A DNA stretch of 64,000 bases from Asterias rubens. Its lineage: Eukaryota. The notes under the pieces were generated by a model. The model did not search any database and was not told the DNA's origin. It saw only the letters and a program-made list of their open reading frames with translations. Made by a program: the position numbers and the translations under genes. Shown piece after piece: positions 1 through 64,000 of the stretch. Location of the stretch: positions 9,796,001-9,860,000 of the forward strand of contig NC_047082.1 of the NCBI RefSeq assembly GCF_902459465.1. The letters are read 5' to 3'. Each line of letters opens with the position of its first letter. Position 1 is the stretch's first letter.

Positions 1-11497: not shown

Positions 11498-14400
11498 TTA
11501 GACCATGGTATGAGGCGAGTAGTTGGACTTGTAGAGGAAGTCGGAGATGATGTCATACCCTGCGTCCCTGGCAAGTTCCGACGCTGTGGCGCCCTCCTAC
11601 ATGGAAAAATTATAATAGCAATTTCTTAGATAGCGCATTTTACAATTACTGTATCAATGTGCTTTACATTAGTGCCCTGGTCATTGGGCCAATAGCATTC
11701 CTTTAATCTTTCTCAGCTCCCTGGGGAGTACAATATATACAGCCCTGAGCTGCCATGGCACTACAATGGCTTTTTTATCAATATAAACCACAAGGGAAAC
11801 TGACTGGGTAAATTTTGAAATGATTTGGGGGGTTGAACAAAGAATTGACTAGAGTAGGATTCGAACCAACGACCTCCAGATTAACGTGCCGGCGCTCTAC
11901 CAACTGAGCTATCTAGCCCTATGAACCTATAACCTCACAGGTACTCATTTCTACCCCTGGGTGAGGAGAAGCCATTGACCGATGATCATACTTCAACTCG
12001 TAGCTTTACATGTAGGCTTACCTTGTAGGAAAATGCTGACAGCGCATCGGGACCTCACAGTGATATGCGCTGGTTTATAAATATTATTATTATTATTTTT
12101 ACCTTGTTTTTAAGATTGACGTCTGCTCCTGCTTGTATCAACTGCTTGACTACTTTAAGATGACCAAATAATGCTGCTGCGTGTAACGCACTCTCACCAT
12201 TCTGTAGAATGAAACAAAAAATGTGTTTCTTAAAACCCCAAAGAAAAGAAAGACAAAAAAAGCTACTTTTCTTGATCTTATAATTTAATGTATAGGCATG
12301 ACGTACATGTTAGTGGGAATATTTGAGAGAGAACACAGGGGCTGGTCTACATGAGCATATGGTGTTGGCTTTAATAGACTTTTCAGGTTATTTAATTTCG
12401 GTTTTTTTCCCCCACGGGCAAAATCGTAGTTAAGACTAAAGTAGGAAGAGTTTAATGCCCGACATAAAAACATCATCTTCAAAATATAACGGAATACTTA
12501 TATTGCTCACCTCTAGAAGTCCTAATGACGCACCGTGACTAACCAAGTCAGAAACACAGTCGACATGACCCTTATGAGCTGCTTTGAAGAGGGGCGTGGC
12601 ACCGTCCTGTCAATCAAACATGAATACGCATGAATGGTAATTAGAATTCATGAGTTTTTTGTCGTCTTCTTCTCGAGTAAATGTATGTCAAAGCAGACAC
12701 TCTCTTGTCGCCTCATACACATCTATTAGCCCCGGGGTACCATTTGATGGTTTAAAAAGGGGGCAGGTTGTAATGATATGATCTGCTGTTTGCTCCGCTG
12801 CACCACACTCACAAGCTGGACTTGGGAACCAAGCCCCCATCGGAATATGTTGGCTTGACAGACAGTTTAGGATGAATTTGTTGGGTTCTGGATCAATTGT
12901 TGATTTGTTGCTAACAAATTCAACATATTTTTGAATACTTGTGTTATATTTCTATTAGCTATGGCTATTTGTTTTTGATTTGCATTGATGGCTTTCCATA
13001 GTTTTCCAACCTCGGTTGGCAAAAACGGGCTGTGACGTTGCAAAAGAAAGGTTTATAACCAACCCACCCCCAACCCATCTCTCAACCAGTCAATATTTCT
13101 TACCTCCCTTGACGCATCAATGTTAGCACCATGAGCGAGTAACTCCTTAATGATATCTGAATGTCCCATCTGAGAAGCAATCCACAGAGGAGTGGCCTTA
13201 TCCTAAGAAAAATCAAATACAACAAAAACCGAGTTAATTCACAATTAATGGTATTAATCAAGCCTACAGCTTACAGTGCAAGTCACTTTTTTGAGAATCA
13301 CTTTGTTTTACTACAAGAATAATCTTAAAGAAAAAAAAGAAAAATCTTACCAATCTTGGTCGGTTAACATCACCGTCTCTTTCTAGTATAAACTTGAGCA
13401 TGTTGTAGTGACCATTTTGAGACGCGATGAACAAAGAGGTCGCACCATCCTGTGCAAGAGAGAACCCACAAAGAATATAATTTCATTTTGGTTTTACCCA
13501 TCCACCGATACGTACGATAAACACTGCATTCTAAGTGCTTTACGAGGCCCGAGCAGAGCTTAAATTTGTTCTGCTTAGCACAAATAAGCAGGATACCAGT
13601 CACGGATTGGACATGTGATGTAATATTTCGGCTGGTAACCTTACTCTAGAAACATAATTTGGTTGAGCTTAGATACTTTTTTGCTGAAGGAGCTTAGCTA
13701 CTTTTTTTGGCTTACATGCAAGTAGCTCTATGAAATTGGTCCTTGATGGGATTTGAACCTACAACCCTGCATTTTAAAGCAGATGTCAAATTTTGGTCAA
13801 CGCCAAGGCCCACTTCTGTAAGGCTATTAGGCAGAAACAAAAAACTGCTCAGCAATTTTTGTTTTTGAGTGGGGAACCTGTTAAAACAGTGAAACACCAT
13901 ATGGCACTTTGGCTGGTAACCTGTTGCAGCTAAGCAAGGAATTTGTCTTCCGTATCTGAATTGGTTTCTACATCTACGGCTACGGCTGTTGCTAAGGGTG
14001 TTGCTAAGGGCATCCTATACCTCAATGCATGCTGACGCAGAAATCTAGATGTAGCCCCTGATGTAGCCGGCAATTCGGATACGGCTTTACTTACGTTCAT
14101 AGTTCTGTGTATGTTTGCCCCTCTCCCGACTAGTTCCTTGACTACATCCAGGTGATTACACTGGCAAGCGACAAACAGTGGAGTGCCACCATCCTGAAAA
14201 ACATAAAATTATAATAGATGTTAAGTTTGCATCGGGGATACACTGATGTGTGTAAGCACTGTATACTCAGTAATTTCCGGCGAGACCTGTGAAAAAAATC
14301 AGTGATAACTAAATGCATACCTTTCCTTGAATAAATTTACCAATCACAATATGGAACACGAACAAAGTAGTTTGAAAAAAGTTAGTTCCATTGGTGGATG

Positions 14401-17400
14401 GATTTGAGTAGTTTGTTGCGTAACAGCAGAGAAAGAAAAACAAATCTGGTACCTGGCTTGGTAGATCGACTGTTGCTTCCTTTTCAAGTAGCTCCTTGAC
14501 TATTTCTAAGAAACCACCTTGAGCTGCGAAGAAGAGAGCACACGTCCCTGTCTGAAGGAGCATAAGACATAAACAAAGCAAACAACATTAGATCATTGAA
14601 GTCTGGAATGATCTGTAGTATGTGTACAAACAAACTTTGTAACACTCACAAAAGAGGAAAGCTTGAACAAGCTTGAACCGGCTTGAACCGGCTTGAACCG
14701 GCTTGAACCAGCTTGAACCAGCTTGAACCAGCTTGAACCAGCTAGAACCAGCTTGAACCAGCTACAAGTAGAACTGGCTAGAACCTGATCATTTGCAACT
14801 CAAAGTACAGTGCGTCTTCTACAATTTGTCCAGGGGAGCCCATATTCACAAACTTTGTAACACTCACAAGAAGACAAAAGAGGAAAGCTTGAACCAGCTA
14901 GAACCAGCTAGAACCTGATAATGTGCAGCTCTCAATACAGTTTGCCTTCTACACTTTGTCGAGGAGAGGCCATCTTCACAGTGTAAATGTTTCATGAGTT
15001 AAAGTGGACAACTTTTTGGTACAACGACTGCTTTTTGAGAAAAAGGTTTTTTTCAGGGTTATAAGAGGGCGCACTATATTGAGAATTACCCATATTGCTG
15101 TCATTATCAGCCATTTAAACACCCCCACGTGACGCGCTCTCAACCAATAGGAATAGCGAAACTGTCTGAGGTATTTATGAATATTTATTTATTTTTAACA
15201 GACAAAACAACTAAAAGTAATCATTCTCCCTTTACAAATGGTGGAAAAATAAACAGTGTTCAGACAGGAAGCTGTACTGGAAAGCAATGTCATTCTTTAG
15301 GCCTAATAAAAACATGTATCCTGTCCATGGGACATTATGTAAACATACTCAAGTACATTATGGTGTGTTTCCTTAATCGGACTGATGACCTGGGACAACT
15401 TAGACTTGGCAACGAATGCTTCTGTATTTCCTCCGGTTTTTGACTTTGCAACGAATGCTTCTGTATTTCCTCCGGTTTTTACTACAAAACACGCTAACAT
15501 CTTGTTTCCTTGTGTTTATTTAACAGCCATGGCAGTTAGGCTGGCGAATCCATACAAATAATGACCTACCAGGATTTAAAGGTTTTATAGGGCTGAGATT
15601 ATAGGGAGCTTTTGTTTTTGACGGCGGATGGTTCTGCGACAGTAACGTTGACATTTGGCATCATCTACGCATGCATAGACTTTGAGGACGGTCCCTTAAT
15701 TTCTATGACAGAACTTGGGGAATAGATGTGCACTATTTACCTCATTGCCAGTCAATATACATGTATGTATGACTGGTGTCCCGATTATTTTGTTTATGAC
15801 CTTCATTTTAAGTAGACAAGTTAACTGTGCGCTTTTACTTTACTCACAGAATCCTTCAGTAGCCAGGGTATGATTGTATTGAGCTGCTCCAGAACAAAAA
15901 GTAGCTAAGCACAACAAAATTATGCTTAGCAGAATAAGGTTACCAGTGTAAAAATACTACATGTCATTTGTGTACCATTTGTAACCGGTATCCTAGTTAT
16001 TTTGTTTAGAGTTATGGTGATGAAATTAAGTTACTCACATTTCTTCTTTCGTCAACTTGTGCCCCTTGTTCGAGAAGTTCCCTTACACAATGGAGATGAT
16101 TGTTCGCTGCGGCAAGAATTAACGGTGTTGTCCCTTCCTGAAATGAATAATTCAGAATTTACCATAGTCAGAATTTACAGTGATGGCCATTTCTGAAATA
16201 AATAATTCATGAGACAACCATAGAATTAACAGTGATGGCCATTTCTGAAATGAATAATTCAAATGAGACAACCATAGAAATAACAGTGATGGCCGTTTCT
16301 GAAATGAATAATTCATGAGACAACCCTAGAATTAACAGTGATGGTCATTTCTGAAATTTATGAATAATTCATGAGACAACCATAGAATTAACAGTGATGG
16401 TCATTTCAGAAATGAATAATTCATGAGACTACCATAGAATTAAACAGTGTTGTCCCTTCCTGAAATGAATAATTAATGAAACAACCCTAGAATTAACAGT
16501 GATGGTAATTTCTGAAATGAATAATTCAGAGTCCTTTATGAATCATTCATGAGAACTCCTTAAACCGTTACTCATTATGCTCTGAAATGAACACATTCGT
16601 AAACAAAATTGAAATTAGAGAGAGAAAAAACAGCTGCAGGGTATTTCCTGTCCAGAAATTAAGAATTCTCATCTTGAACTGAATAATTGACAAAACAATG
16701 AAATTACTAATTCGCCCATTTCTACCTCCATCTTTTATACGGTGTTATTAAAACGGTGTCAGTTTTTCTACATTAATAATTACCTGGAAGAAACATTCTG
16801 CAAAGGATTCTGTGAGACCTAGATTTTGACAATTTGAAGATACTATCACTTCACGCCGATACGATGACTTGTTTTTAAAGGTTCAGTCGCAAAAAAGCAA
16901 AGCTAACAAACAACTTACAATCACTGGTAAATTAACTGCCAGTACATGTACATTTTGCCTGAATCCTTGACTCTAATCAATAATCCTTACTTAGCTCATT
17001 ACGACCGTGGATAAAAAATTGCACTTGAAGTCAGTGAACTGGTGGTATAATTGATTGATGTCACACTGTTGACTTAAAGGCACTACGATAAGCATAAAAA
17101 CTTACTTGGTAAACGAGCAATGGTGAGCTGTTGGTAGTAAAACATTGTGAGTAACAGCTCCCTCTTAATACGTAGTTTTTGAGTAAGAAATAATTTCTCA
17201 CTCAAATAATAAAAGACTTGAGGCCTTTTATTATGCATCTGAAACTCACAAACTTGTGCAACAAGGGTGTTTTTTTCTTTCATTATTCTCTTGCAGCTTT
17301 AATGACCAACTCAGTACAAATTTTCACAGATTTGCTTTTTTATGCAGCATACAAAATGTTTGGATGCATCAAGTGATAATACTGGTCTTTGACAATTAAC

Positions 17401-20400
17401 AAAGGTGTCCAATACCTTTAATGCTAAAAGCTCATTATTGGCATCCCATCATCTCAATGTCCACCATGAAATAACTTATGTGTGTAGCTCAAGGACTTCT
17501 ACAATGTAATGTTGGTTGACACACGACACTCTAGTGTAATATAATACAAATTAATTTAACAACGTTTAAAGGCAGTGGACACTTGGTAATTACTCAAAAT
17601 AATTATTAGCATAAAACCTTACTTGGTAATGAGAAATAGGGAGAGGTTGATAGTACAAAACATTGTGAGAAACGGCTCCCTCTAGAGTGATGTAGTTTTC
17701 GAGGAAGAAGTAATTTTCCACGAATTTGATTTCGAGACCTCAGACTTAGAATTTGAGGTCTCGAAATCAAGCATCTGAAAGCACACAACGTCGTGTGACA
17801 AGGGTGTTTTTTGTTTCATTATTATCTCGCAACTTCAACGACCAATTGAGCTCAAATTTTCTCAGGTTTGTTATTTTATGCATACATAATGTTGAGATGT
17901 AACACCAAGTATGAAGACTGGTCGTTGACAACTACCAATAGTGTCTAGTCTTACCTTATCTTTGCAATCCACGTGGACCTTGCCTCCATCAAGTGTCCTC
18001 CTGAGGAGAGAAAGATTTCCTTGTAGGGCGGCAAGATGAAGCTGCTGGTCGGACTTACTCTCTTTCTATTTAAAAAAATATATATTTTGTGTGTTTTTAT
18101 TAATCAATATGAATGAGTTTTATAAACAATCCCCCCCCCCTCCTCAAAAATGTATGTAAAAAAAGTTCAAACTGAAAGTTCAAACTAAACTGTCTTCACA
18201 TTGCAAATTCGACAATTTGAAAAGCCTGAATAATGTACCAGGTAATGAAAATATTTACACAAAACAGGGGGCAAAGTTACCCCGAACAAAGATATTGACA
18301 AAATAGGGACGATGCCAATATAGGGCTAGATAGCTCAGTTGCGCCGGCACGTTAATCCGGAGGTCGTTGGTTCGAGTCCCACTCTAGTCAATTCTTTGTT
18401 CAACCCCAAAAATCATTTACAAATTTACCCAGTCAGTTTCCCTTGTGGTTTATATATTGAAATTATAAATCAACTAGGTTTACACAGTGAGAAACTGGGT
18501 ATCTCACCCTACAACACAACTAACTACACAGACAAAATAAAGTATTCACAGATGGTCATAATAATATCACATTTCTCGAAATTCCTGAGAGAATTCTGAA
18601 TGACCTTTTGACACTTGATTGCCAAACCTGGGAAAACTCCAGGGAAAACACACACAATACATGGTTTTAAAGGGAAGGTTATTTATTTGGTAAATCACTC
18701 TTTAAATCAAGAAGCTTACAACAGGTTTCTGTAGTTTAAAGCGATTTCACAAAGATGTATTCCTAACTGAGGACTAGTCCTAGGAGATATTAAAATATTA
18801 AGTTAGGCAAGCACTCAAGATAGGACTACACATAGTCTTAACTCTTTGTCAAATCTACCCAGTGAAGTCTGAAACCATCCCCTTCTAAAGAAAAACATCT
18901 ACACAGGGAGTTGAACGAACTGCCATCACCGATGATGTCATCCCAGCCTGTCTGTCTGTTGATGTTTTCACTGAGGGTTGTTTTCGCTCAGTGGGTAGCA
19001 TCTTGTTATGTTTGGAATGCAGGAAGACTGTCTCTGCTATCTCATAAGGAAGGGATGGTCAGCCGAGCTGATATGACAACACACATAAGCCTTTCTGTAT
19101 GAAAGGGCTCTTCCATGGGAAAACAGCATCTCGAGAGTTTTTTTTAATACAGTAGGCCTAACTTTAAGAGGGATTTTAACTGTGGCTATGCCGAGGTGTA
19201 GAACAAAGAGCTACTCCAGTAGCTTTTTCCCTCGTACTGTAACTCTTTGGAACTCCTTGCCTGGTGCATGTTTCCCTTCATCCTATATGATATTCAATCT
19301 TTTAAGAGGCATATCAATTCCTACCTTCAGCTCCACTGAGTTACTACAATTCTATGTTTTCTTCCTTGTAGCCCTTTACCTAGAGTGGCTTTTAGCCTTG
19401 TTTTGGGCGAACTTGCATTACAAAAAAATATTTAAAAAATGAGCTTTTCCTATTTCAAAGTTTCAAAAGCATTTTATGGATGTGAATGTACTATCTCGAC
19501 CTCTTTTACACTTTCGTCATAAATAACAACTTTTTTATAAATCTATGTTGCTTTTCTAAAAAGGATTTGTTTTTATTAATTTTTGGTGTTACCCATATAC
19601 ACCGATGTGTGTAGCACTGTATACTCAGTACTAAAAAAAAAAATTAATATTCTTTATCCCGATGCAAATTTAACATCTATTAGATTTGTTTTTAGTACGG
19701 CTGTTTTGCTATGGAAGTCCACAATATGGTTTATGTACCACATGTTATACAAAGATCATAGGATCCGGCTCTTGTCTGATTTTGCCATGGTTGCTCCGCC
19801 AACAATACTATCAATTTTAAATGTTAATTATTGCATCGGGGATAAATAAACTGTTTTTTTGCCCTTACAATAATGTGTACACAACGTAAGATTGATCATC
19901 ATTATCATTTGCTACTATTGCGTGCCAAGACTCTTCAATTGTCAACATGTTTTAATCATTTGATGACAAACTGTGACTCTACCCTTGCGTGAAATTACCT
20001 GCGTGAAATTACATTTCCAAATGGCTCTCCAAATAATACAAAGGCCACAATATAAGCTGGTTTCAACAACAAAAATTAACATCATGGTGTATTTATTTTC
20101 TAATAAAATAAATATATTGTTTGACTCATGCAACCCCAGCATCAAAATAAATGCATTGTTTTCTTATTTAAAAAAATGTCTCATTTGTAAACCAAAACAA
20201 CATGGTAACCCCATAGTTGCGATATAGTAACCCGTCACCTGTCGGCCAAGAGGCCCATAACGTAACCCTCCTCCTACGTTATCGCAACTAGCAACCCCAA
20301 TGTTATTATATATGCCTAAACTCTGAACTAAGCTTGGGCGATATCGATTTATTTTATTCACGATATATCGCCGACAATATATCACGATATTCGATATAAT

Positions 20401-22061
20401 CGCGATTTATTAGATTTGACATCATCAGTCTTTAAACTCCAAGTGAAAGTTGTAGAAGAGACAGTCATAGCATAACAGAGGTGTTCTGATGACCTATTCT
20501 TCTGGTTTTACTCCAAACCTATGGGGTGCAAGATGTCTCAGCTAGGAAATACATCGTGATATTGCGATATTTAATCAATATCGCGATATATCGCGATATA
20601 TAAACATTTCGATTAAAACCAAATCGATCCGATATCGAAATCGTTTCCAAATTCATATCGCGATATTCGATAATATCATGATATCGTCCAAGCTTACTCT
20701 GAACATTGAAAACGATGAAGAAAATGGAGTCATTTTACATTCTTTTTAAGAGTTGGCAGCAAGTGTGCAGTAACACAGCAGTTTGGAAACAAGGAAATTT
20801 AATGTTTGAGAGTAAAGAAATTAAAAGCTTCTGATCAGACTGCTGGAAAAAAAATCTTTTAAATAACTTTTTTTCTTAAATGTATATTTTATAAGGAATG
20901 GAGATTGGAGAATATTGCCAGTTTGTTGTCCTTAAAAAAAAATTGAAATAATTTGAAATGCAGGGACTTTATTCAATTCCATTCCAGTCCTCCTTTAGAA
21001 TCTATTATTAATGAACCCAAAATTTAGACCGACCTATTTTACATTTTTTAAATGACATGATATTGAAAAGATGTAAATTCAAAAGTATTGGCGCCCTATC
21101 ATAAATCATGTGTAGTTTTATTTAGGTTTAAAATGACAAATAAAGCAAGGTAAATGGAGATTTTTATTTTCAACTGTGTAGTCAGTAGGGGCCTACATGA
21201 AAAAAAACTTGGGATATCGGGAGGTATTTTTTAAATAAATATTTATTTTTAGTATCGTAAACATGAGACCGCTTTTCTGACAACAGTCTAAAGATGAAAG
21301 AACAACCTGTGTTTATACTTCAGTCAGCAACCACATTTTGTAAAAGTTCAATATTTTGAATTACCGAACTGAAGACATTTGTCCATTTGTGTAACAGATA
21401 TTTGGGAAACTGTCATTCGATAAAATGTAATTTAAAATGAACAATAATTATTTATACAAATTTTAATATCTTGAATTGTCAAAAGTTAAACAAAAACAAT
21501 AATTAATTCACTCAACAAAATATTATTATCAATGATCATAAATTATTCAAAGTCTTCCTTATAATATTTTATAAATAATTCAGAATCTATACACGCTCAT
21601 AAACTGAAAAAGAGTATTTTCCAAAATGCATTAACTAGTTTCCAATCATCGGACAATCATCAAATGCAAAGTGCTTGTCATTAAAATGTGTGGGGTTTTT
21701 TTTTTGTATGAAACCTTACTTTATTACAAAACACAATTCAAGATTACAAACTTCCTGCTGTGAAAAATTGCAGAAGGAAACTGGTATGTAAACATAACCC
21801 AAATTTATTCCAGGTCAGCAATGTTCAAGGTCCTAAGCCTAGTCAATAGGAGCATAAAATATTCCCGGGGCCCACCCAGTCGAGAGAGAATTCTGCACGG
21901 GTAGAGGAGACACAATCGACCCACGACCGTTCATCATCAACATGCATCAAATTTTTGTTATGAATGATGATTGATTCACGAAGACACGATGAAAACAATC
22001 ACATTTCCTCCCGCAAATATTTAACAACAGCCGAGTCAGTTATACTCACTTTAGCCGACAT
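11498..22061 (-). CDS. ANKRD29: Ankyrin repeat domain-containing protein 29-like, 10 coding exons, about 303 aa
   Basis: Exons (minus): 22050-22061 (MSAK), 17955-18065, 16039-16137, 14453-14551, 14095-14193, 13351-13449, 13104-13202, 12511-12606, 12103-12201, 11498-11596. All introns are GT-AG and phase 0. Most exons are 99 or 96 nt and encode one ankyrin repeat (GTTPLILAAANNH, GTCALFFAAQGG, DKATPLWIASQMGH, DGATPLFKAAHKGH, NGESALHAAALFGH). Repeat order and exon sizes match ANKRD29 as I recall it. Confidence 0.9.
11781..11921 (-). mobile_element. tRNA(Asn-like)-derived SINE nested in another SINE (about 11615-11990)
   Basis: Head gctagatagctcagttggtagagcgccggcacGTTaatctggaggtcgttggttcgaatcc has A/B boxes and a defective anticodon stem-loop. 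The same tail occurs at 18322-18460 (+) and 53420-53550. Confidence 0.75.
12690..12855 (-). mobile_element. 3'-terminal relic of a non-LTR retrotransposon ORF2 (CCHC domain)
   Basis: RWGLGSQ /frameshift/ PACECGAAEQTADHIITTCPLFKPSNGTPGLIDVYEATRECLL* is a CxC..H..C zinc-knuckle C-terminus of the I/Ingi-group type. Confidence 0.65.
14630..14990. repeat. (GCTTGAACCR)n 10-bp array inside an approximately 220-bp tandem duplication
   Basis: About 11 units at 14660-14785 and about 3 units in the second copy at 14885-14915. The flanks (caaactttgtaacactcacaa..gaggaaa) are duplicated. Confidence 0.85.
16115..16530. repeat. Approximately 52-bp minisatellite (about 7.5 copies) overlapping the ANKRD29 exon-3 acceptor
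   Basis: Unit gaattaacagtgatggccatttctgaaatgaataattcatgagacaaccata. Confidence 0.9.
19175..19432 (+). mobile_element. 5'-truncated CR1/Jockey-group LINE 3' end
   Basis: PRCRTKSYSSSFFPRTVTLWNSLPGACFPSSY /2-nt frameshift/ DIQSFKRHINSYLQLH*, followed by a short 3' UTR and an A-rich tail. Confidence 0.75.
20329..20696. mobile_element. hAT-like MITE with an 8-bp target site duplication
   Basis: TIR TAAGCTTGG(G/A)CGATATC; TSD CTCTGAAC at 20321-20328 and 20697-20704; many subterminal CGATAT motifs. Confidence 0.8.
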
Positions 22062-22479
22062 TTCTAAAGCTGTATTTTATTTCAGTCAAGAGGAAGATCG
22101 GAATCTTCGGCAAATTCACAATTCTGGAAAGTTTATCCTTTGCACTGGTCTGGTTCAGGTTTCTGGAGAATTTGACTTCTAAACCTATTCAGTTTCGGTG
22201 ACATGCAATGAATGCACGGTGGATGAAATTTAGACTTGTCAATAAGTCGTTGAAAAATTGTTGTCATTCAATACCGTGTGAGGAGCGCGCTCCTTGCGAT
22301 TTGAAACATACAAAGACTTGCAATATTAATCAAGTCTATTCCATCTGAGGGCCCACAATGCAGCAGCCAAAATGGACGTTGGACACGGTGTCTTGTTGTA
22401 CAATTCGCAGATAAATTGGCGAAAATATGGCCTTTGCATAGTTTTCTTCAGAATGTAAGCTTGTAACGAACTTGTCAAC
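22062..22479. promoter_or_regulatory. Probable bidirectional promoter between ANKRD29-like and HBS1L
   Basis: The start codons are divergent and 418 bp apart. The interval is CpG-containing and repeat-free, with a perfect palindrome AGGAGCGCGCTCCT at 22281-22294. Confidence 0.65.
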
Positions 22480-25400
22480 ATGTCAAGACATAGGAACGTG
22501 AGGGGGATGGACTATGGGGATGGTAAGTCTGATTTAATCACTCGTCAAAGTTAACGTAACGCCTTACAATTATTGCAGCAGCGCGCGCCCAGGCCATGCC
22601 AGCAGGTTGAACAGGCGCCGCCGCCCGTCATGCCCGTACGTTACACACACTTTACTGCGTATGAGTAAACTCGGTCCCAAGTCAACTCGGTCCCAGTCAA
22701 CTCGGTCCCAAGTCAACTCGGTCCCAAGTCAACTCGGTCCCAAGTCAACTCGGTCCCAAGTCAACTCGGTCCCAAGTCAACTAGGTCCGTATGGTTGACG
22801 GGAAGTAATTGTATGTTTTAAAAAAAATAACTATTAATCATTAATGTCCTTTGACTTTGTACATGAAACGGGATAAGTGTGCACCAATGTTCGGGTATAA
22901 TAATATTCCATGCCTTCAATTGCGACCCATTTGTTTCTATATGCAACATTCACTTTTGAAAATTACCGATTGTGTTGGCCAAAAAAAAATAAATGTCTTC
23001 AAATGTCTCTGCTTTCAACCAGAGTATAGTATTGTTTTCTGTATGGCTCTCAATAATTCATTAATTGACAAACATTAATAATTGAATCCTCTTTGATTTC
23101 TTTTCGAGTAACTTACATTTAAAATTAAATAATATAAAAACAGTATGAATTACATCATTATTAAAAACTAAAAGAAAGGAAATTAATGTTTGATTAAATT
23201 ATAAAGAAAACTTTCAAGTTAACTTATAATAATAATAAATAAGATCCAAAATCTACTAATTAATAATAATAATAATAATAATAATAAACAAGACTTATAA
23301 AGCGCATTTTTACAAGATACAAATAAAAAACTAAAACTATATTAATTTAAGGAAATTAATGTTTGCTCGAAAATAAATTGTCAAATAACTTGGGTTAATT
23401 GCGGTCCCTCCCGCCCTCCCTCCCGCCCGTGCAAGCTTCCCTGTCTTGGGACCGAGTTGACTTGGGACCGAGTTGACTTGGGACCGAGTTGGCTTGGGAC
23501 CGAGTTGACTGGGACCGAGTTGGCTTGGGACCGAGTTGACCGGTACCCACTTTACTAGCATATTCCTTGTTTCCTGAGCTACACACAAAGTTTGTGGAGA
23601 ATTGTTGAGTTTTATCTTTCTTCATTCTTTGGTTGGACGTAGGCCTACACACACACACACACACACATGTTGGTAGTTGCGATAACGTAATTTGTAAATG
23701 TAAAGACATAATCATAATGATTCACTGGAAATTGAGGATAACTTTCCGTATGGCGCCACCATTTTTTCACTCATTTTTACAAAAAGGGATATCTCATACT
23801 CCATAGTCATTTAGACTGGGTCCCAGTCTTTGGAAAATCATATCTTTGCAGCTTGTTTATCATTGTTAATTCCTTTCATGTGCGCTATGATTTTGATTAA
23901 AGAGCACCTTGATGAAATTGTAGTTATGTTATGACATTGATTGATTGAACTATGATATTTGTATTATTGATGAACTCCATCGTTGACTGCACGTGATTAC
24001 ATTGCAGATTATGAAGGCTATGATGATGTTTATGGTCACTCAGTGGAAGAAGATTATGGTGTCTCTCCATCAACAGGTATGTATGTCCAGCTAGGACCGG
24101 ACTGGGCCCAATTTCATTAGAGCTACTTAAGCAGAACATTTTGCTTACTGCTTAGCAAAAATAAGCAGTTCAACACGCGGTTTTGTTTGGACGGGCGGGG
24201 TGCCCTTCCAAAATTCTCAAAATACCAAATGCGCCCGTTCAAAAATGTAGCGCCCGGACAAAATCGTCCAGCACCTAGGCAAAATCGTCAGTGCCGGAAC
24301 AAAAAAATCTTGAAAATTACTTTCGACGAACACAGCAACGTTTCAGTGCCTAGTGTCTATAAAAAATATACTACAACACATGTACAACTTTTTAAATATT
24401 ATCAATGGCTATACATCCTATCAAAAGGACAAAGCAAATGTTGTGCTGAAAAAGACACAAGTATCATGACCGAGACCCGAACACACACTCTGCTGATCAG
24501 AAACACCAGAGCTTGATTCTGGTGCTCTTATCCGCTCGGCCACGACTCGCCTCAAAATAAAGAATGGTAATATTTCTTGAAAACCATCGTTCAAGCCACC
24601 TGCTTGTTTCTCTCTACAGCTGAGCAGTTCATTTTCCATCGCAGCCTTCAGCATCACCAGCTAGCATCTTTTCTTGAAGAAGGGGAAGAGGATTTACAAC
24701 AAGCTGAGGGGGATCAAACAAGAAGGGACTCTGACCAACCTCTGAACGACTCCAGGAACTTCAAGAAGCCAGAGCTCTCAGATATTGAAGAAGGTAGGAT
24801 CATGCGTAGTGATTTCCATGTAAGTGCTTTTGACAGTGGATTTTTTCCCCATGTTAAGGTATAGCAAAATGCTACACAAAGTGTTCCATTTGTATTTAAA
24901 GGCAGTGGACACCAGTGGCAATTACTCAAAATAATTTTTGGCATAAAACCGAACTTGGTAACGAGTAATGGGGAGAGGTTGGTAGTATGAAACATTGTGA
25001 GAAACGGCTCCCTCTGAAGTGCCATATTTTTCGAGAAAGAAGTAATTTCCCACAAATTCGATTTCGAGACCTCAAGTTTAGAATTTGAGGTCTCGAAATC
25101 AAGCATCTGAAAGCACACAACTTCGTGTGACAAGGGTGTTGTTTTTTTCTTTTATAGTTATCTCGCAACTCCGACGACCAATCAAGCTCAAATTTTCACA
25201 GGTTTGTTATTTTATGCATATGTTGAGATACAGCAAGTAAGAAGACTGGTCTTTGACATTTACCAATAGTGTCCACTGGCTTTAAAAGTCATCGTTTGCT
25301 ACTTGGTCATTAGTATTCAGTGTGCAGTAAAGAAATGTTTAGTTAAAATGCAAATTTGGTCGGCAAAATTGTTCCTGGTTTTATATGAAACTTCTTATAA

Positions 25401-28400
25401 GGTTACTTTCTTTGTGTGTATTGATTGTTGTGTGAGGTTTGCAGTAACACCTTGTGTAAACCTCTCAAGGACTAATTTTGATGTGTCTGTTTTTCTTTGT
25501 GTGTGTTTTTGGTTTTACTGCGCCTTGAGTGAGTTCTTAATTGGTCTCAACATTTCAACTAGCTTGCTCTAGTCATCGTTAGGAGAGACTGATTTTTTTA
25601 TTCTTGTTAATTCTGTACACAGCTCAGCTTCAGTCATGCTTGGAGGAAATCCGCAATGTAGTAGGAGATGCCATCCCTGAGCATGTCTTAGTAGAGACTG
25701 CCCTGGCGCACAAATTCAACTTTGAGAAAGCTCTGAATGCCATTCTTGATCACCAAGAGAGTGGAGGAGGCCAACAGAAGAGCAACAACAACATGGAGAC
25801 TCAGACAGGTGAACAAAGCTCAAGAACTTAAAACTTTGGGGATTCGATTACTCCGTTTTTAACAGGAAATCCCTTCTTTTTTTTAACCCCACCCCCAAAA
25901 AACAAAAACAAAAATTGTCTAATTCAACTTTTTTTTTTTTTTTCAAATTCATAAGAAAACCAATAATAATGCCACACTGAGTTTAAAGGATTTGGGTACC
26001 TTTTCAAAATGTCCATAGATTTACATTAAACTTACAGGGTTTGAAGATAATGATAGTGGAAAGCTTCCCTTCAAATGTTACTTACCGAGTTGCCGTAGTT
26101 TTTGAAAAATGAGTAAAACAATGTCATAAAAAACCGTTGGTAAATGATTAAAATAATTTTCGTCTCATGAGACGAAAATTATTTTCATGACATTGTTTTA
26201 CTCAGTCCCCCAAAACTACAGCACCTCAGCACGTAATATTTTCAGGGAAGCTTTCTACTATCATTATCTTCAAACCCTGTAAGTTTAGTTTAAATCTGTT
26301 TACATTGTGTTTTTTGTCCTACAAAAGTTATATACACCCTTTAAGACAACTGGAAGATTTCTAGCAAGGGAATAACCAACACCAAAAAATTACACTATTC
26401 GAAAATATAACTGATTTGCTCCTGCATGCTTTTAACAATCATCTAATAGAAGGCCCGCTTCTTGTTTTCTTCTTTCTTTTTCTTCTTCGTCACTGTTCAT
26501 CTTCTTTACCCGGTTCTGCTATGGTCTTTACCCATCTGGCATTGCTGTTGCTTGACATCCCTTGGCTATGGTAAGGTAAGGAGTTTGTGATTTTATGATA
26601 TTAAGGGAAAATGAAAAAAGGGAAAATGAAAAAAAAGAAATGAACATTAGCACCAGACCCAATGATCACTCTGATCCAGATGGGCTTTTAACTGAAAGAA
26701 ATCGTAAAACTAGTCCCTCTGGTACCATGCAAGTAGGCGGTTTGGCAGATGGCTCGAAAGAAGTTCAAAAAGCCTCCTCAAATGTTTTAGTTGCCCCCTT
26801 ATCCAATCTTGTTGGAGTCCGTCTTTCCCCCAGCTCTTTAAGTCGATGTAAAGCTGTAGCATCCTCAAATTTAGTCTCATCAGTGCCCCTCTCCGCTTTA
26901 GCTGCTTCCCATTTATCATCATCCCCAGCAGCAAGTGGTGCATCCCGAGGTCGGGGGCCATTGTCATTGTCCCAGTTGGCTGGTTCTCGTCTTGACGCAA
27001 CTAAAGCGTCTAGAGATAGGGACGTCTTGACAGGTTCCCTAACGGGTTTATCGTTACGTGATTTATCACAGCGTTCACTTTCCTCGACTCCACCTCGACA
27101 TTTCCCAGTGAAGCAGAACCTCCAGACTAATATCAATAGTAGAGGAGGCCACACTGGCGAAGAAGACCATCGAGGTATTTCTCTGTCGAGCTTAGCATCC
27201 TCGCATCTGTCATCAAACCCTCTGAATCTCAAACCATCCGGAACACCAGACTTTGGAAACAAAACTGATAGGTTTTCCACTCAAAGTTTAGCCTTTGACT
27301 CACGAATAGGAAGTGATTTGAAATCTATTGGACTCGGTAACCTTGTTGGAGGTTTAGGCGCCACCGTGAAGACTAAAGTGCCCGGTGCTATTAGGCCAAT
27401 GGATGGGGGTTTACAGCATGGCCACCCCGGAACCGTAGCAGGAAGTTCATTCCTTACACCGGGTATGTCCATATCCAGCTTAGCCTCGTCTCACCTCACT
27501 TCGAACCTTTCAAGATCGCAAGAAAAGTCAACGCTAGGATTTGGAACAGGGGGAAGCACCGCTGGTATCTCTTTGTCTGATTTAGCCACAACGCACCTAT
27601 CGTCAACCCCACCCTCACAGCTGTTTATCGGTGTGGCTTTGGAAAGTAGACACAAACACCAGTCTATGGTTTCTACGAGCCCTGCTGGGTCATCTCTTTT
27701 CAGACTAGCCACCAACCACTTGTCTCAGGCCCCTTCAACATCTACTGCATTTGCACTTCCTAGCGTCAGGGATACACATGACAAAAGGACGACTTTGCAA
27801 AACAGTCCGGTGAAAATGGAGCAAAATACAAGTGAATGGTTCCAGACTATTTCGTCGCACCAACCTCTGTCTGGATTTGAACCCGCAAGATTTGAAGCAC
27901 CTCCAGGTCTTCGCCCACTGACATATGAAACAGTGCCACCGTCTGAAGATGAACTAACACCGAGGGTACACACTCCACCTGGTTTCCAATCCAGGGAGTC
28001 TATCAAGATGGAAAGCACATCATCAGGTCTCACCACAAATATTGAAACTCAAGATACCTCAGTTATCCAAAAAATACAAGGGTTGCCGAAGTTCAAACAC
28101 TCTGCAAAACAATCAAAGAGTCTCATATTTTCAAAGCCCTCGGTCTTTGCGAGGACCCTGTGTGCCGAGTACATCAACCAATCACCACAGAGGATGAAAG
28201 TTGCCTCATGCATATTAAACAAGCTACATTCCAAGCCAATCAAACACAGGCAGTTCTCTTACCGGAGGCAGAAATCCTGGACCGAGAGTCCCGCAGATAA
28301 CAAAGAGGAAGTTGTCGTGTTTGACTTTTCGACCCCTTCCCCTGATGATGTTGTAAAACAGAGGCAATCAGGGGCGTTCGGTAGTGTACATAAGAGCAAA

Positions 28401-31400
28401 GGGAAGAAAAAGTAGCATAGATCTCATTGTTATTGTAATTATAATAATAATAATATTAAATTTGGTTTCTACCCATACACCGATGTGTGTTAGCACTGTA
28501 CCTTCCCGAGTCCTGTGAAAAAATATCACAGGCATGTTACTCGGGTGGGATTCGAACCCATGACCCCTGCAATTCTAGAGCAGTGTCTTACCAACTAGAC
28601 TACCGAGGTTGCCCAGTAGCTAGAGGCAGTTTAAATAATAATAATGACTCTTTATTCGCCTTTCCAAACAATGATCACTGCACTTCAAACTTTATTGCAG
28701 TAATTTATGCTTTAACGACTTTTATAAAATTCATCCATTTTGAATTGGTTTCCTCAAAACAATTTATTGAAACATCCTGAAGTTATTACAATTTGACCTA
28801 TGAATTCGTTGCAAATTTTTGTCTGCAAAAATTTAAGGGCTGTAAATTTGTATTTTAAAGGCAGAAGTTTGAAAAGAAATTATGATTGCATGATAAAATG
28901 ATTTAATTAAGGTGCATTTAAGTTGGTAATTAAGGTGAATGCACGGTGCTATGAATTTATAAAGCCTAAGAGAAAGACATGGTCAAAATGTGTGTTTTTT
29001 TTTGGGTTTTTTTTCAGTAAAAAACGCATGCTTACCTCCCGGTGCTTACTGTATGAAAATAACACTGTTTGAAAATCCATGGTGAACACTAAAATGGCCG
29101 CTTCTTTTCTTGCTAACCTTAGAAATACATGTATGCTCACGCCAATTTTCATGCTATAGGTACATGTAGCACGAAAATATGCTTATCGTTAAAGCTATTG
29201 GACCCTTTCGGTAAACAGTGTTGTCCAAGGCCCACACTTTGTGTACCACAACTTCTATATCAAACAACAAACCTGTGAAAATTTAGGCTCAATCGGTCAT
29301 CGGAGTCGGGAGAAAACAACGGAAAAACCCACCCTTGTTTCCGCGCATTTCGCCGTGTCATGACATGTGTTTAAAATAAATCCGTAATTCTCGTTAACGA
29401 GAATTTACATCGTTTTGCTGTTTTCTCAAAAAGTAAAGCATTTCATGGAATAATATTTCAAGAGAAGTCTTTCACCATTGCCTTCTGTAAACCCTGTAAG
29501 TTATTTGTAAATCTGTGAACTTTTTTTTTTTTTTTCTGAACCGAAAGGGTCCAAAAAAAAAAAAGGCTTTAAGTAGGGCTACGAAATTGGCCCCTGGTTG
29601 TCGCCATCACGCATCCTGCTCATTTCCTTCAGTGAGTTGGTTTTTTTCCTCGTGCGATTTGAAAGTGTCATTTATATATAATTGCACAGGCTGATTTGTA
29701 ATTTACCATTTCTTATGAAATATTGCTATGCAAAGAAATAATGTGCTTATTCGTCTAGATTTGTCTTAATTGAATATGAAGAGCTTGTAGTGATTGATTC
29801 ACTTGAATACATTTTTTTTTCATGAGGTTGATTGATTTAATTGTTTTGTTGATCAATTTATTGACTTATTGATTGATTGATTATTTATTGACTTATTGCT
29901 GGTTTTGATTTACCTTTACCCATTATTGCCTTCAGTGGTGGTCTGGGGGAAAAAAGCTTTTATTTGTCCAGATCAAACCCCAAACCATAGAAAAAGTTAA
30001 TTTTGATATTATGTATTCAGCGAGCGGTTTCCCTTGAATAGCAGGGCAAAATTTTTTGTAGCATTTAATGCTACAAAAAATGTATCAGTTGCAGTTGATT
30101 TACTACTCAATATTGGCATTCAGTATGCACAAAATCTGTCAGGTTGAAACTAACATTGTGCTGTGCAAAGTTGCTGGACGAAATCAATCCCTGACATGGT
30201 CGAGGGTGAAATCTAAGACCAATACTTAAAGAAATTATTATTGAGCAAGAGACTGAGACTGGAGTCCACGCTTTAGCAGGTAAGGATTGGGGTCTTCCAA
30301 CCCTGAGTAACACTTCTAAATGTGACCATGCACCACCAATAGGCTGTAAAGTTGCACTTGCACATTGCAGAGCCTATTAAATTGTTTGGGTTTTCAAGAA
30401 ATCTTTGAGAAATCTGAATAAAAATATATGTGGCTTTGAGAAATCATAACTTCGTCAAGAAAAGTCTGATTTAAAGGGGGATGGTATCATTTTGAAGCTG
30501 ATTACACACTCTCTCCAATAATGCATTAATCACATAACAGTAAAAGTGTCAACTTTACAGCCCATTGGTGGTGGATGGTCACAAATGGGTGTCGACAACT
30601 TCCTACTTTTAATACGTGTTAGTTTTGCATTGGGGATATAGTATAATTTGTATATATTACCATTACACCAAAGATGTGTTTTAAGCACTGTAAACTCGGT
30701 ACTTTCCCAAGTTGTGTGAACAAATCCACAGGCAAACTCACTCGGGATTCGAAGCCACAACCTTTGCATTGCTAAAACAGATGTCTCACAACTAGACCAC
30801 CGAGCTAGCCATGCATCTTGTAAATTTACTAAGTAGCAAACCGATCAGAATAATAATAATAACAATTTCTTATAAATTATAGCGCATTTCACAATAACCA
30901 TTTCAATGCGCTTTACAATAGTGTGGTCATTGGGCATATAACATTCCAGCTCCCCGGGGAGTGTACAACCTGGGCAACCGTACCACTCCAAAGGCTTTTT
31001 CATAAACGATATAAACCTCCACCCTCGCATGTACCCATTTATATCCCTAGGTAAAGAGAAGCAATTATAGTAAAGTATCTTGCTCAAGGACACAGGTGTC
31101 ACGACCAGGAACCGAACCCACACCCCGATGACTTAACCACCAGAACTTGAAATCGTTGCTCTTAATCACTCGGCCATGACACCCTATGTCTTGCAGGGAT
31201 GAGATTGGTCAGACTTTTGGCTGAATTCAGACCTTTTATGTCGGCCTGGTGAAGAAAAATCAGACAATATTTGTTCCCACAAGTAAAGAAATCCTGTTGA
31301 TTGGTCTACTTCTCTAGTGCTTTGGATACTTTTTCCAAAAGCTCCTTGAAATCTTATAACCCCCTGGGGAATACCAAACAGTAGAAAACGCATAATTTCA

Positions 31401-34400
31401 ACATACCTTTGAGTTTGTATCCAAGTTTCAGACTTTTTCGTTAGTAATGAGACTCGCCCCTGGTCATGGGATGCCTTGATGCTCCCCTGATGGGTGTGTC
31501 ACTGCCCCCGACTCTTTTAACCCTACCCTTCAATCACGTACAGCAGCAGCACCACCCAGGCAGCAGCAGCCTCCGTCGACCAAACCCAAACGCCCCATGC
31601 TGGGAGCCAACCCAGAAGACGACAAAGTGGCAGCCGTCACACCGGAGGTGGCCAAGATGAGCTTCCCATCCAAACAGGCCAAGAGAGGATTTGAACTGGG
31701 AGCCGTCCCAAGTGGAGATGTACGGAGAAAGAGTGCTTCACTAAGGCCTAAGCCAATGTCAGAGTGTATGGATGACATTTCGGATTTGCAAGTCAGAAGG
31801 TAGTTTTAAACACAATATCCTCTCACTTTAACGAAATGTTTGGACGATTTTTCTTTATATATTTTTTTTTAATTACCTAACTTGTTATGTGTAGAAATGT
31901 TAGTAAAGAACTTGTTTGGGTGGTTCTTATCTTAAAGCAATCGCTCAATTCTGTGACATGTCGGTCGAAAAGTAAATTTTAGATGATTGACTGTTAAAAT
32001 TCCAAATGCCTGAATTTTACTCTTTGTTTTTCTACAATTTTGGGGTTTTGCAGGACAAAATGTAGATGCTCTTTCTTACATGTAACAAACTCATCTCGGT
32101 TATAAAAAAAACCCATAAAATTACAAATCAATGGGAGACTTTCTGGGACGATAGAGGGCAGCAGACTTACCGGGTAAATCCATTGTTCTCAGAATTATGC
32201 GCATGTTCAGAACTACGTAAACAATGGAAATTTACCCGGTATGTCTGCTGCCACCTAGTGTTGGAAAGTCTCCCATTGGTCATCAAAAAAGCAAGATAAC
32301 AATGAAAGAATTTCATTTGTGTGTTTTTCTCATACTTGAGAAATCACCTCTCTCAAAAACTATGTTACTTCAGAGGGAGCTGTTTCTCTCACCATGTTTT
32401 ATACTAACAATTATTTTGAGTAGTTGCCAATCGTGTCCAGTGCCTTAAATAGTTGTTTGCATTAACGGGACTATTTTCTTGCAGTGAACACCAAGGAAAG
32501 CTTCCAACAGTTATGAGTGCCCCGGATCTGACGGCGATGGTTGGGTCAACATTTGCTCCTCCAGGGCTTCCTGTAATCCCTCAGAGAAAAGAGTCCAGAA
32601 CCTCCAAGATAGGGGTAAGTCTTGGAATACATTTGTCTAACCCGCATCCCTAGATAAGACATATCTGATAACCAAATTGAATTGAATTGAATTGAATGGT
32701 TTATTCGTCAAGTATATAAAAATACATGAAATTTACAATCCTAGATAATAGACATCTGAGCAGAATACAGGAACAATACATTTTTCTAACCCTCATCCCT
32801 CGATACGTCATGCCTGATAATTTTTAATTTTGCAGATAATAGACATCTCCACATAATACAGGAACAATACATTTTTCTAACCCTATCCCTGGATAAGACA
32901 TGTCTGATGAAAATAATAATAATAATTGGTTTTGTAAAGCACTTAATAAAACCAATTATTATTATTATTTTCATCGTCTCAAAGTGCCTCAATTATTATT
33001 ATTATTTTCATCGTCTCAAAGCGCCTCCAACATTAGTACTCCTGGTCACTGGGCCATTTAATTCTTTCTTTAAACCATCTCAGCTCCCTGGGAAGTTGCC
33101 TATACAGTTTGTGTTGGCAAATATGTAGCGCACTAACTTGACTAAGCTAAATCAATCACAAGAACCATCTCTGTCCTCACAGGTACCCGCTTACCCCTGG
33201 GTGAAGAGAAGCAATTATAGTTTTAAAGCGTCTTGCTCAAGGAGACAGGTGTCATGGCCGGGATTTGAACCCACACTCTGCTAAACTATGATTATTGTAC
33301 TTTTTGCAGACAATAGACATCTCTGCAGAATATAGGAAGAGGCAGGAGGGAAAACAGCTCATCAACTTGGTTGTGATTGGTCACGTAGATGCCGGTAAAT
33401 CAACATTAATGGGTCATCTCTTGTATCTGATTGGTCAGGTGAGTCTGTCTCCTTGTAGACCACAATCCCGGCCATATCTCGTTGGGCCTCCCTGCCCCCT
33501 TTCAATGTTGGTTCTGATTGCATGGGGCCAATTTCATAGAGCTGCTTAAGCAAAAAATTTGCTTAAGCACGAAAATAGCTCGCTTGATTTACACATGCTA
33601 CTGGCCAACATTTCATGCCATATACATTGCTTGTGACTGGTATTTAGCTGTTCTTTACTTAGCATAACAATTAAGTTGAGTCTTGGCCGGTAATCTGATT
33701 TTACAAAGCAAGGATTTTTTTGCTTAAGCAAAATTTTGTGCTTAAGCAGCTCTATGAAATTGGGCCATGGTCTTTTGCCTTGAGCGGGGAGATGGGGGCA
33801 AGGGGAGAGAATGATTATTGTTAGTGGGAAGTGGACAGGGAATGGTTGGGATTGGCATTTTGGCCGGGATTGCAGTATTAGGCTGTGTACGAAACGGCGA
33901 CTTCAGCTACAGCTACGGCTATATCAGATATTGTCTTGTACTTTGTTTTGTATTGTACTGTTTTGGCAATCAAAATAATATCAGTAATAATAATAATGTT
34001 TTCTCAATTCCTCCCTATCATACAGGTGAACCAGAGACAGATGCACAAGTATGAGCAAGAATCCAAGAAACAAGGCAAGGCATCATTTGCATATGCCTGG
34101 GTGCTGGATGAGACGGGTGAAGAAAGACAGAGGTATGAACATAGTCTTTAAAAAAAGTTATCATTATATGTGATGCGAGCCGTCAAAATGAGTCGTTTGT
34201 TGACACCGAAAAAATTAATGGGAAACGGTGTTTTGTGACTATATGTGCTACAGATTGTTTCACTTTGCTTCAAGTTTGTGTTTAGTGCAGTGTATAAAAC
34301 AGACGTTATGATGAGCAAGAAATGGTTGAATGCGATTGAGACCGGTTCATGCCACTTCAAACAAGTTCAATTCCCCCAGACAACTGCAAAACAAATCATA

Positions 34401-37400
34401 TATCCATGACAGAAGATCCAAAATCAGAGAAGCCATGCAGAATCTTGCATTTTGGGATTTCAAGTGAAAAAAACTATCAAAGCCTGCTCTTATTACATTT
34501 CTTTTTAGGGGGTTAGGGTTAGGATTCTGGAAGATCCAAAATTACAGAATTCTTACGAAATCTTGCATTTTGGGGCTTTCAATGTCAAAACGATTACCAG
34601 AACCTCCTCTCGTGACATTGCTTTTCAGGGGCATTACGATGGATGTAGGTTTAACCAGTTTTGAGACTCCTAATAGAACGGTGACCCTCCTCGACGCCCC
34701 CGGTCACAAAGACTTCATCCCCAACATGATCACAGGAGCTGCACAGGTTAGTATCTCTTGATCCTGAAACGGCATTTTTGTTTTCTCTTAAATGCACTGG
34801 ACATTATTGGTAATTTTTGAAAATAATTGTTAGCATAAGGAGCAATGGAGAGCTGTGGATGGTATAAAACATTGCAAGAAATGGCTCCCTCTGAAGTGGC
34901 GTAATTTTTTAGAAAAAGGGGTAATTTCTCGCTCTAATGTTTGAAGCCCTTTAGGCATCTGAAAGTTTTTTCTTTTATTATTCTCTCGCAACTTTGATGA
35001 CCAATTTAACTCAAATTTTCACAGATTTGTTATTGTATGCATATGTTGGGATACACCAAATAACCTGGTCTTTGACAAAATATCAAGAAAGGTGTTCGAT
35101 GCCTTTAATCTGGGGGTGATGTCTCGTCAGTTGTTCCTGAAAAACCACGACTGTATTCTAAGGCTTTATGATGTAGCCATCTTAAATACTCTGTTTAGTA
35201 GTAGAGACTGATTATAAAAAATTTTATTCAACATTAACTGGCTAATATTGTTCTATGTACAGTTCAGATGTTAATATATATTATATCTTCAGCATCCTCG
35301 AATATGATAAGTTTTGTTTCAACTCAACAACTATGCTCTACTCATCAGTAGAAGACTGAGAAAACCGTACGATTGTTCTATACCATTGATGTCTTTTCTC
35401 TTCCTTCTAGGCGGACGTAGCCATCCTGGTCGTCGACGCCACAAGAGGAGAATTTGAAACTGGATTTGATTCCGGTGGCCAGACAAGAGAACATGCCCTC
35501 CTGGTCCGATCGTTAGGGGTGACTCAGCTGGCTGTAGCCATTAATAAACTAGACACTGTGGGCTGGTCGGAGGTCAGGTTCAACGAGATTGTAGGCAAGC
35601 TGGGACATTTCTTGAAACAGGCTGGTTTTAAGGTAAGTGTTGGCAGCAATAATCTAGAACTCACTATAACGCTATAAAGCAAGACGAAAAGAGCTGCTCA
35701 AAATGTTTACTGGCGAAGAATTGTTCTAACAAGACCGTAACAGTTTAACTTGATCCCGTTTTTCTTTAAACAAGCATGGTATAAGAGAAGAATGATCCCA
35801 TATGTACAATTTTGAAATGCATTGTTTCAATTTGTTGTTTTAGGATTCCGATGTTCAGTTCATTCCCTGCAGTGGGTTAACGGGTGAAAACCTCAAAGAC
35901 AGAGCTAAAGAATCTGCCCTGACTGCGTGGTACAAAGGACAGTCACTTATGGAACGCATAGGTGAGGAAAAATAGTGAAACTGAAGTAGGTGCAGACTGA
36001 ATAGTAGCCTTTTGTTAAAGGCCTTTGTGGTTTGAACTGCCTCGTAGAGCTGCTATCCCAAGCAATTGAAAAGGGAGACCACTCGCGTGAGTCGAGTGGC
36101 AAAGGAGGGCCTTTTGCAACCTGTTTGCGCCTTCTTCTTTTGCGTATTCATATGAATTATGAATTATTCATAATTTGTCTGACATAATCTGTCTGACGAT
36201 TACCCAAACAAAACGCAGACTTTTCCCAAAAAACGTTTTATAAACGAATCCGAGGTGGATGATTGTTGTTTATCCAGGCAGTGTGCAAAATTTCTTAATG
36301 TATGCTGACCCGTTGACCCCGTCGCTTCTGATTGGTTTGGACATTTAGGAGCAAGTTCGAGTGTGCACAATGGTTAACTAAAAGTTGACCATTTGCACTC
36401 GAACCCAGGCTGGTCGACCATTGGTTGACTACTGTGGTCGACCATTTGGAACCAGCCTCGAGCCCATGGTTTCTTCACTGGTCCCAACAGCATGTTCCAT
36501 TCTAACATGTGTAAAGCGCAGAGGGGAACCCTCTAGACTAGACTTCCAAATGAGTCGTTCGAGTGGGTGCGACACTGCGCATGTACGTTGCTGGTCAGTA
36601 GTCAACCACGGGTCGACTAATTGTGCCCACTCGAACTTGCTCTAGGTTATCAAAAGTCAAGATGTATAAAGAAAAACTTAAGAAACCGCAATCAAGTTGT
36701 GAAAGGCTCACGTGCTACGCCACTCGGTGTGTGGTCTTCCTCGCAGTCACTTGGGATAGTGGCTCTATGAAGCTGTCCACACCATGAAGGCCTTGGCATA
36801 AGGCTAACTGAATAGTAGAGATAAATGCAGTCAGGCCTGATATTCTTTTCACTTAGATCGGTTTCCGGTTTCCTTTGTGGATGATAGTTGGAATTATTTT
36901 ATGAAAGCCACTGGGGTAAAATGGGTTTAACAATGTCCCTAAAGTGTGTTCATGGTGAATAATGATAGCTTTGTTTCTTGTTATCCAGACTGTCTGAAAG
37001 CTCCAAAGAGACCTGTTGACAAATCTTATCGGCAATGTGTATCGGATGTATTTAAAGGTAAACCAATTATTATACTTTCTTATTTAGTTCCAGGTTTGGA
37101 ACAAGAAGTTTGTTTTTCTGAAAAGAAATTTGAACCTTTGCAATTCTAGAGCTGTTTCTTACCAACTAGACCACCGAGATTGCCCGTAGCTAGAAGCAGT
37201 TCGAATCCCATATTTTACCAGCGGTTACCGCAACAATTTGGTTTGTGGTTTCGAATCCCACCTATATGCCTGTGAGTTTTTTCACAGAGCTCGGTAAAAG
37301 GTCCACTGAGTTTACAGTGTTAATACACATTGGTGTATATGGGTAAAGCCAAAATTATTATTTTTTATCCCCCATTTTTGTTTTTTTTATGCAAGTGGCC

Positions 37401-40400
37401 AGACACACAAGGCCTGAAGGCCACTTCAAGGTGTGGGCTACAATTATTTTTTTCCAGATACCGTTGCCACCTACTCCTAGGGCTGAAACAGGGTTACCCC
37501 TTTTACAGTCCATACGGCTGTAGGCTTGGGTATCATCAGTCCGAAGCCTGGCTGGTAGAGCAGAAAGCACAACCTCCCCAATTTTACATAGCAAGTGTCA
37601 CGACTGGGATTCGAACACACACCCTACTGATCAAACACCAGTGCTTGAATCCGGTGCTCTTAACCGCTCGGCCATGACACGCCACACGCCTATGCAAGTC
37701 TAATAAAACATGAATTATTGTCGGCAGGTATGGGTGCTGGTATCAGCATAGCCGGTAAGATAGAGTCTGGAGGGGTGCAGGTTGGCGATAAAGTGGTTAT
37801 TATGCCGGCTGCTGAACATGGACAGGTCAGAGGTCAGTTCAAATTCATTTTTCATGAAGCAATTCAAATTTTGTCTTTTCCCTTTTTAAATCCTGCAACT
37901 CAAGAGTATGGTTTCAATTTTGTTATTAATAATTCCACTGGCAAAAAAAAATCCACTGTAAAAAACTCCTCTGAAAATCAGATACCAGATGGAGTTGCCG
38001 TATTGTCATAAGAATCAAGTAGTTGACGCTAAAGATCCCAAAAGAGGATCTTATGTGTCTTATGCTCAGGTTATAGGGACTATGATTTCTTGTTCCGTCC
38101 CACTAACCCTTTTGTTATTGGATTCATTCACCCGTCACTTTCTTGTTCACTTTCAAGCTCATGAAGTTTTTGAGTGCTACCACTACCTTCTTTGTTTCAT
38201 GCAATTGATTGATTGATGTGCAACAGGTGTTTATATCCATGAAGAAGAGACGAGGTGGGCATGTGCAGGGGACCATGCAACAGTAGTGGTAACCGGCATA
38301 GATCAAGTCAATGTCAGGTAAGATTTTTTTTTATAGGATCTTAACCAACAAACTCTTGAAAGAACAAATATTGCTGCTCAAAGTGTGTTCTTTATTAATG
38401 AATCAAATTAAAAAAATTGTAATCTTGTTAAAACATTTTCTTCAGTTTTATTTAGATTTAATGCGGTACCGCTTCTCAGATTCAAATTTGGGGGTCATAA
38501 AAACTGTTTTTCCTTTTTTTCTTTTTTCTGTTATCTCAAAATGTTTAGTACTATCGAAAGCTGCTTTAGGCTTCAAACCAAAAGTTGTTATTTTAAGAGT
38601 GATTACCAAATCTATACCTTCTCTTTTTATCTTGTAGTGTCGGTAGTGTCATGTGTTGTCTGGAGCAGCCTATCCCGGTGACGAGTCGTTTTAGAGCCAG
38701 GGTCATCATGTTCAACTTGGACGTACCGGTGACAAGGGGATTCCCTGTAAGTTTCACAATAATTGAAGGAAAGACCCTTGCACTTATCGAAAAGAGAAGG
38801 GGTTCGCCCTGGTGTTCCTGGCTGTGGCTGCTGTATGCGCCATAGCACCTTGTAAACCCGTATATAAGGTGCTACTTAATTTGGTCTCAGAATTCATCAC
38901 TGCAATAACCTATCTTTCTGAAAGTTTGTATATCTCAGCGCCTTGGGTACCTTTTTAGGTAGATATGTGCGCTGTATAAGACTTCAATATTATTATTGTT
39001 ATTATCTATATTTGAAAGCAAATACAAAGATAATTTTGACATCACCATTTTGTCATTTTTCAAACTTGTTTCAAAATTGTAGATGAAAGAGAGAACAAAA
39101 TCGGAAAATTAAATTTAAATTTTTTTTCACAATTGATAGGTGGTACTTCATTACCAGGCTGATAGTGAACCAGCCGTTGTTCGTAAACTCATCAGTACTC
39201 TACACAAGAGTACCGGGGAAATTCTGCAAAAGAGGCCAAAGTAAGTTCGGTCAGATTTGTAATATTTGAAGCTTATTTTAAGACATCAGACATAAGAAAA
39301 CCTTATTAATCTAAAAAAAAAAAATTGCATTGCTCGCAAAAGTTTAAAAAGCACCACAAATATCGAAAAGAAACAACAGGCAGATACAAAAATAGCTTTA
39401 AAGTATCAATGCACACAGATTTAAGAATAAAACCTCCCAGTGCAGTAGGTAAGAGAAATAACTAGGGGTTTGGCTTTGGGGTTTTTTGGTGTGTTTTTTG
39501 TGTTTTTAAAAGAAAAAAACCTTGTTGAACAAATTTGTGTGCTTCCAGATGCATTATAAAAGGCTTCAAGCCTCAAGTCTTTTAAAGTTTGAGTGAGAAA
39601 TTACCTCTGTCTCAACAACTCTGCTACTTCAGAGGGAACTGTTTCTCACAATGTTTTAAACTATCAAAAGCTCTAAAGTGCTCATTACCAATTAAGTTTT
39701 TTATCCTAACAATTATTTTGAGTAATATAACTACCAATAGTGTCCTTTGCCCCTAAGTGATACATGTTTCCATGATTTACTTTCGACACCTAACCTCTTC
39801 TTCTAGGTGTCTTACGAAGCAGAGTAATGCCATAATAGAGATAGAGACAAGCAGGCCTGTCTGCCTAGAACTGTATAAAGACTACAAAGATTTAGGACGA
39901 TTTATGCTCAGATACAGCGGCTCGACGATTGGTGCTGGCGTTGTAATTGAGGTAGGTTAATTATTTGACATATAAACTGAGATTGTTTTCTTTTATCCTG
40001 TCTGCGTCTGTATTATCAGTCTTAATGCCAAGTCACAAAGGCCCGATAGCGAGAGAAAAACGATAACGATAAAAATGCCTGCCCTCAATTGGTTGAAATA
40101 CCCCATGCAGAACACGCCCATGCTCATTCAACCAATTGAGGGCGTGCATTTTGATCGTTATCGTTTTCGTTCTCGTTATCGGGGCTTGTGTGACTTGGCC
40201 TTTAATCTATGAGCAAGTTCGACTGCACACCATGGTTTACTTAAAAGTTGTCTATTTTGCTTAAACCCAGGCTGGTAGACCATTGTCTGATCATAGTGTC
40301 TGCGGTTGGATCAACACTTTAACATGCATAAAAGCTTAGGCTGCCCTTAGCAACAGCCGAAGCCACCAACTCAGACACGGCTATAGTCTTGTATTTCACC

Positions 40401-40454
40401 GTTTCAAAAATAATGTAAGAATTGTTATGCTTTCTTTTACAGATCAAGAGCTAG
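22480..40454 (+). CDS. HBS1L: HBS1-like translational GTPase, long isoform, 18 coding exons, about 727 aa
   Basis: Exons: 22480-22522 (MSRHRNVRG), 24008-24076, 24620-24793, 25623-25808, 31544-31799, 32485-32614, 33310-33438 (GHVDAGKST), 34026-34132 ([14 protein letters not shown]), 34629-34746 ([13 protein letters not shown]), 35411-35632 (NKLD), 35844-35961, 36989-37057, 37728-37832, 38227-38317, 38638-38746, 39140-39240, 39807-39951 (LGRFMLR), 40443-40454. Phases are consistent and the total is 2184 nt. Exon 5 has a triple CAG tandem acceptor at 31541-31549. Confidence 0.95.
22657..23547. mobile_element. Foldback/Mutator-like element with arms built of 16-bp tandem repeats
   Basis: (aagtcaactcggtccc)n at 22668-22790 and its reverse complement at 23445-23543. 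A 9-bp direct repeat CACTTTACT flanks it at 22648-22656 and 23548-23556. Confidence 0.8.
25987..26340. mobile_element. Family C TTAA MITE
   Basis: TTAA|AGGATTTGGGTACC...CCT|TTAA. Related copies at about 43330-43557, about 58958-59130 and about 61905-62248. Confidence 0.75.
26595..28415 (+). CDS. HBS1L: Alternative terminal exon of HBS1L encoding the Ski7-like / HBS1LV3-type exosome-SKI adaptor isoform
   Basis: A 606-codon open frame lies in intron 4 and ends in [15 protein letters not shown] and [21 protein letters not shown], matching the PSxFAxxL / FDFxxxSPDD motifs of HBS1LV3/Ski7. ATTAAA follows at 28455-28460. The 5' boundary is uncertain; phase-1-compatible AG dinucleotides end at 26580 and 26679. 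Confidence 0.85.
   Translation: MILRENEKRENEKKEMNISTRPNDHSDPDGLLTERNRKTSPSGTMQVGGLADGSKEVQKASSNVLVAPLSNLVGVRLSPSSLSRCKAVASSNLVSSVPLSALAASHLSSSPAASGASRGRGPLSLSQLAGSRLDATKASRDRDVLTGSLTGLSLRDLSQRSLSSTPPRHFPVKQNLQTNINSRGGHTGEEDHRGISLSSLASSHLSSNPLNLKPSGTPDFGNKTDRFSTQSLAFDSRIGSDLKSIGLGNLVGGLGATVKTKVPGAIRPMDGGLQHGHPGTVAGSSFLTPGMSISSLASSHLTSNLSRSQEKSTLGFGTGGSTAGISLSDLATTHLSSTPPSQLFIGVALESRHKHQSMVSTSPAGSSLFRLATNHLSQAPSTSTAFALPSVRDTHDKRTTLQNSPVKMEQNTSEWFQTISSHQPLSGFEPARFEAPPGLRPLTYETVPPSEDELTPRVHTPPGFQSRESIKMESTSSGLTTNIETQDTSVIQKIQGLPKFKHSAKQSKSLIFSKPSVFARTLCAEYINQSPQRMKVASCILNKLHSKPIKHRQFSYRRQKSWTESPADNKEEVVVFDFSTPSPDDVVKQRQSGAFGSVHKSKGKKK
28465..28625 (-). mobile_element. tRNA-derived SINE, second family
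   Basis: Head ctcggtagtctagttggtaagacactgctctagaattgcaggggtcatgggttcgaatcccacccgag plus a shared tail (cacacatcggtgta..). Related copies at 5600-5766, 30655-30810, 37135-37370 and 61795-61870, with tail fragments at 14210-14300 and 19590-19682. Confidence 0.7.
29193..29568. mobile_element. Family B TTAA MITE
   Basis: TTAA|AGC(C/T)ATTGGACCCTTTCGG...CCGAAAGGGTCCAATGGCT|TTAA. Near-identical copies at 41627-41992 and 62817-63182, and a partial at about 50960-51117. Confidence 0.85.
30865..31181 (-). mobile_element. tRNA-derived SINE, third family (about 330 bp)
   Basis: Head gtcatggccgagtgattaagagc.. and body ..gtgtccttgagcaag..cccctggg..ctccctgggga. Related copies at 33010-33285, 37400-37680, 24445-24548, 11615-11990 and 46640-46760. 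Confidence 0.7.
40025..40201. mobile_element. Harbinger-like palindromic MITE
   Basis: TIR gccaagtcaca..tgtgacttggcc with TTA flanks; related copy at 62634-62813. Confidence 0.7.
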
Positions 40455-42471
40455 TCAAACAGAAACTGATGCAGTTGGCCACCTTCTTGTCCAGTATACA
40501 TAACACCCCCTCTCTGATAATGGAATTCCCCCTCTCCTTTTACGCTTCTGTTGAAAAATGAGTAAACAAAATCAAGAGGCAAACTTATTTTTCTGTACTA
40601 GAAGACAAGAAGGTACAACCACCATTTAGAAATTTTAATTCTTCCAAATATATTTTCCCTTTCTTTTTAAAAAATGAAATTTTAAGAGAGGACTTTTTGT
40701 CATATGATGTTTTTTTGTTCTTTCTTCTTCTTCCTCAAAAAATGTATTTTTTTCTCTTCCTGAAACAAAGTGAACATAATTTGTATACATTATCCTGTAT
40801 CTTTGTGTTGTGACCATAAGACATTTGTATTTTAGACAAATCTTGAATGTAGAATTTCAGTTTTTCTTTTTAAATGCAAATCAAATTTGCTGGTAAATTA
40901 GAAAAATGGGCTTTCCTTATGGCTATGTGAATCTAATTTGAGGCAAACATTTTGTTTGAAAATGTTTGGAGGCAGTTGCTCGATAATTGTTGGTAAATCT
41001 GTTTAATCATCCATAATCCGAAGCTCTGAAAGGTTAAGATCCCACTAAAAAAGAGTAAAAGGTTAAAAAGTATAGATATCACTTTTAATGTCAAAGACCA
41101 GTCTTCGTACTTCTGTGTATCTAAACATCTAAACAAATAGCAAACCTGTGAAAATTTGAGCTCAATTGGTCATCAAAGTTGCGAGATAATATTGAAAGAA
41201 AAAAATACTCTTTTGTGTGCTTTCAGATGCTTGATTTTGAGACCTCAAATTCTAAAAGGGTCTCAAAATCAAATTCGCGGAAAATTACTTCTTTCTTGAA
41301 AACTACTCCACTTCAGAGGGAGCCATTTCTCACAATGTTTGATACTATCGACTTCTCCCCATTACTCGTTACCAAGTAAGATTTTATGCCAATAATTATT
41401 TTGAGTAATTACCAATAGTGTCCACAGCCTTTAAAGCGGCAAACATCTTGTGACTACTACAGGATGGCACATACGGTTTGGTACATTTTGTAAAAAGAAA
41501 TCTGTGGATAAACATTTCATATTTTTTTCACATGAAAAGATATTTAGAATGTGTTTTTATTCAAAGCAATAGGTGACGTTGTAATAAAAAGAAAGCATAA
41601 TGAAGACGATGTCTTACACCTATTAAAGCCATTGGACCCTTTCGGTAAACAGTATTGTCCAAGGCCCACACTTCGTGTATCACAAGTTATATATAAAATA
41701 ACAAACCTGTGATAATTTAGGCTAAATCGGTCATCGGAGTCGGGAGAAAATAACGTGAAAACCCATCCTTGCATCCGCGCGTTTCGCCGTGTCATGACAT
41801 GTGTTTAAAATAAATCTGTAATTCTCGCTATCGAGTGTTGATATTGTTTTAATGTTTTCTCAAAAAGTACAGCATTTCACGGTATAACATTTCAAGAGAA
41901 GTCTTTCACCACTACCTTCTGTAAACCCTGTAAGTTATTTGTAAATCTGTGAACTTTTTTTGTTTTTTCTGTACCGAAAGGGTCCAATGGCTTTAAAAGA
42001 TCTGTATACATTGTACATGAAATTGGATTTATTTGGCCGTTTATTTGGCCACACAATGTAATAATCATGAAAGCTATAAATAATAAAAACACCCAATGCT
42101 AAATTTAATCAAAAAGATACATTGTATTATTGCTATCTCAAAACTGTTAGTGTTATATTTACACAACAAGAGTACTAACAATATATTGTTACACTCTACA
42201 AATGACGGAAACTTTTGAGAGACTCTGTTTGTTGGAAGCCTTTGACTAAGATCTATATTGAGACTCCCCTAATGTTACATCTGGAATCAAAATAATAGCA
42301 CAGAGTACTTATAAAGTACACACTTCCTAGACGGCACTAGATGGCGCTGGACGAAAGAACAATTCACAAACAAATTAATGAACTCCGAACAGTTCAGTCT
42401 TCAAATGTTTCTTGAATTTCATCAGTGAGTGAGACTAATGGATCTCTGGAGTGAGTTTGTTCCAAACAAAA

Positions 42472-43947
42472 CTATTTTGAGTCTGAGTTAATCAATAAAA
42501 CTGCCCTTCCAGCTCCCAAGAATTTCCTCTTCTTCCCTTTCTCCTTTGTCTTATCCTTTCCCTTCTTCTCTTTCTCTTGCTCTTTTTGTTTCCTCGCCTC
42601 TTCCTCTCTGTGTCTTCTTTTCTCCTCTTCCTGTCGCTCTCGTTCCTCCAGGTCCAGCTTTTCCTGCTGTTCTCTCTCCTTACGAATCACATCTTCCCAC
42701 GCGGCCCTACAACATAGGAACAATCACAGGTGCTTATCACTAGCAGCATGATAATGGTGGCTTCTTGAGCCCTTTCCACCAGGAACCGAAAACCAATTAC
42801 AATCGTTTTGGGCGCCAGTTGTCTTTCCCAAAGGTTGTTGCGATTTCTTGACAAACATTCACACAATCACAAACATCGCGTTCTCAGCGATCCTCGTGCA
42901 TGCGAGATCGCACTGTGCTCTGCCAGTACTCCGTTTAGGGTAATGTATTTGCGATCGCTTTCTTGACACATAAGAAACAAACAAACAAAATCAGGAGAAA
43001 CTTACATTTTCAGGAATTCAACACAATCATGCTGTCCATAGACTGCAGCCACATCTCTTGCTGTGTCACCGCAGCAATCTTTTATCTCTATATTGGCTCC
43101 GAGTTTATGTAAGGTTTTAAGTGCACCAATCTTGCCGAGTTCTGCAGAAAAATGTGCTGGTGTCCATCCACTGTCTGTGACGGCATCGATATTGGCTCCG
43201 TAGTCAACAAGAACGCGAATACTTTCTCCATGACCTTGGTTTGTAAATTGGTGAAGGAAAAGTGAGTTCATTACTTTGAGACATTACTCTGTTGGTAGGC
43301 CTACCTTTCGCCTTGTAAGTGTTTATAAACAATGAAAGATGACTTGTCAAATTTAACAATGTCATGAAAATTACTTTAGCTGCATGTAAAAACGTATTTT
43401 CATGACATTGTTTTTCTTAATTTCTCAAAAACTACAGCACCTCAGCAACTAATATTTTCAGGTACGCTTTCTACTATCATTATCTTCAATCGGTGCAAGT
43501 TTAATGTAAATCTGTGGACATTGTGTTTTGTGTTACAAAAAGTACCCAAATCCTTGAAGGTACGATTGAAGATGTGAATTTTTTTTCAATGTGTAAGGCC
43601 GTGTCCGAAACGGCGACTTCGGCTACAGCTACGGCTAGATCGCGCGCGTCTGCCTATTCTTCAACACTGGTAGACGCGCTGATCTAGACGTAGCTGTAGC
43701 CGAAGTCGTCGTTTCGGACACACCCTAAGCCTCCACTGCCCACCTACTGGGTTATTCCTGAATGATCAAAAGAACACCTTTTGGCAAAGTTACCTTTTAT
43801 GGCAGCCCAGTGTAATGGAGTCCTGTCGTGCCACTCTGCATCTTTCTGATTCACGTCATACTTGCCAAGATTCAAGAGATTTAAGATCTGTTCGCTGTCT
43901 CCCGCTGCTGCCGCCTCATGAACCTCACTCATTATAGGCCCTTCCAT
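42472..43947 (-). CDS. ANKRD66: Ankyrin repeat domain-containing protein 66-like, 3 exons, about 200-205 aa
   Basis: Exons 43794-43947 (start could be 43932), 43006-43234 and 42472-42706. Contains HEAAAAGD, WHDRTPLHWAAIKG, GWTPAHFSAELG, GDTARDVAAVYGQ and a charged coiled-coil tail. Confidence 0.85.
43597..43725. mobile_element. Harbinger-like MITE with TAA target duplication
   Basis: TAA|GGCCGTGTCCGAAAC...GTTTCGGACACACCC|TAA. Related sequences at 33885-33922 and 13950-14087. Confidence 0.75.
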
Positions 43948-45264
43948 TGGGGTCACAACCGTGTCAAAGGTCAAAGTGCAGGCGAGGGGATCGTTGCGTG
44001 ATCTATCATGATGGGTTCACTGCACTGCAGCATGCAAAAGTATTTTTTTAAAAGATGAATCAAAAAGATTCTAAAAGTACATAGGCCTATTATTAGTGTT
44101 ACAAGTACGCCAATTCAAATGGGCGGAAGGGGTTGAAATCAAACCTCGCCGCCCATTTGAATGGCCATCAATCAAGCCATGCTCGTACTAAACGCTCGGG
44201 TCTTAGGACTTGGACCCTCGCCGGCGGAGCGTTACAACTATTGTAAGTATTATGATGATGGGATTTAGATGTGAGATATATAAGATTCTAATTTACCTCA
44301 AATTTTGAGTCAAAAATGAGAATTAGCGATCCCTTTTAAGTTTTATTTTCGAACAAAATATGAAAAAGTGATGGCGCCACACAGGAAAGCTATCCATCCA
44401 ATCTACCGTACAAATGACAAAAAAAAAACTTTTAAATTAAATTAAATTAAATTATACTTATCTTTTCCTAGTGTTTTTTTAAAATGCACACACTCTGCTA
44501 GTGCTATTTCTACCTCCAAACGCAACCATACAGGAAAACTGTGTCCGGAAAATGGGCAAGAATAATTTTTGGGCAAAGGCAAGTCTTTAGGACTAATTTC
44601 ATATTGCTATCTGAAATTATATTTAATCTATGTGTAAGGTATCTAATAGTAGGCATGTTTACCTTTTAGGAAGTTAAGCTAAAAGCGCAAGTTTCATCGT
44701 TGTGGTGTGCAAGCCATTCTTGTGTTGTTTACCGTGGTGATGTCAATCAATCTATGCTCCTCATCTAAACTTGAAAAAGATTGAGGGCGCTGTTTCATAT
44801 AATTGTTTTTATTGAAGACAAGATCGAACTGACAGTACGCTTTATTTCTGGCTGGGTCGACGTGCAGTACGTGAAAAAGGGCTAAACAGTTGATTGTAAA
44901 CTAAAACCATGGATTAGGCTCTGGTGCAAAGGTAATGTTTTTGTAAAGTGATTATTGTGTATTGTCAGGTCATGTCGCATATTTTTACATAATACTAACT
45001 GGCCATGCTTGTGTTCGAAGTTGTTTATGTTGACATAAAAATATGACAACGTTACATTGTTGTTGCATGGAGGTAGAATTGTTGTAAACCATCTGACTTC
45101 TGACCATCCATATTTTTTTATGTCAACTGTCGACCATTGTGTTGTCGACTGTCAGTCAGTGTCACAGTAGGACAGTTATGAGCTTCCCTTCTCAGTGAGA
45201 AAGACACCCGTGAGGGGGTAAGTAAGACTATCTAATCTAGTTTATTGCTCAATGGTAAGACTAA

Positions 45265-45397
45265 GGGATAACTTTCCGTATGGCGCCACCACTTTTTCAC
45301 TCATTTTTACAAAAAGGGATATATCAATCAGGTAAATTAGATACTATATTATTTTATTTCGAATGAAAAAGTGGTGGCGCCATACGGAAACTTTTCC
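45265..45397. mobile_element. Family D MITE of about 130 bp
   Basis: TIR ggataactttccgtatggcgccaccacttttt. Copies at 23737-23800, about 44370-44400, 52095-52259, 56676-56811 and 56945-57073. Confidence 0.8.
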
Positions 45398-45856
45398 AGA
45401 CTAAGTCTCCTATTCCTAAGACCGAGTGCGACTGACAGTGGTATCATCTCGCAAAATGTATTGACACTGACAGGGGCGTGAAATTGGGGAATGTGTCACA
45501 TTCTGTCAATGTCAGTTGTCACTGTGTGTGTGTGTCACATTACAATTCCTAATTTTTAAGTTAAACCCCTGTGGAGAAAGGAATGGTGAGGTTCGATGTG
45601 AACTTTTTGTTTTCCAGTTTAATGTCAGTAATTTTGTTAATCCAAGATACATTTTTCAATGCAAAACAGATTTGAAGCAGAAGGCATGACGATTCTGTCC
45701 TTAAATCTCAGCTGGAACATCTTTAAATTTAACAGCAAGATGTTAACATCCTGCAGTCAGTAAGTAATGAACAACAACAGCAGAGAAGCAAAATAGAAAC
45801 TGCTAATAATTAATAAACCCACATCAGCATCTGTCCTGACATCGTCACCCGAAATC

Positions 45857-47056
45857 ATGCAGGAACTTCCCAGTCATGGTCATCAGAGACCAGAGGAGAA
45901 CAAACTCAAATCCACGGCAGCTCCAACCCTTCCTGCCGGAGCAATTTTTAGAAACCGCACTCCACGTTTAATCAACCTATTGTGGTTGGACTTTCAAGGG
46001 AGGCAAGTGACACATACCAGAAACGGATTGAAATCAAGGCACAAGATGGCCATGAACACTTTCGAAGGTCATCCGTGGATATTCAGAGATCACATCACCG
46101 GCGACAAACTTGTCTGCTACACCGACGCGGAATCGCAGAAGAGAGAAGTGTTTTTCCCGATTCCATTCAGCGAAGACTACCCACATAACACTCAGGTCAA
46201 CATTATTTTACCAGGTAAAGTGTACAAAAAGGAGGAGCATTCTTCACACTGCACTATAAGGGGGGAGGGAGAAAATAAAATTGAACTGTAAAATGTTTTC
46301 CTGGCAAAGTTTCCAATTGTAGATGGAGTAAATTTGGCAGAGCTTGAATTTGAAATTTTAAAAATCACACGAAACATCTCTGTAACTGGCGTCAAATATC
46401 TTTGACCGTACATTTCTTGTTTAATCTTTTTTATTTACTGAACTTTAAGGAGATTTTTCAAAGCATACATTTTAGGAATTGGTAAAAACAATAGACTGCA
46501 GGACTTGTTTTGCGGTTGTTGACCAAGTTTTAAAAAAATGGACTCTAGCCAGTTAAACAGTGGGATTTTGAAGTCCTTGAAGGGGATATGATAATAATAA
46601 GTAGTTCTTATAAAAAGCCGATACACAATTAACGTCTCAATGTGCTTCACATTATGCCCTGATCAATGGGCCAATACCTTTCCTTTTATCTCTCTCAGTT
46701 CCCTGGGGAGTATATAGCCCTGGGCTGCCGTGGGGCTCCAGCGGCTTTTCGGAGCATGCTTTTTCGTGTGCTTACGGTTAGAAGCGCTGTGAAATAGAAA
46801 TTGCACAGTGAGCACAAAATCGGCCGCTAAGCAGCGCTATGAAATTGGGCCCTGGATATTAACTGGTAGTTTATTGAATCTGCTGTAACTAACATGAATA
46901 TTTTGTGGGTTTTGTTTTTCAGTCTACACCCTCAAGGAGAGAGCTCTCCAGGTTGTCAGAAGTTACATCAGGAGTAAAGACGATTGTGCAAAGTTACAAA
47001 TTCCAACCACACTTCAATGTGAGCTCGCTAATCCAGATGTTTCCATCAATTGGTGA
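45857..47056 (+). CDS. VHL: von Hippel-Lindau protein homolog (Elongin BC/Cul2 substrate receptor), 2 coding exons, 163 aa
   Basis: Exons 45857-46214 and 46923-47056. Beta domain with FRNRT, WLDFQG and TFEGHPWIFRD; BC-box VYTLKERALQVVRS; cullin box LQIPTTLQCEL. Confidence 0.9.
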
Positions 47057-49063
47057 TGCCTGAATTTCTTTTTACAGTGGTCACCATGTGCGGGCGTTGA
47101 ATTTCTTTCTTGAAGGGGCGCATCAATCCTCTATTTGCATTGGATTTTTATTTGCATTGGATTTTGTAAAGGGCACCTAAGCAAAAAAGCACAGGGCACC
47201 ATGGCAATTGATGTGGGTGCCCAGGGTTAGTTTTGAAGGCCTGCATGTGATGTCTCTGTCAGATTCTGACCAGTGTAGTATCTTGCCCGTCAGGAATTGC
47301 CCGAGTGGAATGCGTACTTACATTTTTAGTATTGATTAATGATTGTTAAATGCGATATTGTTGCCTAGTACTGACCATTATATTGGGGCATGGATGTAGG
47401 AATTAAACACCCATGTTTAGGGCAGCCATTCAAATCAACCAATCGGACAGCAGAAGAGAAAATTAGCCTGACCCCCTTTTTGTCTTAGTAAGAATCAGTG
47501 TTTATTATTGCTACTGCATACAGGGTACAAGACAAAGATTTATGTCCATGTCTGATTGTGGGATGTTTGAGGACTGTAGGCTGAATAACAAATTACTTAT
47601 CACTGGGTCAGGCATTACAATCTTATTCTAAGTCCAAAATGTTGGTGTGAAGTGACATGCAAGCATAGTGTTGATTTAGGTTACCTGGGGTGGATTTCAC
47701 AAATGTAGTCCTTAGGACTAGTCCTAAGCAATGCTGAGAGATAGGACTGGTCCTAAGTTAGGACCAGTAACTCATCCTAACTTAGGACTGGTCCTATCTC
47801 CTAGCTTTGCCTAGGACTAGTCCTAAGTTAGGACTACCTTTGTGATCTCCACCCCAGGGCCCAATTTCATCAAGCTGTTCAGCCAGAAATTCTGCTCAAC
47901 AAGTTTGTTTGCTAAGCAATTAATTAGTTGGAAATATTCACAGCAATGGTAACTGTTATATATTTTGGCCAGTAACCTATTTTTCTGTGCTTAAATTAGC
48001 AAGTTATTGTGCTTTTGCTTTATGAAATTGTGCCAAAGAATGCAAGTTGGTGAACATTTAGAAAAGAAGTTTGCCAAGTTTTGTGGTTTACTGCCGAACA
48101 TGAACTTTGGACAATGCACAATCTGCTTACAATAGTATGTGACAAAAGGCATTGTTTTCATAACTCACATTAAGTACCAAAATGCCAGAAATAGAATTGA
48201 AACAGTGCTTGATATTGTACCTTAGTCCCAATTGTTTCACCAAATTAAAAAAAAATATATAAAAACATCCAAACCCCAGATATTTTATTACGTTTTCTTT
48301 ATTAAAATATGTACAGTATGATATACTCATAGAGTATTAGAATATTTTTACTAATATAGTAAATGAACATTCAAAATATACAGTATACATATATCACATC
48401 ACTTTAAGCTTGTGAAAGAATAAAAGTTCAGTAATTATAAACAATAATATTGCAATTATTTTCATGTCATTTTCTTTGAAGCATCCATACATGTATGAAT
48501 GGGTCAAAATTCAAAAATGCTGAGTTATTTGTACAAATTCAGATTTTTCCCCCTGGTGACTCACCAGAGGGGAAAAGGTCTGAATTTAAATACAAATAAC
48601 TCAGAATTTTTTAAATTGATTAAATAGATGTTAATACTGATAGATAGATATTGAGATTTCGTAGTGACAGCATTTTTGTGGGTTTACGTTTTTTAGGGTA
48701 TGGAAACTCGGATAACAACCACAAAACAGGCTGGTAAGCAGCTCTATGACATTGGGGTCTGGTCTTTGACAATAATCGATGTTGCCCACTGGCTTCAAAT
48801 AGCTTTCTTCTTATTATCTATTTCTCCCTTCATTTGTTTCTGTGCATCATTTTAAACTGCGCAATTCTTTTAAGTGCTGAACAGCTGTCTAAGTTATAAT
48901 GAATGAAAAACAAATTATCCACATTAATTAGGTTAAAAACCTGTAGAATCAGCTTTACTATCTCTTCAGCAATATAAATAATTTTAAGAACTATGCTTTA
49001 TTTCACACACCACACAAACAACTACAGTATACAGTTTAAATAATCACCAAATATCAAATTTAG

Positions 49064-50763
49064 TTATGAAGATACAACTATGGAGTCCCGAGTGCAACTT
49101 GGTTCAACGGCTTCAGCCGCTTCCCTCTGCAGTATGTTCCCTACGCCGGATAGGATTAAATCCGTTGCGACAGAAACATCGTCAACCACACAGTGCGCAT
49201 CCCCCTCGAGGGCCTTCCGGTCGGCTATGCCAGTTAAAACACCTGAACAGAGAAACAAAAATATTTGATTTGTCAGTCGACCAAATTAATTTCAAACCAA
49301 ATATATTGTATTTGAGTTACTTGGTAACGACATTTCTTCACCAAATTTTTGGGTTATGGATTGGTGACGTCCGCACTACATATAATGTGAGTTCCAACAA
49401 CAGTACAATGTTTGTCAAAGACTCGCCACCTACTAATTTTTCAGGTACATGTAGTTCTCTGATGGCGTTTAACTGCATTTTTATTTTTTTGTATAAGTGT
49501 ATCCGGCTTACTTTAGTTTCTTTTTCATTGGACGACAAACATGTTGAGAAATCCTCATTAAATAACTGAGCCGCAACTTGTGTTTTCAAATTCAAGGCGA
49601 GTGAGTGAGTTGTTGCACTGAAATTTGTAAACCAATAAGACTCAGGAGAAAAAAATTGCTTACCTATAGAGCAGCCAAGTTGAGCATTTATCCCCAGTCT
49701 GACATCACAGGGGGAATCCCCAACCATGACTGCATTCTCCGGCTGAACCCCAAGCTGGGCGCATATCATGAAAGCAGAGAGTGGGTGTGGCTTAGCAATC
49801 ATCCAATCATCATCGCCGCATACCGCGATGTCAACCAGCTTTGACACGCCTAGTCGATGTAGATTATCAAGAGTTGCTTCTCTACTATCGGACGTGTTTA
49901 TGGCGATCTGGAAGCCGCTATGTTTGAGTCTCTTGAACATGCTGGTGACATCTCCGATCGGCTTGGTCTCACCAAACCTTGCACCACCCTCCTCTATGCA
50001 TTCCCTGACAACTTTATCCGCTTCACAGGGAGACATCCCTTCTTCTTGGAGAACTTCAGACAGACACTCCTGGACCATTTCAAGAGTGCCTTCGCCAAGA
50101 ACGCCTGGTAGGATTCTCCCGGCTCCATCGTCGAATCCAACTTTTGTAAAAGCTTTGTCAGATATGATTAAGTCTGTTCTGCTCATCATGCTGTAGGTGG
50201 AGAAAAAAAACCAGATTCGGTCTTGACTCTTGAACTTTACTCTGGGACTCAATGGATTTGTGGTTGATGGGGCACCGTAAATGAAAAGTATGATGAAAGT
50301 TTCCATCAGATACCAAAATTTTGTTATTCAAGACTCTGAAGTATTCAGTAGGCAACATGAGGTTGCAAATCTTGCAATGGGGCTTTTCCTGATATAAATG
50401 GTGTCCAAACATGGAATTAGTTTTTCTGGAAATAATCAAGGGCATTATTCACGAGCACCAGTTTTGTACCTGTCCTTTTGCAAGCCTCTATAAGGGCAAG
50501 GCAGTTTTCCATTGATAAAGGGCCCTTCACGGAGATAATTATCAATCTTGATTGGAAGTTTTCAAGGGGCACTAAGGCAATCACCAGAAAATGAAACCAA
50601 ATTACCTCGTCACTATGCCTCGTATCCATGGCGCCCACTGAGAATGAACATCAATAAGGGTGCCATCTTTGTCAAAGATTATGACCGTCTTATTCCGCGC
50701 CCTCCTCTTGATTCCTGAAGTCACAGATCTAAACCACTTGGAGAATTGAGCAGTCAATGACAT
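49064..50763 (-). CDS. HAD-superfamily hydrolase (phosphoglycolate phosphatase-like fold), 3 coding exons, 287 aa, with an Arg-rich N-terminus
   Basis: Exons 50606-50763, 49664-50190 and 49064-49242. Motif I is IIFDKDGTL, motif II INTSD, motif III KPHP, motif IV VGDSPCD. There are in-frame stops just upstream of ATG 50763. Two probable upstream leader exons lie at 51419-51569 and 52778 to about 52970. Confidence 0.85.
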
Positions 50764-53700
50764 CTTGGTGAGTGGTGAAACAGTTTAAGAAGTTCAGCTG
50801 ATAAGTGTCGGTGAGAGTTTGCACTTCGATACCTGAACACAGAAAAATGTTAAGCACGAACAAATATTTAGAACAGGAAAGGCCTTGGCATCTCGGGATG
50901 GTGTAAGAGTTTGAAAACTTTCTTTAAATTGAGAGAAGATAACACCTTTAACAATACATGTAGAATTGGTATTGTTTTAATGTTTTCTCAAAAAGTAAAG
51001 CATTTCATGGAATAATATTTCAAGAGAAGTCTTTCACCCATTACCTTCTGTAAACCCTGTAAGTTATTTGTAAATCTGTAAACTTTTTTTTTCTGCACCG
51101 AAAGTGTTCAATGGCTTTAAGTTAAAATTCAATAAGACACTCTAATGAATGCAACATGAACTTTTTGAAGATGACATAGATGTTGGGAAAAAAACTCCAG
51201 CTAGGGGAAAAAAACTCCAGCTAGGAAAACAAAACATGTAGTCTGATGTGGACTGAAACCCAATCCTCATAAAAGTCACATACTCTTGTTGGGATTCGAA
51301 CGGGGGTCCACTGAGGTGAGAGCCAGGGAACAAACCACTGAGCCAAGCTGAATCCCCATGTGTCCGAATCAAAGAGAAAATTGGCAGACGATATTTTTCT
51401 TTATTTAAGGAGACAAACCTTATTGCAGGAACAATCTGAAAGGCTTCGTTTTAATCATCCATTTCTTCCACATCAAGTGAAGTGATGACGAAAGACACCG
51501 ACTCCTGAATTCCAGACATTTGTAAAGAGTCTCTAAAGACAAACGGAACCTTAAAGGAGTTGTCGTCTCCTATAAAACAAAAACAAATAGTATAATTTAA
51601 TAATCGATGTAAGAAGATACAACTTTGGTATGGGTTATAAGTCGAGCTTTATTCTAGATAATGAGAATCGACTGTTACATGCAGGTGGCCATGTTATAAG
51701 GTGATACAATGCATTATGGGAAGTAAATACTAGACTAGACACTGTATATTATCTTCCTGTCAATCAGAAAGTCTCTCTCATACAAACATTGGTGTAATGT
51801 CTATGGGGAATATGATTGAAGGACATAATTCAAGAAACTGTGATTTGAACAGCAAACTAGACGAAACACTTTATTCTAGTCATTGTGAAATCAGTGGTTA
51901 GCTTGGTAGGATTCGAACCTAACTTATTCGAACCCACAACCTTGTCATTGCAAGTGCTGCAGTCTAACCACTGGACCACTGGACCCCTGGCCCTGTGTAA
52001 ACCATGGTAATGCATGTATGGTATTGTATTGTATTTTTATCGAGGTAGTCGCTCCAGAGTAGACAGCTAGTACTACAACTAGATTAATTTCCAGGATAAC
52101 TTTCCGTATGGTGCCACCACTTTTTCACTCATTTTTACAAAAAGGGATGGATAACTTTCCGTATGGCGCCACCACTTTTATATCTCATTGAGGTAAATTA
52201 GATACTATATTATTTCATATCAAATGAAAAAGTGGTGACGCCATACGGAAACTTTTCCCTTTCCAATTTCCATTCCATCCTCCACAAACTATACTATTTT
52301 ATAATTTTATAAGGTTTCTCGTGAAGAGAGAACCTTATTCTATAGTTTCCAAGTTACTAACTAGTATACATCATGGAGCTCCATGGATGGTAACAATAAC
52401 ATTAACAAAGTGATGTAAATAATTAATAATTAAACTGTGTACTCACGTCACGGTTTCGCCCAGATCCTGGGTTTGACCACCTACTGTAGTACGTAGTGTT
52501 ATCCGATCAGTTTGTTTTCAGCAATTGCAACGAATAATATTCACAAATAGAATTGGTCAAGGTCATGCTCTACTGATCATCCGATCCGCCTGACGGAGTT
52601 CTGGTGAACTTCAATCAACCTTTGTTGACCTTAGTAAATACCCTTGCTCATAACAATGAGCAACAAACCACTGTGGTGGTTGGGAAGAAAATATGACTTT
52701 AGCTTTGCTGGGCTTGGCCTATAGGGATAGGTCAGTCATAGGCCTATAGGTCAGTCAATCTGCTGCTGTTGACTGACCGGTTGTATGTGTAGACGTCAGA
52801 GCAAAAAGACTGAACTGTAGCGAGTATGTGCGGTGACCAAGCATAAAACACACAAGGCCGCCGACACTGTCCGGCCGGTCCGTCTTCAGCGCGCGCCATG
52901 TGAACACCGGTAGCTGCGCACCACGCGAAGGACACGCAGCACAACATCCATAAGCTTTCAAAACCTCATAACAGTTTTGTAATCTAGTCAGGTCACCGTT
53001 TACAAAAGGTCCCTTACAAAACGTGTTGGATGAGTTGGTTACTAGACGTCATGTGATAGTCATGTGTACAACATTGATTATGTAATGGCGCTGTTGGTTG
53101 CTAATAATAATATAGCATAGAGCAAGCGGACCAGCATTAAAGAGCAAGGAAGGTTGTACAAACGGTGTGTGTATGCATATATGCATGAACGATCGTCCAT
53201 CAAAATAATTGGTGCCACTTTTATCGGAGAGCTTTGTGGAATTTAAACTTAAATATTGGTTTTTGACAGGCCGCGATTGTAACAAAATTTCCAAAATACA
53301 AATAGCAGCAACCATTATAGGGATAGGCTAACTGTAGGAAAGCATAGTTTATAGTATATAGCTATTTTGTGTGTTTTTATTTCGAAGTTCATTGGGAACT
53401 TTATGCCTACAGAGTAAAATTTATGTTGGGGGTTGAACTAAAGAATTGACTGGAGTGGGATTCAAACCGGAGGTCGTTGGTTCGAATCCCGTCAATTCTT
53501 TGTTCAACCACAAAAATCATGTTCAAAATTTACCCAGTCAGTTTCCCTTGTAATAGAGTGAACTTTAGTCTTGGTTCCAAGACCTTCACATGGATCAATC
53601 AACTCTCAGCTTCCACTGCGAGAGACAATCGTCAACAGAAATAAATAGAGGAAAGGTCGCCCTCTGCCTGACTATCGTGTATGCAAAAGTAACGTTTTGG

Positions 53701-53958
53701 ACCAAGACTACACTAGGGACTTTGTGTAGCTTTGAGAAACACGAGCAGCTGTCGAAACCCGTACCCACTCAAGCGACACCCTTGTGGCCACATTATTCCG
53801 GGGAGCAAAGTCCTGACCTCTGCTGCACGATTTGCACAGGGACTATAGCTCGTGGCAAGTTTGTCCCCGCATAATATAATAGCACTCACCAAACAAAGCT
53901 TGTTCCAACAATTCTCATCGACACCGTTACATAATCGCAACAATATTTTCATTAAAAA

Positions 53959-54423
53959 ATGTCTCAAGTTGCGAAGGACTTGACAACTGCCTCGCTTGAG
54001 GAGATAGTCAAGTGTCTGAATCTCACTGCACATCCAGAGGGTGGCTTTTACACGGAGAGCTACCGCTGCGATCGTAAGAGTGAGAATGGCCAGTCGCACT
54101 GTTCAGCTATCTACTACCTGATGACGAAGGAACACGGCCTAGCATGGCATAAACTCAATGGACTCGATGAAATGTTTCACTTCTATGCTGGCGCTCCGGT
54201 GGAAATCAGTCTGGCATCGCCGGAAGGTGCCTTCCTGGAGAAGAAAATCTGCGGCTTGGATATCTTCGGGGGGCAGCGACCTCAAGTGTTGGTTCCAGCT
54301 GATCATTGGCAGAGTGCGAAGTGTCTGGGGGAATGGACACTCTATGGTGTCATAGTCAGTCCTGGATTCGAGATCCAGTACTCGGAGCAAGCCCCAGATG
54401 GCTGGAAACCAACTGGGATTTAG
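53959..54423 (+). CDS. Intronless DUF985 / cupin_5 (Cff1/YML079W-family) cupin, 154 aa
   Basis: Single ORF with LxLxxHPEGGFY, SAIYYL, WHKL..DEMFHFYAG, RPQVLVPADHWQSA and VSPGFE, the family-diagnostic motifs. Confidence 0.88.
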   Translation: MSQVAKDLTTASLEEIVKCLNLTAHPEGGFYTESYRCDRKSENGQSHCSAIYYLMTKEHGLAWHKLNGLDEMFHFYAGAPVEISLASPEGAFLEKKICGLDIFGGQRPQVLVPADHWQSAKCLGEWTLYGVIVSPGFEIQYSEQAPDGWKPTGI

Positions 54424-55875
54424 AGTGATGGGTCTTCGAGTCTTCTTTTGAGTCCAACATCTACTCTTCAAAATGATGTTTCGGGGAGGATTTGGCGCAT
54501 CTCACGCACGGCCAACAGGTCATCTCCTCACATCTCAGCTATAGTCTCATTGACTTACGGAGGACAAAACTATACTCTTCTACATCTTGATGCCTTCCAT
54601 TTTTCAGATAAACTGGAACTAAACAATGAACATTATCAAAATCAAAAGGACCATAACGGCTGAGCAATTTTGAGCAGGTCGACATTGAACTCTTCATCTT
54701 GAACTTCACTCAACCCATTTCCTTTTTTTTAGTAAATGAATCTAGAGACATGCTTGTTTTTCAGTTATTTGTCAATCTTTTCTTGCGATATAAAACATAA
54801 TAATTATGCCTGCTTTCCGAAACTATAATGTAATTTATACTGAACTATAGGTTTGGGTCGAATTTTTCCACTTTTGCCGGGCTAGTCTTCGATCAAGTGG
54901 CTTGATGTGATTATTATTTTTTTTTATTAATGGTTGTTTTAATCTGAATAAAAAACAACCAAAAGGTTGACAACATTCAAATTTATAAAGAAAAATGGAA
55001 TTCACAATAAACAGGCAAAATCTATACATAAAATACACAAACATTAAAAGAAAAAAATCATTAATTAGCAGAAACACGCCATAAAAAAAATGACAAAGGC
55101 GTACATAAAAAAAACAGACAAAAAGTTTAAAATTTGCCAAGCAGCCCCAAAAATTATTTCAATATTCTAGCTTATGAGGGTATCGTGGATTTACTATAGC
55201 GCTCAGTTTTGCATTTAGGTATTTGAAATCTAGTAGTTGAGGCTGCTATGAGTTGCATTGTTAGTGGTGTTGAAGTTATTTTTTAACAACCATGGGGGAG
55301 AGGGGGTTTTTTAACAGGTTGACTTGGTATTTTGTTTGCCTTGTATAAAACATGTTCTTCTAATCGTTTAACTTCAAAAAATAAAGTTGATCTCCGAACT
55401 TCAGTTCGGATTTTTTTTATTGAACTATTAAAAGTATGGATACACTTTACCTTTTTTGTTTTCGTATTATTTCATCCCAGATATACATGTAGTTGTTAAT
55501 AAAATGGACTCGATAAAGCTTTTTGTTTTAATAATTATTACAAATTTATGTTCAAAAAGCCTCCTTGTTTAATTCGCTGTTGCAAACTGATTTAATACCC
55601 TAAGTACCTTTGGCATAATGGAAAACAACTTGGTGGATTGACTTTTTGATCTCTAGCCGCTAGAAAGATGTTAAAACGCAAATTTATGATAGATTATTAA
55701 CTTACAAGCTCAAAGTCCCACGGCCCTCATATTATTTGGATTTGATCAACAGAAAGTTCGTGGTTTGTTTGTTGTACTTACCTAGATCACTGCCATGCTT
55801 GTACTAGACCGTCTCCAAGCCCCCCCCCCCCCACACTTTTTTTGTTTGGGGGGGGGGGGGGAGTGAGCGAAGCCA

Positions 55876-56264
55876 GCCGGTGTCAGATGCAATTATGTCC
55901 GCCATGCAATACTGTCCGCTCCGGACACTTGTGCGTATGCAATTGTGTCCGGGGCAATGCAAAAACCGTCCGGCGGACGTGTACAAAAACATGACTGCGC
56001 ATGTGAGTGTGCATGCACTTACTCTATGACTGAATTAACGTATTATGATTGCAGCGAATACCAACGGCCGGACATTCATGACATGCACTTTAATATTAAC
56101 TTGTAAAAAAACAATGGCGAGGGTGTTCCGTCGACCAAGGGCGTTTAATTTACTGCAAGGACGGTTTTGCACGGGGCGGACACAACTGCATATGCATTAT
56201 GCAGCAGCGTCCGGGCGGACACGATTGCATATGCAAAACCGTGCATGCAACATAACACACCGGC
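55876..56264. mobile_element. Long-palindrome MITE-like element immediately upstream of TCEA exon 1
   Basis: Ends gccggtgt..acaccggc; the arms carry reiterated gcatatgcaa / gtccg..cggac motifs in inverted orientation. Confidence 0.55.
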
Positions 56265-56408
56265 GCCCACCACAGATTAATTGAGGGCGCCATTCTTTTT
56301 CTGCACTGGACGAAAATTCAGCTTTACGTTTTGGCGGCTTCGAGCACATCACCAACCAAGGTTTATTTTGATTTCTTTCAAGCCTACGTTTGTTGTTTCG
56401 ATCTCGCG

Positions 56409-59400
56409 ATGTCTGCGTGTGAGAAGGAAGTGATCAAGATTGGCAAGCAATTGGAGAAAGTAATAAAGAGCGATGTGGTAAGTACTTATTTCGGTATTTC
56501 GATGTTGTGTTTGCACTTCGAAGCGTGACCCATTTCTGCATTCATTTATCCCTTAACCAGTCCCGCTATTACGTGGTTTATTGATGCCATGGATATACAC
56601 GGGTTATTATTAGACAGTAGAGATGCTGAGTAAGATACGAACTTTCAGGCTGTTGTTATTTGTATACACTACAAACGGAAAAGTTTCCGTATGGCGCCAC
56701 CACTTTTTCATTCTATATGAAATAATAATTAGTATCTAATTTACCTCAATGAGATATCCCTTTTTGCAAAAATGAGTGAAAAATTGGTGGCGCCATACGG
56801 AAAGTTATCCCTACAAACAAACAAACAAACAAACAAACAAACCAACAAAAACAGAAACCCCAACAAACAACCATAATTTACCTGCTATATAAAAAAAAGT
56901 AAATAGATTCTGTTTCTGGAATGCCGTACAATAACAACAAATGGAAAGGTCTCTGTATGGCGCCACCACTTTTTCTTTCGATATGTAATAATATAGTATC
57001 AAATTTACCTCAATAAGATAACCCTCTTTTGTAAAAATGAGTGAGAAAGTGGTGGCGCCGTATAACAAGTTATCCAATGACCAATGGATTTTATGATCCC
57101 ACTGTTTTTTTTTCTTCTTCAAATTAATTGTTGCAATTGCATACGTCTTATCTGACAAGAATAACATTTTGTTGAAAACAACACTCAATCACAAATGCTT
57201 TGAAGACACTGGACACTATTGATTGGTATTTGTCAAAGACCAGTCTTCTCACTTGGTGTATCTCAACGTATGCATAAAATAACAAACCTGTGAAAATTTG
57301 AGCTCAATTGAATTGGTCCTTCAAGTTGCGAAATAATAGTGGAAGAAAAAACACCCTCTTCACATGAAGTTGTGTGCGTTCAGATGCTTGAATTCTAATT
57401 CTGAGGTCTCTTATTCTAAATCAAAATCGTGGAAAATTCTTTCTCGAAAACTACGTCACTTCAGAGGGAGCCGTTTCTCAGAATGTTTTATACTATCAAC
57501 CTCAACCATTACTCGTTACCAAGTAAGGTTTTGTGCTAATAACTATTTTGGGTAATTACCAATATTATAGTGTCCACTGCCTTTAAATAAATGCTCTAAC
57601 TAAATGAGGTTTTGGTTTGTTGTTTTTTAATGATTATTTCAGTCAAGTACTGAAGCCATGGATCTTCTGAATCAGCTGAAAGAGCTTCCAATTTCCTTGG
57701 AAATATTGCAGGTGAGCTCAGTAAAATTCCAATCCACCCAGAAATGACCCACGGCACCCACAGCAATTGCCCTCTACTTTTTCCTTGGTGCCCTTCCCCA
57801 TGTTCTTAAAGGAACACGTTGCCTTGGATCGGTCGAGTTGGTCTTTGAAAAGCGTTTTGTAACTGTTATAAAATCGGTATGTTTAGAAAGATGTTGTAAA
57901 AGTAGAATACAATGATCTACACGAAATTGCGTGGTTTTCGTTTTACCTCGTCGACAAACACGGTCGGCCATTTATGGGAGTCAAATAAATGGCAGACCGT
58001 GTTAGTTTGCGACGTAAAATGAAAACCGTGCAATTTTGAGTGATACTTGTGTGGATCATTATATTCTACTTTTAAAACATCTTTTTAACCATATGCATTT
58101 CATAACAAACGGTTACAAAACGCTTTTCATAGACCAACTCGACCGATCCAAGGCAACGTGTTCCTTTAAAGACAAGTTATACATTCTCATTTTTTTATAA
58201 CAGAAGTGCTCCTTCCAGGCAGAGGAAAATTGCTGTGCCCCTAAACTTTTAAGACTAAAATATTGCCTTGAAATACTGCAGGGCCAAATTTCATGGGTCT
58301 GCTTATCGCCGAACTCTGCGCTAACGATCACCATTTTCCACTAACTGGCCAGCGCCAAACTTCTGTGCCACTTCAATTTGGATGATTTCAAACTTTAAGA
58401 TTCAGATGGATTCGTTGTTGAAATACTTATGTTGTAACTAAGTGTTCTGTTTTTACCTAACAGAGAACCAGGATTGGTATGTCGGTGAATTCACTGCGCA
58501 AACAGAGCGCCGAGGAAGAAGTGATATCACAAGCCAAGGCGCTCATCAAAGGGTGGAAAAAACTCCTTCCGGCACAAAGTAAGAGATGTTTCAAAACAGG
58601 GTTCGAATTTGTAGGAAGAAATCAAGAAGATCGACGGACTTGGCCGGTCACAAGTTTACTGGCCAGACATTTAAACCACTTGCCTCTGGCCTGTTGTCCA
58701 GTGTAAAATTTGGAGCCCTGTTTTATAAAAGACACTCACTAGATTCTAATAGAAAACAGACCAAAAGTTAAACTCTAGCAAAGTACTGTGTACAAGATTC
58801 GAACAAGATTCTGAAAGAAACGTTTGTGAGCTCCAAAGTCCAGTTAAGAATGTGAGCTTTTTCAAGAATTTGAACATAAGTAGTCCTATTTACCCTTCCT
58901 CGCATTAAGTGATTTACCAAGATCCCTCTTCATTCTATCAACATCCCACAATACAGTATCAAAGGGTCTGGGTACTTTTTGTAGGACACAAAACACACTG
59001 TCCACAGATTTACATTAAACTTACACTAAAGCTTCACTAAAAAATATTACTTACTGAGGTGCTGTAGTTTTTCAGAAATTAGGAAAACAAGTCACGAAAA
59101 TAATTGTTCGTCTCAGTGAGACGAAAATGATTTGTGGCACAATATACTTACTTACTTAACTGCTAAGGACTACGTGGCCCTTGGCCTCCTTAGAAAATCG
59201 TCCCCATTCAGGTCACAAAAATATTAAACTTGGCACAATATGTTACAGTGGTATAACAATTTGATACCCTATAAACCATCTTGTTGTTCCTCAGCTCCCA
59301 ACAAATCAAGTAGTTCTCAAAAGGAGAAGAAAGACAGTGGTGATGATTCCCGGGAGCCCTCCCCTCCTCTGCCAAACGGTAGCGGCGATGGTAAATCCGG

Positions 59401-62400
59401 AGAAAAGGGCAAGAGCTTCGCGTTGGCCAAAACAAACGACGTTGTCCGAGAGAAATGCCAGGAGATGATAGCAGGGGCACTGAAAGTTCCTAGTAAGTGA
59501 GATGGAAACAAGTTCTTATAAATTTTTAATGTATAATAAGTCTATAGCAACAGTCACAGCGTAGTTGTAGCCCGTGCGACCTCCCCTCCTTTACAGAATT
59601 GTATGGTTAGCAGTACCATTAAACTGTGCCCATATTGCCCTAACTATCGCTCAATAAAAGCTGACACTAACTTCTATATTATAAAAGCGCTTAAATCGCA
59701 TGGGCGCCGCCATTGTTGTTTGGCAAGTGGTGCCCGCACCCTGCTAAAATGATGCGTCCTGGGGTAAATTTCGGGGTACCCGTGGGTTGGGGCATGTGTT
59801 GTTTGTGACGTCACAGTCAAAGCGCGAGCGTGTAGTAAATTTGGGGTGGAGGGCAGGCGTCCTTTGTGATGTCACAGTCACAGCGCGAGCGTCCAGTAAC
59901 TTCGCGCGTACCCAGTAAAGAATAATGCATGGGGGGGGGGGAGGGGAGGCACGACGCACGACGACAGGACGAAGGCTGTTGGGGGTTATTAGAGCACGTT
60001 GTGGGGACAAGGGGATGGAAGGGGCATGTAGTGTGGTACGTCTGTTGGAAGAGGGTGGGGGAACGGCAAAAAATGTAGGGAACAAAATTAAAAGGGACTA
60101 ACGTGATGTGGGACATGGGACAGGAAAAAATTTAACTGAATGGGGGGGGGGGGGGGGGAATCAAGCCCATAAAACGGGAAAAAACCCACAAACGGGACCC
60201 GCGCGAAACTGGAAACTATGGGCAAACAGTGGCAATCAAAGAAAAATGCCACTGCAGGGGATCGGGGGACGGGAGAGGCACTAGGGCGTGTGTTAGATAT
60301 AGGACGGGATAGGGAAGGGGCACACGGTGGGACAGGGGGTTGGGAAAAGAATGAACGAGGCTGGTGAGGGGGGGGGGGGGGAAGCAAAGGGATTTAAAAA
60401 CTATACAGGACAGAAAATAATCAACTGAACGGGAACAAAGTAATCGAAACAGGATTGGGAAAGAACCACTATCGGGATCCGCTGGAAACTGGAAAATATG
60501 GATGGGATCGACAATGCCGAAACGAACGATTTCACAAAGCACTGAGATTGGTCTTAACTTAGGATGGGTGGTTTGCCACAGTGATTTGTATTGTGACCCT
60601 GTCCAGCCACTTTAGCCCTCCCCTGTACACAACGCTTCACTTTTTTACTGCAGCATTTTTACGTAGAGCTTTCTAGCGGGGTTGCCGCGCTATCCCGCTA
60701 GTCGATATTAATCGATTTGTTCTAATCATTTTCTTTAAAGTTGAAGGCTGTGATGACCCCTCACTACTGGATAACGTGGATGAAATAGCAGCAGAAATTG
60801 AAGATTATATCCTTTGAAATTGTCTTAAAATTTAGAAATTTTGTACCATGGGCATCGAGGCAATGACCAGGGGCACCGAGGCAATGGCATGGGGCAACAG
60901 GGTTATGACCAGGGGCAACAGGGCAATGACCAGGGGCACCAGGGAAATGACCAGGGGCACCAAGGCAATGACCAGGGGCACCAAGGCAATGACCAGCGGC
61001 ACCAGGGCAATGACCAGCGGCACCAGGGCAATGACCAGGGGCACCAAGGCAATATCCAGCGGTGTAGATGCAATAGCCTGACGTATCAGTCCTGAAAAAT
61101 ATTTGGTACATATCCAGTCTCACTACCTTACGATTTTGAAAGAAAGTTGTTATTCAAATGCCATTTCATCATGAAAGTGGCCCAGGCCTGATAGTTCCTC
61201 ATAGGGTGCCCTTTACCGAGGAGAAAATGCCTTGGTGCCCTTTCAAAAATGACGCATACAAATGCCTAGGGGCCATTGACCAAACCAACTGGCCCCCATC
61301 CATCTAAGTTGTCTCCTTAACTCACTGTCTCACGTGTCTACACGGAGTTCGTCAACACAGACTTGAAATACAAACATCGCATCCGGAGCCGAGTTTCAAA
61401 CCTGAAAGACGCATCTAACCCTGAGCTTAGGAGAAGAGTACTTACGAGGGAAATCACCCCAGAGAAGATCGCCAAGATGACCTCTGATGTAAGTTGACCC
61501 CACTTGGATTACTCCACCACCACCACAGGGGCGTCTGGTTGTTGCCCTGCACCACAGAGATGTTTGGGTGACACCCCGGCACCACAGGGGTGTTGGGGGG
61601 TAATACCCCTCTTTTAAATTTGTTTTGTCCCCAACCATCCACAAGACCATCAAAATCCAACTACATGTTTTTGTTTGATTTTGTCGGACTGAGGACTGCA
61701 CCAGTTAACTGATTATGCTTTATATAGGATCAGGCCTATCACCATAATCAGAGTCCAACAGTTTGGGTGTAAACTGATTATGATTAACATGCAAAGAACG
61801 TGGGTTCGAATCCCACCCGGGTGCTTTGCCTGTGGATTTTTTTCACAGAATTTCATGATCATACTCTGTATATACAGCTCTCTATGTTCTTTTTGTATGA
61901 CAAAAAAACACAATGTCCACAGATTTACATTAAACTTACACAGTTGGAAGATAATGATAGTAGAAAGCTTCCCTGAAAATATTACTTGCTGAGGTGCTGT
62001 AGTTTTTGAGATGTGAGTAAAACAATGTCGTGAAAATAATTTTCGTCTCAGTTATCATAAGACGAAAATTATTTTAGAAGGAAAAAACGTATTTCCATTA
62101 CATTGTTTTACCCGTTTCTCAAAAACTACAGCAACTCAGCAACTAATATTTTAAGGTACGCTTTCTACTGTCAGTATCTTCAAGCGGTGTAAGTTTAATG
62201 TCAATCTGTGGACTTTGTATTTTGTGTTACAAAAAGTACCCAAATCCTTTAATGCACATCGGTGTAAGGGTGAGATCAAGTTATATAGTTCAAGATACTT
62301 TACTCAAGCATTGGAGATGATTTGTACACCGTGACAGTACTTGGCCTTCCCAGGGTTATAAAGGTGTTTTGAGTTTTTTCTTTCTTTCTTGGGGATTCGA

Positions 62401-63885
62401 TAGGAGATGGCGAGTAAGGAGTTAAAAGAGATCAGGAAAGACATCACAAAGACAGCAATTAAGGAGCATCAGATGGCTGTGACCAGCGGGACCAAGACGG
62501 ATCTACTAAAATGTGGAAAATGCCTCAAGAGGAATTGCTCTTACAACCAGGTAAAGACAAGTTTCAGTTTAGTTTTTTTGGAAAATATCTCTGTTGAGAG
62601 TTGTGTTTGGCTCTGGATAGAACCTCAAGAATAAAGGCCCGGTCACACAGGCCTCGATAATGAGAACGAAAACGATAATGTTAAACATGCACGCCCTCGA
62701 TTGGTTGAATGAGTGTGGTTGTATTCTGCGTGGAGCAATTCAACCAATAGAATGCATTCTCTTTGCGTTGTTAGCGTTATCGTTTTCGTTACCGCTGCAG
62801 TGTGACTCGGTCTTAAAGCCATTGGACCCTTTCGGTAAACAGTGTTGTCCAAGGCCCACACTTTGTGTACCACAACTTCTATATCAAACAACAAACCTGT
62901 GAAAGTTTAGGCTCAATCGGTCATTGGAGTCGGGAGAAAACAACGGAAAAACCCACCCTTGTTTCCGCGTGTTTCGCCGTGTCATGACATGTGTTTAAAA
63001 TAAATCCGTAATTCTCGTTAACGAGAATTTATATTGTTTTGCTGTTTTCTCAAAAGTAAAGCATTTCGTGGAATAATATTTCAAGAGAAGTCTTTCACCA
63101 TTGCCTTCTGTAAACCCTGTAAGTTATTTGTAAATCTGTGAACTTATTTTTTTTTTTTCTGAACCGAAAGGGTCCAATGGCTTTAAGGGCGATGTCTATA
63201 CTGTATGTTAAAGCGTCTGCGTCACTAAGTGACGAATATAAGCGCTACAAAAGAAGCCACTATTATTATTTGTTAGATTGTATATTCTAAAGTTGCTTGA
63301 CAGGTGGTAAGAATTTTATGATGTCAAAAGTTTCTATGTAAGTTTTAGAATATCAAAAGAATGTATCTTGCATAAAATAGCACCAATCTGCACACATACA
63401 TTTTAGGAACAAGAGTAATCTACAACAAAATGACTATTCTTTATCCAGGATGTAAATTTAACATCTATTAAATATGAGTCTTGTTTTTCTTCAAACAGGT
63501 CCAGACAAGAAGCGCTGATGAACCTATGACGACGTTTGTGTACTGTCATGACTGTGGGCACAGGTGGAAGGTAAGGAAAATTTATTTAAGTTGTGATCGG
63601 TTGTGATTTAAAGATTCTTTTAGTAAGGTTGGAAACTGTATATGGTTGAAAAACAGTCTTAAAGCTAAGGTTTGCGGTGAGACCGGGAAAGTACCAAGTA
63701 TACAGAGCTAACACACATAGGTGTAAGGGCAAAACAAAATTAACATTAAATTTAGATGTAAGAGACACCAAATGATGTGTACATGAACTGCTAACACACA
63801 AGTACTTGTTCTTTCTGATTCATACACCGATTTTCATTTTCCTTTTTTTTTTTTTTTCTTTTTCTTTTTTTTACAGTTCTGTTGA
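56409..63885 (+). CDS. TCEA1: Transcription elongation factor S-II (TFIIS), 9 coding exons, 299 aa
   Basis: Exons 56409-56477, 57643-57711, 58464-58578 ([13 protein letters not shown]), 59295-59492, 60741-60806, 61334-61488 ([14 protein letters not shown]), 62404-62550, 63499-63570 ([12 protein letters not shown] zinc ribbon) and 63877-63885. The total is 900 nt. TCEA1/2/3 orthology cannot be resolved, so the symbol denotes the family. Confidence 0.95.
60807..61333 (+). other. U12-type (minor spliceosome) AT-AC intron in TCEA
   Basis: 5' site ATATCCTTT (60807-60815), branch site TCCTTAAC (61314-61321), terminal AC (61332-61333). Splicing restores IEDCVYTEF in frame. Confidence 0.92.
60849..61071. 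repeat. 21-bp minisatellite (about 10 copies) inside the U12 intron
   Basis: Unit gcaatgaccaggggcaccarg; it explains the repetitive ORFs called at 60764-61123. Confidence 0.92.
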
Positions 63886-64000
63886 TGTTTGGGTTTATGC
63901 ATTGTCCGTGTGTTATCCCGCCTGCTTTGTATGGACACCAGTGCGTCTTCAATCATATCAACAACTTGAGAAATCTTCCTTTAAAAAAACTCAACAATGG

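Follow-up and report, generated by a model that had tools for sequence, protein, structure and literature searches.

A transcribed, single-copy DUF985 cupin gene of alphaproteobacterial type in the sea star Asterias rubens and its orthologs in other echinoderms

The sea star Asterias rubens carries a transcribed, single-exon gene for a cupin of the DUF985 family, which lies in a 64,000-nucleotide stretch of its genome (the window; NC_047082.1, positions 9,796,001 to 9,860,000; all coordinates below are those of the window). The echinoderm gene is integrated, expressed and alphaproteobacterial in type, and thus horizontal acquisition of an alphaproteobacterial-type gene appears to be the best reading of the sequence relationships; common ancestry with a small Pezizomycotina clade is not rejected by an AU test (p ~0.52). 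An earlier note, made from the letters of the window alone, had proposed such an acquisition; a real gene of this type is indeed present, but it is not species-specific, and a transfer confined to A. rubens is contradicted by orthologs in other sea stars and crinoids. Taking the parts together, we lean slightly toward the view that this is a single-copy transcribed echinoderm gene of alphaproteobacterial origin whose product would perform Cff1-like chemistry with Glu27 and His64.

The gene, its transcript and its locus

The coding region (53959..54423, forward strand) is an intact, ATG-initiated open reading frame of 154 codons plus stop in one exon, and its reading frame, Pfam match and model place it in the Atu3615-like subtype of Cupin_5/DUF985. 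The protein matches Pfam PF06172 (Cupin_5; DUF985; "YML079W-like") over model positions 1-135 of 139 with an E-value of 5.4e-35 and 120.9 bits (gathering cut-off 25 bits), and its membership in this family is virtually certain; NCBIfam, searched with the same protein, has no model for it. The motifs HPEGG, WH...DE..HFYAG and, at the C-terminus, APDGWKP are all found, and the earlier note was exact in its coordinates, length and motifs. Its residue number E28 was off by one, as the HPEGG glutamate is residue 27. The 417.6-Mb A. rubens assembly (150 contigs) contains one copy of the gene.

Raw RNA-seq reads indicate an unspliced mRNA of ~1.3 kb. Two runs cover ~53.8-55.14 kb at 3-28x, and depth drops to near 0 in the unique flanks (52970-53363 and 55334-55727); the libraries are not strand-specific, so that coverage counts both strands. 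The 5′ UTR (53812..53958, forward strand, start approximate) is placed by an RNA-run contig that begins at 53812 and by the depth, which is 0 in 52970-53363 and climbs in the bin 53758-53954. The 3′ UTR (54424..55140, forward strand, end approximate) is placed by the depth of 3-28x up to the bin 54940-55136 and ~0-2 thereafter, with thin coverage reaching ~55310; by script it contains the poly(A) signals AATAAA at 54947 and 55006 and ATTAAA at 55043. No splice joint is listed within the transcript region in either run, and RNA contigs and reads span the coding region unbroken, in agreement with the claim that it is intronless. The further claim that it is the only intronless coding region among seven genes holds for the neighboring HAD gene (multi-exon), the sole neighbor checked. 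The two best supported of the listed read differences in the coding region, at 54003 and 54141, are both synonymous third positions. The coverage in both runs also speaks against a silent gene, which the note had named as a ground for refuting its proposal, and it is nearly certain that this is a real, expressed gene.

Dispersed host repeats flank the gene on both sides, as the note had claimed, and both are found on many chromosomes of the same genome. The upstream repeat, ~400 bp before the coding region (53364..53560, no strand assigned), has 90 scored matches and 1092 first-look candidates, and its bin has very high RNA/contig depth; the downstream one, 1.3 kb past the stop codon (55728..56318, no strand assigned), has 80 scored matches and 1160 first-look candidates and consists of a core of ~365 bp with copies 76-82% identical. 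The closest conserved upstream neighbor in sea stars is a multi-exon gene for a HAD-family hydrolase (49148..50707, reverse strand; Pfam HAD_2/Hydrolase on the ORF 49338-50306), which matches the Patiria HAD gene by tblastx in three blocks (49148-49261, 49654-50210 and 50602-50707). These blocks reveal flanking exons and rule out the 322-aa HAD ORF (49338-50306) as a second intronless gene. The second conserved upstream neighbor is represented by a VHL beta-domain exon (45857..46291, forward strand; Pfam PF01847, E 4.7e-14). 

Bacterial contamination or an assembly artefact could be suspected from a bacteria-like protein encoded without introns. The gene, however, is physically integrated in a chromosome-scale contig of at least 15 Mb, with genome-wide host repeats within 0.4-1.3 kb and multi-exon animal genes beside it; the locus has the same neighbors in the independent Patiria and Acanthaster assemblies, the mRNA carries UTRs of eukaryotic kind with AATAAA signals, and sequencing runs from eight studies contain the stretch. 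Contamination is refuted by these observations and its probability is negligible, so that the argument made against it from the flanking repeats is upheld.

Orthologs in sea stars and crinoids

Orthologs with single-exon coding regions are present in the sea stars Patiria and Acanthaster (recovered by profile search and exhaustive search), in one further relative and in the crinoids Anneissia and Antedon. Four of them are NCBI "uncharacterized protein" models, Patiria miniata LOC119729232, Acanthaster planci LOC110979852, Anneissia japonica LOC117123616 and one in Antedon mediterranea; they are 48-54% identical to the window protein and all fall in one clade. The two crinoid proteins are 65% identical to each other and have HIEGG or HVEGG where the window protein has HPEGG. 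The protein of a 21.8-kb ENA contig (P0002, P0269) groups with the window protein with support 100/98. In maximum likelihood (ML) trees the echinoderm clade is supported at 100/100 (seven rows) and 100/99 (eight rows). Since other sea stars and crinoids carry the gene, it dates at least to the echinoderm common ancestor. By textbook dating, sea stars and crinoids split at least ~450-480 Myr ago.

The order VHL(+)-HAD(-)-Cupin_5(+) of the window is also that of the Acanthaster locus, and VHL-HAD-cupin synteny, which the note had suggested checking in other echinoderms, is common to the three sea stars (A. rubens, Patiria and Acanthaster). Downstream, TMEM14 and NSE1 follow the cupin gene in Patiria and Acanthaster, and tblastx of the last 9.5 kb of the window gave no convincing match to that side; sea-star synteny is thus a claim about the upstream side only. 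The crinoid neighborhood differs from that of the sea stars.

In Patiria two intact copies stand in tandem along with a degenerate fragment, and Acanthaster has a degenerate second copy. Patiria copy B branches outside the crinoids and the remaining sea-star copies; sea-star monophyly is not rejected (AU p 0.21). The dN/dS ratio is 0.16 between Patiria copy A and Acanthaster, the one pair for which it is usable, every inter-order pair being saturated at synonymous sites; between orders the proteins are still ~50% identical despite that saturation. Maintenance by purifying selection with occasional tandem duplication is the best reading of these data.

These orthologs bear directly on the idea that A. 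rubens itself acquired the gene recently. Its intronless coding region and its GC3, slightly higher than in the neighboring genes (0.57 vs 0.44-0.50), would fit such an event, but the CpG depletion equals that of the host (o/e 0.65, the same value as in the neighbor genes), synonymous sites are saturated between orthologs, and the echinoderm stem branch of 0.68-0.76 stands apart from all bacteria. Together with the synteny in Patiria and Acanthaster and the orthologs in two crinoids, this makes a recent acquisition extremely improbable, and the synteny and the clade refute it.

Bacterial affinity and the origin of the gene

The closest known proteins are Atu3615 of Agrobacterium tumefaciens (PDB 1znp) and its orthologs in Rhizobium, Methylosinus, Pseudovibrio and Roseovarius. 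Like the window protein they have ~140-155 aa, with 42-50% identity over the whole length, and they share HPEGG, WH, HFYAG and a C-terminal "A..W.P". The annotation of Atu3615 is a structural-genomics "hypothetical protein." The top named matches outside echinoderms are Alphaproteobacteria in every case, and in the exhaustive search three cluster representatives only reached E<=1e-30. Solved DUF985 proteins of amphioxus, Leishmania and yeast are much more distant (21-28% identity), and phmmer scores fall from 115 bits for Atu3615 to 41 for amphioxus, 35 for Leishmania and 19 for yeast. The earlier note was therefore right to place the protein nearer to its proteobacterial relatives than to yeast: the phmmer E-value is 2.6e-32 for Atu3615 (1znp) and 0.014 for YML079W (1xe7).

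The ML trees, built on an alignment of ~150 columns, nest the echinoderms within a clade (95/90) that takes in every named alphaproteobacterium but one and leaves Bacteroidota, Acidobacteriota and others outside; the named bacterial members of the clade enclosing the echinoderms are all Alphaproteobacteria. The echinoderm clade stands next to a gloB-linked contig from a bacterium, followed by Agrobacterium, Rhizobium, Gellertiella and Pseudovibrio; the closest of these neighbors are Rhizobiaceae-like, with weak support for the nearest sister relations (74/72 and 67/83). The DUF985 proteins of yeast, amphioxus, Leishmania, Saccoglossus and coral stand outside these trees, and their distance was judged by phmmer and Foldseek scores. 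Among the close matches from the protein searches there was none from an echinoid, holothuroid, ophiuroid, hemichordate or any other animal, and the gene is absent from the main text of the metazoan HGT compendium paper.

The phylogeny that the earlier note had called for is thus favorable in its free ML form, but it is met by a constrained tree in which the echinoderms join a small Pezizomycotina clade (Aspergillus karnatakaensis, Metarhizium, Amphichorda and Claviceps): this tree is not rejected (AU p 0.517) and is slightly better in likelihood (lnL +1.7), which leaves some room for the eukaryotic clade that the note had named as refuting its proposal. Such a union could mean that the gene is an old vertical one, present in the opisthokont ancestor, possibly from the mitochondrial endosymbiont, and lost from most fungi and nearly all animals. 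Alphaproteobacterial affinity would be expected of an endosymbiotic origin as well, and the occurrence of DUF985 proteins among other marine animals is patchy (amphioxus 3loi, Saccoglossus, and an Acropora transcript annotated YML079W). Vertical inheritance, however, would call for a great number of separate losses; the window protein is only 21-28% identical to its amphioxus, Leishmania and yeast counterparts, against 43-50% for Alphaproteobacteria; the fungal members found are few and resemble Atu3615 rather than canonical fungal Cff1; the free ML trees keep the fungal clade apart from the echinoderm one; and both have long branches, which favors a false union. On balance vertical descent seems unlikely.

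An ancient bacterial origin of the echinoderm cupin, in comparison, is likely. The donor would have been an alphaproteobacterium, probably a Rhizobiales-like one, and entry would predate the split of sea stars and crinoids. After entry the gene would have gained eukaryotic UTRs and poly(A) signals, its composition would have ameliorated, and it would have been retained under purifying selection with occasional tandem duplication. Bacterial genes of the Atu3615 type lie in operons (gloB-cupin in Rhizobiales), whereas in echinoderms the gene is a monocistronic one with long UTRs.

Animal members of the family were already known: the amphioxus structure dates from 2010, and a working homolog from Saccoglossus has been published (PMC8092285). 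The latter, an ambulacrarian DUF985 protein from Saccoglossus kowalevskii, complements yeast cff1-delta and restores its MHF production and AI-2-mimic activity, in the very kind of experiment that the note had proposed (Valastyan et al. mBio 2021, PMC8092285). No protein search returned it among the echinoderm clade's relatives, and its reported identity of 38% to yeast Cff1p (PMC8092285) makes a subtype and origin other than those of the echinoderm cupin probable. The text-form supplements of that paper name no echinoderm or Saccoglossus accession (PMC8092285).

Catalytic residues and possible function

Yeast Cff1p (YML079W; PDB 1xe7/1xe8) is needed to make 4-hydroxy-5-methylfuran-3(2H)-one (MHF), a mimic of the bacterial signal AI-2, and its substitution E44A abolishes MHF production (PMC8092285); the H96 position is also required for the MHF activity of fungal Cff1p (PMC13267403). 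Both residues are kept in the window protein. In a profile-to-1xe7 alignment the hpEgG glutamate of the profile, invariant in 44 aligned family members, falls on 1xe7 chain residue 44, and Glu27 (codon GAG, 54037..54039, forward strand) thus corresponds to E44; likewise His64 (codon CAT, 54148..54150, forward strand), at a position at least 90% conserved in the family alignment (A2), corresponds to H96. The earlier claim that the essential glutamate is intact is therefore sound, and it extends to the second required residue.

The AlphaFold model of the window protein has a pLDDT of 96.1, and its top Foldseek matches are all five solved DUF985 proteins, 1znp (TM 0.85, with an rmsd of 1.6 Å), 1yud (0.82), 3m3i (0.81), 3loi (0.79) and 1xe7 (0.74). 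The model predicts the RmlC-like jelly-roll fold of cupins, and it superposes on the solved proteins of the family. Yeast Cff1p shares the Pfam family and the fold with the window protein, but it is only 21-23% identical to it, is longer by ~50 residues (an N-terminal extension and inserts) and belongs to another subfamily. The amphioxus protein BbDUF985 (Branchiostoma belcheri; 3loi apo, 3lzz GDP-bound), also a deuterostome DUF985 cupin, is 28% identical to the window protein (phmmer E 1.9e-9) and has Ser where the window protein has Glu (HPaSGG in alignments); the GDP in its crystal suggests, by comparison, that its ligand may differ from that of the window protein.

The window protein may be pictured as a cytosolic enzyme of ~17 kDa and the Atu3615-like subtype in which the Glu27/His64 pair of the cupin pocket would convert a sugar-phosphate-derived intermediate, a mechanism modeled on the Cff1 family, with MHF as product or by-product. 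Because E27 and H64 are both present, MHF synthesis is plausible. In published work Cff1 homologs down to 24% identity, one of them from an animal, complement yeast cff1-delta, and members from all domains restore MHF; two of the 13 homologs in the yeast assay failed, and we found no MHF-assayed member of the Atu3615-like subtype in the published Cff1-family work (PMC8092285). By analogy with these proteins we put MHF formation by the window protein at somewhat short of an even chance.

Should the protein make MHF, feather stars and sea stars could speak the most widespread interspecies bacterial signal by means of a bacterial gene, which would be a well-dated example of one that a deuterostome phylum has kept at least since the common ancestor of echinoderms; MHF production would also bear on control of surface and subcuticular microbiota in marine invertebrates, on biofouling and on diseases in which microbes play a part. 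A selected role in manipulating bacterial quorum sensing, argued from family membership, is speculative and improbable. The fullest version, in which a Rhizobiales-type DUF985 gene was captured >450 Myr ago, possibly from a surface or subcuticular associate, and its MHF tunes quorum sensing, chemotaxis or biofilm formation of the bacteria on or under the epidermis, is a long shot; it would amount to a quorum-sensing manipulator that an animal encodes and that came from bacteria. An animal Cff1 homolog that makes an AI-2 mimic is already published (from the acorn worm; PMC8092285), and the present analysis adds an echinoderm clade, with its age and its affinity to Alphaproteobacteria, and the finding that its bacterial relatives are linked to gloB.

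That linkage points to a metabolic role. In the closest Rhizobiales orthologs the start codon overlaps the stop of gloB (glyoxalase II; Lactamase_B+HAGH_C), which immediately precedes the gene, and this arrangement occurs in all three contexts examined (Agrobacterium, Methylosinus and one further contig). The selected role of the echinoderm protein could accordingly be ordinary metabolism of a reactive sugar-phosphate or dicarbonyl intermediate or of a nucleotide sugar, with no signal mimicry and MHF at most a by-product; we regard this as quite possible, though less likely than not. Bacterial gene neighborhood does not define chemistry, family members of all domains restore MHF production in yeast, and the metabolic and MHF readings are compatible at the level of the reaction. 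Also consistent with a metabolic role are the GDP bound in the amphioxus crystal, the HAD phosphatase that is the conserved neighbor of the sea-star cupin gene, and the N-terminus of the window protein, which on direct reading of the sequence has nothing like a signal peptide. The JGI name for the family is "predicted cupin superfamily sugar epimerase," and in Roseovarius the cupin gene lies between enolase and pgi-pgl-zwf.

An expressed host gene of the DUF985 family

The cupin coding sequence at window 53959..54423 (+) is an open reading frame of 154 codons that runs without interruption from ATG to TAG. It matches Pfam PF06172 (Cupin_5, DUF985) with an E-value of 5.4e-35 and 120.9 bits (gathering score 25), in an alignment that spans positions 1-135 of the 139-position model, and all of the motifs listed in the earlier note are found in it; that note gave the essential Glu as E28, but direct reading places the HPEGG Glu at residue 27 (codon 54037-54039). 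The gene is present once in the assembly (417.6 Mb, 150 contigs), on a contig of at least 15.2 Mb in which the window occupies C22:9,796,001-9,860,000.

Its surroundings are those of a starfish chromosome, and the earlier note's argument from flanking host repeats holds up well. Dispersed host repeats lie 0.4 kb upstream (53364-53560) and 1.3 kb downstream (55728-56318), both with >1000 first-look candidates and scored copies on most chromosomes. The upstream neighbors are a VHL exon (45857-46291, +) and a multi-exon HAD-family hydrolase gene on the minus strand (blocks 49148-49261, 49654-50210, and 50602-50707), whose large central exon is a 322-aa open reading frame (49338-50306, -) with a HAD_2/Hydrolase match; this phosphatase gene has weak similarity to phosphoglycolate and N-acylneuraminate-9-phosphatases. 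The CpG o/e of the cupin gene, 0.65, is the same as that of neighboring genes, and its GC3 of 0.57 is slightly above their 0.44-0.50.

In two raw RNA-seq runs the depth is 3-28x over ~53.8-55.14 kb (libraries that are not strand-specific) and ~0 over the unique flanks 52970-53363 and 55334-55727, and transcriptome-like contigs from two further runs also cover the CDS. Since no splice joint is listed inside the gene in these runs and contigs, and canonical poly(A) signals at 54947, 55006, and 55043 stand immediately ahead of the coverage drop, the mRNA is unspliced and ~1.3 kb long, with a 5′ UTR of ~150 nt, in which an intron is possible, and a 3′ UTR of ~0.7 kb. Among the differences listed in the RNA reads, those in the UTRs far outnumber those in the CDS, and the two best-supported CDS variants fall at third codon positions and leave the amino acid unchanged (54003, GAG to GAA, Glu15; 54141, CTA to CTG, Leu61), a pattern that is only suggestive. 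Bacterial contamination is excluded by the host repeats on both sides, the animal gene neighbors, and the mRNA with its UTRs and poly(A) signals; this is a real, integrated, and expressed animal gene.

We also note a repeat at 51000-51196 whose depth in the RNA runs is in the thousands. About two thirds of the reads over it carry a 1-base deletion at 51037, and the repeat is probably a SINE-like element that is abundant and transcribed.

Relatives in other echinoderms

Animal DUF985 proteins as such are already known, since an amphioxus structure dates from 2010, an acorn-worm homolog was functionally validated in 2021 (PMC8092285), and a coral transcript is already annotated YML079W. The NCBI entries for the echinoderm proteins read uncharacterized or DUF985, and our literature search found no paper on echinoderm DUF985 genes or their bacterial affinity. 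What appears to be new here is the finding in echinoderms of a well-supported gene that is old and of bacterial type, and for which a Cff1-like activity is plausible.

When 1.84 billion cluster representatives were searched exhaustively with HMMER for the cupin protein, 3203 matched at E<=1e-3 but just three at E<=1e-30, with Patiria miniata XP_038057738 scoring best. Two more searches, one with a four-sequence starfish profile and one with the crinoid protein, brought in further relatives; the echinoderm set comprises Patiria LOC119729232 (two forms), Acanthaster planci LOC110979852, Anneissia japonica LOC117123616, Antedon mediterranea, and a tandem pair (P0002 and P0269) on a 21.8-kb ENA contig on which few genes are called. 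Echinoid, holothuroid, and ophiuroid proteins were absent from the matches of all three protein searches; these groups have either lost the gene or are unsampled. Patiria, Acanthaster, and Antedon each have an uninterrupted CDS. In Anneissia (L020:10001-11088) 144 of 146 codons are contiguous and the NCBI model takes the last two from a second, downstream exon, the contiguous frame running on differently; this reflects either the gain of an intron or a model artifact.

Members of the family have repeatedly undergone tandem duplication and decay, as the ENA pair, Patiria (locus L002; intact copies at 8005-8544 and 10001-10627 and a degenerate fragment at 8733-8930), and Acanthaster (a degenerate second copy at about 11326-12304 of locus L021) all show. 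Synteny in other echinoderms, which the earlier note proposed checking, is retained among sea stars: the order VHL(+)-HAD(-)-cupin(+) is identical in the window and Acanthaster, and HAD(-)-cupin(+) is present in Patiria too. In three sea stars, then, the HAD gene adjoins the cupin gene, whereas the crinoid loci have different neighbors. Patiria copy A and Acanthaster have a dN/dS of 0.16 at a dS of 1.15 (Nei-Gojobori); in comparisons across orders and classes synonymous sites have reached saturation, while protein identity is still about 50%. Because it is common to crinoids and sea stars, the gene is older than their split, which standard paleontological dating puts in the Ordovician or earlier.

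Bacterial affinity and origin

The echinoderm sequences form one clade in all three IQ-TREE trees (LG+C20+F+G4 PMSF), with support of 99 SH-aLRT in the 193-row quick tree and 100/100 and 100/99 in the careful 83-row and 64-row trees, on a long stem (0.68-0.76). In the 83-row tree they make up one branch within a 62-row clade (95/90), which takes in all named Alphaproteobacteria but one (Rhizobium; Methylosinus, Methylocapsa, and Methylocella; Methylobacterium; Hyphomicrobiales MAGs; Hyphomonadaceae; Roseovarius; Pseudovibrio), the remaining one, a Methylocystaceae sequence, attaching just outside. Bacteroidota, Acidobacteriota, Balneolota, Latescibacterota, and Oligoflexus fall on the opposite side. 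When Antedon and further Rhizobiaceae are included, among them an Agrobacterium row that joined in the 64-row tree, the echinoderms have as their ML sister a bacterial contig (P0271), followed by Agrobacterium, Rhizobium, Gellertiella, and Pseudovibrio with weak support (74/72 and 67/83). Pairwise phmmer scores of the cupin protein agree with this placement: 115 bits for Agrobacterium Atu3615, 75 for Shewanella SO0799, 41 for amphioxus BbDUF985, 35 for the Leishmania protein, and 19 for yeast YML079W. Within the echinoderm clade the two crinoids pair with each other and group next to the sea-star copies, Patiria copy B falling outside; since monophyly of the sea-star sequences is not rejected (AU p 0.21), the pattern fits vertical descent within echinoderms.

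A small Pezizomycotina clade (Aspergillus karnatakaensis, Metarhizium, Amphichorda, and Claviceps; P0080, P0116, P0121, and P0134) also falls within the 62-row clade, and a tree that unites the echinoderms with these fungi is not rejected and even scores better by 1.7 lnL units (AU p 0.517). This union is compatible with an opisthokont or endosymbiotic gene that was inherited vertically with massive loss. These fungal proteins, however, which carry N-terminal extensions of 40-100 aa, match 1znp (Atu3615) at E 1e-40 and 7e-34 and yeast 1xe7 at only about 1e-3, and so are Atu3615-like and outside the canonical fungal Cff1 lineage; they may reflect a separate bacterial transfer into fungi. Vertical inheritance seems improbable to us, and other routes such as eukaryote-to-eukaryote transfer seem so too. 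The horizontal acquisition suggested in the earlier note is borne out as far as the mostly alphaproteobacterial grouping goes, but the fungal union leaves it short of certain; an ancient alphaproteobacterium-to-echinoderm transfer is the probable origin.

Predicted structure, chemistry, and bacterial gene contexts

The AlphaFold model (pLDDT 96.1, pTM 0.88) is a cupin jelly roll, and its best Foldseek matches are precisely the five solved DUF985 proteins: 1znp (Agrobacterium Atu3615; TM-score 0.85, identity 42-43%), 1yud (Shewanella SO0799; 0.82, 34%), 3m3i (Leishmania; 0.81, 25-26%), 3loi (amphioxus BbDUF985; 0.79, 28%), and 1xe7 (yeast YML079W; 0.74, 21-23%). In a 44-sequence profile alignment starfish E27 and H64 correspond to yeast E44 and H96, so the essential Glu is indeed intact. 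Yeast E44A abolishes production of the AI-2 mimic 4-hydroxy-5-methylfuran-3(2H)-one (MHF), as do equivalent mutants in two other fungi (PMC8092285), and Cff1p of S. cerevisiae and C. neoformans needs both positions (PMC13267403). Yeast cff1-delta is complemented by homologs of identity down to 24% from bacteria, an archaeon, an oomycete, a giant virus, and Saccoglossus kowalevskii, with 2 of 13 listed homologs failing (PMC8092285). Given the matching residues and such distant complementation, it is reasonable, if tentative, to suppose that the starfish protein forms MHF; the literature on Cff1 homologs yielded no MHF-tested member of the Atu3615-like subtype. With no N-terminal extension or signal-like sequence, the protein should be cytosolic.

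Bacterial neighborhoods hint at the family's native role. In 3/3 Rhizobiales contexts (the Agrobacterium Atu3615 cluster, Methylosinus, and the contig nearest the echinoderms; L024:3231-4441, L025:3231-4465, and L022:1473-2671) the cupin gene is directly 3′ of gloB, which encodes hydroxyacylglutathione hydrolase (glyoxalase II; Lactamase_B+HAGH_C), with overlapping stop and start, and forms with it a conserved, translationally coupled operon; a divergent Methyltransf_11 gene lies upstream. In Roseovarius (L026:2722-8177) the cupin gene follows enolase by 1 bp, between enolase and pgi-pgl-zwf, a sugar-phosphate metabolism neighborhood. These glyoxalase and sugar-phosphate links suggest that members of the family deal with a reactive intermediate derived from sugars, and MHF may then be a by-product of a metabolic role and not a signal, a reading that the GDP crystallized with the amphioxus protein also favors. 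The metabolic and signaling readings involve the same chemistry and differ in the target of selection; for a possible quorum-sensing role in echinoderms, the sole pointer is family membership. The amphioxus protein differs from the starfish one in having Ser at the family's catalytic Glu position (HPaSGG), and may lack Cff1-type activity, which would agree with its crystallization in a GDP-bound form.
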